Shown piece after piece: positions 1 through 64,000 of a DNA stretch of 64,000 bases. The stretch comes from Antedon mediterranea (taxonomy: Eukaryota; Animalia; Echinodermata): contig NC_092673.1 of NCBI RefSeq assembly GCF_964355755.1, forward strand, positions 16,402,948 through 16,466,947. Direction: 5' to 3'. The position numbers and the translations under genes are program-made. The number at the start of each line of letters is the position of its first letter. Position 1 is the first letter of the stretch. The notes under the pieces are model-generated. The model made no database searches. It had not been told where the DNA came from and worked only from the letters and a program-made list of their open reading frames with translations.

Positions 1-303
1 TTTTACCAATAAATGCATTAAATATACACAATTTACTGAGTTTTTAGCCCTCTATTATGATTGCTCTTTTGGCGCTCCATAGAAACAACAACATTGAACA
101 TCGAGTATGCGAAATTCACGAACCGATGTGCGAGAAATACATCTGTAAATTCATCAATTTAAAGGATTTATTTTTTACTTTTTGTGTGATCTCCTTCGTA
201 AAAGTATTAAAGAGGCTTAATTCTAAGGTGTGGTACTCACGATAAAGTTACTTAACCAATTTTGAGTCGAAATAAACGACAGGTGCGAAACGGAACTAGC
301 GCC
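1..303. mobile_element. Right arm of a long-TIR non-autonomous DNA element (terminus ...CAGGTGCGAAACGGAACTAGCGCC)
   Basis: Same sequence recurs inverted at 24417-24720 and direct at 25140-25400 and 29044-29342. GG..CC termini; superfamily uncertain. Confidence 0.7.
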
Positions 304-373
304 GGCCTGCTTAGATTAGAGGCTAGTAGTAGTAGCCTGTACGAATACAGATTTGTGCAGTAGGGGGCCTATG

Positions 374-1135
374 GGTCACAGTGCATTTCGGCCGCCAATC
401 ATTTCGGCCGCCGGTTATGGAACGCCCAAATTCATGAAACTCCAAAAAGGACAAAATATGGCATGATCATTTCGGCCGCCAGGTATGGCGCGCCAAATTG
501 AAATAGCCAGAAATAACTCATTAACTGTACAGTATTAAAGTGAAAAAAAATAACTTTATCAAGTCTATGGAACGCCACAGAGAACTATGGTCATTTAAAC
601 TAGAGATCAGTTGTGCAATGGGCTAAATACATTTTGTTTTTGCCGTAGGCATAGATTTAAAGGTATATTAGTTACAGTATTTTACCGTCTGAATATTTTG
701 GTCAAAATGAATATTAATTTAATGTTTATTTTTTTATTTATTTTTAAGTCCCGAAGATGCGTGTGCTTTGTAAAAATGTGTTTCTTTTAATATGAATCAA
801 GACAAGTGTTTTTGACTGGCACATAAAAAAAACTTCAGCATCACCTCCTTCTTATTAAAAAAATATCATTAATATTCACTGTAGTGATGGCAATGTGCAC
901 GCTATAATATCGCAACTGTTTCTGGAATTGAAGACCGCCGATTCGGCTTAATAATACAGTATTTAGTAAAATATTAACATTTTAACACACATGGCGTGTC
1001 ATACATATTCAAGAATAATTACAATTCTGGCGGCCGAAATTAACAATACATATTTTGTCCTTTTTGGCGTTTCATGAATTTGGCAATTCCATAACCGGCG
1101 GCCGAAATGACTGGCGGCCGAAATGATCAGACACC
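374..1135. mobile_element. MITE with long TIRs rich in CATTTCGGCCGCC motifs
   Basis: About 385-460 is the reverse complement of about 1048-1125. Flanked by an 8-bp direct repeat GGCCTATG (366-373, 1136-1143). Confidence 0.8.
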
Positions 1136-1751
1136 GGCCTATGTGCTCTGCATGCTTCGTGTTATATTATTAATTTGACCAGAAGGCCCCTGCCTGTCCT
1201 GCTTCCCAAGATTACCAGATAATCCATGACCGCGTTTGAAATCGGTCATGTTTTGAATTGGCTGCTTTTCGAATCAGTTAGGTACCCAATATATAATTTA
1301 TTGATATTCTGGAAAAAATGATAAATAATAGGAAGATTAAATGAGACTTACCTGTAAGTTGAAGTTTGATCACTATTTTATGAATATGTGAGTGAGGTGT
1401 AAACTGAGATCCCGACACGCACGCGCACCTTCATACTTTAAATGTCCAGAGTCCAGTCAATCTAGTGATATTTAGAGGTAAACCCACCACAAATTGCAAT
1501 AGTAACGAAACATTGATTTTTTCATTCCAAATGTACTTTAGAATGACATATTAAAAGTCACCGAAAATTGAAGCATTGGAAAACATTATTTTTAACATAA
1601 TCTCAATAACTATAGCGATTTTATTCCGTAAATATTTTTGGGGTAGGGGGTAACATTTATGCCCATAACTTGTGGTTTTATAATCCAATCTCAATAATCT
1701 TGATATCAATGTGTAGAATATATATTTCTTTCTAATATGCAATTTAAAAAA

Positions 1752-2055
1752 ACAAAATACAACACCTATTTATATAACTAGAGGTCAAAAGGTTATTGAC
1801 CTTTTACAAAAACTCATTTTTTTCCATAAAAAAATGATTAACTGTAATATCGTATGCCATAATTGTGGATGCATTTAATCAAAATTGTGTTTTTTCTGTA
1901 CCTACAAAATACAACACCTATTTATATAACTAGAGGTCAAAAGGTTATTGACCTTTTACAAAAACTCATTTTTTTCCATAAAAAAATGATTAACTGTAAT
2001 ATCGTATGCCATAATTGTGGATGCATTTAATCAAAATTGTGTTTTTTCTGTACCT
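1752..2055 (+). repeat. 152-bp tandem duplication with further diverged copies to ~2630
   Basis: 1752-1903 repeats at 1904-2055. The related ACTAGAGGTCAAAAGG..GACCTTTTAC motif recurs near 2300 and 2520. Confidence 0.85.
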
Positions 2056-2789
2056 ATCGATATATAAAATAGGAAACATGATGTTAACTAGAAGAATTTT
2101 AAAAGTAATGATGTACTATTCTTATTGAAATTGATTCTTGATCAAATGTAATGTAAACAATTTTGTGGTGGGGGTAGCGTTTATGCCTATAATCCATTGT
2201 TTTATAATCATATCTAAATAGCTTTAGTACCAATGTGCATAGTATATATATCCTACTAATATACATTAAAAAAACAATTAATACAACAGTTATACGTAAC
2301 TAGAGGTCAAAAGGTCATTGACCTTTTACAAAAACTCAAATTTTTCCTAACAAAATTATTAACTGCAATGTCTTATTCCATAATTGCCGATGCATTTGAT
2401 GAAACTTGTGTTTAGAGGTAACATTTATGCCTGTCAATAACATCTAAATAACTACAAATGTGTATGATATGTATTTCTTACTCTAAAAACTAATTGATAC
2501 AACAGTTGTTATGTAACTATAGAGGTCAGTGACCTTTTACGAAAACTCAAATTTTCTTAAAATAGCGTAAAACTAAATTATGTTTATTGGAAGTATTTGG
2601 TGCAAATAATGTTTTTCCTGTACCTATTGTATCGTCATGAAATAGGACAAATGATGCTAGCTAGAAGAATATTGAAATTCATTAGTGGTATGTACTATTG
2701 CTGATTAATTAATGAGTCTTGATAATTTGGAATCAACTCATGATTTACTTTAGATAGATTTTTGATGATTTTAGTATCAACGAATGTAC

Positions 2790-3640
2790 GTAATGACAAG
2801 TATTGGATCTCCCCATGGTTGCGTCCTCTCTCCTCTCCTGTATATTATATACACGGATGACTGTCGCAGCAAACAGGACAATAGTCATCTTGTCAAATTT
2901 GCTGATGACACTATCTTGCTGTCTCTCCTTAAAAATTCACAGGACGGTCATGGTTCCGCATTAGATGGAACTCAATGTGACCAAAACCAAGGAGATGATT
3001 GTAGATTTTAGGAAGGCGAAAGGACGCAGCCCTCTGGTATCCCTCATAAATGACAAACCAGCAAAATTGTCCATTCCTTTAAATACCTAGGACAATCTCA
3101 GCTGGGAATTAAATACAGTAATAGTAAAGAAAGGGCACCAGAGACTTTATCTGTTAAGGAAGCTGAACCATTTTAATGTCGATAAAGTAATTCTCAGGGT
3201 TTTTTATAATTCCTTTATTGAGAACGTTTTAACTGTTTTACCTTATATGCTGGTTGTTTAGTCTTACTGTAGGGTCAAAGAGAGAAACTCACTACAAAGA
3301 ATTGTTAATTTAAGTTCTAAATTAATAGGTTGTCAACTTCGTAGCTTATCTTCCTTCTGTGACTGTATGCAAACTCAAAAAAAAAAAGTAGAGCTATTCT
3401 AAAAAGTGTTAACCATGCCTTGTTCAGTGATTTTGAGCTCATGCCTCATGGGCGTCGCTTTCGATGGCCGGCATATAGAACACATCGTAAAAGAAATTCT
3501 TTTTTGCCAGTTGCCACCCGACTCTTAAATTCTTGAACTTTGACTCTTGTTATATTGTACTGTGTATTGTGATATTTTTGTATATTTTGTAAGATCATTT
3601 TAATCCAGACCTTTTTATTTGAATTGCCCCGTGTGGGATG
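2790..3640 (+). pseudogene. 5'-truncated non-LTR retrotransposon RT fragment (Rex1/Babar- or L2-like)
   Basis: GSPHGCVLSPLLYIIYTDDC...VKFADDT RT motifs, followed by frameshifted FKYLG and QRLYLLRKL C-terminal remnants. Confidence 0.85.
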
Positions 3641-6289
3641 ATATTGTTTAATCCTTCAAATAGAAAAGGACTCACAACTATGTCATCAGTATCACTTTCT
3701 TGTTCGGGTATCAGTACAGTGCAATGCCGTTGCATTCACCACATGTAGTTATAGTTACCCCTGAAGGCTTCAAGGAGATACTCAGGTGCTGGCTTTAAGT
3801 CTGTGTGTAGAGGAACCATGTTTCCATCATCTGATCTTCCATCCCCAATCATCGGTACACATATCAACCCCACTCCATTGCTAAAAGATAACTTAAACTT
3901 GAACATGATGTTATGTACCTTGGTTGTGGTACGATAATGAAGTTATATATGCGAGGTTGTACTTGTAGATGGGATGGAGTCAAAGGCATTCCACGTTGTC
4001 CAGGTCGTCCATTGTACAGACACACTAAATCATTTTCTCTAGCAACCACAATGTCATCCTTTGTAGCTTGTTTGCATCTGAAGACTACTGCATAACGTCA
4101 GAAATAAGTGCAATGACAAGCTTTTTTTAGAGCTCTGGATGTTTTGTCACCAGTATCGCATGAGCAACAGAAGGTTATCACAGATGTCTCTCAAAAGTAC
4201 TGTTTGAACAAGGTTGATAGTCCAACATCTCAGTTCCAGTCTAAAGAATATCACAAGATGTTTTAAATGCTTGACTGCAGAGGAGCACTAGACAGATCCG
4301 TGTCATCGGATAATGACAGATGTTTTCCTGTTTGCTGATTCAATGGTTTTTTGTACTATCCGAAATAATCATCAGCAGCAGCTGCATTCACTCATTGCCA
4401 TTTTGTTCAAATACTAATTACGAAGATTTATAAATTGTTGTTTGTTACAGAAAGTGATCCTATTTTGTGGAACATGTCACTGGTAAAATGTACAGGGATA
4501 CTACTACCTGACCCGCCTTACCATGTGCGCCGTCTTTGGTGGATGAGCCGCTTTCATAATCATCAAAGACTATGATGGCAGATCAATGTTTTTTACAGAT
4601 CGCATCATAAGTCTCTACACTATTCCATGGAATGCTGTGCAGTGAGTTGGATGTGTTAGACTATTCATTGTTTCCACATGGCATCATGTTGGTTTATTAG
4701 CTGAAAGTATTGTAAGTTGGTTGTTTCAAAAAGTACTGGTGGATAACAAAGTTCATGCTCAAAAACTTCCTTGTTGTCACCTCGAGTCTCCTCTGGAACT
4801 GTAGGATCGATGCACACATATTTGCCTGTATGTACTTTATTGCCAGGATCTTGAATACATTGCAAGACTTTCTGGCCTAACATCCGTCCAAAATATTCAA
4901 TGCTTAATACCACATTGCCAATATTCCAAGTCACCTGCAGTAACTCCCGTGTCAATGGTATGAAATCTCGTTGTAACCAAATTGATTTTTAAATTGCTAT
5001 TGTGTTCCTGACGTGTGGCCATAAGTTCTTATGTTGGCCGCTGCTGAAGTAACGCCCTGATACTATTGCGAGGCATTACATTCAGCGCAGATTTGGTCTG
5101 GATGTACTCATTCCTAAATCTCTTGTCAAACCTCTGGTTTTCTTTGAGACTTCTCATAGAAACCTTTTCAATCACCAGGTCTGTTGACAATCCAGCCCAG
5201 ATGGTCCGAACGTCATACAACATGGAGGTCATTGTCAAACTGCTGTTGAACATCTTTGTATTTCTACTGGTTAAATAATTGTTAAAATACTTACACATCC
5301 CAATATATATACTGGACTAACCATGGCAAAACAAATGCCATCTGGAAAAAATGGAATGTAGATCATCCAGAAGCAACAGGAACAGGAACTCATCTGCATC
5401 TTGAGCTGGTCATGTGTATCACTTTGGACTGAAATGTTCACCCCAGGGTATCCCTGTTTGTATACCATTGTTGTTTACAGCGAAAACAACATTTTTAGCC
5501 AAAATTGACACATTATGTTGTGTTTTTCCGCAAAAATGACATGCTAAATAAAATGTTATGACTATAAGTTTGATATCACTGAATAGGAAATTTAATAAGC
5601 TTTCGGATGACATAAATCACACTTGTATATAATGTATTTCAAATGGTTAAATATATGTAATTAATGGGGCATATTAATTTTGACTTAAAATGACCTTTAT
5701 TGACCTCTGACCCCTTAACCCAATGCTTGGATTTTCGGTGACTTTTAGTATGTCGTTCTACACTTTATATGGAATTCAAAAATACCTGCTTTGTTACTAT
5801 TGCAATTTGTGGTGGGTATATCATTAGATTGACTGAACTTATAACCTGCCTTGTTCTATAATATAATTGTTTTACTTGGGGTGGGTTGAGGCGGGCAGTT
5901 TACACCTCACTCACATATTCATAAAATAGTGATCAAACTTCAACTTACAGGTAAGTCTCGTTTAATCTTCCTATTTTATTTCATATACGTTCGCTGTAAA
6001 CTGAGATGTTTAAAGCCAACTCTGGAAACATGTTTGAACTGTAAACCAAATAATTGACGGAAATGTTAGTTTCAATAAAACAACTTTATTTCCAAAAGTC
6101 TACAGTCTCTCGTAATAATAACGGGCAACTTAAATATGACAACTATCATAAAGCATTTATTTTGCTTATAATCAATAGTCTAACATTTTAGGATTCTCAC
6201 CCTAAAAACATCAATTAGAAAACTAAACAACAATAAACTGGTTCAAAATGCAAACAGGAGCTATTTGTAGCCAACAACAAACACAACTT

Positions 6290-6960
6290 TTCTCAACAGT
6301 GCCTGTTGAAATGACGGATTTTCTACAAATTTTATAGGCTTATTATAATATCTGATTAGTGTATGTTCGTTTCTCCACCCAGCTGTTTTCATTATTAAGT
6401 CAACCGGGACATTCCTTAATTTTTAATTTTGCTGATGAAGATGCAGCCGCTCGAACCGAATAGGCTTTAAATTTAGTTATATCTACTCCAGCTTCTGATA
6501 AATCTGTCCTTATCCATCGAGCAATCGTGTCTTTTGATGCCTCAGCATATGGTTTCTTATGAAATATAAAAAATATGTCCTTATTTTCCCTTAAATTACT
6601 AGTTTTTTCCCTGTACTTTAGAATTGTTGTGACCGGACATAGGGTAGGGTCTTCACTTTTGTGGAAAACCACCAGTTGACCTGTATTGTTTGGTCTGCTA
6701 GTTTTTAGTAAATGTACAAATGTAAAAGGTGATTGCTTCATTCTCGATATTCATATTTAAAAATTTGAAATTATATAAGGTTTGAAGCCTACTTGAGGAC
6801 AATGCTAATAACAATGCCACTTTTATGGTAAATTCTTTAAGCAATAATGTATAATTGTTCACCTTATTTTAGATAGTCTGTAACTAAGCGAACATCCCAA
6901 ATTTGTGCATATTTTGGAGTCGGTGGGTTAAAATTGAATAACCCTTTCATAAATCGTTTC
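6290..6960 (-). pseudogene. DIRS tyrosine recombinase, C-terminal remnant
   Basis: LKTSRP..LCPV..ASKDTIARWI..AGVD..FKAYSVRAAASS (degenerate HSxR box), with stops and frameshifts. Confidence 0.85.
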
Positions 6961-6962
6961 AG

Positions 6963-7838
6963 TTTGATTGATTGATTGAATTTATTTGGTTCATACATAA
7001 AATACATTATAAAATAGACGATAAATTCAAAAGACAACACCAGAAAAGTACTAAAAAACAGTTCTAGGTGTCAAACAATGGAAACAGAACAAAATGAACC
7101 AAGGATAATTAGATAAAGTTTCACATTTTTAGTGTAACTTATTTCCATCTAAGTCCTTATGAACATTTAACTGAGACAAATTGACATCTTTAAAAAAGTT
7201 ATTTAAACGAAAAAGTAAACGCAATTTCATAAGAGAGAAACAAAAAGAAACATTATGAAACATTCTTAAAATATTCTTTGACTTTGTGTTTAAACAGCTT
7301 AGTAGAGGTTGTGGCCTTTATACAATCTGGAAAAGAATTCCAGTTTTTTATTCCGTTGTAATAGAAGCTGGTTTGTCCAACACCATTTAGGCGAGGGATT
7401 TGAAAGTTATGTTTTCGGGATCTGGTTTCATGTTTATGGGCGGTACTTAATTTGACAAAATATGGATACATATATGGGATGGATGTTCCGTAATATATTT
7501 TATGTACATGTACAAGTTGTAACAATTTTACTCTGTTTGTTACATTCAAATAACCAACAACATTTAGTTCATATTCACCAACGTGTGATCAATTGCCTCT
7601 TCCTAAAATAAACCTTACAGCTTTATTTTGTGCTGTTTGTAATTTAATTTTAAGGTCCTTAGTAAGTCCGTCAAACCATGAGGTGGATCCGTAATCGTGG
7701 TGACTTTGAATGAGAGCGTTACAGAGAATTTTTCTAGTCTGATTATTTAAGCATTTTATATTACGGTAAAGAAATTTTAACCTAGAGTTGATTTTTTTAA
7801 TTGTACTTTGCGCCATTGATGTACCACTTAAGTTATTC
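6963..7838 (-). mobile_element. 3' fragment of a CR1/L2-group LINE inserted in the DIRS YR gene
   Basis: KINSRLKFLYR..ALIQSHHDYGSTSW..LQTAQNKAVRFIL..HETR..SFYYNGIKNWN. The 3' UTR ends with AATAAA and a (TCAA)n tail at ~6965-6986. Confidence 0.85.
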
Positions 7839-7839
7839 A

Positions 7840-8125
7840 ATAGACTCCTTCATGTTTATATCTAAGATTTCGAGAAAGTTTACAATTTCGCTTTTCGCCG
7901 TACTGCTAGTACTATAGCCTAAGCCCTCGTCCTTCAGCTTTATCAGGAAATCGAGGATGTGACCGGTTTTTGGCTGTTGCCATGTGATTCCCCTGATTTC
8001 ACAAAAGTCTATAAATTTTGTTAGCTGTGAGTTATATTGCTTCCACGTTGACCGTCTCCAGGATTGCAGAATGACGTCTGCTGCAGTATTGCTTATTCCT
8101 TTGTTGTAGCGTTCCGCCCTGATAG
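7840..8125 (-). pseudogene. DIRS YR N-terminal (SAM-like) remnant
   Basis: Translates ILQSWRRSTWKQYNSQLTKFIDFC...ILDFL, typical of DIRS YR N-termini. Confidence 0.75.
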
Positions 8126-8144
8126 CCTGCAGGCAAAAAGGTTA

Positions 8145-8640
8145 CCGTATATTTCGGTGTATAAGTCGCACTTTTGACACGCAAATTTGACCTCTAAATT
8201 AAGGGTGCGTCTTATACACCGAACATAAATGCCTCACCACACAGATTGTACATAGGCCTACTAGGCAGGCTAGGCTATCGTCACCTCGTTTGCTAACTGC
8301 TAGGCTAGGCCTAGCTACAGTAACTAACTAACGTAACGGCAACCTGCTTCGGCCTATTTTTCAAGGCATTTTAGCATGATGTTATACTAAATATGATGAA
8401 AAGATTTGTTCATTATTATGGCGCTCTGATAAAATTTCATTTGTAAACGTTTACGTACGATTGGAATAGTATTTATTTATACAGTATTTATACGCACGAT
8501 CGCCGTACCCCCAGCGCAAGCCCTTTCTTGGCGGCCACATGGTGTATTTATAGTTATACGCACAACCGCCGTACCCCTAGCCTAGCGCAAGCCCTTCTTG
8601 GCGGCCACATGGTGTACAGTATTCGACTAGTATATTCTCC
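8145..8640. mobile_element. Tc1/mariner-pogo-type MITE fragment
   Basis: TA|CCGTATATTTCGGTGTATAAGTCGCAC terminus with an inverted GTGCGTCTTATACACCGAA motif. Internal ~70-bp duplication at 8490-8615; right end not seen. Confidence 0.55.
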
Positions 8641-8764
8641 AGTTGATTATAGCATGGACCTATACTAATGGTAGTATGATTTAATAAGTATGTGTTTACT
8701 TTGAACTCTAATTTCCTCCTTCTTGTGATATGGAAGGGAAACCGTCATACTTATAGAATTTATT

Positions 8765-9400
8765 TCAAATCCCAAGAAGGTTATTAATGATAAAACCCAA
8801 TGAGGCTAGAAGTTCACTAGTTTCCCTGGCGGTACCGCCGGCCAAGTCTTCTGACTGGTTTATACACAAAATGTCATCAATGTAAACCAACAGAATATGT
8901 CCTCTGCTGCGCAAAAACGCAGTTGGAGGCTTTAATAATTTCGTGAAAAGTCTAGGCCCTGAGCAATGCGACAAACTTATACAGGTTGTCTTTCCAAACA
9001 AATTTTAAATATTTAGTGTCCGACTCTGCTATGGGTACAGTAAAATATGCATCTTTGAGGTCGACTAACATCATATATACACCTGGTGAAATTAGTGTCA
9101 ATGCATTTCCAAACATTTCCATTTTGAAATGTTTATATCCATGTCACATATTCATTTAATTTAGAGAGGTCTAATATCATTATGGACCCTCCATCTTTCT
9201 TTGGCCTTGTAAAAATATTTGATACAAACTGGTCATGTTAAAACATGGCTGGTTTGACCACCCCTTTTGATATCAATTTTACTATTTGATCATCAATAGC
9301 CTCCATATCCATGTTGCTGAGTTTGTATGGATGAGGTATTTTTCCTTTTAGGTGGTAGGGTATGGCTTTATCAAACTCTAGATCAACTATTTTTTATTTT
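8765..9400 (-). pseudogene. DIRS reverse transcriptase remnant
   Basis: VDLKDAYFTVPI, GPRLFTKLLKP and VYIDDIL motifs, frameshifted; RNaseH/methylase region missing. Confidence 0.85.
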
Positions 9401-9809
9401 AATTACATCTAACCAAACACGTAACAAATTAGGTTAAATATCTTCTCATCTTGCACGTACGGCCGTACGCGCTAGATTGTTTACTCAAAAGTCTTTGACC
9501 TTATCCTATTCAACCTTGTTTTTGCAGTTGACCTGGGATTTGTATGTCTTCCTACGCTAAGATTATATATTTCCACATGCCATGTGCTTTTTTCTCTAAG
9601 ATATATTATTATAAGTGCCAAAAACCCGGTTTTTTTCTCGATATGAGGCCTTTATTATTCAATTTTTTTAAAGAAAAAGCACACATACCATAAAAAATAT
9701 CCATGTATTTAATTTTTGGAATATAATATTCCGTGAGGCTCAACTACAAAACCACCATTGTGTGATATGATGTCATCGTTAGCCAATCAAAGCTGAGCTT
9801 TCCCGTGAT

Positions 9810-10500
9810 TATCGGCATTGGTCACGGTTGAATGATTTTGGATTCTGGCTGATTTGATTTGATTGGTGGATGCGAATCACCCGCAGCGGAAAAAACAAAA
9901 ACAAAACCCGGAGGAAGGGGGCCTTTGACCTTACTATTACTATTATTAGTGGCTGGCCGCTCAGGATTTTCATCCTTCTTGGATAGTTGTGTACCTGATA
10001 CTTCCCCCTCCTCCAGGTCAGACACATCATGTTCGTACTGATGATGCCTATTGTAAATGTTACTCGTGAGGCTAACCACCGAGCTACTGTCATCATATTC
10101 ATTGTGACAACATTTGTGTCATCAACTGAGATAAAAGGTTGTGCGTTGACTCATTTATTTGTTAAGCAGCCTTCGTCTCTTCAACCGCTCAAGGTTTTCA
10201 ACCCTAGCCTCATAGTTTAGGCCTACTCCGACCTGTTGATTAAGCTGCAGCACGTTAGTACATGATGGCCCGGCGATAGCAACGGCATCGCTATTGCTAT
10301 GCGTATTACCTTCTTTAGGAGGCCTAGTAATAGTACAGCTAGACCCAGCCTTTCTGGCCTTTTTTGGTGGGCTTAGCCACCGTATGCTGTACAAGTGAAG
10401 TTGTAGCTGCAAATGTTACATTTCCAGCAGAAATCTCCAGCACATCTTCGTGTATTGCAAGGGATTTTTGTTTCATGATCGTTCGGGTGCACGCCGTCTC
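9810..10500 (-). pseudogene. DIRS gag remnant
   Basis: Lies directly after the left ITR. Cys-rich start (C..C...C.KCNIC), PPKKARK, and an acidic SDLEEGEVS segment; frameshifted. Confidence 0.55.
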
Positions 10501-12549
10501 CAAACGATGGCGCCGATATGAGGGTGCGTGTGCGTCAGGATCTCAGTTTGCAGCGATCGTATATGAAATAAAATAATGATATACGGTAGGCCTAGGCCTA
10601 CATTCAAAAATTTATAAATTTTATAAAATTCATATTAATTTCTCATTTTTGGAGGATTCTTCCCACATTTTTTTATGTTTTTTACTTGCTGTATCCCAAC
10701 ACTTGCATGTTTTGTTCATAAATAAAATTAACAGTTGACAGAATATAAAGTGGATGTGTAAACAATACGCACCTCGTGAAAAGTGCAGGTAATTGTTTAT
10801 TTGTTGAGTTTGTACGTTACATCCTTATAGTGTCGCAATACTGGAGACCATTAACTGATATACGTAGATTTTAAAAGTGGAATCCATGGGCTTTGATCAG
10901 TAAAAACACATACGAAGATGAACCAGCTGAAGTAGTCGAAATGTGCAGCTCATCCGACATGAAAATGACATTGTTAATGATACCTTAATAACAATACATT
11001 GCCCATGTATTTTGGTCACTGCACCGCTTTTGCACAATTCAAAGTTACGAAAAGAATTCCTTGCTCAAATTGTAAATAATATTGCTGTGTTTTTTAATGA
11101 AGTTAAACAGCCTAAATAAATTGCACAAGAAAATCTGTTACACAACCTAATGAGGAACATACATGAAATCCCTATAATCGCACAGCCAACCACTTTACTT
11201 TCCAAACATGGTAAATGCTCCTCAACAAGAGGAGTTGTTTGTGATTTGTATGCAAGTCCTGGGTGGGCTATTGCACAATTGGAAACCTTAAAATCTAAAA
11301 CTTTGGCATTTCTACTATACTAGTGGTACAGTAACTCACTGCCAGACTTTAGTAATCTACAGTAAGTTCTGCAGACACTGGGCAACGGCAAAGTTTGTAT
11401 CGTGAAACATTTGAAGTGCCACAGGGTGCCTTGAGGGACTGAAAATATTGGAATCAGTAATTTAAACCAGGCCGTTTTATTGGGTGTTTATATTAGTTAC
11501 AAGTATATTACATTCCAGTTGATGAAGTAATTGGTGTTAATATACTAAATAACTAACTAAATAATCAATACCAATCAACATGTTATTACAAAATAGAACA
11601 AAAAAAGTAATTACAAGCATTTTTAAATAAATCAGTCTAACTTTAGGCATAATACTGTGCATGCATCGAGTACTTTAGTACACTTTGGACATTAAAAACT
11701 TAATATAATTATCATCGTCAAATTGACTTTCCACCTGCATTGAAATTAATATTTTGTCAATTTGTAATTTTCTTTTTTTCTCTAAGTTCATGTCAAGCAA
11801 TTTCTGTAATTATTTTATACACATCTGTCTAATGAGTGTTCTTTTTGAATTACTTATCCTAATTTAGTAATGTTAACTTCAGATATTTGGGTAGTCTACT
11901 GTAGGTTATTAGTAAAAAGATAACTGGTATAGTAGATCGGAATGCCTGATAATTATAAAATGTATACACACTAGCTTCTATTATGCTGACTCGCGCGAAG
12001 GCAGCAATCATCAGGTTTTTATTCAATCAATGACAATCAGTAATTTGCATACATATTTACATGTGTGACTAATCACTACAATTGCCACAATGGCGTTTCA
12101 TACATATAAAAGCACAAAATCAAAACGCTGACTGGTGGACTGCTGTGTTCTAGTAATACTATCTTTGTTGAACATTAGAATATCTCATATTTCACAGAGC
12201 AATGTAGGCCTAAAGACAGAAATAAATAAATGAGTATTAAGGTCTATTAGTTAAAAAAACAAAATATCTCTTTATTATATGTTGAAGATTCATACTGAAG
12301 ACATTAGTAATACACTTTTTTTTTATAAGAAAGCACATTCATCAAATATAATCAGAATGGATGATACTGTAAACTGCTGCTGTGTATTGACAAGTTTACT
12401 GTATTCATTATCACTGTGCAAATATAATATCTCATCAGAATTAATGCATCATATTATTAGCATCACTTCCTAATATCATAATCACTATTATAATTATATA
12501 TACCAAAATAGAGATTGTAGTGTTGTACAATGAAATCTGTGGTGTTTAC

Positions 12550-13530
12550 TAATTGGAATAATTAGTCATTGCATTATCTTTATTATCATTGTTGAACATT
12601 GAAATACAATGCTTAAATTAAATCTCTAAGATTATCTAATAACAAATTGTGTAGCAGGAACTCAATAGATAATAATTATATAAATTTAAAAGTTAGTTTT
12701 CTGTATAAATGCACTTATATTGAACTTGTTATAATTATCAACATAATCGGTTACTTTTAACTAATTGGATTCATTAATCATTGCATTATCTTTGTTGAAC
12801 ATTGAAACACAATATTAAATCTCTAGTTAAGATTTGTGATAACAAATTGTGTAGTAGCAGAAACTCAATAAATAGATTACCGGGGCGTTTATTCAGGGGA
12901 CGCATTTTTTTTTTTTTTATGTAATTTGGTAATGTGTATAATCAAATAAATACCCCAGATATGAAAAAATACAATATAATTTATATAAAAAACTGAACTT
13001 TACTAAAAATTGTATAAAAATGCTTGGTAAATTGTAGATCATGTCAATCAATGAATTCTACTGCAAATATAAATGTGTTGTAGAACAACAATGCATGCAG
13101 CGGGGCGTTTATTCAAGAAAATAAATACCATATGGCATTTATTCAAGATGATGTTCTATTAATGTTTATTTAAAGCATGGCATATATTGGAATAAATAAA
13201 TTAGTTAGTTTTCTGTATAAATGCACTTATATTGAACTTGTTATAAATGGTCACATCAGTGTCACATTATCAATTTCATATCTCATAAATTTTTACTAAT
13301 TGGATTCATTAGTCATTGCATTATCTTTATTATCTTTGTTGAACATTGAAATACAATGCTTAAATTAAATCTCTAAGATTATCTGATAACAAATTGTGTA
13401 ACAGAAACTAAAAATAATTATTTTATTAATTTCCTGATATAAAAATAATTGTTTTATTAGTTAATGTTGATACTGTGACACTAATGTGACCATTTATAAT
13501 GATAACAAGTTCAATATAAGTGCATTTATG
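12550..13530. repeat. Cluster of diverged AT-rich local repeats (three direct, one partial inverted)
   Basis: TTATCTTTGTTGAACATTGAAATACAATG..AAGATTATCTGATAACAAATTGT near 12580, 12790 and 13330; homologous to 26875-27050 and to the 31.5-kb array unit. Confidence 0.6.
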
Positions 13531-13833
13531 CAGAAAACTATCTGATAAATTTGAATAATGAGGGTTTGTTGAAGTAAACTGACAGATACAGCGATATAAT
13601 ATAATTTTGTATTTAAACAGAAGATAAGTAAATATCACCTGCTTGTTTTACAACAGGAATAAGGCTATAAATGTTTGGTTTGGTGTTTTGATGTAGTACT
13701 GCAATATCAGACTGCTACTAGACCAGTGGATGGAAGAATCTTGAAATCCATAGCTGACAATTGTAATTTTTTGGTTACCAACAACTTTTTATAAATTCAT
13801 TTGTGTGAGTTATATATTTTTTTTAAATTTCAG

Positions 13834-14061
13834 TAGATCTACCTGATTCCCAGTGCTGTATCTCCACATACTATCTATTTCTGAAGTATCATAGGAATAT
13901 TTGGTAATACAGCATCACATGTGGTGCCTGTATCGTGTAAGGACGTTAAGGGTTAGGTTACTCTAGATACATGTGAAACACATGTGATGTTGTATTACAA
14001 AATATTCCTGATACTTCGGAAATCGATACAGATACAGTACCGAGAATCGGCTTGTAGATTA
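13834..14061. mobile_element. Small diverged MITE
   Basis: Left TCTAC..GATTCCCAGTGCTGTATCT..GAAGTATCA is complementary to right TGATACTTC..AGATACAGTACCGAGAATC..GTAGA. Confidence 0.5.
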
Positions 14062-14434
14062 GTGATGTTAATTCTTGTTACAACTATACATTATTTGGGC
14101 TGCTTTGTGAAATGCGTATTAGATTCAATACTCCAATATGCCTCTTCAAAGTTAGCTTGGATATTGCTCCTACTAGATGTATGTTGATATAATGTATTAA
14201 TCCTCAACAAGTAAAGCTGTTGAGTGATAATGTGTTTGTGTATGTCATGATCTACTGTATAAACACTTTTTAACAGGCCTACGCAGTTAGTTAAAATATA
14301 CTGTTTAAATCTAAATGCCCTAACAAAATTATTTCAGTTAGATATTTTAACAGGAGAGATTTAATGTTTACTATTTTTATTTTAAGAGAGGCATAATTGA
14401 CTTGATTGGTAAATGAAGACGGTGTATTTTTAAA

Positions 14435-17400
14435 ATGGAGAGGTATGGTTTTCAAATTTATTTAAAATACAAATAAACTAACTTTCAATTATTTGTTGAT
14501 ATTTATTTTACTTTTTAAAATTTCATTTTTATGGTGCTTTTAACAAAGTGTCAAAAAAAATATATATATAAAAAGACCATAGAGATGTATTGTCCTCCAA
14601 AAACATGACAAAATGAAGATTAATTAAATCAGACTTTAAATAGGTTATTTTGTAGTTTTATAAATCTCTTCCATAGAAAAGAAAAACAAACAAAAAAATG
14701 TTTTCACTCACAAAATAAATGTTTAAATTCAACCAAAAACCTATTGGCTGGCTGGCAGCCAATTTGACTGCTTTTTGGTTTAAATTACAGTTTTTTCAGG
14801 TAAATAATGTTTTTTTCTATTCAATTGTGGATAACTATTATGTGACAATAAAATGGCATATTCAACAAAAAAATGTTTATAATTATTTTTTCAGGGGGAC
14901 AATACATCTTTAAGTATGAAAAAAATTCAAATTTAAACATGCAATCAGGCCTGTCATGAACAGTGACATTATCTGGCATTCATTTGGTCATCTCACTTTC
15001 TAGATCACAAGAGATCTTAAGTTGACTTTTTGAAAGTGTAAGTTAGGTTTTCTTACAGTACAGGGCAATTTCTATATTATTTCAATATAGAAATAGGTAA
15101 TTCCAAACCTTTTAGGATAATATTGAAGTTTATAATTTTCATTTTGACAGGAACAATTTAGAACAAGCTTTGGTCAGGAATGATTTGGAAACAGTTGAAC
15201 GACTTTGTAGGACGCAACCAGATCTTGTGAAAACTATCGATGAGGTATAACTAAATATAATAGACTTTGAATAGGCCTTGGCAGTTTTAATAAGTTATTC
15301 ACTTCCGTGGAAAAAAAAAATTATTTCTCTTTTACTAAAAACCATTGTCTGATGGACAATTTGACGATTTGTTGCTTAAATTACAGTTTTAATTTTTTTT
15401 ATGATCCAATTTTGGTCAAAGTGATTTGAACATTCTTTTAAATACAATTTTATGAAATTCACATTTTTGCTATTACTACTTTTGCTTTTTCATTTTCCCT
15501 CTTTCCTTTTCTATATTAAAAAATTTGTATTTAAAGATGTATTGTCCCCCTGAAAAAAATTATTATTAAAACTTTTTTGTTGAATATGTCATTTTAATGT
15601 CACATTAAAATAGTTATCCACTTTGACCAAAAATTAGATTTAAAAAAATATATTTACCTGAAATAACTGTAATTTAAAGCAAAAAATAGTCAAATTGGCA
15701 GCCAGCCAATGGATTTTTGGTTGAATTTAACCATTTATTTTGTCATTTTATTTAATTTTTTTTTCTACGGAAGTACAAAATAACCTATTCAAGTCTGATC
15801 TAATTAATCTTCATTTTTCATGTTTTCATGTTTCTAAACTTTACTTTAAATGACCTCAGTGATAACAACAGTTTTCCCCCATTTAACAATAAAGATGACA
15901 ATTAAGATCATTTACTACGGACGGTACATTATTTAGTAATTGTTGTATTGACAGAAATCCAATTTCACACAATGTCTGTTTATGATTATGATTCCTTTAC
16001 AGGATGGAAACACTCCACTGTATGTATATTTGAGTGGTACCCTAATTAACCCTACTTTAGCAATCATAAATTGTCTCTTAAATCATGGTGCATCAGCAAC
16101 ATTGCAAAATAAGGTAATTTACATAGATTTTCGTGAACCATTCTATTTTTTATTTCAATAATGACGATTAGAATTAGAATTGTTTACTAAATTACTGTAT
16201 TTAGCAGTAATTGTTACTATATTGACAAAATAAACATCATCTGTTGTCAGTATTAATTATAAACTTCATGATTATGATTCCTTTACAGGATGGAAACACT
16301 CCACTGCATGTATATCTGAGTGGTGATAGACAAATACAACCTACTTTAGAAATAGTGGCATCCCTTGTTGCATCAGCAACATTACAAAATAAGGCAATTT
16401 ATTTTCTTTGAATAATGACAAGATTATTTGTTACATTGTTTAGCTGTAATGGTTGCAATAATTTCCATTGACAGAAAACCAATTACACATTTGTAATGTA
16501 AACTCTAAACTCTTTACTATATTTTATGTTTATTTTTATATACCTCTTTATCAACTCAAACCTATGATACTGTAGGACAATTTAATACAGTACCTATATT
16601 ACCATGTTGGTAATGATTTTTCTTTTATGTTTTTGCAAATAGTTTAAGAACCTGTATCCGTCATATAATGTATTGTTTTGATGTATTATGTTAAATTGGA
16701 TGCACCACTTCTGTGTGTGCCACCGATGCAAAGGTGTCATTTCCTAATAAATTATTATTATTATTATTATTATTATTACATAAAAGCTATTATTAGTATT
16801 TATAAACCTCATATATTATGATTCTTTTACAGGATGGGAACACTCCATTACATGTATATCTGAGTGGTGAATTTAATCATACCTTAGAAATAGTGACTTG
16901 TCTTGTACAGCACAGTACATCAACCACATTGCAAAATAAGGTATTTTAAAATTGCTAATGTAGGCTAACATTCTTTATCTACTGCAGTAAACCCTTATAT
17001 TTTTCTTTTATATCAATAATGACAATTTACGATTACTACATAATTTAGCAGTAATTGTTGCTATAGTTTGTATTGACAGATAACATTTTTTTGTCTGTTT
17101 TTAGTATTTATAAACTTTATAATTATGATTTCTTTACAGGATGGGGACACTCCATTACATGTATATCTGAGTGATGGATTTAATCATACCTTAGAAATAG
17201 TGACTTGTCTTGTACAGCAATGTACATCAGCAACCATGCAAAATAAGGTAATGTACAGAGATTTAGATCTGTTGTGGTAAACCATTCTATTGTTTAAATA
17301 ATGACAATATTATTTACTAAATTACTTATCCAATAATTGTTGTATTTAAAGAGAAACACTTTCGTTCGCTTACCCTCTAGGAGTTCACAAAAACATGACC

Positions 17401-20400
17401 ACAACCCAGGAAATCAGAAACCCGGGCCAGACCTATGCATATTACATATGATTACTGAATTATACATGTTTTTTTTTTTGTGAAATTTCATGAGGGGTAC
17501 CCAACTTGTGTACAAAAACCAAAATATAGCGACCTGGGTAGTAAAGCTAGTGTGATTATTTGGAAGTAACAGAGTTGAGGTTGGTAACAGAAATGCTGTT
17601 TAGGACTGTTGTTATGACATCTTGATGATGTTGTAAGAATGTTAAAATGCAGGTTTTTCTTGGGCATAGTATAATCAGCGATATTACAGAAATTATGAAT
17701 AGGGAAACAGAACTATAATATTTTGCAGTGTATGAGATTTGATTCCCAGATCTGAGCCTGCTACTGAGAATGAGTATGATGAGACGCAAAATATCATTTA
17801 TGATTAATTATGTCTACTGACCACACACATCATAAGAATATAATTTTAAACATTTTGCAAATTGATAATGTGTTACCTGAAACACAAAATAATAGACTTT
17901 ATGGTACACAGGAGGGAAAGTCAATGCATCAATCACTAACGCAGTCTGAGTGGTTATGTTATGTGCAATTTGAACGACTTGCGCAATTTGAAATTGCTCA
18001 ATGATTTCCTTAAGTATTTGATTATCAAAACGCATTTTACATATTACAGATGTCTGTTATCAATATTTTAAAAGTCATGACTATGATTCATTTACAGGAT
18101 GGAAACACTCCATTACATGTATATCTGAGTGGTAATTATGACCCTACCTTAGAAATGGTGACATGTCTCCTAAATCAGGATGCATCAACAACATTGCAAA
18201 ATAAGGTAATTTATAGGAAATTGTCAGTGTAATAGGCTAACAATCTATATATTCTGCGGTAAACATTCTCCCCCCCCCCCCCCACTCATTTTATCATAGG
18301 CCACAAGACATTCTATAGTTTCTGATGTTATTCTATAATTTGTTAATGTTTATACAATGTTAATTTTATGGTTCACATCTCATCAAAAGTTCTCTAAAAT
18401 GTGTGGCAATTTTGATACCTTTTATACCCCCTTTGCTCATAGGGTGTACAATTGTATATGTAATTCTCTGACACATATCTCTATGATTCATTGTACACAA
18501 TTAAATAAATTATTGAGGTGCCCATACACCATATTTGTAGTGGGCCCTTTTAAGCCTCAGTTGAATTAGACAATCAAAAATGGCAACTCCTGTGGCAGGC
18601 CATTGCTCAAATAAACTGGATATTTTGTGGAGAACATTTGATATAGTCCACAATATCAACTTTCAAAATGTTTACAGCTATTGCAAACAATTCACATAAT
18701 GTCTGTTGTCATTATTTATAAACTTTATGATTATAATTCCTTTCCAGGATGGAAACACTCCATTACATGTATATCTGAGTGATAGATATCACCCTACCTT
18801 AGAAATGGTGCCTTATCTGAAACAGCATGGTGCACCAGTAACATTGCAAAATAAGGTAATGTAAAAAGAATTGTCAAGACAATCAGCTGCGGAAACATTT
18901 TTTTTTGTTTCGTTGTTTATCAATAATGGAAATTATTATTAGATTATTTAGATTTACATATGTGAACTTTATTCAATCAATCGTACATTTTTTTAGGTGT
19001 CTAGAAAACTCAGATCTCGGATATACCTGAGTTTTCTAGATCTAGAAAACTCGGATATCTGACTTTTCTAGTTCCAAAATGGAGTTTTCTAGACACCCCA
19101 TTTTTTGGTATTATAATGGTAAACATAATAAAGTGTATTTACAGTGATTTTTACAAAAAAAAATATTAATTATAAAATATATATAGTGATTATTTACAGT
19201 AATGATAATAATAAGGATGAATTTAATTATATTGACTATTATTTTTTTCGGTATTTATTTATAATGGTAACCATAATAACGTGTATTTACAGTGATTTTT
19301 ACTTTTAATAGAAATAGTAAATACTATTCTCGTCTAAATTTAATATTTTGTCCAATGCAGCTCTATCAACCAATCACTAGACAGTAAATGTTTGAGCCAT
19401 GATATGATACTGTATCAATTAAATAATATTCTGATACTTCTCTAAACTCATTTTTATAGGAAGGAAATACACCCATCTCTGTTTTGAAAAATAACAAGCA
19501 GATACAGGACCCAGAAAAAAATGAAATTTTAAATTTTTTTGAAAGTAAGTGAAGTTTTAATTATCAAGATTTTGGGGTAAACCAATTTTCATTGCAAAGG
19601 ACAGATGTTCAATTTCTTTTTCCAATGCTTTGATAAACTGATTTTGAAAATGTTCTCATACTGATCATATGATGAGCTCTGTAAATTGTGTGCATGTACG
19701 GTATCCATGCATTGTGCTATTGAAAAACTCTTTAAACTTATAGAGAATCATTGTGAGGATGTAGGTAATTTAATTATAATTTCTGAACCATGCCTTTATA
19801 TAGATGTGAATGAATTATGCACATTTACAGGTTTGATAGTTTTCTTCTTTCATTAGCATTGACTATAATCACAAATGATACAGTCATTAAAAATACAATT
19901 CACGGGGTAGGGGTACAAAAACGATTTTTAGAGTCAAAGTAATATTGCTGGATAATATGCTGCATAATTAGCAAGCAAGGTGATTGTTTACAACCGGAAA
20001 TGTTTTGTAATCGAATTGGGAGCTACCTTATGAGTTATTATAGGGGTCAAAAGGCTAATGATGACCTCTCAATAATTTATTTTGGGATCAATTGCTTACC
20101 CTGACCAACCTGTTTCTGTGTATAATCATCAATGCACTATGACGAAGAAGAATGTCCAGAATCCAACTACAAAACCAACATAAGGTATATTAGGGACTTT
20201 TAGATTTGAGTGAACGTGAACTAAATCCACGTGCGTCCACATGGGTCGTAGTCGACTGTTACTCGTCGACAGATATATGAACGCAACCTTTTTTGACTCC
20301 GACCCCATGATCCTATTTTGGTAATTCTCGCGACCCAACATTGCGTATTTGAGCCACAGACCCCCCCCCCCTCCCCATGTTAAGTGACACCTATAGATGG

Positions 20401-22106
20401 CCGCAAATGGTACTCTTGCACGTAAAAATCCATATAAATGGCACCTCTAGTCCACTATAATAATAGTCGCTCGCAATTGGAAAAAGGATCGTATCCTACT
20501 TTTTCCGCCGGTAAAGACATTTGTGTTCAATGCTAACATCCCGAACCATAAAAAGTCCCCCTGGCTAGGAACAACATCGCTATGAGTGTAATTTGAGAGG
20601 GACCTGTTTCTATTGAATGTTAATTGTAAATGTTCCCACCGCCGGTACATCAAAGGATGCACTTTTTTAGTCAAGTTACACACTCATTGCAAACTACAGA
20701 ACAATAGCGTCATAGAAACAGTTGGTAGATTATTAATCCACGTCCTAAATGGGGATTCCCCACTTGTATATTAACAACGAACTATGCGTCAAAAGCGTCC
20801 ATTGGCCCGTTGTCGATTCCCAATTGTGTGTACGCTACTCGCCTCAACATAGGGAAAAACTGTAGATATGTAAAATATAATTAGCCTTTGTAGATTCTAC
20901 AAAACTGAGAACATTTCACATCTAGATCAGTTTATACTTGCTAAAAAGTTTCAGTATCTGAAACATTTGCGATCCATCAATTTGTTTTCGCGACTCAAAC
21001 ATTGGGTCTTGACCCATACTGTAGGTTGCGGAACGGCGGTTTAGATTAAGTGGACATTTATGTTGATTACATTAGCTGGCAATAATAACTCTGAAAGGCA
21101 ATTTTTGTTGATACATTAGCTATTAACCATTTGCTGGTAGCTGGTGTTGATTTTGTATTTAAATAATTATTATGATTATTGAGCTGTCAAAAAAAAAATT
21201 ATAAATCCAATGTGCTTCATAAAAAATAATACTATAGAGTTCTTGCACTCGTGTATTAATAGAATATTTCAAAAGTTGTAACTTGAAAGTTTTATACATT
21301 ACTGTATGTGAATTGAATTGATATTCTACAGTGAGTGTACTGTATGTAAATGAGATTTCTAGCATACTGTAAAACATGGAAAAGAAGCCCATAGGCTTTT
21401 TTAGGACTCCTGGATGGGCGTCTTTTTAAGATATATGATAATATGATCAGGATGATGATGATGATGATGAGGATCAGGATGACATAGAAGTTGGTGATAT
21501 TGAGGATATTACTCAAAAATTTAGGATTTATAAAACAAAGAATATAATAACGTACCTTATTATTATAGGAATAAAATAATTAGAGTGAGTAGGTTTTTGT
21601 TGTTGTTGTTTCTAAAAGCTGATAATAGATATAGAAAATATTATTATATTATAATCATATTCAAATAATGATGATTATTAAACAATACTTATAACAATGC
21701 TGAATTTATTACTTGAAATTTGAAAATGATTTTGTGGTTTTTCATGAATTTTTATTCATAAATCTTAAAACAGTAATTATGATAAGAATGCTATCTACTG
21801 AATTTATTACAAGAAATTGGAAATGATTTTGTGGCGTTCCAGGAATTATACTGCAAACTTATTCAAATAATGATTATGATTTCAACAATATTTATGATGC
21901 TATCTACTGAATTTATTACATTGGAAAATATTGTGGTGTTTTATGAATTTATATTCATTATTCATAATCTTAAAAAAACAATTACAATTTCCACAATAAT
22001 CATGATAACTGTTATACTAAATTGATTGATACTGTTTTTCATTCGTATAGATCTCTCAGAGGATGTTGAAGACTTAAGTCACAGACTTAGCCCAATGATG
22101 CAATAA
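14435..22106 (+). CDS. Ankyrin-repeat protein, 296 aa, 10 coding exons
   Basis: Exons 14435-14442, 15151-15244, 16003-16113, 16289-16393, 16833-16940, 17140-17247, 18098-18205, 18748-18855, 19460-19544, 22051-22106. They join in frame (891 nt, MERNNLEQAL...SPMMQ*) with AG acceptors and GT donors (one GC). Repeated DGNTPLHVYL ankyrin motif. First and last exons are less certain. Confidence 0.8.
14581..14910. mobile_element. Kolobok-like MITE
   Basis: TIR AGATGTATTGTCC / GGACAATACATCT followed by TTAA. Confidence 0.7.
15151..15244 (+). CDS. Ankyrin gene exon 2 (N-cap: NNLEQALVRNDLETVERLCRTQPDLVKTIDE)
   Basis: ttttgacag acceptor, GAG|gtataa donor, phase 2-0. Confidence 0.8.
15535..15832. mobile_element. 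Second copy of the Kolobok-like MITE, opposite orientation, truncated
   Basis: TTAA|AGATGTATTGTCCCCCTG start; reverse complement of 14600-14910. Confidence 0.7.
16003..16113 (+). CDS. Ankyrin repeat exon 1 (DGNTPLYVYLSGTLINPTLAIINCLLNHGASATLQNK)
   Basis: ctttacag / AAG|gtaatt, phase 0-0. Confidence 0.9.
16289..16393 (+). CDS. Ankyrin repeat exon 2 (DGNTPLHVYLSGDRQIQPTLEIVASLVASATLQNK)
   Basis: ctttacag / AAG|gcaatt (GC donor), phase 0-0. Confidence 0.7.
16833..16940 (+). CDS. Ankyrin repeat exon 3 (DGNTPLHVYLSGEFNHTLEIVTCLVQHSTSTTLQNK)
   Basis: ttttacag / AAG|gtattt, phase 0-0. Confidence 0.9.
17140..17247 (+). CDS. Ankyrin repeat exon 4 (DGDTPLHVYLSDGFNHTLEIVTCLVQQCTSATMQNK)
   Basis: ctttacag / AAG|gtaatg, phase 0-0. 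Confidence 0.9.
18098..18205 (+). CDS. Ankyrin repeat exon 5 (DGNTPLHVYLSGNYDPTLEMVTCLLNQDASTTLQNK)
   Basis: atttacag / AAG|gtaatt, phase 0-0. Confidence 0.9.
18748..18855 (+). CDS. Ankyrin repeat exon 6 (DGNTPLHVYLSDRYHPTLEMVPYLKQHGAPVTLQNK)
   Basis: tttccag / AAG|gtaatg, phase 0-0. Confidence 0.9.
18996..19099. mobile_element. ~100-bp palindromic MITE
   Basis: GGTGTCTAGAAAACTC...GAGTTTTCTAGACACC ends, with internal repeats of the same motif. Confidence 0.65.
19460..19544 (+). CDS. Ankyrin gene C-cap exon (EGNTPISVLKNNKQIQDPEKNEILNFFE)
   Basis: tttttatag / A|gtaagt, phase 0-1. Confidence 0.85.
22051..22106 (+). CDS. Ankyrin gene probable last coding exon (NLSEDVEDLSHRLSPMMQ*)
   Basis: tttttcattcgtatag acceptor, phase-compatible with the previous donor, ends TAA. 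Confidence 0.6.
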
Positions 22107-22273
22107 ACATGGACGTTCTATTCATACAAGAATTAGACAAAGTGTTAAAGTGTTGAAAACTGGTACCAGTACAATCTACCTGTTAACTCTTTTATCTGTG
22201 AATTGAGTAGCGATTTGGTTGCGATGTAATGTTAGCGTGTCATACTAAATTTCCCCTTGTTTTATGAGAAAGT

Positions 22274-22650
22274 ATCCCCTGAATAGGGGTGTCCTAAAGA
22301 AGGGATTTACTCCAGTAGTAAAGAGGAGGGATGTGTCCCCTGAATAGGGTTGTCCTAAAGAAGGGGTTTGCTCCAGTAGTAAAGAGGAGGGGTGGTCCCC
22401 TGAATAAGGGTGTCTTAAAAAAAGTGATTTACTCCAGTAGTAAAGAGGAGGGGTGTGTCCCCTGAATCTGGATGTGTCCCCTGAATAGGGGTGTCCTAAA
22501 GAAGGGGTTTACTCCAGTAGTAAAGAGGAGGGGTGTGTCTCTTGAATAGGGATGTGTCCCCTGAATAGGGGTGTCCTAAAGAAGGGGTTTACTACAGTAG
22601 TAAAGAGGAGGGGTGTGTTCCCTGAATAGGGGTGTGTCCCCTGAATAGGA
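22274..22650 (+). repeat. Minisatellite of ~60-80-bp units (TCCCCTGAATAGGGGTGTCCTAAAGAAGGGGTTTACTCCAGTAGTAAAGAGGAGGGG)
   Basis: 5-6 units seen directly; resembles an amplified MITE end. Confidence 0.85.
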
Positions 22651-23463
22651 TTTCAGTGTACTAAACAGTACATGAATGTTGGTAACAAAGAAAAGACGAC
22701 AAAACAAATACTGGAACATTTACAAAAAATAACTGTAGGTCTACAAGCATGTGGGTATAAAACATTGCTACTGTTCCTGTTGCAGACATTACATATTGCT
22801 ATATTTAGAGATAAGACCATTTTAACTGTTTTTATATTTTGTTGTGCATTTATATTAGAGTCTCTATGTTGAGATTACAGGCAAAAATCAAATGACAAAC
22901 ATACATTTTTTGAATAAGAATTGATTTAAGTAAGAAGAATATGTGCTACCCCAGCCCTCATGCCATAAACGAATAATATATTAATAAATTAATTTTAGAT
23001 TATAATTAGAATGTCTTGAGGAACAAAATATCTCGACTTAAATAATATGCCTATTTTCTTACATTTTGAAATAAACTATGAATATTATTTTCCCATGAAA
23101 GAAATTTATCAAACAAGACTTTCTCTACTTCATTTATTACATTCTATCCAATTAAGAGATCCAATTTTGTTTAAAATGTTCCTTCTGTTTTGAAAAATAA
23201 TTTAAAAAAAATAAAAATAATCCACTCTTGATTCCCCTTTTTATAAAAAAAATATTTTCCCCTGAAGGAATTCAACCTTGCTTGTCAAATGAAACGACAA
23301 CATTATAGTACAGTACAGTAAATGAACTGAGATTAGATATTAATTAATTATCCAATTTTTTTTTTAACTTCAGAGAATATCCAGTTAATTATATAGTTTT
23401 ATATGCAGAATTACAAAACCAAAAATATATGCAAATGAGACCAGGTAAACGGAAGAACAGAAT

Positions 23464-23507
23464 CAGAGCCATATATATAAAGTCGTAACTATATATATAT
23501 GGCTCTG
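23464..23507. mobile_element. 44-bp hairpin micro-MITE, hAT-like
   Basis: CAGAGCCATATATATA..TATATATATGGCTCTG, flanked by a perfect 8-bp TSD AACAGAAT. Confidence 0.8.
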
Positions 23508-24416
23508 AACAGAATTAAATCCTTGCACCCTCTAATCCTTCCCCTTACCACACTAGACATAGACACAACTGTTAAATCTCACTGTGTTACTAAACGCCAC
23601 TTCTCTAGCCCAGTTCCATATTTGATCCGATTATTAAACAAACAATGCTTAAATCTAAATTAATGTTTGATGAATTGTTTATACAGTAGTGTTCAATTTT
23701 TTTGTACAGTACTAAATTATTATATTTGTTATGAATGAATTTTATAATGTCTATTTGTTGAATGAATATATTTTGATGTTTTTTCACTTTTAATTCAATT
23801 TGAATTAAACTCAATTCAGTATGCTGCTATGTTTTAATGTTATTCATATTTTTTAATAAATACTAAATTATGAATGAAAAACTTATTTGTTTATTTGTAA
23901 GGATAGTGTTTTTTGAAGGGGGAGATTTTAACATCGAGGATATAAAATTATACGTTCTAGCTATTGTTAAAAATGTATTGTATATTATAGGAATAATAAT
24001 ATCCATTTCAACAACCCGCTGGAGGTCGAGTAATAAAGTTCTTCGATAATATTGCAGCGATAAAAATATGTAGACAAATTGTGATTGCGCCCTCTATAAA
24101 AAATAAAGTTTTATAAACATCACACGCATTTTATACAGAAAGAATGTCCGAAACAAGAAGTAAGTTTTGTTTCATTATTATCATACCATATCATATACGG
24201 AATTCTTTATAATGTGTTGTTTTAATAGCAGGTCTTTTTTTGGATCTTATATTCGTATCCTAGGGCTAGGCTATAGGCCCTACCTAGCTAGCTAACAAAC
24301 TAGGCCAGGTCTAGGCCCTAGAATAGTAGGCTAGGTAGCCTAGAGGGCCTAGCTAGGCCTCTACTACTACTACTAGCTAGGCCGAACCATCTACGTACTA
24401 CACTACTAGGCCTAGG

Positions 24417-25400
24417 GGCGCTAGTTCCGTTTCGCACCTGTCTTTTATTCCGACTCCAAATGTGTTAAGGAACTTTATCCTGAATACCACACTTTAGAAT
24501 TAGACCTCATAAGTACTTTTACGATGGAGAATCACAGAAAAAGTAACAAATATATCCTTTAAATCGATGAAATTATAGACATGTTTCTTGCACGTGGTTT
24601 GTGAATTTCGCACACTCCATGTTCTATATATTGACATTTCTATGGAGCGCCAAAAGAGCAACTATAATAGAGGGCTAAAAAGGCAGTGGAATGCGCATAT
24701 TTAATGCATCTATTGGTGAAAATTACGTTCAATTTAAATATATTTTATCAATGTTAATACAACTAAACTGTTGATACTGTACATGGTTTTCGACAAATCG
24801 ACAAATTCATCATCATAAGATGTACTGTAGGTTATTATTATTATTATTATTATTATTTATTGCCAAAAACCAGTTACAAACAAACAAAACACAGAAACTA
24901 AGGGAGTAGGCAGGAACCTAAAAGTGAACCTAATCACTATAACAAGAGTTCAGGTTCCGTACTCCCAAAGTAACAACCTATTATATACCTCAATGATCTA
25001 AATAATATCCGTTTTAGTCCTGGGCATAGACCAATTAGATGCTGATTTAGGATCGTTTAATAATGTTCTTTGAAAACAGCACATTATCGCCAGTAACATG
25101 TAACAATTGACAAAAAATTGTGAATTAAAACGTGTATTTCATAAATAGATGCATTAAAAGTAGACGCATTCCACTGAATTTTTAACCCTCTATTATAGTT
25201 GCTCTTTTGGCGCTCCATAGAGACGAAAAAAATGAACTTCGTGTATGTGAAATTTGCGAACGGTGTGCAAGAAACACGTCTGTAAAATCATCAATTTAAA
25301 GGATTTACTTGTTACTTTTTATGTGATTCTTCTTCATACAAGAACTTATGAGGCCCCAATTCTAAGGTGTGGTATTCAAAATAAGTTTGGAGTCCAAATA
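24417..25400. mobile_element. Long-TIR element (GGCGCTAGTTCC family): left arm 24417-24720, right arm 25140-25400 truncated
   Basis: Arms are reverse complements of each other; same family as 1-303. Confidence 0.7.
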
Positions 25401-25739
25401 AAACAGCTAGGGCCAGGCATGGCCCAGGCGATCAGGGAGCCCAATAATGATGTAAGACGATTGGGACAAGAGACGATCGGGCACCAAATAAAAATGTAGG
25501 GTCTCACAACTAAATGACAACTCAAACAAATGTTTGTGCTCCCGAAGCCATCTTGCAGAGATGACCAGCTGAGAGTAAAAACGGAGAATATATTACAAGA
25601 ATGAGTAATCTGCAATTGTTGCATTAGAAATTTGTAACAGAGCATGGATGCCCGCCCTCGTGAGAGCGGATGTATACAAACTAAAGAAGACTTGATTTGA
25701 CAGATATTATGTCATATTATTAATAGAATTATGATAATA

Positions 25740-26255
25740 CAGTAGAACCTTCATTTTACGTACGGTACGCGTGAGACAAAAAGACATACGTAAAACATGG
25801 GATTCGTAAAATCCAGGTTGACCTTAAATTGACCCCAAATACGTAGATTATAGCTAAAAAGGCTGCCATGTTTTCCTACAGTACTTTACTGCACAGCATG
25901 CAGGTTGTCACTAGCTAGGCCTTGCCTAGACTAACCTAGGGCCAGGCCAGGCTAGCAGGCCTAGCAAGATGTGAGGCCTAACTAGAAAAGTGCAGTAATA
26001 CAGGCTGTGCGATGTTTAAATAAAGTGTTTTAAATAAAATATCAATGTTCTTGTATTTTCCATAATAAAAACAGTCGCTGCTGTAGGTGGAATGCACATG
26101 TGTACTGTAGCTTGTCTCTCACACAGCAGAGTTCCTCACACAGCCATGGCTTTGTGCTTGTTGTTAAATTGCGCCCTCAATGTAAAAAATGATGATGTCA
26201 TCAGTCATTTTAAGCGTACGTAAAATCCAGGGAACGTAAAACAGAGGTTCTACTG
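25740..26255. mobile_element. Tc1/mariner-pogo MITE
   Basis: TA|CAGTAGAACCT...AGGTTCTACTG|TA; absent from the paralogous copy. Confidence 0.85.
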
Positions 26256-26319
26256 TATATTTAAATTTGATTTCTTTAATTTAATTTATATTGTTACATG
26301 TTTATGTCTCGTCATATTG

Positions 26320-26405
26320 TATTTTTGTGAGGGTCCCTAATGGTCAGCTTCGGCTGGATGGACCACCCTCATAAAATATTGTTGAAATAAAAATAAATAA
26401 ATAAT
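26320..26405 (+). mobile_element. 3' tail of a LINE/SINE (stem-loop plus (AAAT)n); paralog at 31085-31170
   Basis: GAGGGTCCCTAATGGTCAGCTTCGGCTGGATGGACCACCCTC then AATAAA repeats; same tail as the SINE at 63.3 kb. Confidence 0.6.
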
Positions 26406-27321
26406 ACATTTTATAAAACATATTTAATAACAAACTATGGGTACATTCACTTCTACAGAAAATTATTAAATTAGTTCACAAAGAAAGACCGAACCACAAC
26501 AACAAACATCTACCCAGCGTTACTCAGCATGGTCTATTCTTTGCTGCGTAATAGTCTATGCCCGGTAAATTAAGTAATTTATTTATGATATAAATGTTAC
26601 ATTTGATTAATATTTATTTTTTCTACTAGAAACAAGCTAAATAGATATTATTAAACTATCCTTCGTGAAAACAAGTCAACAAAAATCTATCTGCTATGCC
26701 AGGGCTAGGTAGTGCCATTGTTAACCCACTCACTATAGTTCATCCTCATTATCACTTTGGTAATAGCAGTGTACAATGACAGAGTATTGACATATTTCAT
26801 TTTATTATCACTCTGTGTAAATATAACCAAAATGGTAATAGTACAGAGAGTTATAAACTGCTGTGTGTTCTATTTATTATCTTTGTTTAACATTAGAATA
26901 CAATGTTAATATTAAATCTATGGTAAAGATTATCTGATAACAAATTGTATAACAGGAACTCCATAATCAAAACAAACAAATCATTAATAACAATTTCTAC
27001 CCTGGTTTTCTGTATAAGTGTTATAATGAACTTGTTATCAATATCATATAAACTGTCTGACCAGAGCAATATGTACAAAAATATATTTAGATTATAAAGA
27101 TAATAAATGTTTGCTAAAGTATTCTGACTGTACTGTATATAGACCCTGAACCAGACTAGATCAAATGTGGGATCAAATGTGAGAACAAATTACCTACAGT
27201 CTTTAATATGACTGTATATAGACCCTGAACCAGACCAGATCAAATGTGAGATAACAAATTACCTATCAGAGGTCCCTGTAGCCCATTCAAATAAGACCAA
27301 TTTTGACAAATATACAGTAGT

Positions 27322-27470
27322 CAGGGCCGTACACAGGATTTTATTTGAGTGGATGCGGATTAATATATTTTGGACCGTTTTCATAATATTGAGTGAAGAC
27401 GATAAGACCCTATAAAATGTTGACCTTTTGCAATTTGGGGGGACCGCACCCCCACCTGTGTACGACCCTA
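27322..27470. mobile_element. CAGGG-terminal hAT-like MITE (paralog at 55161-55328)
   Basis: CAGGGCCGTAC...GTACGACCCT termini. Confidence 0.65.
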
Positions 27471-28063
27471 ATGATATTATCATTATCAACTGTATGTTGT
27501 ATAATGATATAATATTTGAGATTGAGTGCATGTTTTAAACGCTTTATGTAACGTCCACCAACCACATGAACTTGCTCTATTACTACATCATTGACATTGT
27601 CGCCCGTTATGAAATGTCTGGATTCAACATTACTAGGTCTAGCCCCGGGGCTGAGTCACATAATCAGCGCACACATCCACGCAGCCTGGCTCCGCCGATA
27701 GGCATTCTCTACAGACTCGATATTTAAAAAAAATCCAAAGTCCTTATACAATGACGTCACACACGTACCAGTACCCCATTGGCTGATTATGACGTAATGC
27801 AATTTTACAGTACCTTTAGCAAAGAGAAGTTAGGATACGGTACCATAATCTTTAGCCACGGCGTAGGTTTATATACCTCAATGATCTAAATAATATCCCT
27901 CCTAGTCATAGTCCCGGGCATGGACTAATTAGATGCTGATTTAGGGTCGGTTAATGTTCTTTGAAAACCGCACATTATCAGCGGTAACATGTAACAACTT
28001 TTTTATTGACAAAAAAAAATTGGAAATTAAATGTTTATTTCATAATAGATGCATTAAAAGTAG

Positions 28064-29034
28064 TAGTCTGGGCTCCAGACGGAGTTTTTTCTTAATATTA
28101 GTAAAAATATAAATATTTTTGCACATATGGCGTTTCATACGTGTATTACTTGAGTTTGGATACTCCGTCTGGGGAAACACGCAAAAGTCACGTGGTTTGA
28201 CACCAAGAATTCTTGGTGCATAGATTATCCGGTTGACTAGTTTCAGCTGCATGCGATTGGCTACTCACTCGTACACTGTTTTAATATTCATGTTTCAGAA
28301 TTTCAAAGACTCAACAACTAAGAAGGTACGCATGTTACGTTTAGACAATGTGTACTTGGGTACATTAATGAAAGTTTCTGAAGGCTAGAAATGATTTTAT
28401 ACCGTATGCCTAGTAGTAGTCTGGTAAACATTTGATGGGATTTTTCCCAAGAAAACTTGTCTTGCTTCTCCGCAAATCAAACATTGAATGGATCATTATT
28501 ACGCGGAGATAATTTGATTTAATTCCCACCCAGACCCTGTCCTGTTCTGTGTAGTGGTGTACAACTCCCTGGACTGGTGTAGCCCTGTCTGTTGTGTGTG
28601 AATCCTGTTGTGTGCCGGTGGTGGTATGTAGGCCTACCTTATTGGTGTTTTATTTGGCAGGTCATACGTGCGAGTTGAGTAGGACCTACGAAGGAGGCCT
28701 AGGCTAAGGACTAAACAATTAATAAACAAAACAACTTGGCAACACGATTTCATATTTCAACAGTCTCGATCGTACATTCAGCACTGTACGTACTCGATCT
28801 TTTTCATTTTGAAACAAAATGATCATTGGTTGATTCGAAATCCATATTTACATACCGCCCGCCCCATAAAGCCAAATACGGTATGATAACCTACGTCATT
28901 CTTATTGGATGTTTGCGGTCTGCAAATCGATTTCTATACGTGTTTCACAAGTCTGTATTTTCAGACAAAAATCGCGGTCGAAATAAAAACAAATAAATAA
29001 AAATAAAAAACAATACAGACTTGGGGCAAGTCTA
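28064..29034. mobile_element. Non-autonomous AcademH-like element
   Basis: TAG...CTA termini with a hairpin at each end. 9-bp TSD TAAAAGTAG (28055-28063, 29035-29043); empty site at ~25155. Confidence 0.75.
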
Positions 29035-29773
29035 TAAAAGTAGATGCATTCCACTGAATTTTTAACCCTCTATTATAGTTGCTCTTTTGGCGCTCCATAG
29101 AAATGAAAATATTGAACTTCGTGTATGCGAAATTCGTGAACGGTGTGCGAGAAACAAGTCTGTAAAATCATTAAAAAAAAGAAAGAAAAAAAAAGATTTA
29201 TTTGTTACTTTTTATGTGATTCTTCTTCATAAAAGTACTTATGAGGCCCAATTCTAAGGTGTGGTATTCACAATAAGTTACTTAATAAATTTTGAGTCGA
29301 AAGCAAGTCGAAATAAAACAGGTGCGAAACGGAACTAGCGCCTAACCTTCTATCTAGGCCTACTAATCTAGACTAACTAATCTAGACTAGACTAGTTAGG
29401 GGTGCAATAGACGGTTGATCAGGACCACAGACGATCATGCCCAGGGGAGCCCAATAATGTTGTAAGACGATTGATTGGGACAAGAGACGATCGGGCACAA
29501 AATAAAAATATATGGTCTAAATGACTCTCACAACTCAAATCAATAAACAATTTTTGTGCTACCGAAGCCATCTTGCAGAGATGACAAACAGTCGTGACCA
29601 GCTGAACGTAAAAACGGAGAATATATATATCACAAGAATGAGTAATCTGCGATTTTTGCATTAGAAATTTGTAACAGAGCATAGATGCCCGCCCTCATGA
29701 GGGCGGATATATACAGACTAAAGAAGACTTGATTTGACAGATATTATGTCATATTAAATAGAATTATGATAAT

Positions 29774-31042
29774 ACTAGATGGCACACTCGCTTCGCTCGC
29801 GTACCATCTAGGTCGTGCCCACAGATGGTTCTCGAATACACAGTATTTTCTAGCGAGAAAAAAATGGAGATTTCAAATGTACGTACTGCAGGACTATAAT
29901 ACATGTCGTTTACAGAAACGAATAAATATACACGATGATTTTTGTAGTCAGCTAAAATTAGCACCCTGGGAATTACTTCCGAGAGAGAAACAAAATGCTT
30001 CAAATTTTTTTATTTGGACTCATTTAAACAAACCCAATTTGTGTTTTGTATGTAACATTAAGGGTTGAGGGATGGGGAAGAAGATAGGTACAAAGAGGAA
30101 ACATTTTAACGAAATATTGTTTTTAATGTTTTATAGGCCTATAAATAATATACCACTAAATACAGTAAAACATTTACGATTTAATACTTTGGTTAAACTC
30201 TCACTGTCATAGTCGATTGAAATAGTAAAGTACATGTAACGATACACCACTACGTACGTTTATATATTTTTAAATTATTAATTAATACAAACGTTGAGAA
30301 GCAACTGTCAGTAATAACGTTTATTTATTTGTATATTATATGTTTATAATCTAACAGTAGGGCCTACCCACACTCACAGTAATAAAGTTTATTTGTATAT
30401 TTGTTTATATTATATCTAACAGTACCAACACTCACAGTAAGAAATTTGCGATTCAAATTGCGATCAAAAGTGGTTAATACCTTAACAGTATTGTACAGCA
30501 TTGCAATACTATTTATGTTTATTCTCCAAGGGGGCCCATAAATCTAAATCTATACCTCTATGGTTAAACCAAATAATTTGGAATGTTCCATTCATCACAA
30601 ATCAATACATTTGTAAAAACGTATATTACATGTATCAAAATAGCATTTTTTAAAGAAAATCGGCCTGTCTTCAACATTATGATGCTGTACTCGAACTGTT
30701 CAACCGGTTTTCAGCTATTAAAAACAATTATCGTAGGAGGAGATAGGAAAATGCGAAGTGTCCTCGTATTATTGTGTGCGGGTATTTTTCAAATTGACAT
30801 CCATTAGACAGTGTATACCATGATTGGAAAACACCCCTATTTGGGGCAAATCGTTGAACCTAAATTCGTTTTAATCGTCAATAACTAATTATCGAACTCA
30901 ATTTAATTAGTAAACAGGGTTACATCAGGTGGTTAAAATTAGTACCGAAAGTACGAACCAACTTTATATACCATCGAGTAAACATTCTAGAAATAACGCA
31001 CGATTTACCGATTTTTGCCTTTACGTAAATTTATATATAGAT
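29774..31042. mobile_element. Non-autonomous Helitron-like insertion
   Basis: Absent from paralog A. Ends ACTAGATGGCAC..CGCTTCGCTCGCG and ..TTTATATATAGAT; no TIR. Confidence 0.55.
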
Positions 31043-31524
31043 TAATATATATAAATTTTATTTCTATTGCTACATTGTCATTGTATTTTGTGAGGGTTCC
31101 TAGTGATCAGCTTCGGCTGGATGGACCACCCTCATAAAATATTGTTGAAATAAAAATAAATAAATAAAACATTTTATAAAACATATTTAATAACAAACTA
31201 GTGTACATTCACTTCTACAGAAAATTATTAAATTAGTTCACAAAGAAAGACCAAATCACAACAACAAACATCAACCTAGCGTTACTCAGCATGGTCTATT
31301 CTTTGCCGCATAATAATCTACGCCCGGTAAATTAAGTAATGTTTTTAAGATATAAATATTACATTTAATTAATATTTATTTTTTCTACACATAGATATAT
31401 TATTAAACTATCCTTCGTGAAAACATGTCAACAACAACGTGCTTTTTATTCGGCAGTTTGTACTAAATAAATTGCATAAAACAAACAATTAAATATCCAA
31501 ATAGCATTTAATATGATGTTAGCT

Positions 31525-32020
31525 GATAACATTGTATAACAGGAACTCAATAATCAAAACAAACAAATCATTAATAACAATGTTAATATTAAATCTATGG
31601 TAAAGATTATCTATAACAAATTATATAACAGGAACTCAATAACCAAAACAAATTAATCATTTAATAACAATGTTAATATTAAATCTATGGTAAAGATTAT
31701 CTATAACAAATTATATAACAGGAACTCAATAACCAAAACAAATTAATCATTAATAACAATGTTAATATTAAATCTATGGTAAAGATTATCTATAAACAAT
31801 TGTATAACAGGAACTCAATAACCAAAACAAATTAATCATTAATAACAATGTTAATATTAAATCTATGGTAAAGATTATCTATAAACAATTGTATAACAGG
31901 AACTCAATAACCAAAACAAATTAATCATTAATAACAATGTTAATATTAAATCTATGGTAAAGATTATCTATAAACAATTGTATAACAGGAACTCAATAAA
32001 CAAAACAAACAAATTATTAA
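31525..32020 (+). repeat. AT-rich tandem repeat, 89-90-bp unit, ~5.5 copies (continues 35204-35297)
   Basis: Units start near 31571, 31661, 31750, 31840 and 31929; a single ancestral monomer lies at 26900-26990. Confidence 0.9.
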
Positions 32021-35000
32021 TAGTAGAGCAGTTAATGACATGAGCTGTGCATTTTATTACCAAAGCATGAAACTTGGCACAAAGTTTCTTTAATGTATTT
32101 AGATTCAAAATATCGGGGGGTGCCAAGCGTCCAACGTCCGGTATGGCGGCCATCTTGATTTCAAAATGGCCACCATAAAAACAAAAAATGTTCATATCTT
32201 GGCAACTATACACATTAGAGACTTAATTATGGTCTCAAATTGTTCACAAACTATTCCTATTTGCTCTAATGAAGATTTTCGTCCAAAAATGACCGGAAAT
32301 GACGTTTCTTTCAGTTTGACCTTTGACCTTGTATTTGTATATCTCTGTAACTACTGGTCATTTTCAATCGATTTTGGTGTCATTTTGTTCAGAATAAATA
32401 TATTTATATTTGTAGTAATGAAACATTTTCACATAAAATGACCGGAAATACAATTTATGACCTTTGACATTTATTTATTGATTTTTAATTAGGTGAATAT
32501 ACTGTATGTGGTTTTTGTTGGTCTTTGAACTTTGACCTGATAGGCGTAATTATATTAAATGATTAATGGACTTAAATTGTATATAGTACATAAAATTGGT
32601 AAACATTGTGCTTGGTGGTACCATTAGTTCAATGATGTTGGCACCTTCTGATTCGCTAAAAGTTTTAATAGTTTGACAGAGGAAATAACATACATGTTAT
32701 GGAATACCGTAAAACCTCGAAAAGGTGATAGTATGAGCTTCTTTTCGAGATAGACTTTATTTGAATGTCAAATGAAAAGTATGATGATCGTGTTTATATC
32801 AATATATTATTAATGACCTTACAAAGAACCCTTTATATTTCAACAATCAAGCCTCAGTTATTCTACAATTTATTGTTTTCCAAGTGGTATTTTGATTGTA
32901 TCTTCTTTTTGTATGCTTCCTCGGTTAATATGGTCCTACTCCTCCTTCTTTGTCTGTATGGTCTTATACCCCATTCTTTGTCTGTGGATGGTCTTATACC
33001 CCATTCTTTGTCTGTGGATGGTCTTTTACCCCCTTCTTTGTCTGTGGATGGTCTTACACCCCCTTCTGTGCGTGTTGATGGTATTACACCCCTTTCTTTG
33101 TGTGTGGATGGTCTTACACCCCTTTCTTTGCATGTAGATGGTCTTCCACCCCTTCTTTGTCTGTGGATGGTCCTACACTTCCTTCTTTGTCTGTGGATGG
33201 TCCTACACCCCCTTCTTTGTCTGTGGATGGTCTTATACCCCCTTCTTTGTCTGTAAGTGGTCCTATACCCTTTCTTTGTCAGTGGATGGTCTTACACCCC
33301 CTTCTTTGTCTGTGGATGGTCCTACACCCCCTTCTTTGTCTGTGGAGGGTCCTACGCCCCCTTCTTTGTCTGTGGATGGTCTTACACCCCTTTCTTTGTC
33401 TGTGGACGGTATTATACCCCCTTCTGTGCCTGTTGATGGTATTACACCCTTAGCTTTGTCTGTTGATGGTATTACACCCTTTTCTTTGTCTGTTGATGGT
33501 ATTACACCCTTTTCTTTGTCTGTGGATGGTATTACACCTCTTTTTTTGTGTGTGGATGGTATTACACCCCTTTTTTGTGTGTGGATGGTCTTACACCTTT
33601 TTCTTTGTGTGTGGATGGTCTTACACCCCTTCTCTGTCTGTGGATGGTCTTACACCCCCTTCTTTCTCTGTCGATGGTCTTATACCCCTTCTTTGTCTGT
33701 GGATGGTCTTATACCCCCTTCTTTGTCTGTGGATGGTCCTACATCCCTTTCTTTGTCTGTGGATGGTCCTACACCCCCTTCTTTGTCTGTGGATGGTCCT
33801 ACACCACCTTCTTTGTCTGTGGATGGTCTTATACCCCCTTCTTTGTCTGTGGAGGGTCCTACGCCCCCTTCTTTGTCTGTAAGTGGTTCTATACCCCCTT
33901 CTTTGTCAGTGAATGGTCTTACACCCCCTTCTTTGTCTGTGGAGGGTTCTACGCCCCCTTCTTTGTCTGTGGATGGTCTTATACCCCCTTCTTTGTCTGT
34001 GGATGGTCTTATACCCCTTCTTTGTCTGTGGATGGTCTGGACCCACTACTTTGATTGATTAAATCAGACATTGTTTCTTGTATGATTAGGAGACCAAGAC
34101 CTTCAAAGTGAAAGTCCACAGGTGGATGCCTAAAAAGGTCTTGTACAGAACAGTATATTGTAGGTCCATGTCACTAATTTGAGGATTACTTGAATAATTA
34201 TATTGAGATGTCTTTTACGAATTGATTTGGTTCGGATTTTGCTAAAAAATCAATGACTAGAGAAAATCGAGGAAAAGGATTCAGATGGTTTACAGCAAAG
34301 GCTCATTACCATAAAAATTGAGTACATTTGTTTAGATGCAACGAAAATGACCAAGAATTATCTGAGTTTCTGACTAATGAAAGTAGGTCTACTGTAGTAA
34401 GTACTTTGAAAGACGGTGTTCTCTTAACTCATGAAAATGAGAACTTTCCGAACGAAAGAATGCTACTTTACATCAAAAATATTTCCAAATGGCATCTAAC
34501 AATTCAATTCAACTTTTATTTCAGACAATTGTCCATATGGTATAATACATTACAAAAAAAAAAGAAAAGATGAAGGAGAGAGGACCAAAACTTTTATATA
34601 ACGATTGACACATCACAGTTTAGCAAACAAGTCGGCATGAGCTCAGTGATTGCTGTTTCTCAGTGATCTGTCATACTTTACGCCTATCCTATCACATCAA
34701 AAGTCAAAAATTCAGAATAATAAATTCCTGGTCATTTTTGCATTAAGTGTCATTTATTTCGGTAAAACAAATTAGGTGCATTTATACCAATGTAAACCAC
34801 ATACAGTATGTTCACATAATTATATAGTCAAAGGTTATAAATTCGATTGAAAATGATCAGTAGTTACTGAGATATACAGATAAGAGGTCAAAGGTCAAAC
34901 TGGAAGAAACGTCATTTCCGGTCATTTTTTGCTCTTTTCATTAGAGCAAATAGAAATATGTGGTTTGTGAACAATTTAACACCAGAATCAAGTCTCTACT

Positions 35001-35203
35001 GTTTATAGTTGCCAAGATATGAACACTTTTTGTTTTTATGGTGGCCATTTTGAAATCAAGATGGCCGCCATACCGGACGTTGGACACTTGGCACCCCCCG
35101 ATATTTTGAATCTATATACATCAAAGAAACTTTGTGGCAAGTTTCATGCTTTGGTAATAAAGTGCACAACTTGGCTATTTTTATGGCCTTAACTGCTCTA
35201 CTA
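32021..35203. mobile_element. Non-autonomous Academ-type element
   Basis: TAGTAGAGCAGTTAA / TTAACTGCTCTACTA termini, several hundred bp of imperfect TIR, 3-bp TSD TAA. Confidence 0.85.
32930..34040 (+). repeat. 30-bp minisatellite (TGTGGATGGTCTTACACCCCCTTCTTTGTC), ~37 copies
   Basis: Seen directly; occasional 1-bp indels. Confidence 0.95.
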
Positions 35204-35343
35204 TAATAACAATGTTAATATTAAATCTATGGTTTAAGATTATCTATAACAAATTGTATAACAGGAACTCAATAACCAAAACAAACATTAATAACAATTT
35301 CTACCCTGGTTTTCTGTATAAATGTTAATGAACTTGTTATCAT

Positions 35344-36738
35344 CATGGGCGAAAACGTTTCCAGATTGGCGAAAAATAAAACGGCTACTTTAGCCATTTT
35401 GGCGAAGACATGATAAAATAGATAATCAAATAATCATTTTGGCGAAAGCATAAAGTTCAACTAAAAGGTCCATTTGTCGATCTTCTTCAAGCATTTATTT
35501 TGTTCGTTATAATGTTGTTTACTTCTAGCTCCATTTTCGTCAACTTGTTTTGTTGTACCAGGCGTCTCTTTGTTATTTCAATATGATGGAGGTATACTGC
35601 ACAGAGAGACAGACATTACACGACACATGGATGATGGAGTCTACCCAAACTATCACGTGTTGCGCTGCACAAACGATCGACGACAGCCGACGGTCGCTAT
35701 TTACCGGGATTGTCTATTTTTCGATAGGGGTGTACTTTTCAGATTTAAAAGAAACATAGTATCTTCAATGAATGATCTTATCGAAATCAATATTTATGCG
35801 TTATAAATTTTAGGCTCCAATAATGTAGTTTCATATTTTACCCTTAACAAAGTTTCCTCATGCGTGCAGTGCGTCAGTAGAGTAAACAAAACAACATTCG
35901 GAAAATGGTAGAGTCTAACGGAGATTTAGCTAAACACACACACACGTGCATTTATTGCGGATTATATAAACAGCAAGGCCGGCCGCCGGCTTCTGTGTTG
36001 TTGGGTATTAATTGGGCCGGGATGGTATAAATTCCTCCCCCGACAGAAACGCTTTTTCCCTGTGCTTTGGCCTATATTATCTGCACGTTCCAACAACGAT
36101 ACAAGTGTTTGTTTGCTAGATATATTTTTAGCATAAACGCACCGTCCATGCACCGTTGTACATAATTTTGTAGGCCTAGGCCAACTGCACTTTTGCATCT
36201 CTTGAGCATACCCAATTTAAACACATTCACCCGCTGCGCGGCGGTGACTGTGAAAGTCTTAGGACACGATTTTTGCGTGGTACGGAAGCCACAAGCCAAG
36301 CGTAAAAAACTAAAATAACATAGCGTTCAGGGGATTTCAGAAAACTGTAAAATGTTTTTTATTAAATTGATAACTGTATGAATGCTGTATGATTAAAAAC
36401 AATTTGAACAATTGTTTTGATCATATAAAATACAACAACAATTATGTTTTTAATCATATATACAGTGATTTAGGCATGGCTCTCTCTAATTCCCAACAAA
36501 TGCCTTACAAAAACGTTCAGGGAACAGTGTATAGACCTATTGACATAGATAAATTAACTAAAATGTTTTTACCATTATATTTCAACAATTTTTGATTTTG
36601 GCTAATGACCGATTCATTTGGCTAAATAAAAAAATTGGACTTTAGCCATTTTGGCTATAGATAAACTGATTTGACTAAAAAAAATATTTTGACTTTCGCC
36701 AAATGGCTAAACAAAATGAAATGTTAGTGCTACCCCAG
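35344..36738. mobile_element. Non-autonomous DNA element with 5-bp TSD (hAT5-like)
   Basis: Absent from the paralog at ~27040. TSD ATCAT, CATGGG..CCCCAG ends, subterminal TGGCGAA/TGGCTAA motif clusters. Confidence 0.65.
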
Positions 36739-36821
36739 ATCATATAAACTGTCCGACCAGAGCAATATGTACAAAAAATATATTTAGATTATAAAGATAT
36801 TAAATGTTTGCTGAAGTATTC

Positions 36822-37140
36822 TGACTGTATATAGACCCTGTACCAGACCAGATCAAATGTGAGATAACAAATTACCTACAGTCTTTAATATGACTGTGTG
36901 TAGCCCCTGAACCAGACCAGATCAAATGTGAGATAACAAATTACCTCAGTCTTTAATATGACTGTGTGTAGCCCCTGAACCAAACACCAAATTAAATGTG
37001 AGATAACAAATTACCTACAGTCTTTAATATGACTGTATGTAGCCCCTTGAACCAGACCAGATCAAATGTGAGATAACAAATTACCTCAGTCTTTAATATG
37101 ACTGTGTGTAGCCCCTGAACCGGACCAGATCAAGTGTGAT
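36822..37140 (+). repeat. ~69-bp tandem repeat, 5 copies
   Basis: TGACTGTGTGTAGCCCCTGAACCAGACCAGATCAAATGTGAGATAACAAATTACCT units. Confidence 0.9.
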
Positions 37141-38277
37141 CAGAGGTCCCTGTAGCCCAAAAGAAGATAACATAAAATTTAAAATAAGACCAATTTTAAC
37201 AAATATAGTGGCCCACAAAAACCAAAGAAGAGAGCTCATCAACCAGATCTAACATGGGATACCACATAAGACAAAATTAAGGTATTGTGAATACCTGTTT
37301 TAACGCCTACTTAGTGTGTGAGGACTTGTATCAGAATGGATGATACAATTGCAGCAAATGCATAAAATGTCATTCAAACCAATTAGTTAATGATATGACT
37401 GGAAACCAAATTAATGATATGACTGGGAACCTACTTAAACAAATTAATTTGAAAAAATAAAAGTTACAGAGTTATTTGGCTAAAAAATATAATTGTTTAT
37501 AAACTAGAAATCTAGCTAGTCAACAGCAAAGTAAAAGATTAGGTCTGTTTTAGAATACAGTGTGTGGTATTATGTTTGGACACCAAATTTGTATGGGAAA
37601 TCTTTATAGCCTAAATAATTTTGGGGAATTAGAAGGTGATGATCCATGCAAACTGCAGAAGTTTAGAAGAAAATAAAGTGCAAAGGCTTTGCCACTATGG
37701 CTACGTTGAGAAACACCCTCATGACATTACCACTATGGCTACGTCGAAAAAAACTCTCATGACATTTTCTTTTATGCCGCAAGAGGCCAGACGGAAAAAT
37801 ACAATAGACACCAACTTGGATGGAAATTGTCATATTTATTTAAATGACGAAACACATAATAGCATATATAATAATAGAGTTGTAATAATGGGGCAGCCCA
37901 TAACTAATTTAGTTCCATCTAAGACGTATACATAATGTATGGGCTGCCCTATCAAGTGTACCGTATATGTACGGACAATAACTACTACTAACTAAACACC
38001 TTGGTTATTACATAAAATCACATAAATATATATTGAATGTTAAATATAATATGCATGGTTATCAAGAATCCAAAGATTAACTTGACTTACTAAACTAAAA
38101 CTAATTAAAATACAAGTTTGCTGGGTGAACATGCCACAAACCCGACAAACAAAGAGGGTTACCACCCAGACAAACAAACATAAAAAATATCTGAAGCTAA
38201 GCTTGACAGATAGGACCAACAGAAACAAACTTGTCTCGTGAGGCCAAGCTCGAACAATCCGAAACACGAAAGCGTTT

Positions 38278-39208
38278 CTATATGGAAAATGATTGGATTC
38301 TTATGTAATTTTGTACGGCCTTAGAATTCCATCGCCCAAATTGTTGTATAGTGTTCTCCGCTAAACCCAGGGAAGCAGCATGAGTTGCGGTGCCGATACG
38401 AAAACTATGACCTTTATATAATGTAGGGTCAAGACCAATGAAACAAATCGCCTCTTTTAGTTTTGCGTATATGAACCGAGCCGCAATCGGCCGACCGTCC
38501 ATATGTTGGAACAAAGGACCAGAGGTATGCCGAAAATGTTTGGTGTAATCTTGTAAACATTTTACTGGACAGAACCGAGCGCCCGTAGCACTATTGAATG
38601 AAATGTGGATAGGGGGCTTACCTACGCCGGTTTTGTGATGGTATATAGATAAGGACGCTGAATTACCAGAAAGACATAGCTTACTGCGTTGCACGACCTT
38701 CTTATCCGCGTCCCCTTTTCCTACGGCCAATTCACCAATCCGGAAGAACCCTTGGAACGCGGTAAGGAAAAAGGCCCTGAAAAGTAATCTATAAGAAAAA
38801 CTGGGTTCGATCGACTCTAGACACGCTAACAATTTAGTCAAAATTTCTGCAGTGATAGGCAAGCGTACCGTATCCGGACGATCCGAAGCATAATGCACGC
38901 CACGAAAAATTTTAACAACCAAAAACGAATTACAAGGATCGGGTAATTCTGCTAGTTTGTGTATAAAAGAGACGGACGAAATGATAGACGAAATTGTTCT
39001 AGGTGCATATTGTAGACATGTAAATGTGCCACAAATTTGCATACCGTAGCCGGGTTTACAGGGAGCTGAACGGGTTTTCCCAACCATGATGCCAACTTTT
39101 GAATATTGCGTTGATACGCCTTAACCGTGGCTGGCGCCAATGACGAGTGAATGAGTGTTGTAGCTTCACAGCTAAGGGGTACCATGTTGTTTGCAGAACA
39201 CACAACAC
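38278..39208 (-). CDS. Tyrosine recombinase, with one frameshift near 39020
   Basis: SSLAPATVKAY N-terminus, FFRIGEL (catalytic R), HHKT, GHSFRIGTAT, GRWNS..NYIR. The two ORFs join by a 1-nt indel at AHLH/LQYAP. Confidence 0.9.
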
Positions 39209-39223
39209 CTGTATAGGAATGAA

Positions 39224-41005
39224 TTAAATATAAATGTGGTAGGACGGAACATGAATTGGATTTGGACTGATAGAAGGAAAGGATTCCAGAGCCGCTGTAA
39301 ATTTTTTCCTTGATAAAAGATCCGCCAACACGTTATCTACTCCAGGAATATGCATTGCACGGAATTGTATGTTATACTGGAGGCATATAAGTACTAACCG
39401 CCGAATAAGACGCATAAGCGTTTTGTCTTTAGCAGATTTCTTATTGATAACAGCCACAACAGCTGAATTATCACAACGAAACAAAATGCGGCGATTAGCG
39501 AGCTCATGCCCCCATATTTCTAGGGCAATAACAATTGGAAATAACTCCAAAACAGCGATCGAAAAACCTACAAAGTCAGACCCCCAGTCGATGTAAAACC
39601 ATCTGTCGCAAAATACTGCGGTGCAACCAAAAGACGCAGCTGCATCGGAGAATAAGCGCAGTGTCCAAGAATTTAGCCATTTTTCTGGAAGGATAAGGGC
39701 TTTTCCATTAAAAGATTCAAGGAATGTTAGCCATATCCGCAAATCGTCCTTAACTCCATGAGTTAAGCAAATGAAATGAGATGGATGTTTAGCTAATGAC
39801 AGGAGGTTTATCATACGGCGTAAAAACGCCCTACCCGGCACTACCACACTACAAGCGTAATTAAGCAGGCCAACCATTGATTGCATATCGCGCAGTGTGA
39901 CTTTTTTTCTATTTAAAAATTCAGTTATTTTTGTTACAGTTTTTGTAATCTTAGGTAACGGGAGGCGACATTCCATCAAGACTGTGTCCACCTCAATCCC
40001 GTATATTGTAATGACATTAGTCGGAGTTACAGTCTTAGACGCCTTTATAGGAACCCCGATCTTGTCGCAAAGATATAAAAATTGAGACAGTGCGTTGTGG
40101 CAGTCATTAGAATCTTTTGGGCCGACGAAGAAAAAATCATCCAGAATATGGGATACATCCCTTACATTAAATTTATTACGCAGTATCCATACTAACGCTT
40201 TACTAAATGATTCGAAAATATTGCATGAGCGACTGGCGCCCATAGGCAGACACCGGCCATAAAAGAACCTGCCGTCCCAAGAAAACCCCAGCAAATGGTA
40301 ATCATCTGGGTGAATAGGGATAATTCTGAAGGCGTCTTCTATGTCGGTCTTAGACATTAATGCCCTAGGTCCATTTTTTAATACTAATCTAACTACATCA
40401 TCGATTGTGTCGTAGGAAACCTGTGAAACATCATGTGGAATCCCTGAGTTGACCGAAGCCCCCCGGGGGTACGACATGTCCTGGATAATGCGATATTTGC
40501 CTAATTCAGCTTTGGGAACAACACCCAATGGCGAGGAGATAAATTTATCAAACGGAGGGGACTCGAAAGGGCCAGCCAATCTACCGAGTCGTAAACCATT
40601 AGAAATAAATTCTTCTATCTGTATCGGGTGATCGAGGGCACTTGGATGGTTGCGGGCGATGCCCGAAACCGGGGGCTTTAAACAGAGGAGACGGAATCTA
40701 AACGAGAAACCGACTAACAATTCGTTAAACAATTCGTGTGTATACCCTGTTAAATACCTTGAAAGTTCATTTATTACCACTGGCGTTGGTAGATGGGTTT
40801 GCTCGAGTGCCGGTTTGACGACTTGTCGTTCGTGGTTTATTGCATTGAATTCTGGGGTGTGGTTGACGGCAGTCGGTACACAGATGTGAGAAGCGGCATG
40901 TGGGGGCGTGGCATTGCTTCCCAGCATTAAATTTGAAACATATCTGTTGGCCACAAAAATTATGCTGCCCCTGTGGACGAGAGTTAGGTCTGAAAGAAGA
41001 TACAT
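39224..41005 (-). CDS. Reverse transcriptase-RNase H (DIRS/Ngaro type), 593-aa ORF
   Basis: SPLGVVPK, YRIIQDMS, KTDIEDAFR, LPMG, HILDDFF; RNase H FSDAA, LELFPI, CDN, NVLADLLSR. Confidence 0.95.
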   Translation of the reverse strand: MYLLSDLTLVHRGSIIFVANRYVSNLMLGSNATPPHAASHICVPTAVNHTPEFNAINHERQVVKPALEQTHLPTPVVINELSRYLTGYTHELFNELLVGFSFRFRLLCLKPPVSGIARNHPSALDHPIQIEEFISNGLRLGRLAGPFESPPFDKFISSPLGVVPKAELGKYRIIQDMSYPRGASVNSGIPHDVSQVSYDTIDDVVRLVLKNGPRALMSKTDIEDAFRIIPIHPDDYHLLGFSWDGRFFYGRCLPMGASRSCNIFESFSKALVWILRNKFNVRDVSHILDDFFFVGPKDSNDCHNALSQFLYLCDKIGVPIKASKTVTPTNVITIYGIEVDTVLMECRLPLPKITKTVTKITEFLNRKKVTLRDMQSMVGLLNYACSVVVPGRAFLRRMINLLSLAKHPSHFICLTHGVKDDLRIWLTFLESFNGKALILPEKWLNSWTLRLFSDAAASFGCTAVFCDRWFYIDWGSDFVGFSIAVLELFPIVIALEIWGHELANRRILFRCDNSAVVAVINKKSAKDKTLMRLIRRLVLICLQYNIQFRAMHIPGVDNVLADLLSRKKFTAALESFPSISPNPIHVPSYHIYI

Positions 41006-41717
41006 TCCCTAACGAAGCCAGTTTTAACATAAGCTCTGGGTGAAGCACATCCCAATTTAAAGGCCTGCCCTGTCGTGCTTTGCGAAAACTTTCGTCATAG
41101 GTCCGCCAGTTCAGGTTCCCCAAAGCATGTAATTCTAGTATGTTGTTGACATATTTAAGCATAGGCAAACATTGAGCAGGCGATTTTTCAACAAATATGG
41201 ACACGTATATTGTAACTGCCCGCATCCATTCAGTAATTGTGATTAACTTTTTCTTACTGTTGTCTGTCTCTACACGGAGTTGTTTATCAATAATTGATAA
41301 CGAGACCCCAGTAGTATCATTGTCGTTATTGATCAGAGTCCTGAGGTCAATGTATCCATTTGCCCATATTTTATTTTTAACCGATAGTGGCACATTACTG
41401 CCCAGAGCAATCGAGTCAGTCATTGTTATGTCGGCCCGAGACGGCTCACCTTCAAAGAGATCGTTTACAAACGCGTCCAATGGCTGAGCCTGTGTGGCAT
41501 TATTCACAGTCAAGGATGTGGTAGCGGCTTGAGATGTTAGAAGACTGCCGCCTGGTGTCATGGGGCCAGTTGCCTCGCCCGCCTTCAATACCTTCGCAAC
41601 TTCAGCCGCCAGTTTGGCGTAGTCTAGTGGTGGGGTCTCTTTGTTCGCCGTTGCCTTCTTCCTAGTGGTTTTTGGGACCGCAGCCGACGCTGTACGGCCT
41701 CTTGGAGCTTTCGGCAT
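40767..41717 (-). CDS. Gag-like ORF, 316 aa
   Basis: KIWANGYIDLRTL, WRTYDESFR, and a C-terminal CFKFN..C...CRFSHLCTDC..H...C zinc finger typical of Ngaro/DIRS gag; overlaps the RT ORF. Confidence 0.9.
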   Translation of the reverse strand: MPKAPRGRTASAAVPKTTRKKATANKETPPLDYAKLAAEVAKVLKAGEATGPMTPGGSLLTSQAATTSLTVNNATQAQPLDAFVNDLFEGEPSRADITMTDSIALGSNVPLSVKNKIWANGYIDLRTLINNDNDTTGVSLSIIDKQLRVETDNSKKKLITITEWMRAVTIYVSIFVEKSPAQCLPMLKYVNNILELHALGNLNWRTYDESFRKARQGRPLNWDVLHPELMLKLASLGNVSSFRPNSRPQGQHNFCGQQICFKFNAGKQCHAPTCRFSHLCTDCRQPHPRIQCNKPRTTSRQTGTRANPSTNASGNK

Positions 41718-41864
41718 TTATACCTGTATAGAAATCAAAGAAACACCTCTGATGGTTAGAAATGAAAAACATGGTTGACACATTGACTACTGAAAAGCGG
41801 AGTTAAATTTGTAACAATCGTCCGGTTTCCATAGTATGTGCTATATCCATGGTCCGCCTGAAAT

Positions 41865-42776
41865 TCACCGGACTGAGAACAAGAGGATGTGTCCAAAGCC
41901 CGAATGCCACAAGGCAAACATTAGGCCCGAAGGCAAGCATAAGGCCCGAGGGCAAGCATAAGGCCCGAGGGCAAGCATAAGGCCCAAGGGCAAGCATAAG
42001 GCCCGAAGGCAAACATAAGGCCCGAAGGCAAACATAAGGCCCGAAGGCAAACACAGGGCCCGAAGGCAAACACAGGGCCCGAAGGCAAACATTAGTCCCG
42101 AAGGCCAAAATTCTTGCCCGAAGGCAAAATATGTGGAGTTTCTGAACCTCTTTATATAAATTGAAATTAAAACTACTGGCCTTAAAATTTTTTCTGCATG
42201 TAGAATAGCTTGTCGGACGCTACGTGCGTACCGATACATCCCTGACGATCGGCCATTTGAAGAACTTCTGTTAAGATGTACGCCATCGGCGTGAATATGG
42301 GACCAGTCGTTCCACAGGCCTCTGTGATGCCAATATGTTACACATGCATCATCGGCATAATTCACCTGAAGTCGACGGTTAATGTCCACAACAGAGTCGT
42401 TGAAGTTAGAGCTTACCCGACTGGGGTGCCGCTTTAACAGCTGGCTAACCACAATATGTTTACACTCCAGTCCAAATTTAAGGTAGTCAATTAAATTATC
42501 GAGTTTGTTCATAATAAAATCATTAGATCGTTTCACAATGTCATTCTCTCCTAGATGAACGTAAACGATATCTTTCGGCGTAGACCATCCCTTAAGCAGA
42601 TCAGGGAATTTGTATGCCGTTGCACCTCCGCGTGAATAATACTTGACATCGTTCAAACTTGCATCTAGGCGTAAAGCAAAGAATTCGCGTTCGCTGGTAT
42701 AGCATTCCAACCGGCGTACAAACGAGTGTCCAACAAGACCTATTCTACATGTCGGGAAGGCAATTTTGTAACACAA
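41865..42776 (-). CDS. SGNH/GDSL hydrolase ORF of the YR element
   Basis: Blocks GHSF, RGG, HLGENDI, DGVHLN; no ATG before block I; C-terminus reads through a 19-bp repeat. Confidence 0.85.
   Translation of the reverse strand: MCYKIAFPTCRIGLVGHSFVRRLECYTSEREFFALRLDASLNDVKYYSRGGATAYKFPDLLKGWSTPKDIVYVHLGENDIVKRSNDFIMNKLDNLIDYLKFGLECKHIVVSQLLKRHPSRVSSNFNDSVVDINRRLQVNYADDACVTYWHHRGLWNDWSHIHADGVHLNRSSSNGRSSGMYRYARSVRQAILHAEKILRPVVLISIYIKRFRNSTYFAFGQEFWPSGLMFAFGPCVCLRALCLPSGLMFAFGPYVCLRALCLPLGLMLALGPYACPRALCLPSGLMFALWHSGFGHILLFSVR
41898..42128 (-). repeat. 19-bp tandem repeat, 11-12 copies (sense TTATGTTTGCCTTCGGGCC)
   Basis: Seen directly. Confidence 0.95.
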
Positions 42777-42974
42777 ATTTTTGAATTAAACTTACACAAT
42801 GAGTGCACAAACTATTGTTTCTACTTACAATTGTTAAAAACCTTGTGAAATAAAGACACAAACACCTGTGCAGGTATAATCTTTAAAACGAAAATTCTTT
42901 AAATCTTTAAACACGTCTACTCCGGATGGATGCTAAAAGCGAAAGGACACATACACCACGCGGATGTATCAAAT

Positions 42975-43030
42975 TCCCCACGTTACCCGCCGCAGCCCAC
43001 CACGTGATGACGTAGAGCCCCGCCCTCCTG
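42975..43030 (-). promoter_or_regulatory. Candidate internal Pol II promoter of the YR element
   Basis: Clustered GC box (GGGCGG), CRE-like TGACGT and E-box CACGTG within ~70 bp of the 5' end; motif match only. Confidence 0.4.
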
Positions 43031-43589
43031 CGGCACAAATTCATCTTTCTACCCAGGCTCGAAAAATGTGTTTTAAGAAATTTAATTTCCTCATTGTAGA
43101 AACAAACCTATTTTGAGTAAGAAATAGGAAAATATGAAACTAGAGAACTAAAAGAGGATAAATTATGTGTTTACTAATTTTGCTCTAGATAACATACTCA
43201 ATTTTTGACAATTTCATAGCTACAACAATTTTTTGTCAGAAATTTTTCTTATGAAAGAAAGTACTGGAGTTGATCATGAATTATGTTTCATCCCAGAATC
43301 TTTTCAGCCAGGATTGTTTTTGTATTTGAGAAAAATGTTATGCAGATTTTCAACAAGCTTACATTGAAAAAAACAAGGGGTTTGATTATTATTAATGACT
43401 TGCTTTGTGTTTGTCTTATACTGTTTGCCTGTTTCCTCTAGATACAGGCAAACAAATCCTATCAAAATCATTAGGGCCTATCATTAGTTTAATATTATTT
43501 TTATTAACTTTGTATTTAAACAAAAGATAAAGTAAAAATCATCTGATTGTTTGAAACATGTATAAAGGTTATAGAAATGTTTGGTTATT

Positions 43590-46500
43590 ACTATATGATC
43601 CATTTATTACTAGACTAATATGCACTGCTTCCCCAGGGCTGTTAGTCAGGGTATTTGTGTGGGGTATTGTACTATTACTTTATGATCCATTTATTAATAG
43701 ACTAAAATGCACTGCTTCCCCAGGGCTGTTAGACAGGGTATTTGTGTGGGGGTATTGTACTACCTTACTTTATGATCCATTTATTAATAGACTAAAATGC
43801 ACTGCTTCCCAGCAGGGCTGTAATAGTCAGGGTATTTGTGTGGGGTATTGTACTGCCTTACTTTATGCTCCATTTATTAATAGACTAAAATGCACTGCTT
43901 CCCCAGGGCTGTTAGTCAGGGTATTTGTGTGGGGTATTGTACTACCTTACTTTATGATCCATTTATTAATAGACTAAAATGCACTTCTTCCCCAGGGCTG
44001 TTAGACAGGGTATTTGTGTGGGGTATTGTACTACCTTACTTTATGATCCATTTATTAATAGACTAAAATGCACTGCTTCCCCAGGGCTGTTAGACAGGGT
44101 ATTTGTGTGGGGTATTGTACTACCTTACTTTATGATCCATTTATTAATAGACTAAAATGCACTGCTTCCCCAGGGCTGTTAGTCAGTGTATTTGTGTGGG
44201 GTATTGTACTACCTTACTTTATGATCCATTTATTAATAGACTAAAATGCACTTCTTCCCTAGGGCTGTTAGTCAGGGTATTTGTGTGGGGTATTGTACTA
44301 CCTTACTTTATGATCCATTTATTAATAGACTAAAATGCATTGCTTCCCCAGGGCTGTTAGTCAGTGTATTTGTGTGGGGTATTGTACTACCTTACTTTAT
44401 GATCCATTTATTAATAGACTAAAATGCACTTCTTCTCCAGGGCTGTTAGTCAGGGTATTTGTGTGGGGTATTGTACTACCTTACTTTATGATCCATTTAT
44501 TAATAGACTAAAATGCACTGCTTCCCCAGGGCTGTTAGTCAGTGTATTTGTGTGGGGTATTGTACTACCTTACTTTATGATCCATTTATTAATAGACTAA
44601 AATGCACTTCTTCCCCAGGGCTGTTAGTCAGGGTATTTGTGTGGGGTATTGTACTACCTTACTTTATGATCCATTTATTAATAGACTAAAATGCATTGCT
44701 TCCCCAGAGCTGTTAGTCAGGGTATTTGTGTGGGGTATTGTACTACCTTACTTTATGATCCATTTATTAATAGACTAAAATGCACTGCTTCCCCAGGGCT
44801 GTTAGTCAGGGTATTTGTGTGGGGTATTGTACTACCTTACTTTATGATCCATTTATTAATAGACTAAAATGCACTGCTTCCCCAGGGCAGTTAGTCAGGG
44901 TATTTGTGTGGGGTATTGTACTACCTTACTTTATGATCCATTTATTAATAGACTAAAATGCACTTCTTCCCCGGGGCTGTTAGTCAGGGTATTTGTGTGG
45001 GGTATTGTACTACCTTACTTTATGATCCATTTATTAATAGACTAAAATGCACTGCTTTCCCAGGGCTGTTAGTCAGGGTATTTGTGTGGGGTATTGTACT
45101 ACCTTACTTTATGATCCATTTATTAATAGACTAAAATGCACTGCTTTCCCAGGGCTGTTAGTCAGGGTATTTGTGTGGGGTATTGTACTACCTTACTTTA
45201 TGATCCATTTATTAATAGACTAAAATGCACTGCTTCCCCAGGGCTGTTAGTCAGGGTATTTGTGTGGGGTATTGTACTACTTTACTTTATGATCCATTTA
45301 TTAATAGACTAAAATGCACTGCTTCCCCAGGGCTGTTAGTCAGGGTATTTGTGTGGGGTATTGTACTACCTTACTTTATGATCCATTTATTAATAGACTA
45401 AAATGCACTGCTTCCCCAGGGCTGTTAGTCAGGGTATTTGTGTGGGGTATTGTACTACCTTACTTTATGGTCCATTTATTAATAGACTAAAATGCACTGC
45501 TTCCCCAGGGCTGTTAGTCAGGGTATTTGTGTGGGGTATTGTACTACCTTACTTTATGATCCATTTATTAATAGACTAAAATGCACTGCTTCCCCAGGCC
45601 TGTTAGTCAGGGTATTTGTGTGGGGTATTGTACTACCTTACTTTATGATCCATTTATTAATAGACTAAAATGCACTGCTTCCCCAGGGCTGTTAGTCAGG
45701 GTATTTGTGTGGGGTATTGTACTATTACTTTATGATCCATTTATTAATAGACTAAAATGCACTGCTTCCCCAGGGCTGTTAGACAGGGTATTTGTGTGGG
45801 GGTATTGTACTACCTTACTGTATGATCCATTTATTAATAGACTAAAATGCACTGCTTCCCAGCAGGGCTGTAATAGTCAGGGTATTTGTGTGGGGTATTG
45901 TACTGCCTTACTTTATGCTCCATTTATTAATAGACTAAAATGCACTGCTTCCCCAGGGCTGTTAGTCAGGGTATTTGTGTGGGGTATTGTACTACTACCT
46001 TACTTTATGATCCATTTATTAATAGACTAAAATGCACTGCTTCCCCAGGGCTGTTAGTCAGGGTATTTGTGTGGGTATTGTACTACCTTACTTTATGATC
46101 CATTTATTAATAGACTAAAATGCACTGCTTCCCCAGGGCTGTTAGTCAGGGTATTTGTGTGGGGTATTGTACTACCTTACCTTATGATCCATTTATTAAT
46201 AGACTAAAATGCACTGCTTCCCCAGGGCTGTTGAGTCAGGGTATATGTGTGGGGTATTGTACTATCTTACTTTATGATCCATTTATTAATAGACTAAAAT
46301 GCACTGCTTCCCCAGGGCTGTTAGTCAGGGTATTTGTGTGGGGTATTGTACTACCTTACCTTATGATCCATTTATTAATAGACTAAAATGCACTGCTTCC
46401 CCAGGGCTGTTAGTCAGGGTATTTGTGTGGGGTATTGTACTACCTTACTTTATGATCCATTTATTAATAGACTAAAATGCACTGCTTCCCCAGGGCTGTT

Positions 46501-49500
46501 AGTCAGGGTATTTGTGTGGGGTATTGTACTACCTTACTTTATGATCCATTTATTAATAGACTAAAATGCACTGCTTCCCCAGGGCTGTTAGTCAGGGTAT
46601 TTGTGTGGGGTATTGTACTTCCTTACTTTATGATCCATTTATTAATAGACTAAAATGCACTGCTTCCCCAGGGCTGTTAGTCAGGGTATTTGTGTGGGGT
46701 ATTGTACTACCTTACTTTATGATCCATTTATTAATAGACTAAATGCACTGCTTCCCCAGGGCTGTTAGTCAGGGTATTTGTGTGGGATATTGTACTACCT
46801 TACTTTATGATCCATTTATTAATAGACTAAAATGCACTGCTTCCCCAGGGCTGTTGAGTCAGGGTATTTGTGTGGGGTATGGTACTACCTTACTTTATGA
46901 TCCATTTATTAATAGACTAAAATGCACTGCTTCCCCAGGGCTGTTAGTCAGGGTATTTGTGTGGGGTATTGTACTACCTTACTTTATGATCCATTTATTA
47001 ATAGACTAAAATGCACTGCTTCCCCAGGGCTGTTAGTCAGGGTATTTGTGTGGGGTATTGTACTACCTTACTTTATGATCCATTTATTAATAGACTAAAA
47101 TGCACTGCTTCCCCAGGGCTGTTAGTCAGGGTATTTGTGTGAGGTATTGTACTACCTTACTTTATGATCCATTTATTAATAGACTAAAATGCACTGCTTC
47201 CCCAGGGCTGTTAGTCAGGGTATTTGTGTGGGGTATTGTACTACCTTACTTTATGATCCATTTATTAATAGACTAAAATGCACTGCTTCCCCAGGGCTGT
47301 TAGTCAGGGTATTTGTGTGGGGTATTGTACTACCTTACTTTATGATCCATTTATTAATAGACTAAAATGCACTGCTTCCCCAGGGCTGTTAGTCAGGGTA
47401 TTTGTGTGGGGTATTGTACTACCTTACTTTATGATCCATTTATTAATAGACTAAAATGCACTGCTTCCCCAGGGCTGTTAGTCAGGGTATTTGTGTGGGG
47501 TATTGTACTTCCTTACTTTATGATCCATTTATTAATAGACTAAAATGCACTGCTTCCCCAGGGCTGTTAGTCAGGGTATTTGTGTGGGGTATTGTACTAC
47601 CTTACTTTATGATCCATTTATTAATAGACTAAATGCACTGCTTCCCCAGGGCTGTTAGTCAGGGTATTTGTGTGGGATATTGTACTACCTTACTTTATGA
47701 TCCATTTATTAATAGACTAAAATGCACTGCTTCCCCAGGGCTGTTGAGTCAGGGTATTTGTGTGGGGTATGGTACTACCTTACTTTATGATCCATTTATT
47801 AATAGACTAAAATGCACTGCTTCCCCAGGGCTGTTAGTCAGGGTATTTGTGTGGGATATTGTACTACCTTACTTTATGATCCATTTATTAATAGACTAAA
47901 ATGCACTGCTTCCCCAGGGCTGTTGAGTCAGGGTATTTGTGTGGGGTATGGTACTACCTTACTTTATGATCCATTTATTAATAGACTAAAATGCACTGCT
48001 TCCCCAGGGCTGTTAGTCAGGGTATTTGTGTGGGATATTGTACTACCTTACTTTATGATCCATTTATTAATAGACTAAAATGCACTGCTTCCCCAGGGCT
48101 GTTGAGTCAGGGTATTTGTGTGGGGTATTGTACTACCTTACTTTATGATCTATTTATTAATAGACTAAAATGCACTGCTTCCCAGCAGGGCTGTTAGACA
48201 GGGTATTTGTGTGGGGTATTGTACTACCTTACTTTATGATCCATTTATTAATAGACTAAATGCACTGCTTCCCCAGGGCTGTTAGTCAGGGTATTTGTGT
48301 GGGGTATTGTACTACCTTACTTTATGATCCATTTATTAATAGATTAAAATGCACTGCTTCCCCAGGGCTGTTAGTCAGGGTATTTGTGTGGGGTATTGTA
48401 CTACCTTACTTTATGATCCATTTATTAATAGACTAAAATGCACTGCTTCCCCAGGGCTGTTAGTCAGGGTATTTGTGTGGGGTATTGTACTACCTTACTT
48501 TATGGTCCATTTATTAATAGACTAAAATGCACTGCTTCCCCAGGGCTGTTAGACAGGGTATTTGTGTGGGGTATTGTAATACCTTACTTTATGATCCATT
48601 TATTAATAGACTAAAATGCACTGCTTCCCCAGGGCTGTTAGTCAGGGTATTTGTGTGGGGTATTGTACTACCTTACTTTATGATCCATTTATTAATAGAC
48701 TAAAATGCACTGCTTCCCCAGGGCTGTTAGACAGGGTATTTGTGTGGGGTATTGTAATACCTTACTTTATGATCCATTTATTAATAGACTAAAATGCACT
48801 GCTTCCCCAGGCCTGTTAGTCAGGGTATTTGTGTGGGGTATTGTACTACCTTACTTTATGATCCATTTATTAATAGACTAAAATGCACTTCTTCCCCAGG
48901 GCTGTTAGTCAGGGTATTTGTGTGGGGTATTGTACTACCTTACCTTATGATCCATTTATTAATAGACTAAAATGCACTGCTTCCCCAGGGCTGTTAGTCA
49001 GGGTATTTGTGTGGGGTATTGTACTACCTTACCTTATGATCCATTTATTAATAGACTAAAATGCACTGCTTCCCCAGGGCTGTTAGTCAGGGTATTTGTG
49101 TGGGATATTGTACTACCTTACTTTATGGTCCATTTATTAATAGACTAAAATGCACTGCTTCCCCAGGGCTGTTAGTCAGGGTATTTGTGTGGGGTATTGT
49201 ACTACCTTACTTTATGATCCATTTATTAATAGACTAAAATGCACTGCTTCCCCAGGGCTGTTAGTCAGGGTATTTGTGTGGGGTATTGTACTACCTTACC
49301 TTATGATCCATTTATTAATAGACTAAAATGCACTGCTTCCCCAGGGCTGTTAGTCAGGGTATTTGTGTGGGGTATTGTACTACCTTACCTTATGATCCAT
49401 TTATTAATAGACTAAAATGCACTGCTTCCCCAGGGCTGTTAGTCAGGGTATTTGTGTGGGATATTGTACTACCTTACTTTATGGTCCATTTATTAATAGA

Positions 49501-52500
49501 CTAAAATGCACTGCTTCCCCAGGGCTGTTAGTCAGGGTATTTGTGTGGGGTATTGTACTACCTTACCTTATGATCCATTTATTAATAGACTAAAATGCAC
49601 TGCTTCCCCAGGGCTGTTAGTCAGGGTATTTGTGTGGGGTATTGTACTACCTTACTTTATGATCCATTTATTAATAGACTAAAATGCACTGCTTCCCCAG
49701 GGCTGTTAGTCAGGGTATTTGTGTGGGGTATTGTACTACCTTACTTTATGATCCATTTATTAATAGACTAAAATGCACTGCTTCCCAGCAGGGCTGTTAG
49801 ACAGGGTATTTGTGTGGGGTATTGTACTACCTTACTTTATGATCCATTTATTAATAGACTAAATGCACTGCTTCCCCAGGGCTGTTAGTCAGGGTATTTG
49901 TGTGGGGTATTGTACTACCTTACTTTATGATCCATTTATTACTAGAGTAAAATGCACTGCTTCCCCAGGGCTGTTAGACAGGGTATTTGTGTGGGGGTAT
50001 TGTACTACCTTACTTTATGATCCATTTATTAATAGACTAAAATGCACTGCTTCCCCAGGGCTGTTAGTCAGGGTATTTGTGTGGGGTATTGTACTACCTT
50101 ACTTTATGATCCATTTATTAATAGACTAAAATGCACTGCTTCCCCAGGGCTGTTAGTCAGGGTATTTGTGTGGGGTATTGTACTACCTTACTTTATGATC
50201 CATTTATTAATAGACTAAAACGCACTGCTTCCCCAGGGCTGTTAGTCAGGGTATTTGTGTGGGGTATTGTACTACCTTACTTTATGATCCATTTATTAAT
50301 AGACTAAAATGCACTGCTTCCCCAGGGCTGTTAGTCAGGGTATTTGTGTGGGGTATTGTACTACCTTACTTTATGATCCATTTATTAATAGACTAAATGC
50401 ACTGCTTCCCCAGGGCTGTTAGTCAGGGTATTTGTGTGGGGTATTGTACTACCTTACTTTATGATCCATTTATTAATAGACTAAAATGCACTGCTTCCCC
50501 AGGGCTGTTAGTCAGGGTATTTGTGTGGGGTATTGTACTACCTTACTTTATGATCCATTTATTAATAGACTAAAATGCACTGCTTCCCCAGGGCTGTTGA
50601 GTCAGGGTATTTGTGTGTGGTATTGTACTGCCTTACTTTATGATCCATTTATTAATAGACTAAATGCACTGCTTCCCCAGGGCTGTTAGTCAGGGTATTT
50701 GTGTGGGGTATTGTACTACCTTACTTTATGATCCATTTATTAATAGACTAAATGCACTGCTTCCCCAGGGCTGTTAGTCAGGGTATTTGTGTGGGGTATT
50801 GTACTACCTTACTTTATGATCCATTTATTAATAGACTAAAATGCACTGCTTCCCAGCAGGGCTGTTAGACAGGGTATTTGTGTGGGGTATTGTACTACCT
50901 TACTTTATGATCCATTTATTAATAGACTAAATGCACTGCTTCCCCAGGGCTGTTAGTCAGGGTATTTGTGTGGGGTATTGTACTACCTTACTTTATGATC
51001 CATTTATTACTAGAGTAAAATGCACTGCTTCCCCAGGGCTGTTAGACAGGGTATTTGTGTGGGGGTATTGTACTACCTTACTTTATGATCCATTTATTAA
51101 TAGACTAAAATGCACTGCTTCCCCAGGGCTGTTAGTCAGGGTATTTGTGTGGGGTATTGTACTACCTTACTTTATGATCCATTTATTAATAGACTAAAAT
51201 GCACTGCTTCCCCAGGGCTGTTAGTCAGGGTATTTGTGTGGGGTATTGTACTACCTTACTTTATGATCCATTTATTAATAGACTAAAACGCACTGCTTCC
51301 CCAGGGCTGTTAGTCAGGGTATTTGTGTGGGGTATTGTACTACCTTACTTTATGATCCATTTATTAATAGACTAAAATGCACTGCTTCCCCAGGGCTGTT
51401 AGTCAGGGTATTTGTGTGGGGTATTGTACTACCTTACTTTATGATCCATTTATTAATAGACTAAATGCACTGCTTCCCCAGGGCTGTTAGTCAGGGTATT
51501 TGTGTGGGGTATTGTACTACCTTACTTTATGATCCATTTATTAATAGACTAAAATGCACTGCTTCCCCAGGGCTGTTAGTCAGGGTATTTGTGTGGGGTA
51601 TTGTACTACCTTACTTTATGATCCATTTATTAATAGACTAAAATGCACTGCTTCCCCAGGGCTGTTGAGTCAGGGTATTTGTGTGTGGTATTGTACTGCC
51701 TTACTTTATGATCCATTTATTAATAGACTAAATGCACTGCTTCCCCAGGGCTGTTAGTCAGGGTATTTGTGTGGGGTATTGTACTACCTTACTTTATGAT
51801 CCATTTATTAATAGACTAAATGCACTGCTTCCCCAGGGCTGTTAGTCAGGGTATTTGTGTGGGGTATTGTACTACCTTACTTTATGATCCATTTATTAAT
51901 AGACTAAAATGCACTGCTTCCCCAGGGCTGTTAGTCAGGGTATTTGTGTGGGGTATTGTATTACCTTACTTTATGATCCATTTATTAATAGACTAAAATG
52001 CACTGCTTCCCCAGGGCTGTTAGTCAGGGTATTTGTGTGGGGTATTGTACTACCTTACTTTATGATCCATTTATTAATAGACTAAAATGCACTGCTTCCC
52101 CAGGGCTGTTAGTCAGGGTATTTGTGTGGGGTATTGTACTACCTTACTTTATGGTCCATTTATTAATAGACTAAAATGCACTGCTTCCCCAGGGCTGTTA
52201 GTCAGGGTATTTGTGTGGGGTATTGTACTACCTTACTTTATGGTCCATTTATTAATAGACTAAAATGCACTGCTTCCCCAGGGCTGTTAGACAGGGTATT
52301 TGTGTGGGGTATTGCACTACCTTACTTTATGATCCATTTATTAATAGACTAAAATGCACTGCTTCCCCAGGGCTGTTAGACAGGGTATTTGTGTGGGGTA
52401 TTGTACTACCTTACTTTATGATCCATTTATTAATAGACTAAATGCACTGCTTCCCCAGGGCTGTTAGTCAGGGTATTTGTGTGGGGTATTGTACTACCTT

Positions 52501-54975
52501 ACTTTATGATCCATTTATTAATAGACTAAAATGCACTGCTTCCCCAGGGCTGTTAGTCAGGGTATTTGTGTGGGGTATTGTACTGCCTTACTGTATGATC
52601 CATTTATTAATAGACTAAATGCACTGCTTCCCCAGGGCTGTTAGTCAGGGTATTTGTGTGGGGTATTGTACTACCTTACTTTATGGTCCATTTATTAATA
52701 GACTAAAATGCACTGCTTCCCCAGGGCTGTTAGACAGGGTATTTGTGTGGGGTATTGCACTACCTTACTTTATGATCCATTTATTAATAGACTAAAATGC
52801 ACTGCTTCCCCAGGGCTGTTAGTCAGGGTATTTGTGTGGGGTATTGTACTACCTTACTTTATGATCCATTTATTAATAGACTAAAATGCACTGCTTCCCC
52901 AGGGCTGTTAGTCAGGGTATTTGTGTGGGGTATTGTACTACCTTACTTTATGATCCATTTATTAATAGACTAAAATGCACTGCTTCCCCAGGGCTGTTAG
53001 TCAGGGTATTTGTGTGGGGTATTGTACTACCTTACTTTATGATCCATTTATTAATAGACTAAAATGCACTGCTTCCCCAGGGCTGTTGAGTCAGGGTATT
53101 TGTGTGGGGTATTGTACTACCTTACTTTATGATCCATAGACTAAAATGCACTGCTTCCCCAGGGCTGTTAGTCAGGGTATTTGTGTGGGGTATTGTACTA
53201 CCTTACTTTATGATCCATAGACTAAAATGCACTGCTTCCCCAGGGCTGTTAGTCAGGGTATTTGTGTGGGGTATTGTACTACCTTACTTTATGATCCATT
53301 TATTAATAGACTAAAATGCACTGCTTCCCCAGGGCTGTTAGTCAGGGTATTTGTGTGGGGTATTGTACTACCTTACTTTATGATCCATTTATTAATAGAC
53401 TAAAATGCACTGCTTCCCCAGGGCTGTTGAGTCAGGGTATTTGTGTGGGGTATTGTACTACCTTACTTTATGATCCATAGACTAAAATGCACTGCTTCCC
53501 CAGGGCTGTTAGTCAGGGTATTTGTGTGGGGTATTGTACTACCTTACTTTATGATCCATAGACTAAAATGCACTGCTTCCCCAGGGCTGTTAGTCAGGGT
53601 ATTTGTTTGGGGTATTGTACTACCTTACTTTATGATCCATTTATTAATAGACTAAAATGCACTCCTTCCCCAGGGCTGTTAGTTAGTCAGGGTATTTGTG
53701 TGGGGTATTGTACAGCTATACCTAATACTTTATGATCCATTTATTAATAGACTAAAATGCACTGCTTCCCCAGGGCTGTTAGTCAGGGTATTTGTGTGGG
53801 GTATTGTACTACCTTACTTTATGATCCATTTATTAATAGACTAAAATGCACTTCTTCCCCAGGGCTGTTTAGTCAGGGTATTTGTGTGTGGTATTGTACT
53901 ACCTTACTTTATGATCCATTTATTAATAGACTAAAATGCACTGCTTCCCCAGGGCTGTTAGTCAGGGTATTTGTGTGGGGTATTGTACTACCTTACTTTA
54001 TGATCCATTTATTAATACTAAATAGACTAAAATGCACTGCTTCACCAGGGCTGTTAGTCAGGGTATTTGTGTGGGTATTGTACTACCTTACTTTATGATC
54101 CATTTATTAATAGACTAAAATGCACTGCTTCCCCAGGGCTGTTAGTCAGGGTATTTGTGTGGGGTATTGTACTACCTTACTTTATGATCCATTTATTAAT
54201 AGACTAAAATGCACTGCTTCCCAGGGCTGTTATTCAGGGTATTTGTGTGTGGTATTGTACTACCTTACTTTATGATCCATTTATTAATAGACTAAAATAC
54301 ACTGCTTCCCCAGGGTTGTTAGTCAGGGTATTTGTGTGGGGTATTGTACTACCTTACTTTATGATCCATTTATTAATAGACTAAAATGCACTGCTTCCTC
54401 AGGGCTGTGTTAGACAGGGTATTTGTGTGGGGTATTGTACTACCTTACTTTATGATCCATTTATTAATAGACTAAAATGCACTGCTTCCCCAGGGCTGTT
54501 AATCAAGGGTATTTGTGTGGGGTATTGTACTACCTTACTTTATGATCCATTTATTAATAGACTAAAATGCACTGCTTCCCCAGGGCTGTAATTCAGGGTG
54601 TTTGTGTGGGGTATTTGTACTACCTTACTTTATGATCCATTTATTAATAGACTAAAATGCACTGCTTCCCCAGGGCTGTTAGTCAGGGTATTTGTGTGGG
54701 GTATTGTACAACCTTACTTTATGATCCATTTATTAATAGACTAAAATGCACTGCTTCCCCAGGGCTGTTAGTCAGGGTATTTGTGTGGGGTATTGTACTA
54801 CCTTACTTTATGATCCATTTATTAATAGACTAAAATGCACTGCTTCCCCAGGGCTGTTAGTCAGGGTATTTGTGTGGGGTATTGTACAACCTTACTTTAT
54901 GATCCATTTATTAATAGACTAAAATGCACTGCTTCCCCAGGGCTGTTAGTCAGGGTATTTGTGTAGGGTATTGTA
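43590..54975 (+). repeat. 89-bp satellite array 1, ~128 copies
   Basis: Unit TATGATCCATTTATTAATAGACTAAAATGCACTGCTTCCCCAGGGCTGTTAGTCAGGGTATTTGTGTGGGGTATTGTACTACCTTACTT, highly homogeneous. Confidence 0.98.
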
Positions 54976-55013
54976 TAGTCTGGGTTCCAGACGGAGTTTT
55001 GTCTTAATATTAG
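54976..55013 (+). mobile_element. Isolated 5' end of the AcademH-like element
   Basis: TAGTCTGGGTTCCAGACGGAGTTTTGTCTTAATATTAG matches 28064-28101. Confidence 0.75.
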
Positions 55014-56250
55014 ATTAGATTATAAAGATAATAAATGTTTGCTAAAGTATTCTGACTGTATATAGACCCTGAACCAGACCAGATCAAATGTGAGATAACA
55101 AATTACCTATCAGAGGTCCCTGTAGCCCATTGAAATAAGACTAATTTTGACAAATATAGTCAGGGCCGTACACAGGATTTTATTTGGGTGGATGCGGATT
55201 AATATATTTTGGACCATTTTCATAATATTGAGTGAAGACGATAAGACCCTATAAAATGTGGACCTTTTGCAATTAGGGGGGGGGGGGGGTGTCATACCCT
55301 CCAACCTCCCGTCCCGCGTACGACCCTGATAGTATTGTGAATACCTGTTTTAATACCCACTTAGCGTATGTGGACTTGTATCAGAATGGATGACACCATT
55401 GCAGTAAATACATTACTAACCAATTAGTTAATGATATGACTAGAAACCTACTTAAACAAATTAATTTCAAAAAAATAAAAGTTACAGTTATTTGGCTTAA
55501 AAATATAATTTGTTATAAACTAGAAATCTAGCGAGTCAACAGCAAAGTAAAAGATTAGGTCTCTTTAGAATACAGTGTGTGGTATTATGTTTGGACACTA
55601 AGAAAACCAAGTGTTTATGGAAAATCTTTATAGCCTAAATACTTCTGGGGAATTAGAAGGTGATCCATGCAAACTTCAGAAGTTTAGAAGAAAATAAAGT
55701 GCAAAGGCTTTGCCACTATGGCTATGTCGAAAAAAACCCTTATGACATTTTCTTTAAAGAAATTTAATTTCTTAATTGTAGAAACAAACCCATTTTGAGT
55801 AAGAAATAGAAAAATGTGAAACTAGAGGATAAATTATGTTTTTTAATAATTTTTCTGTATATAACATACTCAACGTTTGACAATTTCATAGCTAAAACAA
55901 TTTTTGTCAGAGATTTTTCTTATGAAAAAAAGTAATTGTTCAGTAGGAGTTGTGATCAGGAATTGTGTTTCATTTCGGAATCCTTTTAGCCATGTTTGTT
56001 TTTTGTACTTGAGAAAAATGTTATGCAGATTGTCAACAAGCTTACATTGAGAAAAACAAGGGGCCTGATTATTATTAATGACCGTTGTGTGTTTATGTTT
56101 ACTGTTCGCCTGTTGCCCCTATACAGCCAAACAAATCCTATCAAAATCATTATCGTCAGTTTAATATTAACTTTGTATTTAAACAAAAGATAAAGTAAAA
56201 ATCATCTGATTGTTTGAATCATGTATAAAGGTTATAGAAATGTTTGGTTA
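55012..56250 (+). repeat. Segmental duplication, copy C (contains the empty site of the YR element)
   Basis: Colinear with 36785-37774 joined to 43076-43590. Confidence 0.9.
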
Positions 56251-59200
56251 TTACTTTATGATCCATTTATTAATAGACTAAAATGCACTGCTTCCTCAGG
56301 GCTGTTAGTCAGGGTATTTGTGTGGGGTATTGTACTACCTTACTTTATGATCCATTTATTAATAGACTAAAATGCACTGCTTCCCCAGGGCTGTTAGTCA
56401 GGGTATTTGTACTACCTTACTTTATGATCCATTTATTAATAGACTAAAATACACTGCTTCCCCAGGGCTGTTAGTCAGGGTATTTGTGTGGGGTACTGTA
56501 CTACCTTACTTTATGATTCATTTATTAATAGACTAAAATGCACTGCTTCCCCAGGGCTGTTAGTCAGGGTATTTGTGTGGGGTATTGTACTACCTTACTT
56601 TATGATCCATTTATTAATAGACTAAAATGCACTGCTTCCCCAGGGCTGTTAGTCAGGGTATTTGTGTGGGGTATTGTAGGCCTACTACCTTACTTTATGA
56701 TCCATTTATTAATAGACTAAAATGCACTGCTTCCCCAGGGCTGTTAGTCAGGGTATTTGTGTGGGGTATTGTACTACCTTACTTTATGATCCATTTATTA
56801 ATAGACTAAAATGCACTACTTCCCCAGGGCTGTTAGTCAGGGTATTTGTGTGGGGTATTGTACTACCTTACTTTATGATCCATTTATTAATAGACTAAAA
56901 TGCACTGCTTCCTCAGGGCTGTTAGTCAGGGTATTTGTGTGGGGTATTGTGCTACCTAACTTTATGATCCATTTATTATAGACTAAAATACACTGCTTCC
57001 CCAGGGCTGTTAGTCAGGGTATTTGTGTGGGGTACTGTACTACCTTACTTTATGATCCATTTATTCATAGACTAAAATGCACTGCTTCCCCAGGGCTGTT
57101 AGTCAGGGTATTTGTGTAGGGTATTGTACTATCTTACTTTATGATCCATTTATTAATAGACTAGAATGCACTGCTTCCCCGGGGCTGTTAGTCAGGGTAT
57201 TTGTGTGGGATATTGTACTACCTTACTTTATGATCCATTTATTAATAGACTAAAATGCACTGCTTTCCCAGGGCTGTTAGTCAGGGTATTTGTGTGGGGT
57301 ATTGTACTACCTTACTTTATGATCCATTTATTAATAGACTAGAATGCACTGCTTCCCCAGGGCTGTTAGTCAGTGTATTTGTGTGGGTATTGTACTACCT
57401 TACTTTATGATCCATTTACCGTATTAATAGACTAAAATGCACTGCTTCTCCAGGGCTGTTAGTCAGGGTATTTGGGTAGGATATTGTACTACCTTACTTT
57501 ATGATCCATTTATTAATAGACTAAAATGCACTGCTTCCCAGCAGGGCTGTTAGTCAGGGTATTTGTGTGGGTATTGTACTACCTTACTTTATGATCCATT
57601 TATTAATAGACTAAAATGCACTGCTTCCCCAGGGCTGTTAGTCAGGGTATTTGTGTGGGGTATTGTACTACCTTACTTTATGATCCATTTATTAATAGAC
57701 TAAAATGCACTGCTTCCCCAGGGCTGTTAGTCAGGGTATTTGTGTGGGGTATTGTACTACCTTACTTTATGATCCATTTATTAATAGACTAAAATGCACT
57801 GCTTCCCCAGGGCTGTTAGTCAGGGTATTTGTGTGGGGTATTGTACTACCTTACTTTATGATCCATTTATTAATAGACTAAAATGCACTGCTTCCCCAGG
57901 GCTGTTAGACAGTGTATTTGTGTGGGGTATTGTACTACCTTACTTTATGATCCATTTATTAATAGACTAAAATGCACTGCTTCCCCAGGGCTGTTAGTCA
58001 GGGTATTTGTGTGGGGTATTGTATTACCTTACTTTATGATCCATTTATTAATAGACTAAAATGCACTGCTTCCCCAGGGCTGTTAGTCAGGGTATTTGTG
58101 TGGGGTATTGTACTACCTTACTTTATGATCCATTTATTAATAGACTAAAATGCACTGCTTCCCAGCAGGGCTGTTAGTCAGGGTATTTGTGTGGGATATT
58201 GTATTACCTTACTTTATGATCCATTTATTAATAGACTAAAATACACTGCTTCCCCAGGGCTGTTAGTCAGGGTATTTGTGTGGGGTATTGTACTACCTTA
58301 CTTTATGATCCATTTATGAATAGACTAAAATGCACTGCTTCCCCAGGGCTGTTTAATAGTCAGGGTATTTGTGTGGGGTATTGTACTACCTTACTTTATG
58401 GTCCATTTATTAATAAAATGCACTGCTTCCCCAGGGCTGTTAGTCAGGTTATTTGTGTGGGATATTGTACTACCTTACTTTATGATCCATTTATTAATAG
58501 ACTAAAATGCACTGCTTCCCCAGGGCTGTTAGTCAGGGTATTTGTGTGGGATATTGTACTACCTTACTTTATGATCCATTTATTAATAGACTAAAATGCA
58601 CTGCTTCCCCAGGCCTGTTAGTCAGGGTATTTGTGTGGGGTATTGTACTACCTTACTTTATGATCCATTTATTAATAGACTAAAATGCACTGCTTCCCCA
58701 GGGCTGTTAGTCAGGGTATTTGTGTGGGGTATTGTACTACCTTACTTTATGATCCATTTATTAATAGACTAAAATGCACTGCTTCCCCAGGGCTGTTAGT
58801 CAGGGTATTTGTGTGGGGTATTGTACTACCTTACTTTATGATCCATTTATTAATAGACTAAAAAGCACTGCTTCCCCAGGGCTGTTAGTCAGGGTATTTG
58901 TGTGGGGTATTGTACTACCTTACTTTATGATCCATTTATTAATAGACTAAAATGCACTGCTTCCCAGGGCTGTTAGTCAGGGTATTTGTGTGGGGTATTG
59001 TACTACCTTACTTTATGATCCATTTATTAATAGACTAAAATGCACTGCTTCCCCAGGGCTGTTAGTCAGGGTATTTGTGTGGGGTATTGTACTACCTTAC
59101 TTTATGATCCATTTATTAATAGACTAAAATGCACTGCTTCCCCAGGGCTGTTAGCCAGGCTATTTGTGTGGGGTATTGTACTACCTTACTTTATGATCCA

Positions 59201-59448
59201 TTTATTAATAGACTAAAATGCACTGCTTCCCAGGGCTGTTAGTCAGGGTATTTGTGTGGGGTATTGTACTACCTTACTTTATGATCCATTTATTAATAGA
59301 CTAAAATGCACTGCTTCCCCAGGGCTGTTAGTCAGGCTATTTGTGTGGGGTATTGTACAACCTTACTTTATGATCCATTTATTAATAGACTAAAATGCAC
59401 TGCTTCCCCAGGGCTGTTAGTCAGGCTATTTGTGTGGGGTATTGTACA
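56250..59448 (+). repeat. 89-bp satellite array 2, ~36 copies
   Basis: Same unit and same left flank as array 1. Confidence 0.98.
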
Positions 59449-59488
59449 GTAGTAGAACAAAGACAACAGATATTTTCACAACACATAT

Positions 59489-61537
59489 GGGCAATTCCAC
59501 GGTAACGGAATTACAATTCACAATGATTTTCGGCCTTTTTTAACCAACCCACTAGATCTGGGTAAGCTTTGAATAATAAATTTGATATGTGTGTGTAGTA
59601 CACATACTTATCAATCTAAAACAGTCTACTTAAAAAAAAAAAAATTACAAAGTCTTTGATATTCTGCTAACTTTTATTTTGGTAACGGAATTACACAGAA
59701 AATTGATAATTCAATTTTTAACTTGAAACTTGTGATTCCGTCTGAATACCATAAACAACTGAAGATTATGGTTGGTATTAGAGTGTAGACCTAAGATGTG
59801 GCTAATTTATTAATACTCATTTACATTGGATATTTTCATAGTTTATCTGCATTTGGTTAGTTTTGTCTGGTGACGGAATTACATGACATGGTAACGGAAC
59901 TACGCGTCTGATTATTGATTCGAATAGAACATCAAATAATAATTTTTTCTATGTTTTTTAGTGTTCTCATGGAACTTTAACAATAATTGATGCCCATTTA
60001 AACCAGATTTTATAAAAATCATCACATGAATTGGTTGGATCTACCTACAGTACTATAATAATAAAAAAATGCGCCTATCTGTGGTTCACAGAGCTTAGTC
60101 AATATACCGTATGCATTATCTGTCCACTGTATTTATTTACGGTAAGTCATCTACATTATAACTAGAAACAAAATGTTCTGAATTTAAAAATTTTAACAAA
60201 TTGAATTGTGAAGCTTAATTTTCATTCTCATATTCAAGAGCCTGGCCAGAATTTCTCTAATATTATTCTTGCCGAAGTGCCTAAAACTACCCACTTTAAG
60301 CTTAGATCGTCATTGTTAATGTTATCGCTATTGAAGCTTAACTAGCTGTTGTACTGTACTACAGCCATCATCAAACTAACCATTATTAATAAGTTTATTC
60401 ACTACTGTCATCAGCTTTATGACTATTAACCTTCATCAACCTATTTTTATTCAGATGGATCCTTAAAAGTGGTGCTCGTATAGGGAATGAATTTGAATGA
60501 TTTTAGCATGATCGGAAATATAGTATCTACCGTATATTGTACTATGACTCTATATACTATGGATTTGTTTTGGAATTGGATTCATTATTTATTAATTAAT
60601 TGTTGATTAGCTTCATTTAGAAACAATTTATACAGTACTACTACTAAGACATATGTAGTGAATTAAGGTACAGTATATTACTGGTTACTGATAATGATAT
60701 TGGTTTGAGCATACCTAGTATTAGAAATAATATAAAGTAATTTAAGTTTTTATAAGCATTGGTTAGCTCATAGAAAGTATGTTTTATAAATGTTTTAAGT
60801 GATTTTGTGTAAAAAAATATTAAATTTCTACTATAAGTGATTCCATGGAACTGTTTTGGCCACTAGGAATTGGATTTATTATAAATAATCAATTAATTGT
60901 TGATTCCCTTCACTTAAAACCAATTTTATATGATTCAGAGACATTTATAGTAAATTAAGATACATTATTTTATACCTATACCCCCATGTAATTCCGTTAC
61001 CAAATGTAATTCCGTTACCAAATGTAATTCCGTTACCAAGTTTTCTACAAAATTAAAGAAGACCAAACAAAATGTGTAATTGGTATAGGTACAGTAAATG
61101 GGCATACCTAATTTTATAAGCATTGGTTAGCTCACAGGAAAACTTTAATTAATTTTTTGGTAACGGAATTACAAACCAATTTACTAGAAAATGAATGATT
61201 TCTTATAGAAAGTGGGAGATGCGACATGAAATTTTATATTAATATTAGTGTTTTAGAGACCATGAACTCAAATAAGTAGAATAATTAAAGTCAAGGGTTT
61301 AAGTTAAGTACAGTACATAGTTTAGGATTGTCTAATTCCAGCTTTTTTTTCAGTTTCAAATTTCAAATTACACATTCGACAAGGCAAGCAATTTTTTTAA
61401 GAAATGTGAATTAATAAAACAAAAATTTTAGTTTGAACTAAATTCCACACATATTAGTAAACAAAAAATAACACTTAAGTGTAGGTTCATGTAGATTTAA
61501 AAATTGATGATTTTGGTCTTCCAATGGAGAATTGCCC
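59489..61537. mobile_element. Non-autonomous Sola-like DNA element
   Basis: GGGCAATTC..GAATTGCCC termini, 4-bp TSD ATAT, many GGTAACGGAATTAC motifs in both orientations. Confidence 0.7.
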
Positions 61538-61651
61538 ATATATTTTTTTGGTTTAATATTTAGTTCTGTAGTTCTAATGCTTTACAGTATAATTCACATG
61601 ACAGAAGATTGTGAAAATCATCAGTTGAATCAGTAAGTTTGTCTAATACAG

Positions 61652-62492
61652 TACCAGCATAACATATTGTCACACTCATTTTGGCAGAAATACACCAGGA
61701 GTAGATCCAGGATTTAGAGGGGAGTGCTAATAGTAATAATAGACTGGGGAAAGAACCCTAGGTCATGTGGTTATATTACCAGCATAACATAATGTCACAC
61801 TCATTTTGGCAAAAATACACCAGGACTAGATCCAGGATTTAGAGGGGAGTGCTAATAGTAATAATAGACTGGGGAAAGAACCCTAGGTCATGTGGTTATA
61901 TTACCAGCATAACATAACATATTGTCACACTCATTTTGGCAGAAATACACCAGGAGTAGATCCAGGGTTTAGAGGGGAGTGCTAATAGTAATAATAGACT
62001 GGGGAAAGAACCCTAGGTCCTGTGGTTATATTACCAGCATAACATAATGTCACACTCATTTTGGCAAAAATACACCAGGACTAGATCAAGGATTTAGAGG
62101 GGAGTGCTAATAGTAATAATAGACTGGGGAAAGAACCCTAGGCCCTGTGGTTATATTACCAGCATAACATATTGTCACACTCATTTTGGCAGAAATACAC
62201 CAGGAGTAGATCCAGGATTTAGAGGGGAGTGCTAATAGTAATAATAGACTGGGGAAAGAACCCTAGAGCCTGTGGTTATATTACCTGCATAACATATTGT
62301 CACACTCATTTTGGCAGAAATACACCAGGAGTAGATCCAGGATTTAGAGGAGAGGGATAATAATAGACTGGGGAAAGAAGCCTAGGCCCCGTGGTTATAT
62401 TACCTGCATAACATATTGCCACACTCATTTTGGTAGAAATACACCTGGAGTAGATCCAGAATTTAGAGGGGAGGGCTAATAATAGACTGGGG
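61652..62492 (+). repeat. 125-bp tandem repeat, ~6.7 copies
   Basis: Units start at 61652, 61777, 61902, 62032, 62157, 62282 and 62401. Confidence 0.95.
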
Positions 62493-63100
62493 ACCTGTTT
62501 CTGCTGCATAGAAATAACCGGTTAAAATCGGTGTGAATAAATTAAAATCGATGTGAATAAATTAATTCCATTTTCTTGGCAGCAGAAACAGGACAAATTT
62601 GTGGTAACCGGTTAAAAGGCAGCGCAAAATCACCGGTTAAAAACACCAATTTAAATCGGTGTTAGAACGCCGTTTAACCGGTTATCGCTGAGCAATTCTT
62701 AGCTGCAACATGAAATAACGGTTATTTGATTGACAGTTGTGACCCCGGGTCAGATACCGTCGCGTACCATGTATGTTTTCCTCGTGGTTTTGACAGTCGA
62801 ACGAAGAAGTGAACATGTATGTGGATGAATGAAATCACAAGATATGTTATTCAGTTGTGGGAGAAAAAGAAAGTACGTGGAAGGATGGCAGGCAATAGAA
62901 AAGATTCACAGAATAAGAGCATTCTTGCGAAAGTAAAAGAGGAATTCGGGGTGGAGTTCCGGACTACCCAAGCTAAACAATTTGAGGCGTTAATACATGC
63001 CCGCGAAGGGTATGGTCCTATAAACACCAAAACGGAAACAAAAGGGACTCAGAATATTGCAAATACCTACCAAACGACAATAGATAATGGTTAATTAAAT
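62490..63100 (+). mobile_element. Probable PIF/Harbinger-type fragment with a Myb/SANT-like ORF remnant (62819-63094)
   Basis: Subterminal AACCGGTT/AAATCGGT motif cluster; W..EITRYVIQLW..N..I..K pattern. Resemblance only. Confidence 0.45.
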
Positions 63101-63319
63101 ATGAAAACCCAAATTTTATAGCAAAAATCGTTCGAATTTATGTTAAAAACGATGAATTTGCAACAAAAACTGAAACCAAACAAGCATATTTATGGCACGC
63201 CCTTAGTGCCTTTAGTAGGAGAACAATGAACAATCTTACTTTGATCGTTTTACATTTTTTAGAAAAACATCACATCGACCGAAAACAAAGGTTATCAGAG
63301 CCTTTGATAATATATTAAA

Positions 63320-63576
63320 TATACATACATACATACATATACCATATTTAATGAGGGTGATCCATCCAGCTATTGCTGATCATTAGGGACCCTCAGAGGT
63401 TCACAAGACAAACATATACACAAGATGCTCTACAACTACATAAACAAAGTCTTATTACAAGTCTTTGGGAGTGGAGTAATTTGGTCCTTAGAAAAAATCC
63501 TGACATGTGACGGGACTCGAACCCAGGACCCTTAGAGTGGTAGCCAAGCATCATAACCACCAAGCCACAACTCCAC
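63320..63576 (-). mobile_element. tRNA-derived SINE
   Basis: Head with A box TGGCTTGGTGG and B box GGTTCGAGTCC, 3' stem-loop, (TATG)n tail. Confidence 0.85.
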
Positions 63577-64000
63577 TACAAAAACAATATGATTTAATTA
63601 AGCATAGAAATGTGTTATTATTTATGTTAGTACATAAATATACGAAATAATGTTCAATACTCATTGTTCTATTAAAGGCACTATGTGCGTGCGATATTCT
63701 ATGACTTGGATAATCTCGTTTGTTTCAAGTTTTTGAGGCTAAACTCATCGTTTTTAACATAAATTTGGACGATTTTTGCTGTAAAAGTTGGGTTTTCATA
63801 ATTAATTAATAATTATCTACTCTCGTTTGGTAGGTATTGCAACATTCTGAGTCTCGTTTTTGTTTCCGTTTGGTGTTTAACTTTAGTAGGACCGCAGTCG
63901 TTCACATGGGAAGGGCTGTGTATGCCTTTGAGGAATTAGGCTAGATGCACGACCCTCCCCATGTTATTGAAGGCGCCATGAGAATTAATTTTATTAGCGA

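What the first reader, a model, noticed from the sequence alone, without database searches (positions are those of the whole stretch)
39185..41724. YR retrotransposon appears to build Gag, RT and recombinase from one shared N-terminal exon by alternative splicing
Seen in sequence (minus strand): a consensus donor GAAG|GTGAGC inside gag (exon ends 41450, after codon 89 + 1 nt). An acceptor TATCTTCTTTCAG|AC (exon starts 40989) sits at the start of the RT ORF, and G+AC = Asp continues in the RT frame (DLTLVH). A second acceptor TTCATTCCTATACAG|GT (exon starts 39208) begins immediately after the RT stop codon, and G+GT = Gly continues in the YR frame (GVVCSANNMVP). A third acceptor, TTTCTTTGATTTCTATACAG|GT (exon starts 41723), lies 6 nt before the gag ATG and shares CTATACAG|GT with the YR acceptor. 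Inference: the element makes Gag (316 aa), Gag1-89::RT-RH (677 aa) and Gag1-89::YR. All three would carry the same basic N-terminus (MPKAPRGR..KTTRKK), a possible NLS or particle-targeting tag, with no frameshifting needed. Two acceptors matching the donor phase has a 1/9 chance at random, and each sits exactly at an ORF start. Splicing is known in Dictyostelium DIRS-1, but I do not know of a shared-exon scheme described for Ngaro-like elements.
Basis: partly seen in the sequence, partly recalled or inferred. Interest (0 to 1): 0.85.

Follow-up and report, generated by a model that had tools for sequence, protein, structure and literature searches.

The report
Ngaro retrotransposon: splicing plus ribosome slip
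This jumping gene and dozens of distant relatives keep matching signals suggesting that the DNA-inserting enzyme is likely made by splicing it onto the front of the structural protein, while the copying enzyme is likely made by a one-letter ribosome slip of the kind known from influenza, not by splicing; neither step has yet been seen in RNA or protein.

Summary
The three-way scheme holds only in part.

Gag-N::YR is well supported. In relatives the gag donor beats synonymous resampling (phase 1 in 31/37). An acceptor hidden in the RNase H codons is always the first CAG (42/42) and is in phase in 34/37 intact copies. Three RefSeq models join Gag-N to YR at this point.

Gag-N::RT is not supported as the general route; no phase-1 acceptor is conserved. 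Instead the gag/RT overlap (RT is +1) carries UUU_CGN, the PA-X/amalgavirus +1 frameshift motif, in 31/40 elements: 37 hits in the gag frame against 3 and 1 in the others. Other copies of this family have it; the window copy has lost it, and its YR is frameshifted.

No RNA holder was listed, so nothing is shown in transcripts. The scan has noted the Gag-YR splice before on other DNA; two look-ups found no note of the UUU_CGN slip. Print proposes -1 frameshifting for YR, which these data do not favour.

The parts
37770..43070 (-). Ngaro-like YR retrotransposon copy, 5301 bp, with TAAAA at both ends
   Evidence: Empty-site joints 37769>43071 in runs X2, X4, X5 and 37692>43071 in X1; end sequences
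42900..43070 (-). Repeat A (about 170 bp) of the split direct repeats
   Evidence: Contig joints end-to-start 43070>37770 (B-A, 4 of 4 runs) and 38135/42900 (A-B, 3 of 4 runs, one sample); inferred family structure A1-ORFs-B1-A2-B2
37770..38135 (-). Repeat B (about 366 bp) with a hairpin (37888-37952) and AATAAA at 37840; this copy has one A and one B only
41865..42785 (-). SGNH/GDSL hydrolase ORF upstream of gag; no in-frame ATG before the GHS motif in this copy
   Evidence: Pfam PF13472 E=5e-5, below the curated cut-off; upstream of gag in 17 clusters, downstream in 4, both in 1
41911..42128 (.). 19-bp tandem repeat, 11.4 copies, between hydrolase and gag
41724..41743 (-). Candidate acceptor 6 nt before the gag ATG; would skip the upstream hydrolase ORF; partner donor unknown
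40767..41717 (-). gag-like ORF, 316 aa, basic N-terminus and Cys/His-rich C-terminus
   Evidence: homologue P0001 58% identical; 19-38% to relatives
41450..41717 (-). Shared Gag N-terminal coding exon (89 codons + 1 nt)
   Evidence: matches the N-terminus of RefSeq Gag-N::YR model P0222 (E=2e-5)
41443..41453 (-). Phase-1 splice donor GAAG|GTGAGC
   Evidence: Best of 326; conserved in relatives; the X1 contig reads GTAAG, a Glu>Lys change that keeps the donor
40990..41005 (-). Candidate RT acceptor; real sequence, use doubtful
   Evidence: not conserved
40953..40958 (-). Predicted +1 frameshift site: TTT TGT in this copy, TTT CGT in all contigs of the three runs laid
   Evidence: place 40955; predicted beforehand in note
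39224..41008 (-). RT/RNase H ORF, +1 to gag, no methyltransferase domain
   Evidence: (PF00078 E=7e-8)
39308..39322 (-). RNase H 'DLLSR' codons where relatives hide the YR acceptor; the only one of 49 elements with an AGG Arg codon here
39209..39225 (-). Phase-1 YR acceptor, just behind the RT stop
   Evidence: other copies have a 2-nt insertion on the intron side that keeps CAG|GT
38278..39208 (-). Tyrosine recombinase coding region, broken by a frameshift near 39016 in this copy; motifs RIGEL (38748), HKT (38637), HSFR (38409), GRW (38337), Y-x-R (38307)

Best explanation
This is a damaged copy of a Ngaro retrotransposon whose family likely uses two different routes: splicing likely joins the first 89 Gag codons to the recombinase, skipping the rest of gag and RT, while a +1 ribosomal frameshift at UUU_CGN in the gag tail likely makes a Gag-RT/RNase H polyprotein from unspliced RNA. 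Shown in sequence: the sites, frames, repeats and their conservation. Inferred: the splice (about 0.85) would give a recombinase of about 400 aa with a basic Gag head. The slip (about 0.7) would give a minor product of about 830 aa (arithmetic from coordinates), with P-site tRNA-Phe re-pairing from UUU to UUC as in PA-X. The acceptor at 41723 probably lets gag be the first ORF by skipping the hydrolase (about 0.55). A role for the shared head in nuclear or particle targeting is untested.
For: Data: 94 loci plus the window, 56 clusters at 75% RT identity. DONOR: in 37 clusters with enough gag, the mean best donor 15-60 aa before the conserved Trp scores 3.58 bits against 0.36 +/- 0.37 (max 1.30) in 300 synonymous resamplings; two control windows show no excess; phase 1 in 31 of 37. 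YR ACCEPTOR: at the RNase H D-x-L/I-S-R motif, Ser is TCN in 49/49, Arg CGN in 48/49 and Gln CAG in 38/39, against 76%, 61% and 44% in the RT body. The one AGG is this element, whose acceptor lies behind the RT stop. The first AG after these codons is CAG in 42/42; it is phase 1 with the YR frame open in 34 of 37 intact copies; of those 34, 11 have no Met before the YR core and 9 have one only after 35 aa; the -1 frame is open in only 46 of 433 control windows. A -1 slippery heptamer occurs in 2 of 39 overlaps. RefSeq models XP_071947269.1, XP_022293072.1 and XP_056013930.1 are Gag-N joined to YR with no Gag core; the latter two align to a full Gag up to the Gly of the donor motif. RT SLIP: RT is +1 to gag in 40 of 44. 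TTTCGN occurs 37/3/1 times by frame and in 31 of 40 elements, against 6.5 (max 13) in 2000 codon shuffles. Phe-Arg pairs use TTT+CGN in 37 of 51 against 37% expected (P=3e-7), but not in upstream gag or the RT body (both P=0.07). The stop-to-motif distance is background (62 vs 48 nt) while stop-to-RT-core is 261 nt. The prediction that other copies carry the motif was met. Motif precedent: PMC3498833 (passages), PMC5052127 (abstract).
Against: No junction or peptide was observed. Clusters are related, so counts are not independent events. The splice matrices are rough and recalled. RefSeq models may be ab initio; their RNA support could not be seen. 9 of 40 elements lack TTTCGN, and four of them (L057, L060, L061, L094) have a phase-1 acceptor of 3.6-6.6 bits instead. 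Phe-Arg could be favoured for protein function in an Arg-rich tail, and codon choice in the overlap is not significant against upstream gag Phe-Arg pairs taken directly (37/51 vs 26/45; counts, not formally tested). In this family YR has its own ATG (39185). With the 2-nt insertion seen in other copies, the YR frame becomes RT+1, open from 39339, with an ATG at 39252 and TCC TTT CCT at 39283, so splicing is not obligatory here. 14 of 34 relatives have a Met within 35 aa of the acceptor. 6 of 37 best donors are phase 0.
Confidence: 0.62

Rival explanations
1. One reading: one Gag-N exon is spliced to both RT and YR, with no frameshifting.
For: The window's RT acceptor is the best AG in the 330 nt before the RT core, phase 1, 19 nt behind the RT-frame stop. 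Acceptors of 3 bits or more are phase 1 in 14 of 40 against 6 and 7 in the other phases. Some elements lacking UUU_CGN have one. Unchecked scan notes claim RT splicing in other genomes.
Against: The 14/6/7 split matches the background YAG phase bias (127:64:106), whereas YR gives 25/0/3 of 38. Positions are scattered. None of 120 listed RT homologues (of 750 found) has Gag-N without the core. It leaves the frame-specific UUU_CGN unexplained; the first AG after the motif is phase 1/0/2 in 16/11/10, so the motif is not a pyrimidine tract.
Confidence: 0.17
2. Published view: YR is made by programmed frameshifting in the RT/YR overlap or from its own ATG; the splice-like sites are by-products of protein conservation.
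For: Proposed by Poulter and Butler 2015, seen only as a quotation in PMC13003380. YR is -1 to RT in 37 of 39. This family has YR-frame ATGs and a UCC_UUU_C string in the RT tail.
Against: Canonical -1 heptamers in only 2 of 39. Synonymous bias at Gln (38/39 CAG) and at the gag donor is not explained by protein; part of the Ser/Arg bias could come from avoiding stops in the -1 frame. RefSeq Gag-N::YR models exist.
Confidence: 0.11
3. Mixed: YR is spliced, and RT is made by both the slip and a minor splice, or lineages switch between the two.
For: This family has both the motif and a good phase-1 RT acceptor. Motif-less L057, L060, L061 and L094 have such acceptors.
Against: Small numbers, not tested statistically. 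L060, L061 and L094 have variant TTT CCC or TTC CGN strings that might slip. Partly overlaps the best explanation.
Confidence: 0.25

Closest known systems
Ngaro superfamily of tyrosine-recombinase retrotransposons (order DIRS), e.g. Xenopus DIRS-53_XT (PMC9210276, passages)
   Same: Overlapping gag, RT/RNase H and YR ORFs; SGNH hydrolase ORF; no methyltransferase; split direct repeats at family level.
   Different: The hydrolase lies upstream of gag here and in 17 of 22 clusters where it was found; the paper places it after YR in amphibians. This copy has only one A and one B. No expression route is given in the passages seen.
Influenza PA-X and amalgavirus +1 frameshift sites (PMC3498833 passages; PMC5052127 abstract)
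   Same: UUU_CGN in the upstream frame at the start of a +1 overlap; CGU is the commonest A-site codon (22 of 37).
   Different: Found in a retrotransposon gag/pol overlap; the position turns over between families; the E-site UCC is not conserved. Not assayed.
Yeast Ty1/Ty3 +1 gag-pol frameshifting (named in PMC3498833; motifs recalled)
   Same: Gag-Pol by a +1 slip in a retrotransposon.
   Different: Different shift sequence. Ty integrase is part of Pol, whereas here the integrating enzyme would come from a separate spliced RNA.
Spliced subgenomic RNAs of retroelements such as foamy virus pol, Drosophila copia gag and retroviral env (recalled, no call)
   Same: Splicing used to reach a downstream ORF.
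   Different: Here a coding Gag N-terminal exon of about 90-200 aa would be fused to a tyrosine recombinase, with the acceptor hidden in RNase H codons in most relatives.

Membership tests
Ngaro retrotransposon | gag-like, RT/RNase H and YR ORFs in that order | tested here: met
Ngaro retrotransposon | No methyltransferase domain after RNase H | tested here: met
   RT ORF ends about 28 aa after DLLSR; no MT family in Pfam scans of it or two homologues
Ngaro retrotransposon | Split direct repeats A1-ORFs-B1-A2-B2 | tested here: met
   Met for the family through B-A and A-B contig joints and a 441-bp doubled block in L083; the window copy itself has no repeated A or B
Ngaro retrotransposon | RT groups with reference Ngaro elements in a tree | not tested
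   No named reference sequences were on hand; the tree holds only the fetched loci
DIRS-like (DIRS1) retrotransposon | Inverted terminal repeats with ICR, and an MT domain | tested here: not met
   No ITR or ICR match; no MT
PA-X/amalgavirus-type +1 frameshift | UUU_CGN in the zero frame with the +1 frame open downstream, conserved beyond protein needs | tested here: met
   absent from the window copy itself
PA-X/amalgavirus-type +1 frameshift | Measured +1 product | not testable with these tools
   Needs a reporter, ribosome profiling or mass spectrometry
Spliceosomal GT-AG intron (41449-39209) | Donor and acceptor consensus, matching phase, conserved | tested here: met
Spliceosomal GT-AG intron (41449-39209) | Junction seen in RNA | tested here: inconclusive
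   No RNA holder listed; the contigs laid look like DNA
Canonical -1 frameshift RT>YR | X_XXY_YYZ heptamer in the overlap | tested here: not met
   2 of 39

The most novel reading that the evidence does not exclude
Animal Ngaro retrotransposons run a three-protein programme from one gene block: Gag; Gag-RT by an influenza PA-X-type +1 slip at UUU_CGN, a motif so far described from RNA viruses; and Gag-N::recombinase by a splice whose acceptor is written into RNase H codons and can move when those codons change, as it has in this family. Some lineages may swap the slip for a second splice. This would replace the -1 frameshift proposed in print.
Probability: 0.55. Interest if true: 0.82.

Novelty: new variant of a known kind. 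Interest (0 to 1): 0.7.

Why it matters
How YR retrotransposons express RT and YR ORFs that overlap and often lack a start codon is unresolved; the only proposal found is frameshifting for YR. These results give exact, testable sites for both enzymes. They predict that the working recombinase carries a Gag head, which could explain why ORF1 has been linked to target-site choice in Cafeteria Ngaros (PMC8547959, passages). They would extend the UUU_CGN +1 slip to a widespread class of animal genomic elements, and they imply that current annotations of these RT and YR proteins start at the wrong place.

Tried and rejected
No whole genome was held. No RNA holder listed. X1 is only guessed to be RNA; it covers the flanks and holds an empty-site contig, so it is probably DNA. 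No joint at the predicted sites was shown (2 joints and 67 loose ends hidden) or (40880-41780); this counts neither for nor against. A CT..AC joint 38695-38932 in one DNA contig has a purine-rich acceptor and was set aside. Viral contigs gave no relatives. The representatives search never left the queue, and the YR homologue search was limited to 427 aa, so longer fusions were seen only through cluster members. UUU_CG as the pyrimidine tract of an RT acceptor: rejected. A conserved leader donor upstream of the hydrolase: not found (3 of 14 with shuffle p<0.05). Hydrolase as a spliced fusion: 15 of 18 clusters with a GxS match have their own Met. ITR/ICR structure: not found. Literature searches found no report of native splicing or UUU_CGN slippage in DIRS/Ngaro elements. 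Poulter and Butler 2015 is not held, Goodwin and Poulter 2004 and Repbase reports were not seen, and no supplements were read, so prior mention there cannot be excluded. Scan look-ups by sequence and for the slip were empty.
Full report
Observation. The donor (after 41450) and the acceptors (40989, 39208, 41723) are present as described. With a rough matrix recalled from the human consensus they rank 1 of 326 GT, and 7, 2 and 8 of 232 AG, on the element's minus strand. Gag1-89::RT is 677 aa. Gag1-89::YR ends at 174 aa because YR is split over two frames near 39016 in this copy.

What the element is. The ORFs are an SGNH hydrolase, gag, RT/RNase H and YR. The RT is 100% and 95% identical to proteins named from the crinoid Antedon mediterranea, with about 50% relatives in molluscs and cnidarians. 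Contigs of four public runs (two samples) fix the ends at 37770 and 43070 by empty-site joints. They also show an end-to-start joint (4 of 4 runs) and a joint from 42900 to 38135 (3 of 4 runs, one sample). These are the B-A and A-B junctions expected of A1-ORFs-B1-A2-B2, so the family has Ngaro split repeats and this copy has lost one AB unit (inference). There are no ITRs and no methyltransferase. The same contigs show an indel at the YR break, so the break looks private to this copy.

Comparative set. An RT alignment fetched 80 metagenome loci (the best of 364 confirmed) and 14 loci from bins. With the window they form 56 clusters at 75% RT identity. One member per cluster was used; subsets depend on contig length and intactness, as given below. 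The clusters are related (tree), so counts overstate independence.

Donor. The best GT in the whole gag ORF is phase 1 in 35 of 41 clusters; phase 2 is disfavoured anyway because GTAA/GTGA would put a stop in frame. In the 37 clusters with at least 65 aa before the conserved Trp, the best donor 15-60 aa upstream averages 3.58 bits against 0.36 +/- 0.37 in synonymous resampling; two downstream windows show no excess; 31 of 37 are phase 1. At protein level it is the Gly of a helix-G-E/T motif (FEGE in the window and in P0001). The X1 contig changes GTGAG to GTAAG, altering the residue and keeping the donor.

YR acceptor. In relatives it lies 69-102 nt before the RT stop in 41 of 42 (136 nt in L073), inside the RNase H D-x-L-S-R-x-Q codons. 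Ser is TCN in 49/49, Arg CGN in 48/49 and Gln CAG in 38/39, far above RT-body usage. The single AGG is the window's element, where the Gln is gone and a phase-1 acceptor sits behind the RT stop; the single CAA has a CAG two codons later. The first AG after the Ser-Arg codons is CAG in 42 of 42. It is phase 1 with YR open in 34 of the 37 whose YR frame reaches back to the RT stop; 5 broken copies were set aside. The upstream YR-frame stop is a median 25 nt away. Of the 34, 11 have no Met before the core, 9 a late one and 14 an early one. Only 2 of 39 overlaps have a -1 slippery heptamer, against the frameshift proposal quoted in PMC13003380. RefSeq models from A. mediterranea (382 aa), Crassostrea virginica (447 aa) and Ostrea edulis (462 aa) consist of Gag-N, one junction residue and YR, with no Gag core. 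Their RNA support is not visible here. A caveat for this family: YR has an ATG at 39185, and with the 2-nt insertion in other copies its frame runs back into the RT tail as RT+1, past an ATG and a UCC_UUU_CCU string.

RT. The best acceptor before the RT core is phase 1 and open in 18 of 44 clusters (P=0.18) at scattered places. Strong acceptors split 14/6/7 by phase 1/0/2 of 40, in line with background, against 25/0/3 of 38 for YR. No Gag-N::RT protein is among the 120 listed homologues; P0028 is a Gag-core::RT model. RT is +1 to gag in 40 of 44. In the 40 with an intact gag, TTTCGN occurs 37 times in the gag frame and 3 and 1 times in the others, in 31 elements, against 6.5 in codon shuffles. 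Phe-Arg pairs choose TTT+CGN in 37 of 51 (37% expected, P=3e-7) only in the overlap, and the RT frame is held open from the motif onward but not before it. The window has TTT TGT at 40958. I noted the prediction that other copies would carry the motif, and every contig laid there in three runs does. UUU_CGN is the +1 site of PA-X and amalgaviruses. That paper's non-shifting control, UUC_AGA, is the sequence at the window's proposed RT acceptor. Nine elements lack the motif; four of them have a phase-1 acceptor, so RT splicing in some lineages stays open.

Third acceptor. An acceptor of 2 bits or more lies within 30 nt of the likely gag ATG in 13 of 31 clusters (two rows have a wrongly picked internal Met and were kept) against 10% of 425 control windows. 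Because the hydrolase ORF is upstream, such a splice would make gag the first ORF (inference). No conserved leader donor was found.

Prior knowledge. Passages were read in PMC7192593, PMC9341512, PMC3783388, PMC3266345, PMC8547959, PMC9210276, PMC3498833, PMC5009743 (first 300,000 characters held), PMC6681497, PMC13003380 and PMC4157794, and the abstract of PMC5052127. None of these passages describes native splicing or UUU_CGN slippage in these elements. The key reviews were not available. Eight unchecked scan notes on other genomes report the Gag-YR splice, several also an RT or hydrolase splice. They were read after my tests and are not counted as support. Two look-ups for the slip were empty.

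Verdict. A real and conserved feature of a known superfamily. All mechanism steps rest on comparative sequence evidence and gene models; none was seen in RNA or protein.

Noticed in passing
window 31531-32022 and 43588-49996: 89-bp satellite arrays (5.5 and about 72 copies; two different units) near the element.
   Followed up: no
window 32043-35171: Long inverted arms (209 nt at 94%, plus 91 nt) around a 30-bp tandem array; looks like a non-autonomous DNA transposon.
   Followed up: no
window 37400-37769 and 43071-43400: The flanks are themselves multi-copy sequence in all runs, so the element is inserted in another repeat, with TAAAA at both junctions.
   Followed up: partly
window 42860-42880: A fourth acceptor-like string, ACCTGCACAG|GTGTT (exon start 42865), resembling the gag and YR acceptors, lies before the hydrolase ORF.
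   Followed up: partly
window 39283-39275: TCC TTT CCT in the RT frame; with the 2-nt insertion of other copies a +1 slip here would enter the YR frame. Not conserved in relatives.
   Followed up: partly
window 37888-37952: GC-rich hairpin (12-bp perfect arms) in repeat B near AATAAA; possible primer or packaging structure.
   Followed up: no
L083 1-9641: The contig repeats itself with a period of 7137 bp and has a doubled 441-bp block, consistent with B1-A2-B2 followed by A1 in a tandem or circular assembly.
   Followed up: partly
L081-L094: Animal-type Ngaro elements lie inside bacterial genome bins (Sedimenticola, Thiodiazotropha, Bacteroidales and others), probably host DNA binned by mistake.
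   Followed up: no
window 41601-42153 and 40696-42157: Contigs show internally deleted relatives of the element in both samples, without GT-AG ends.
   Followed up: no
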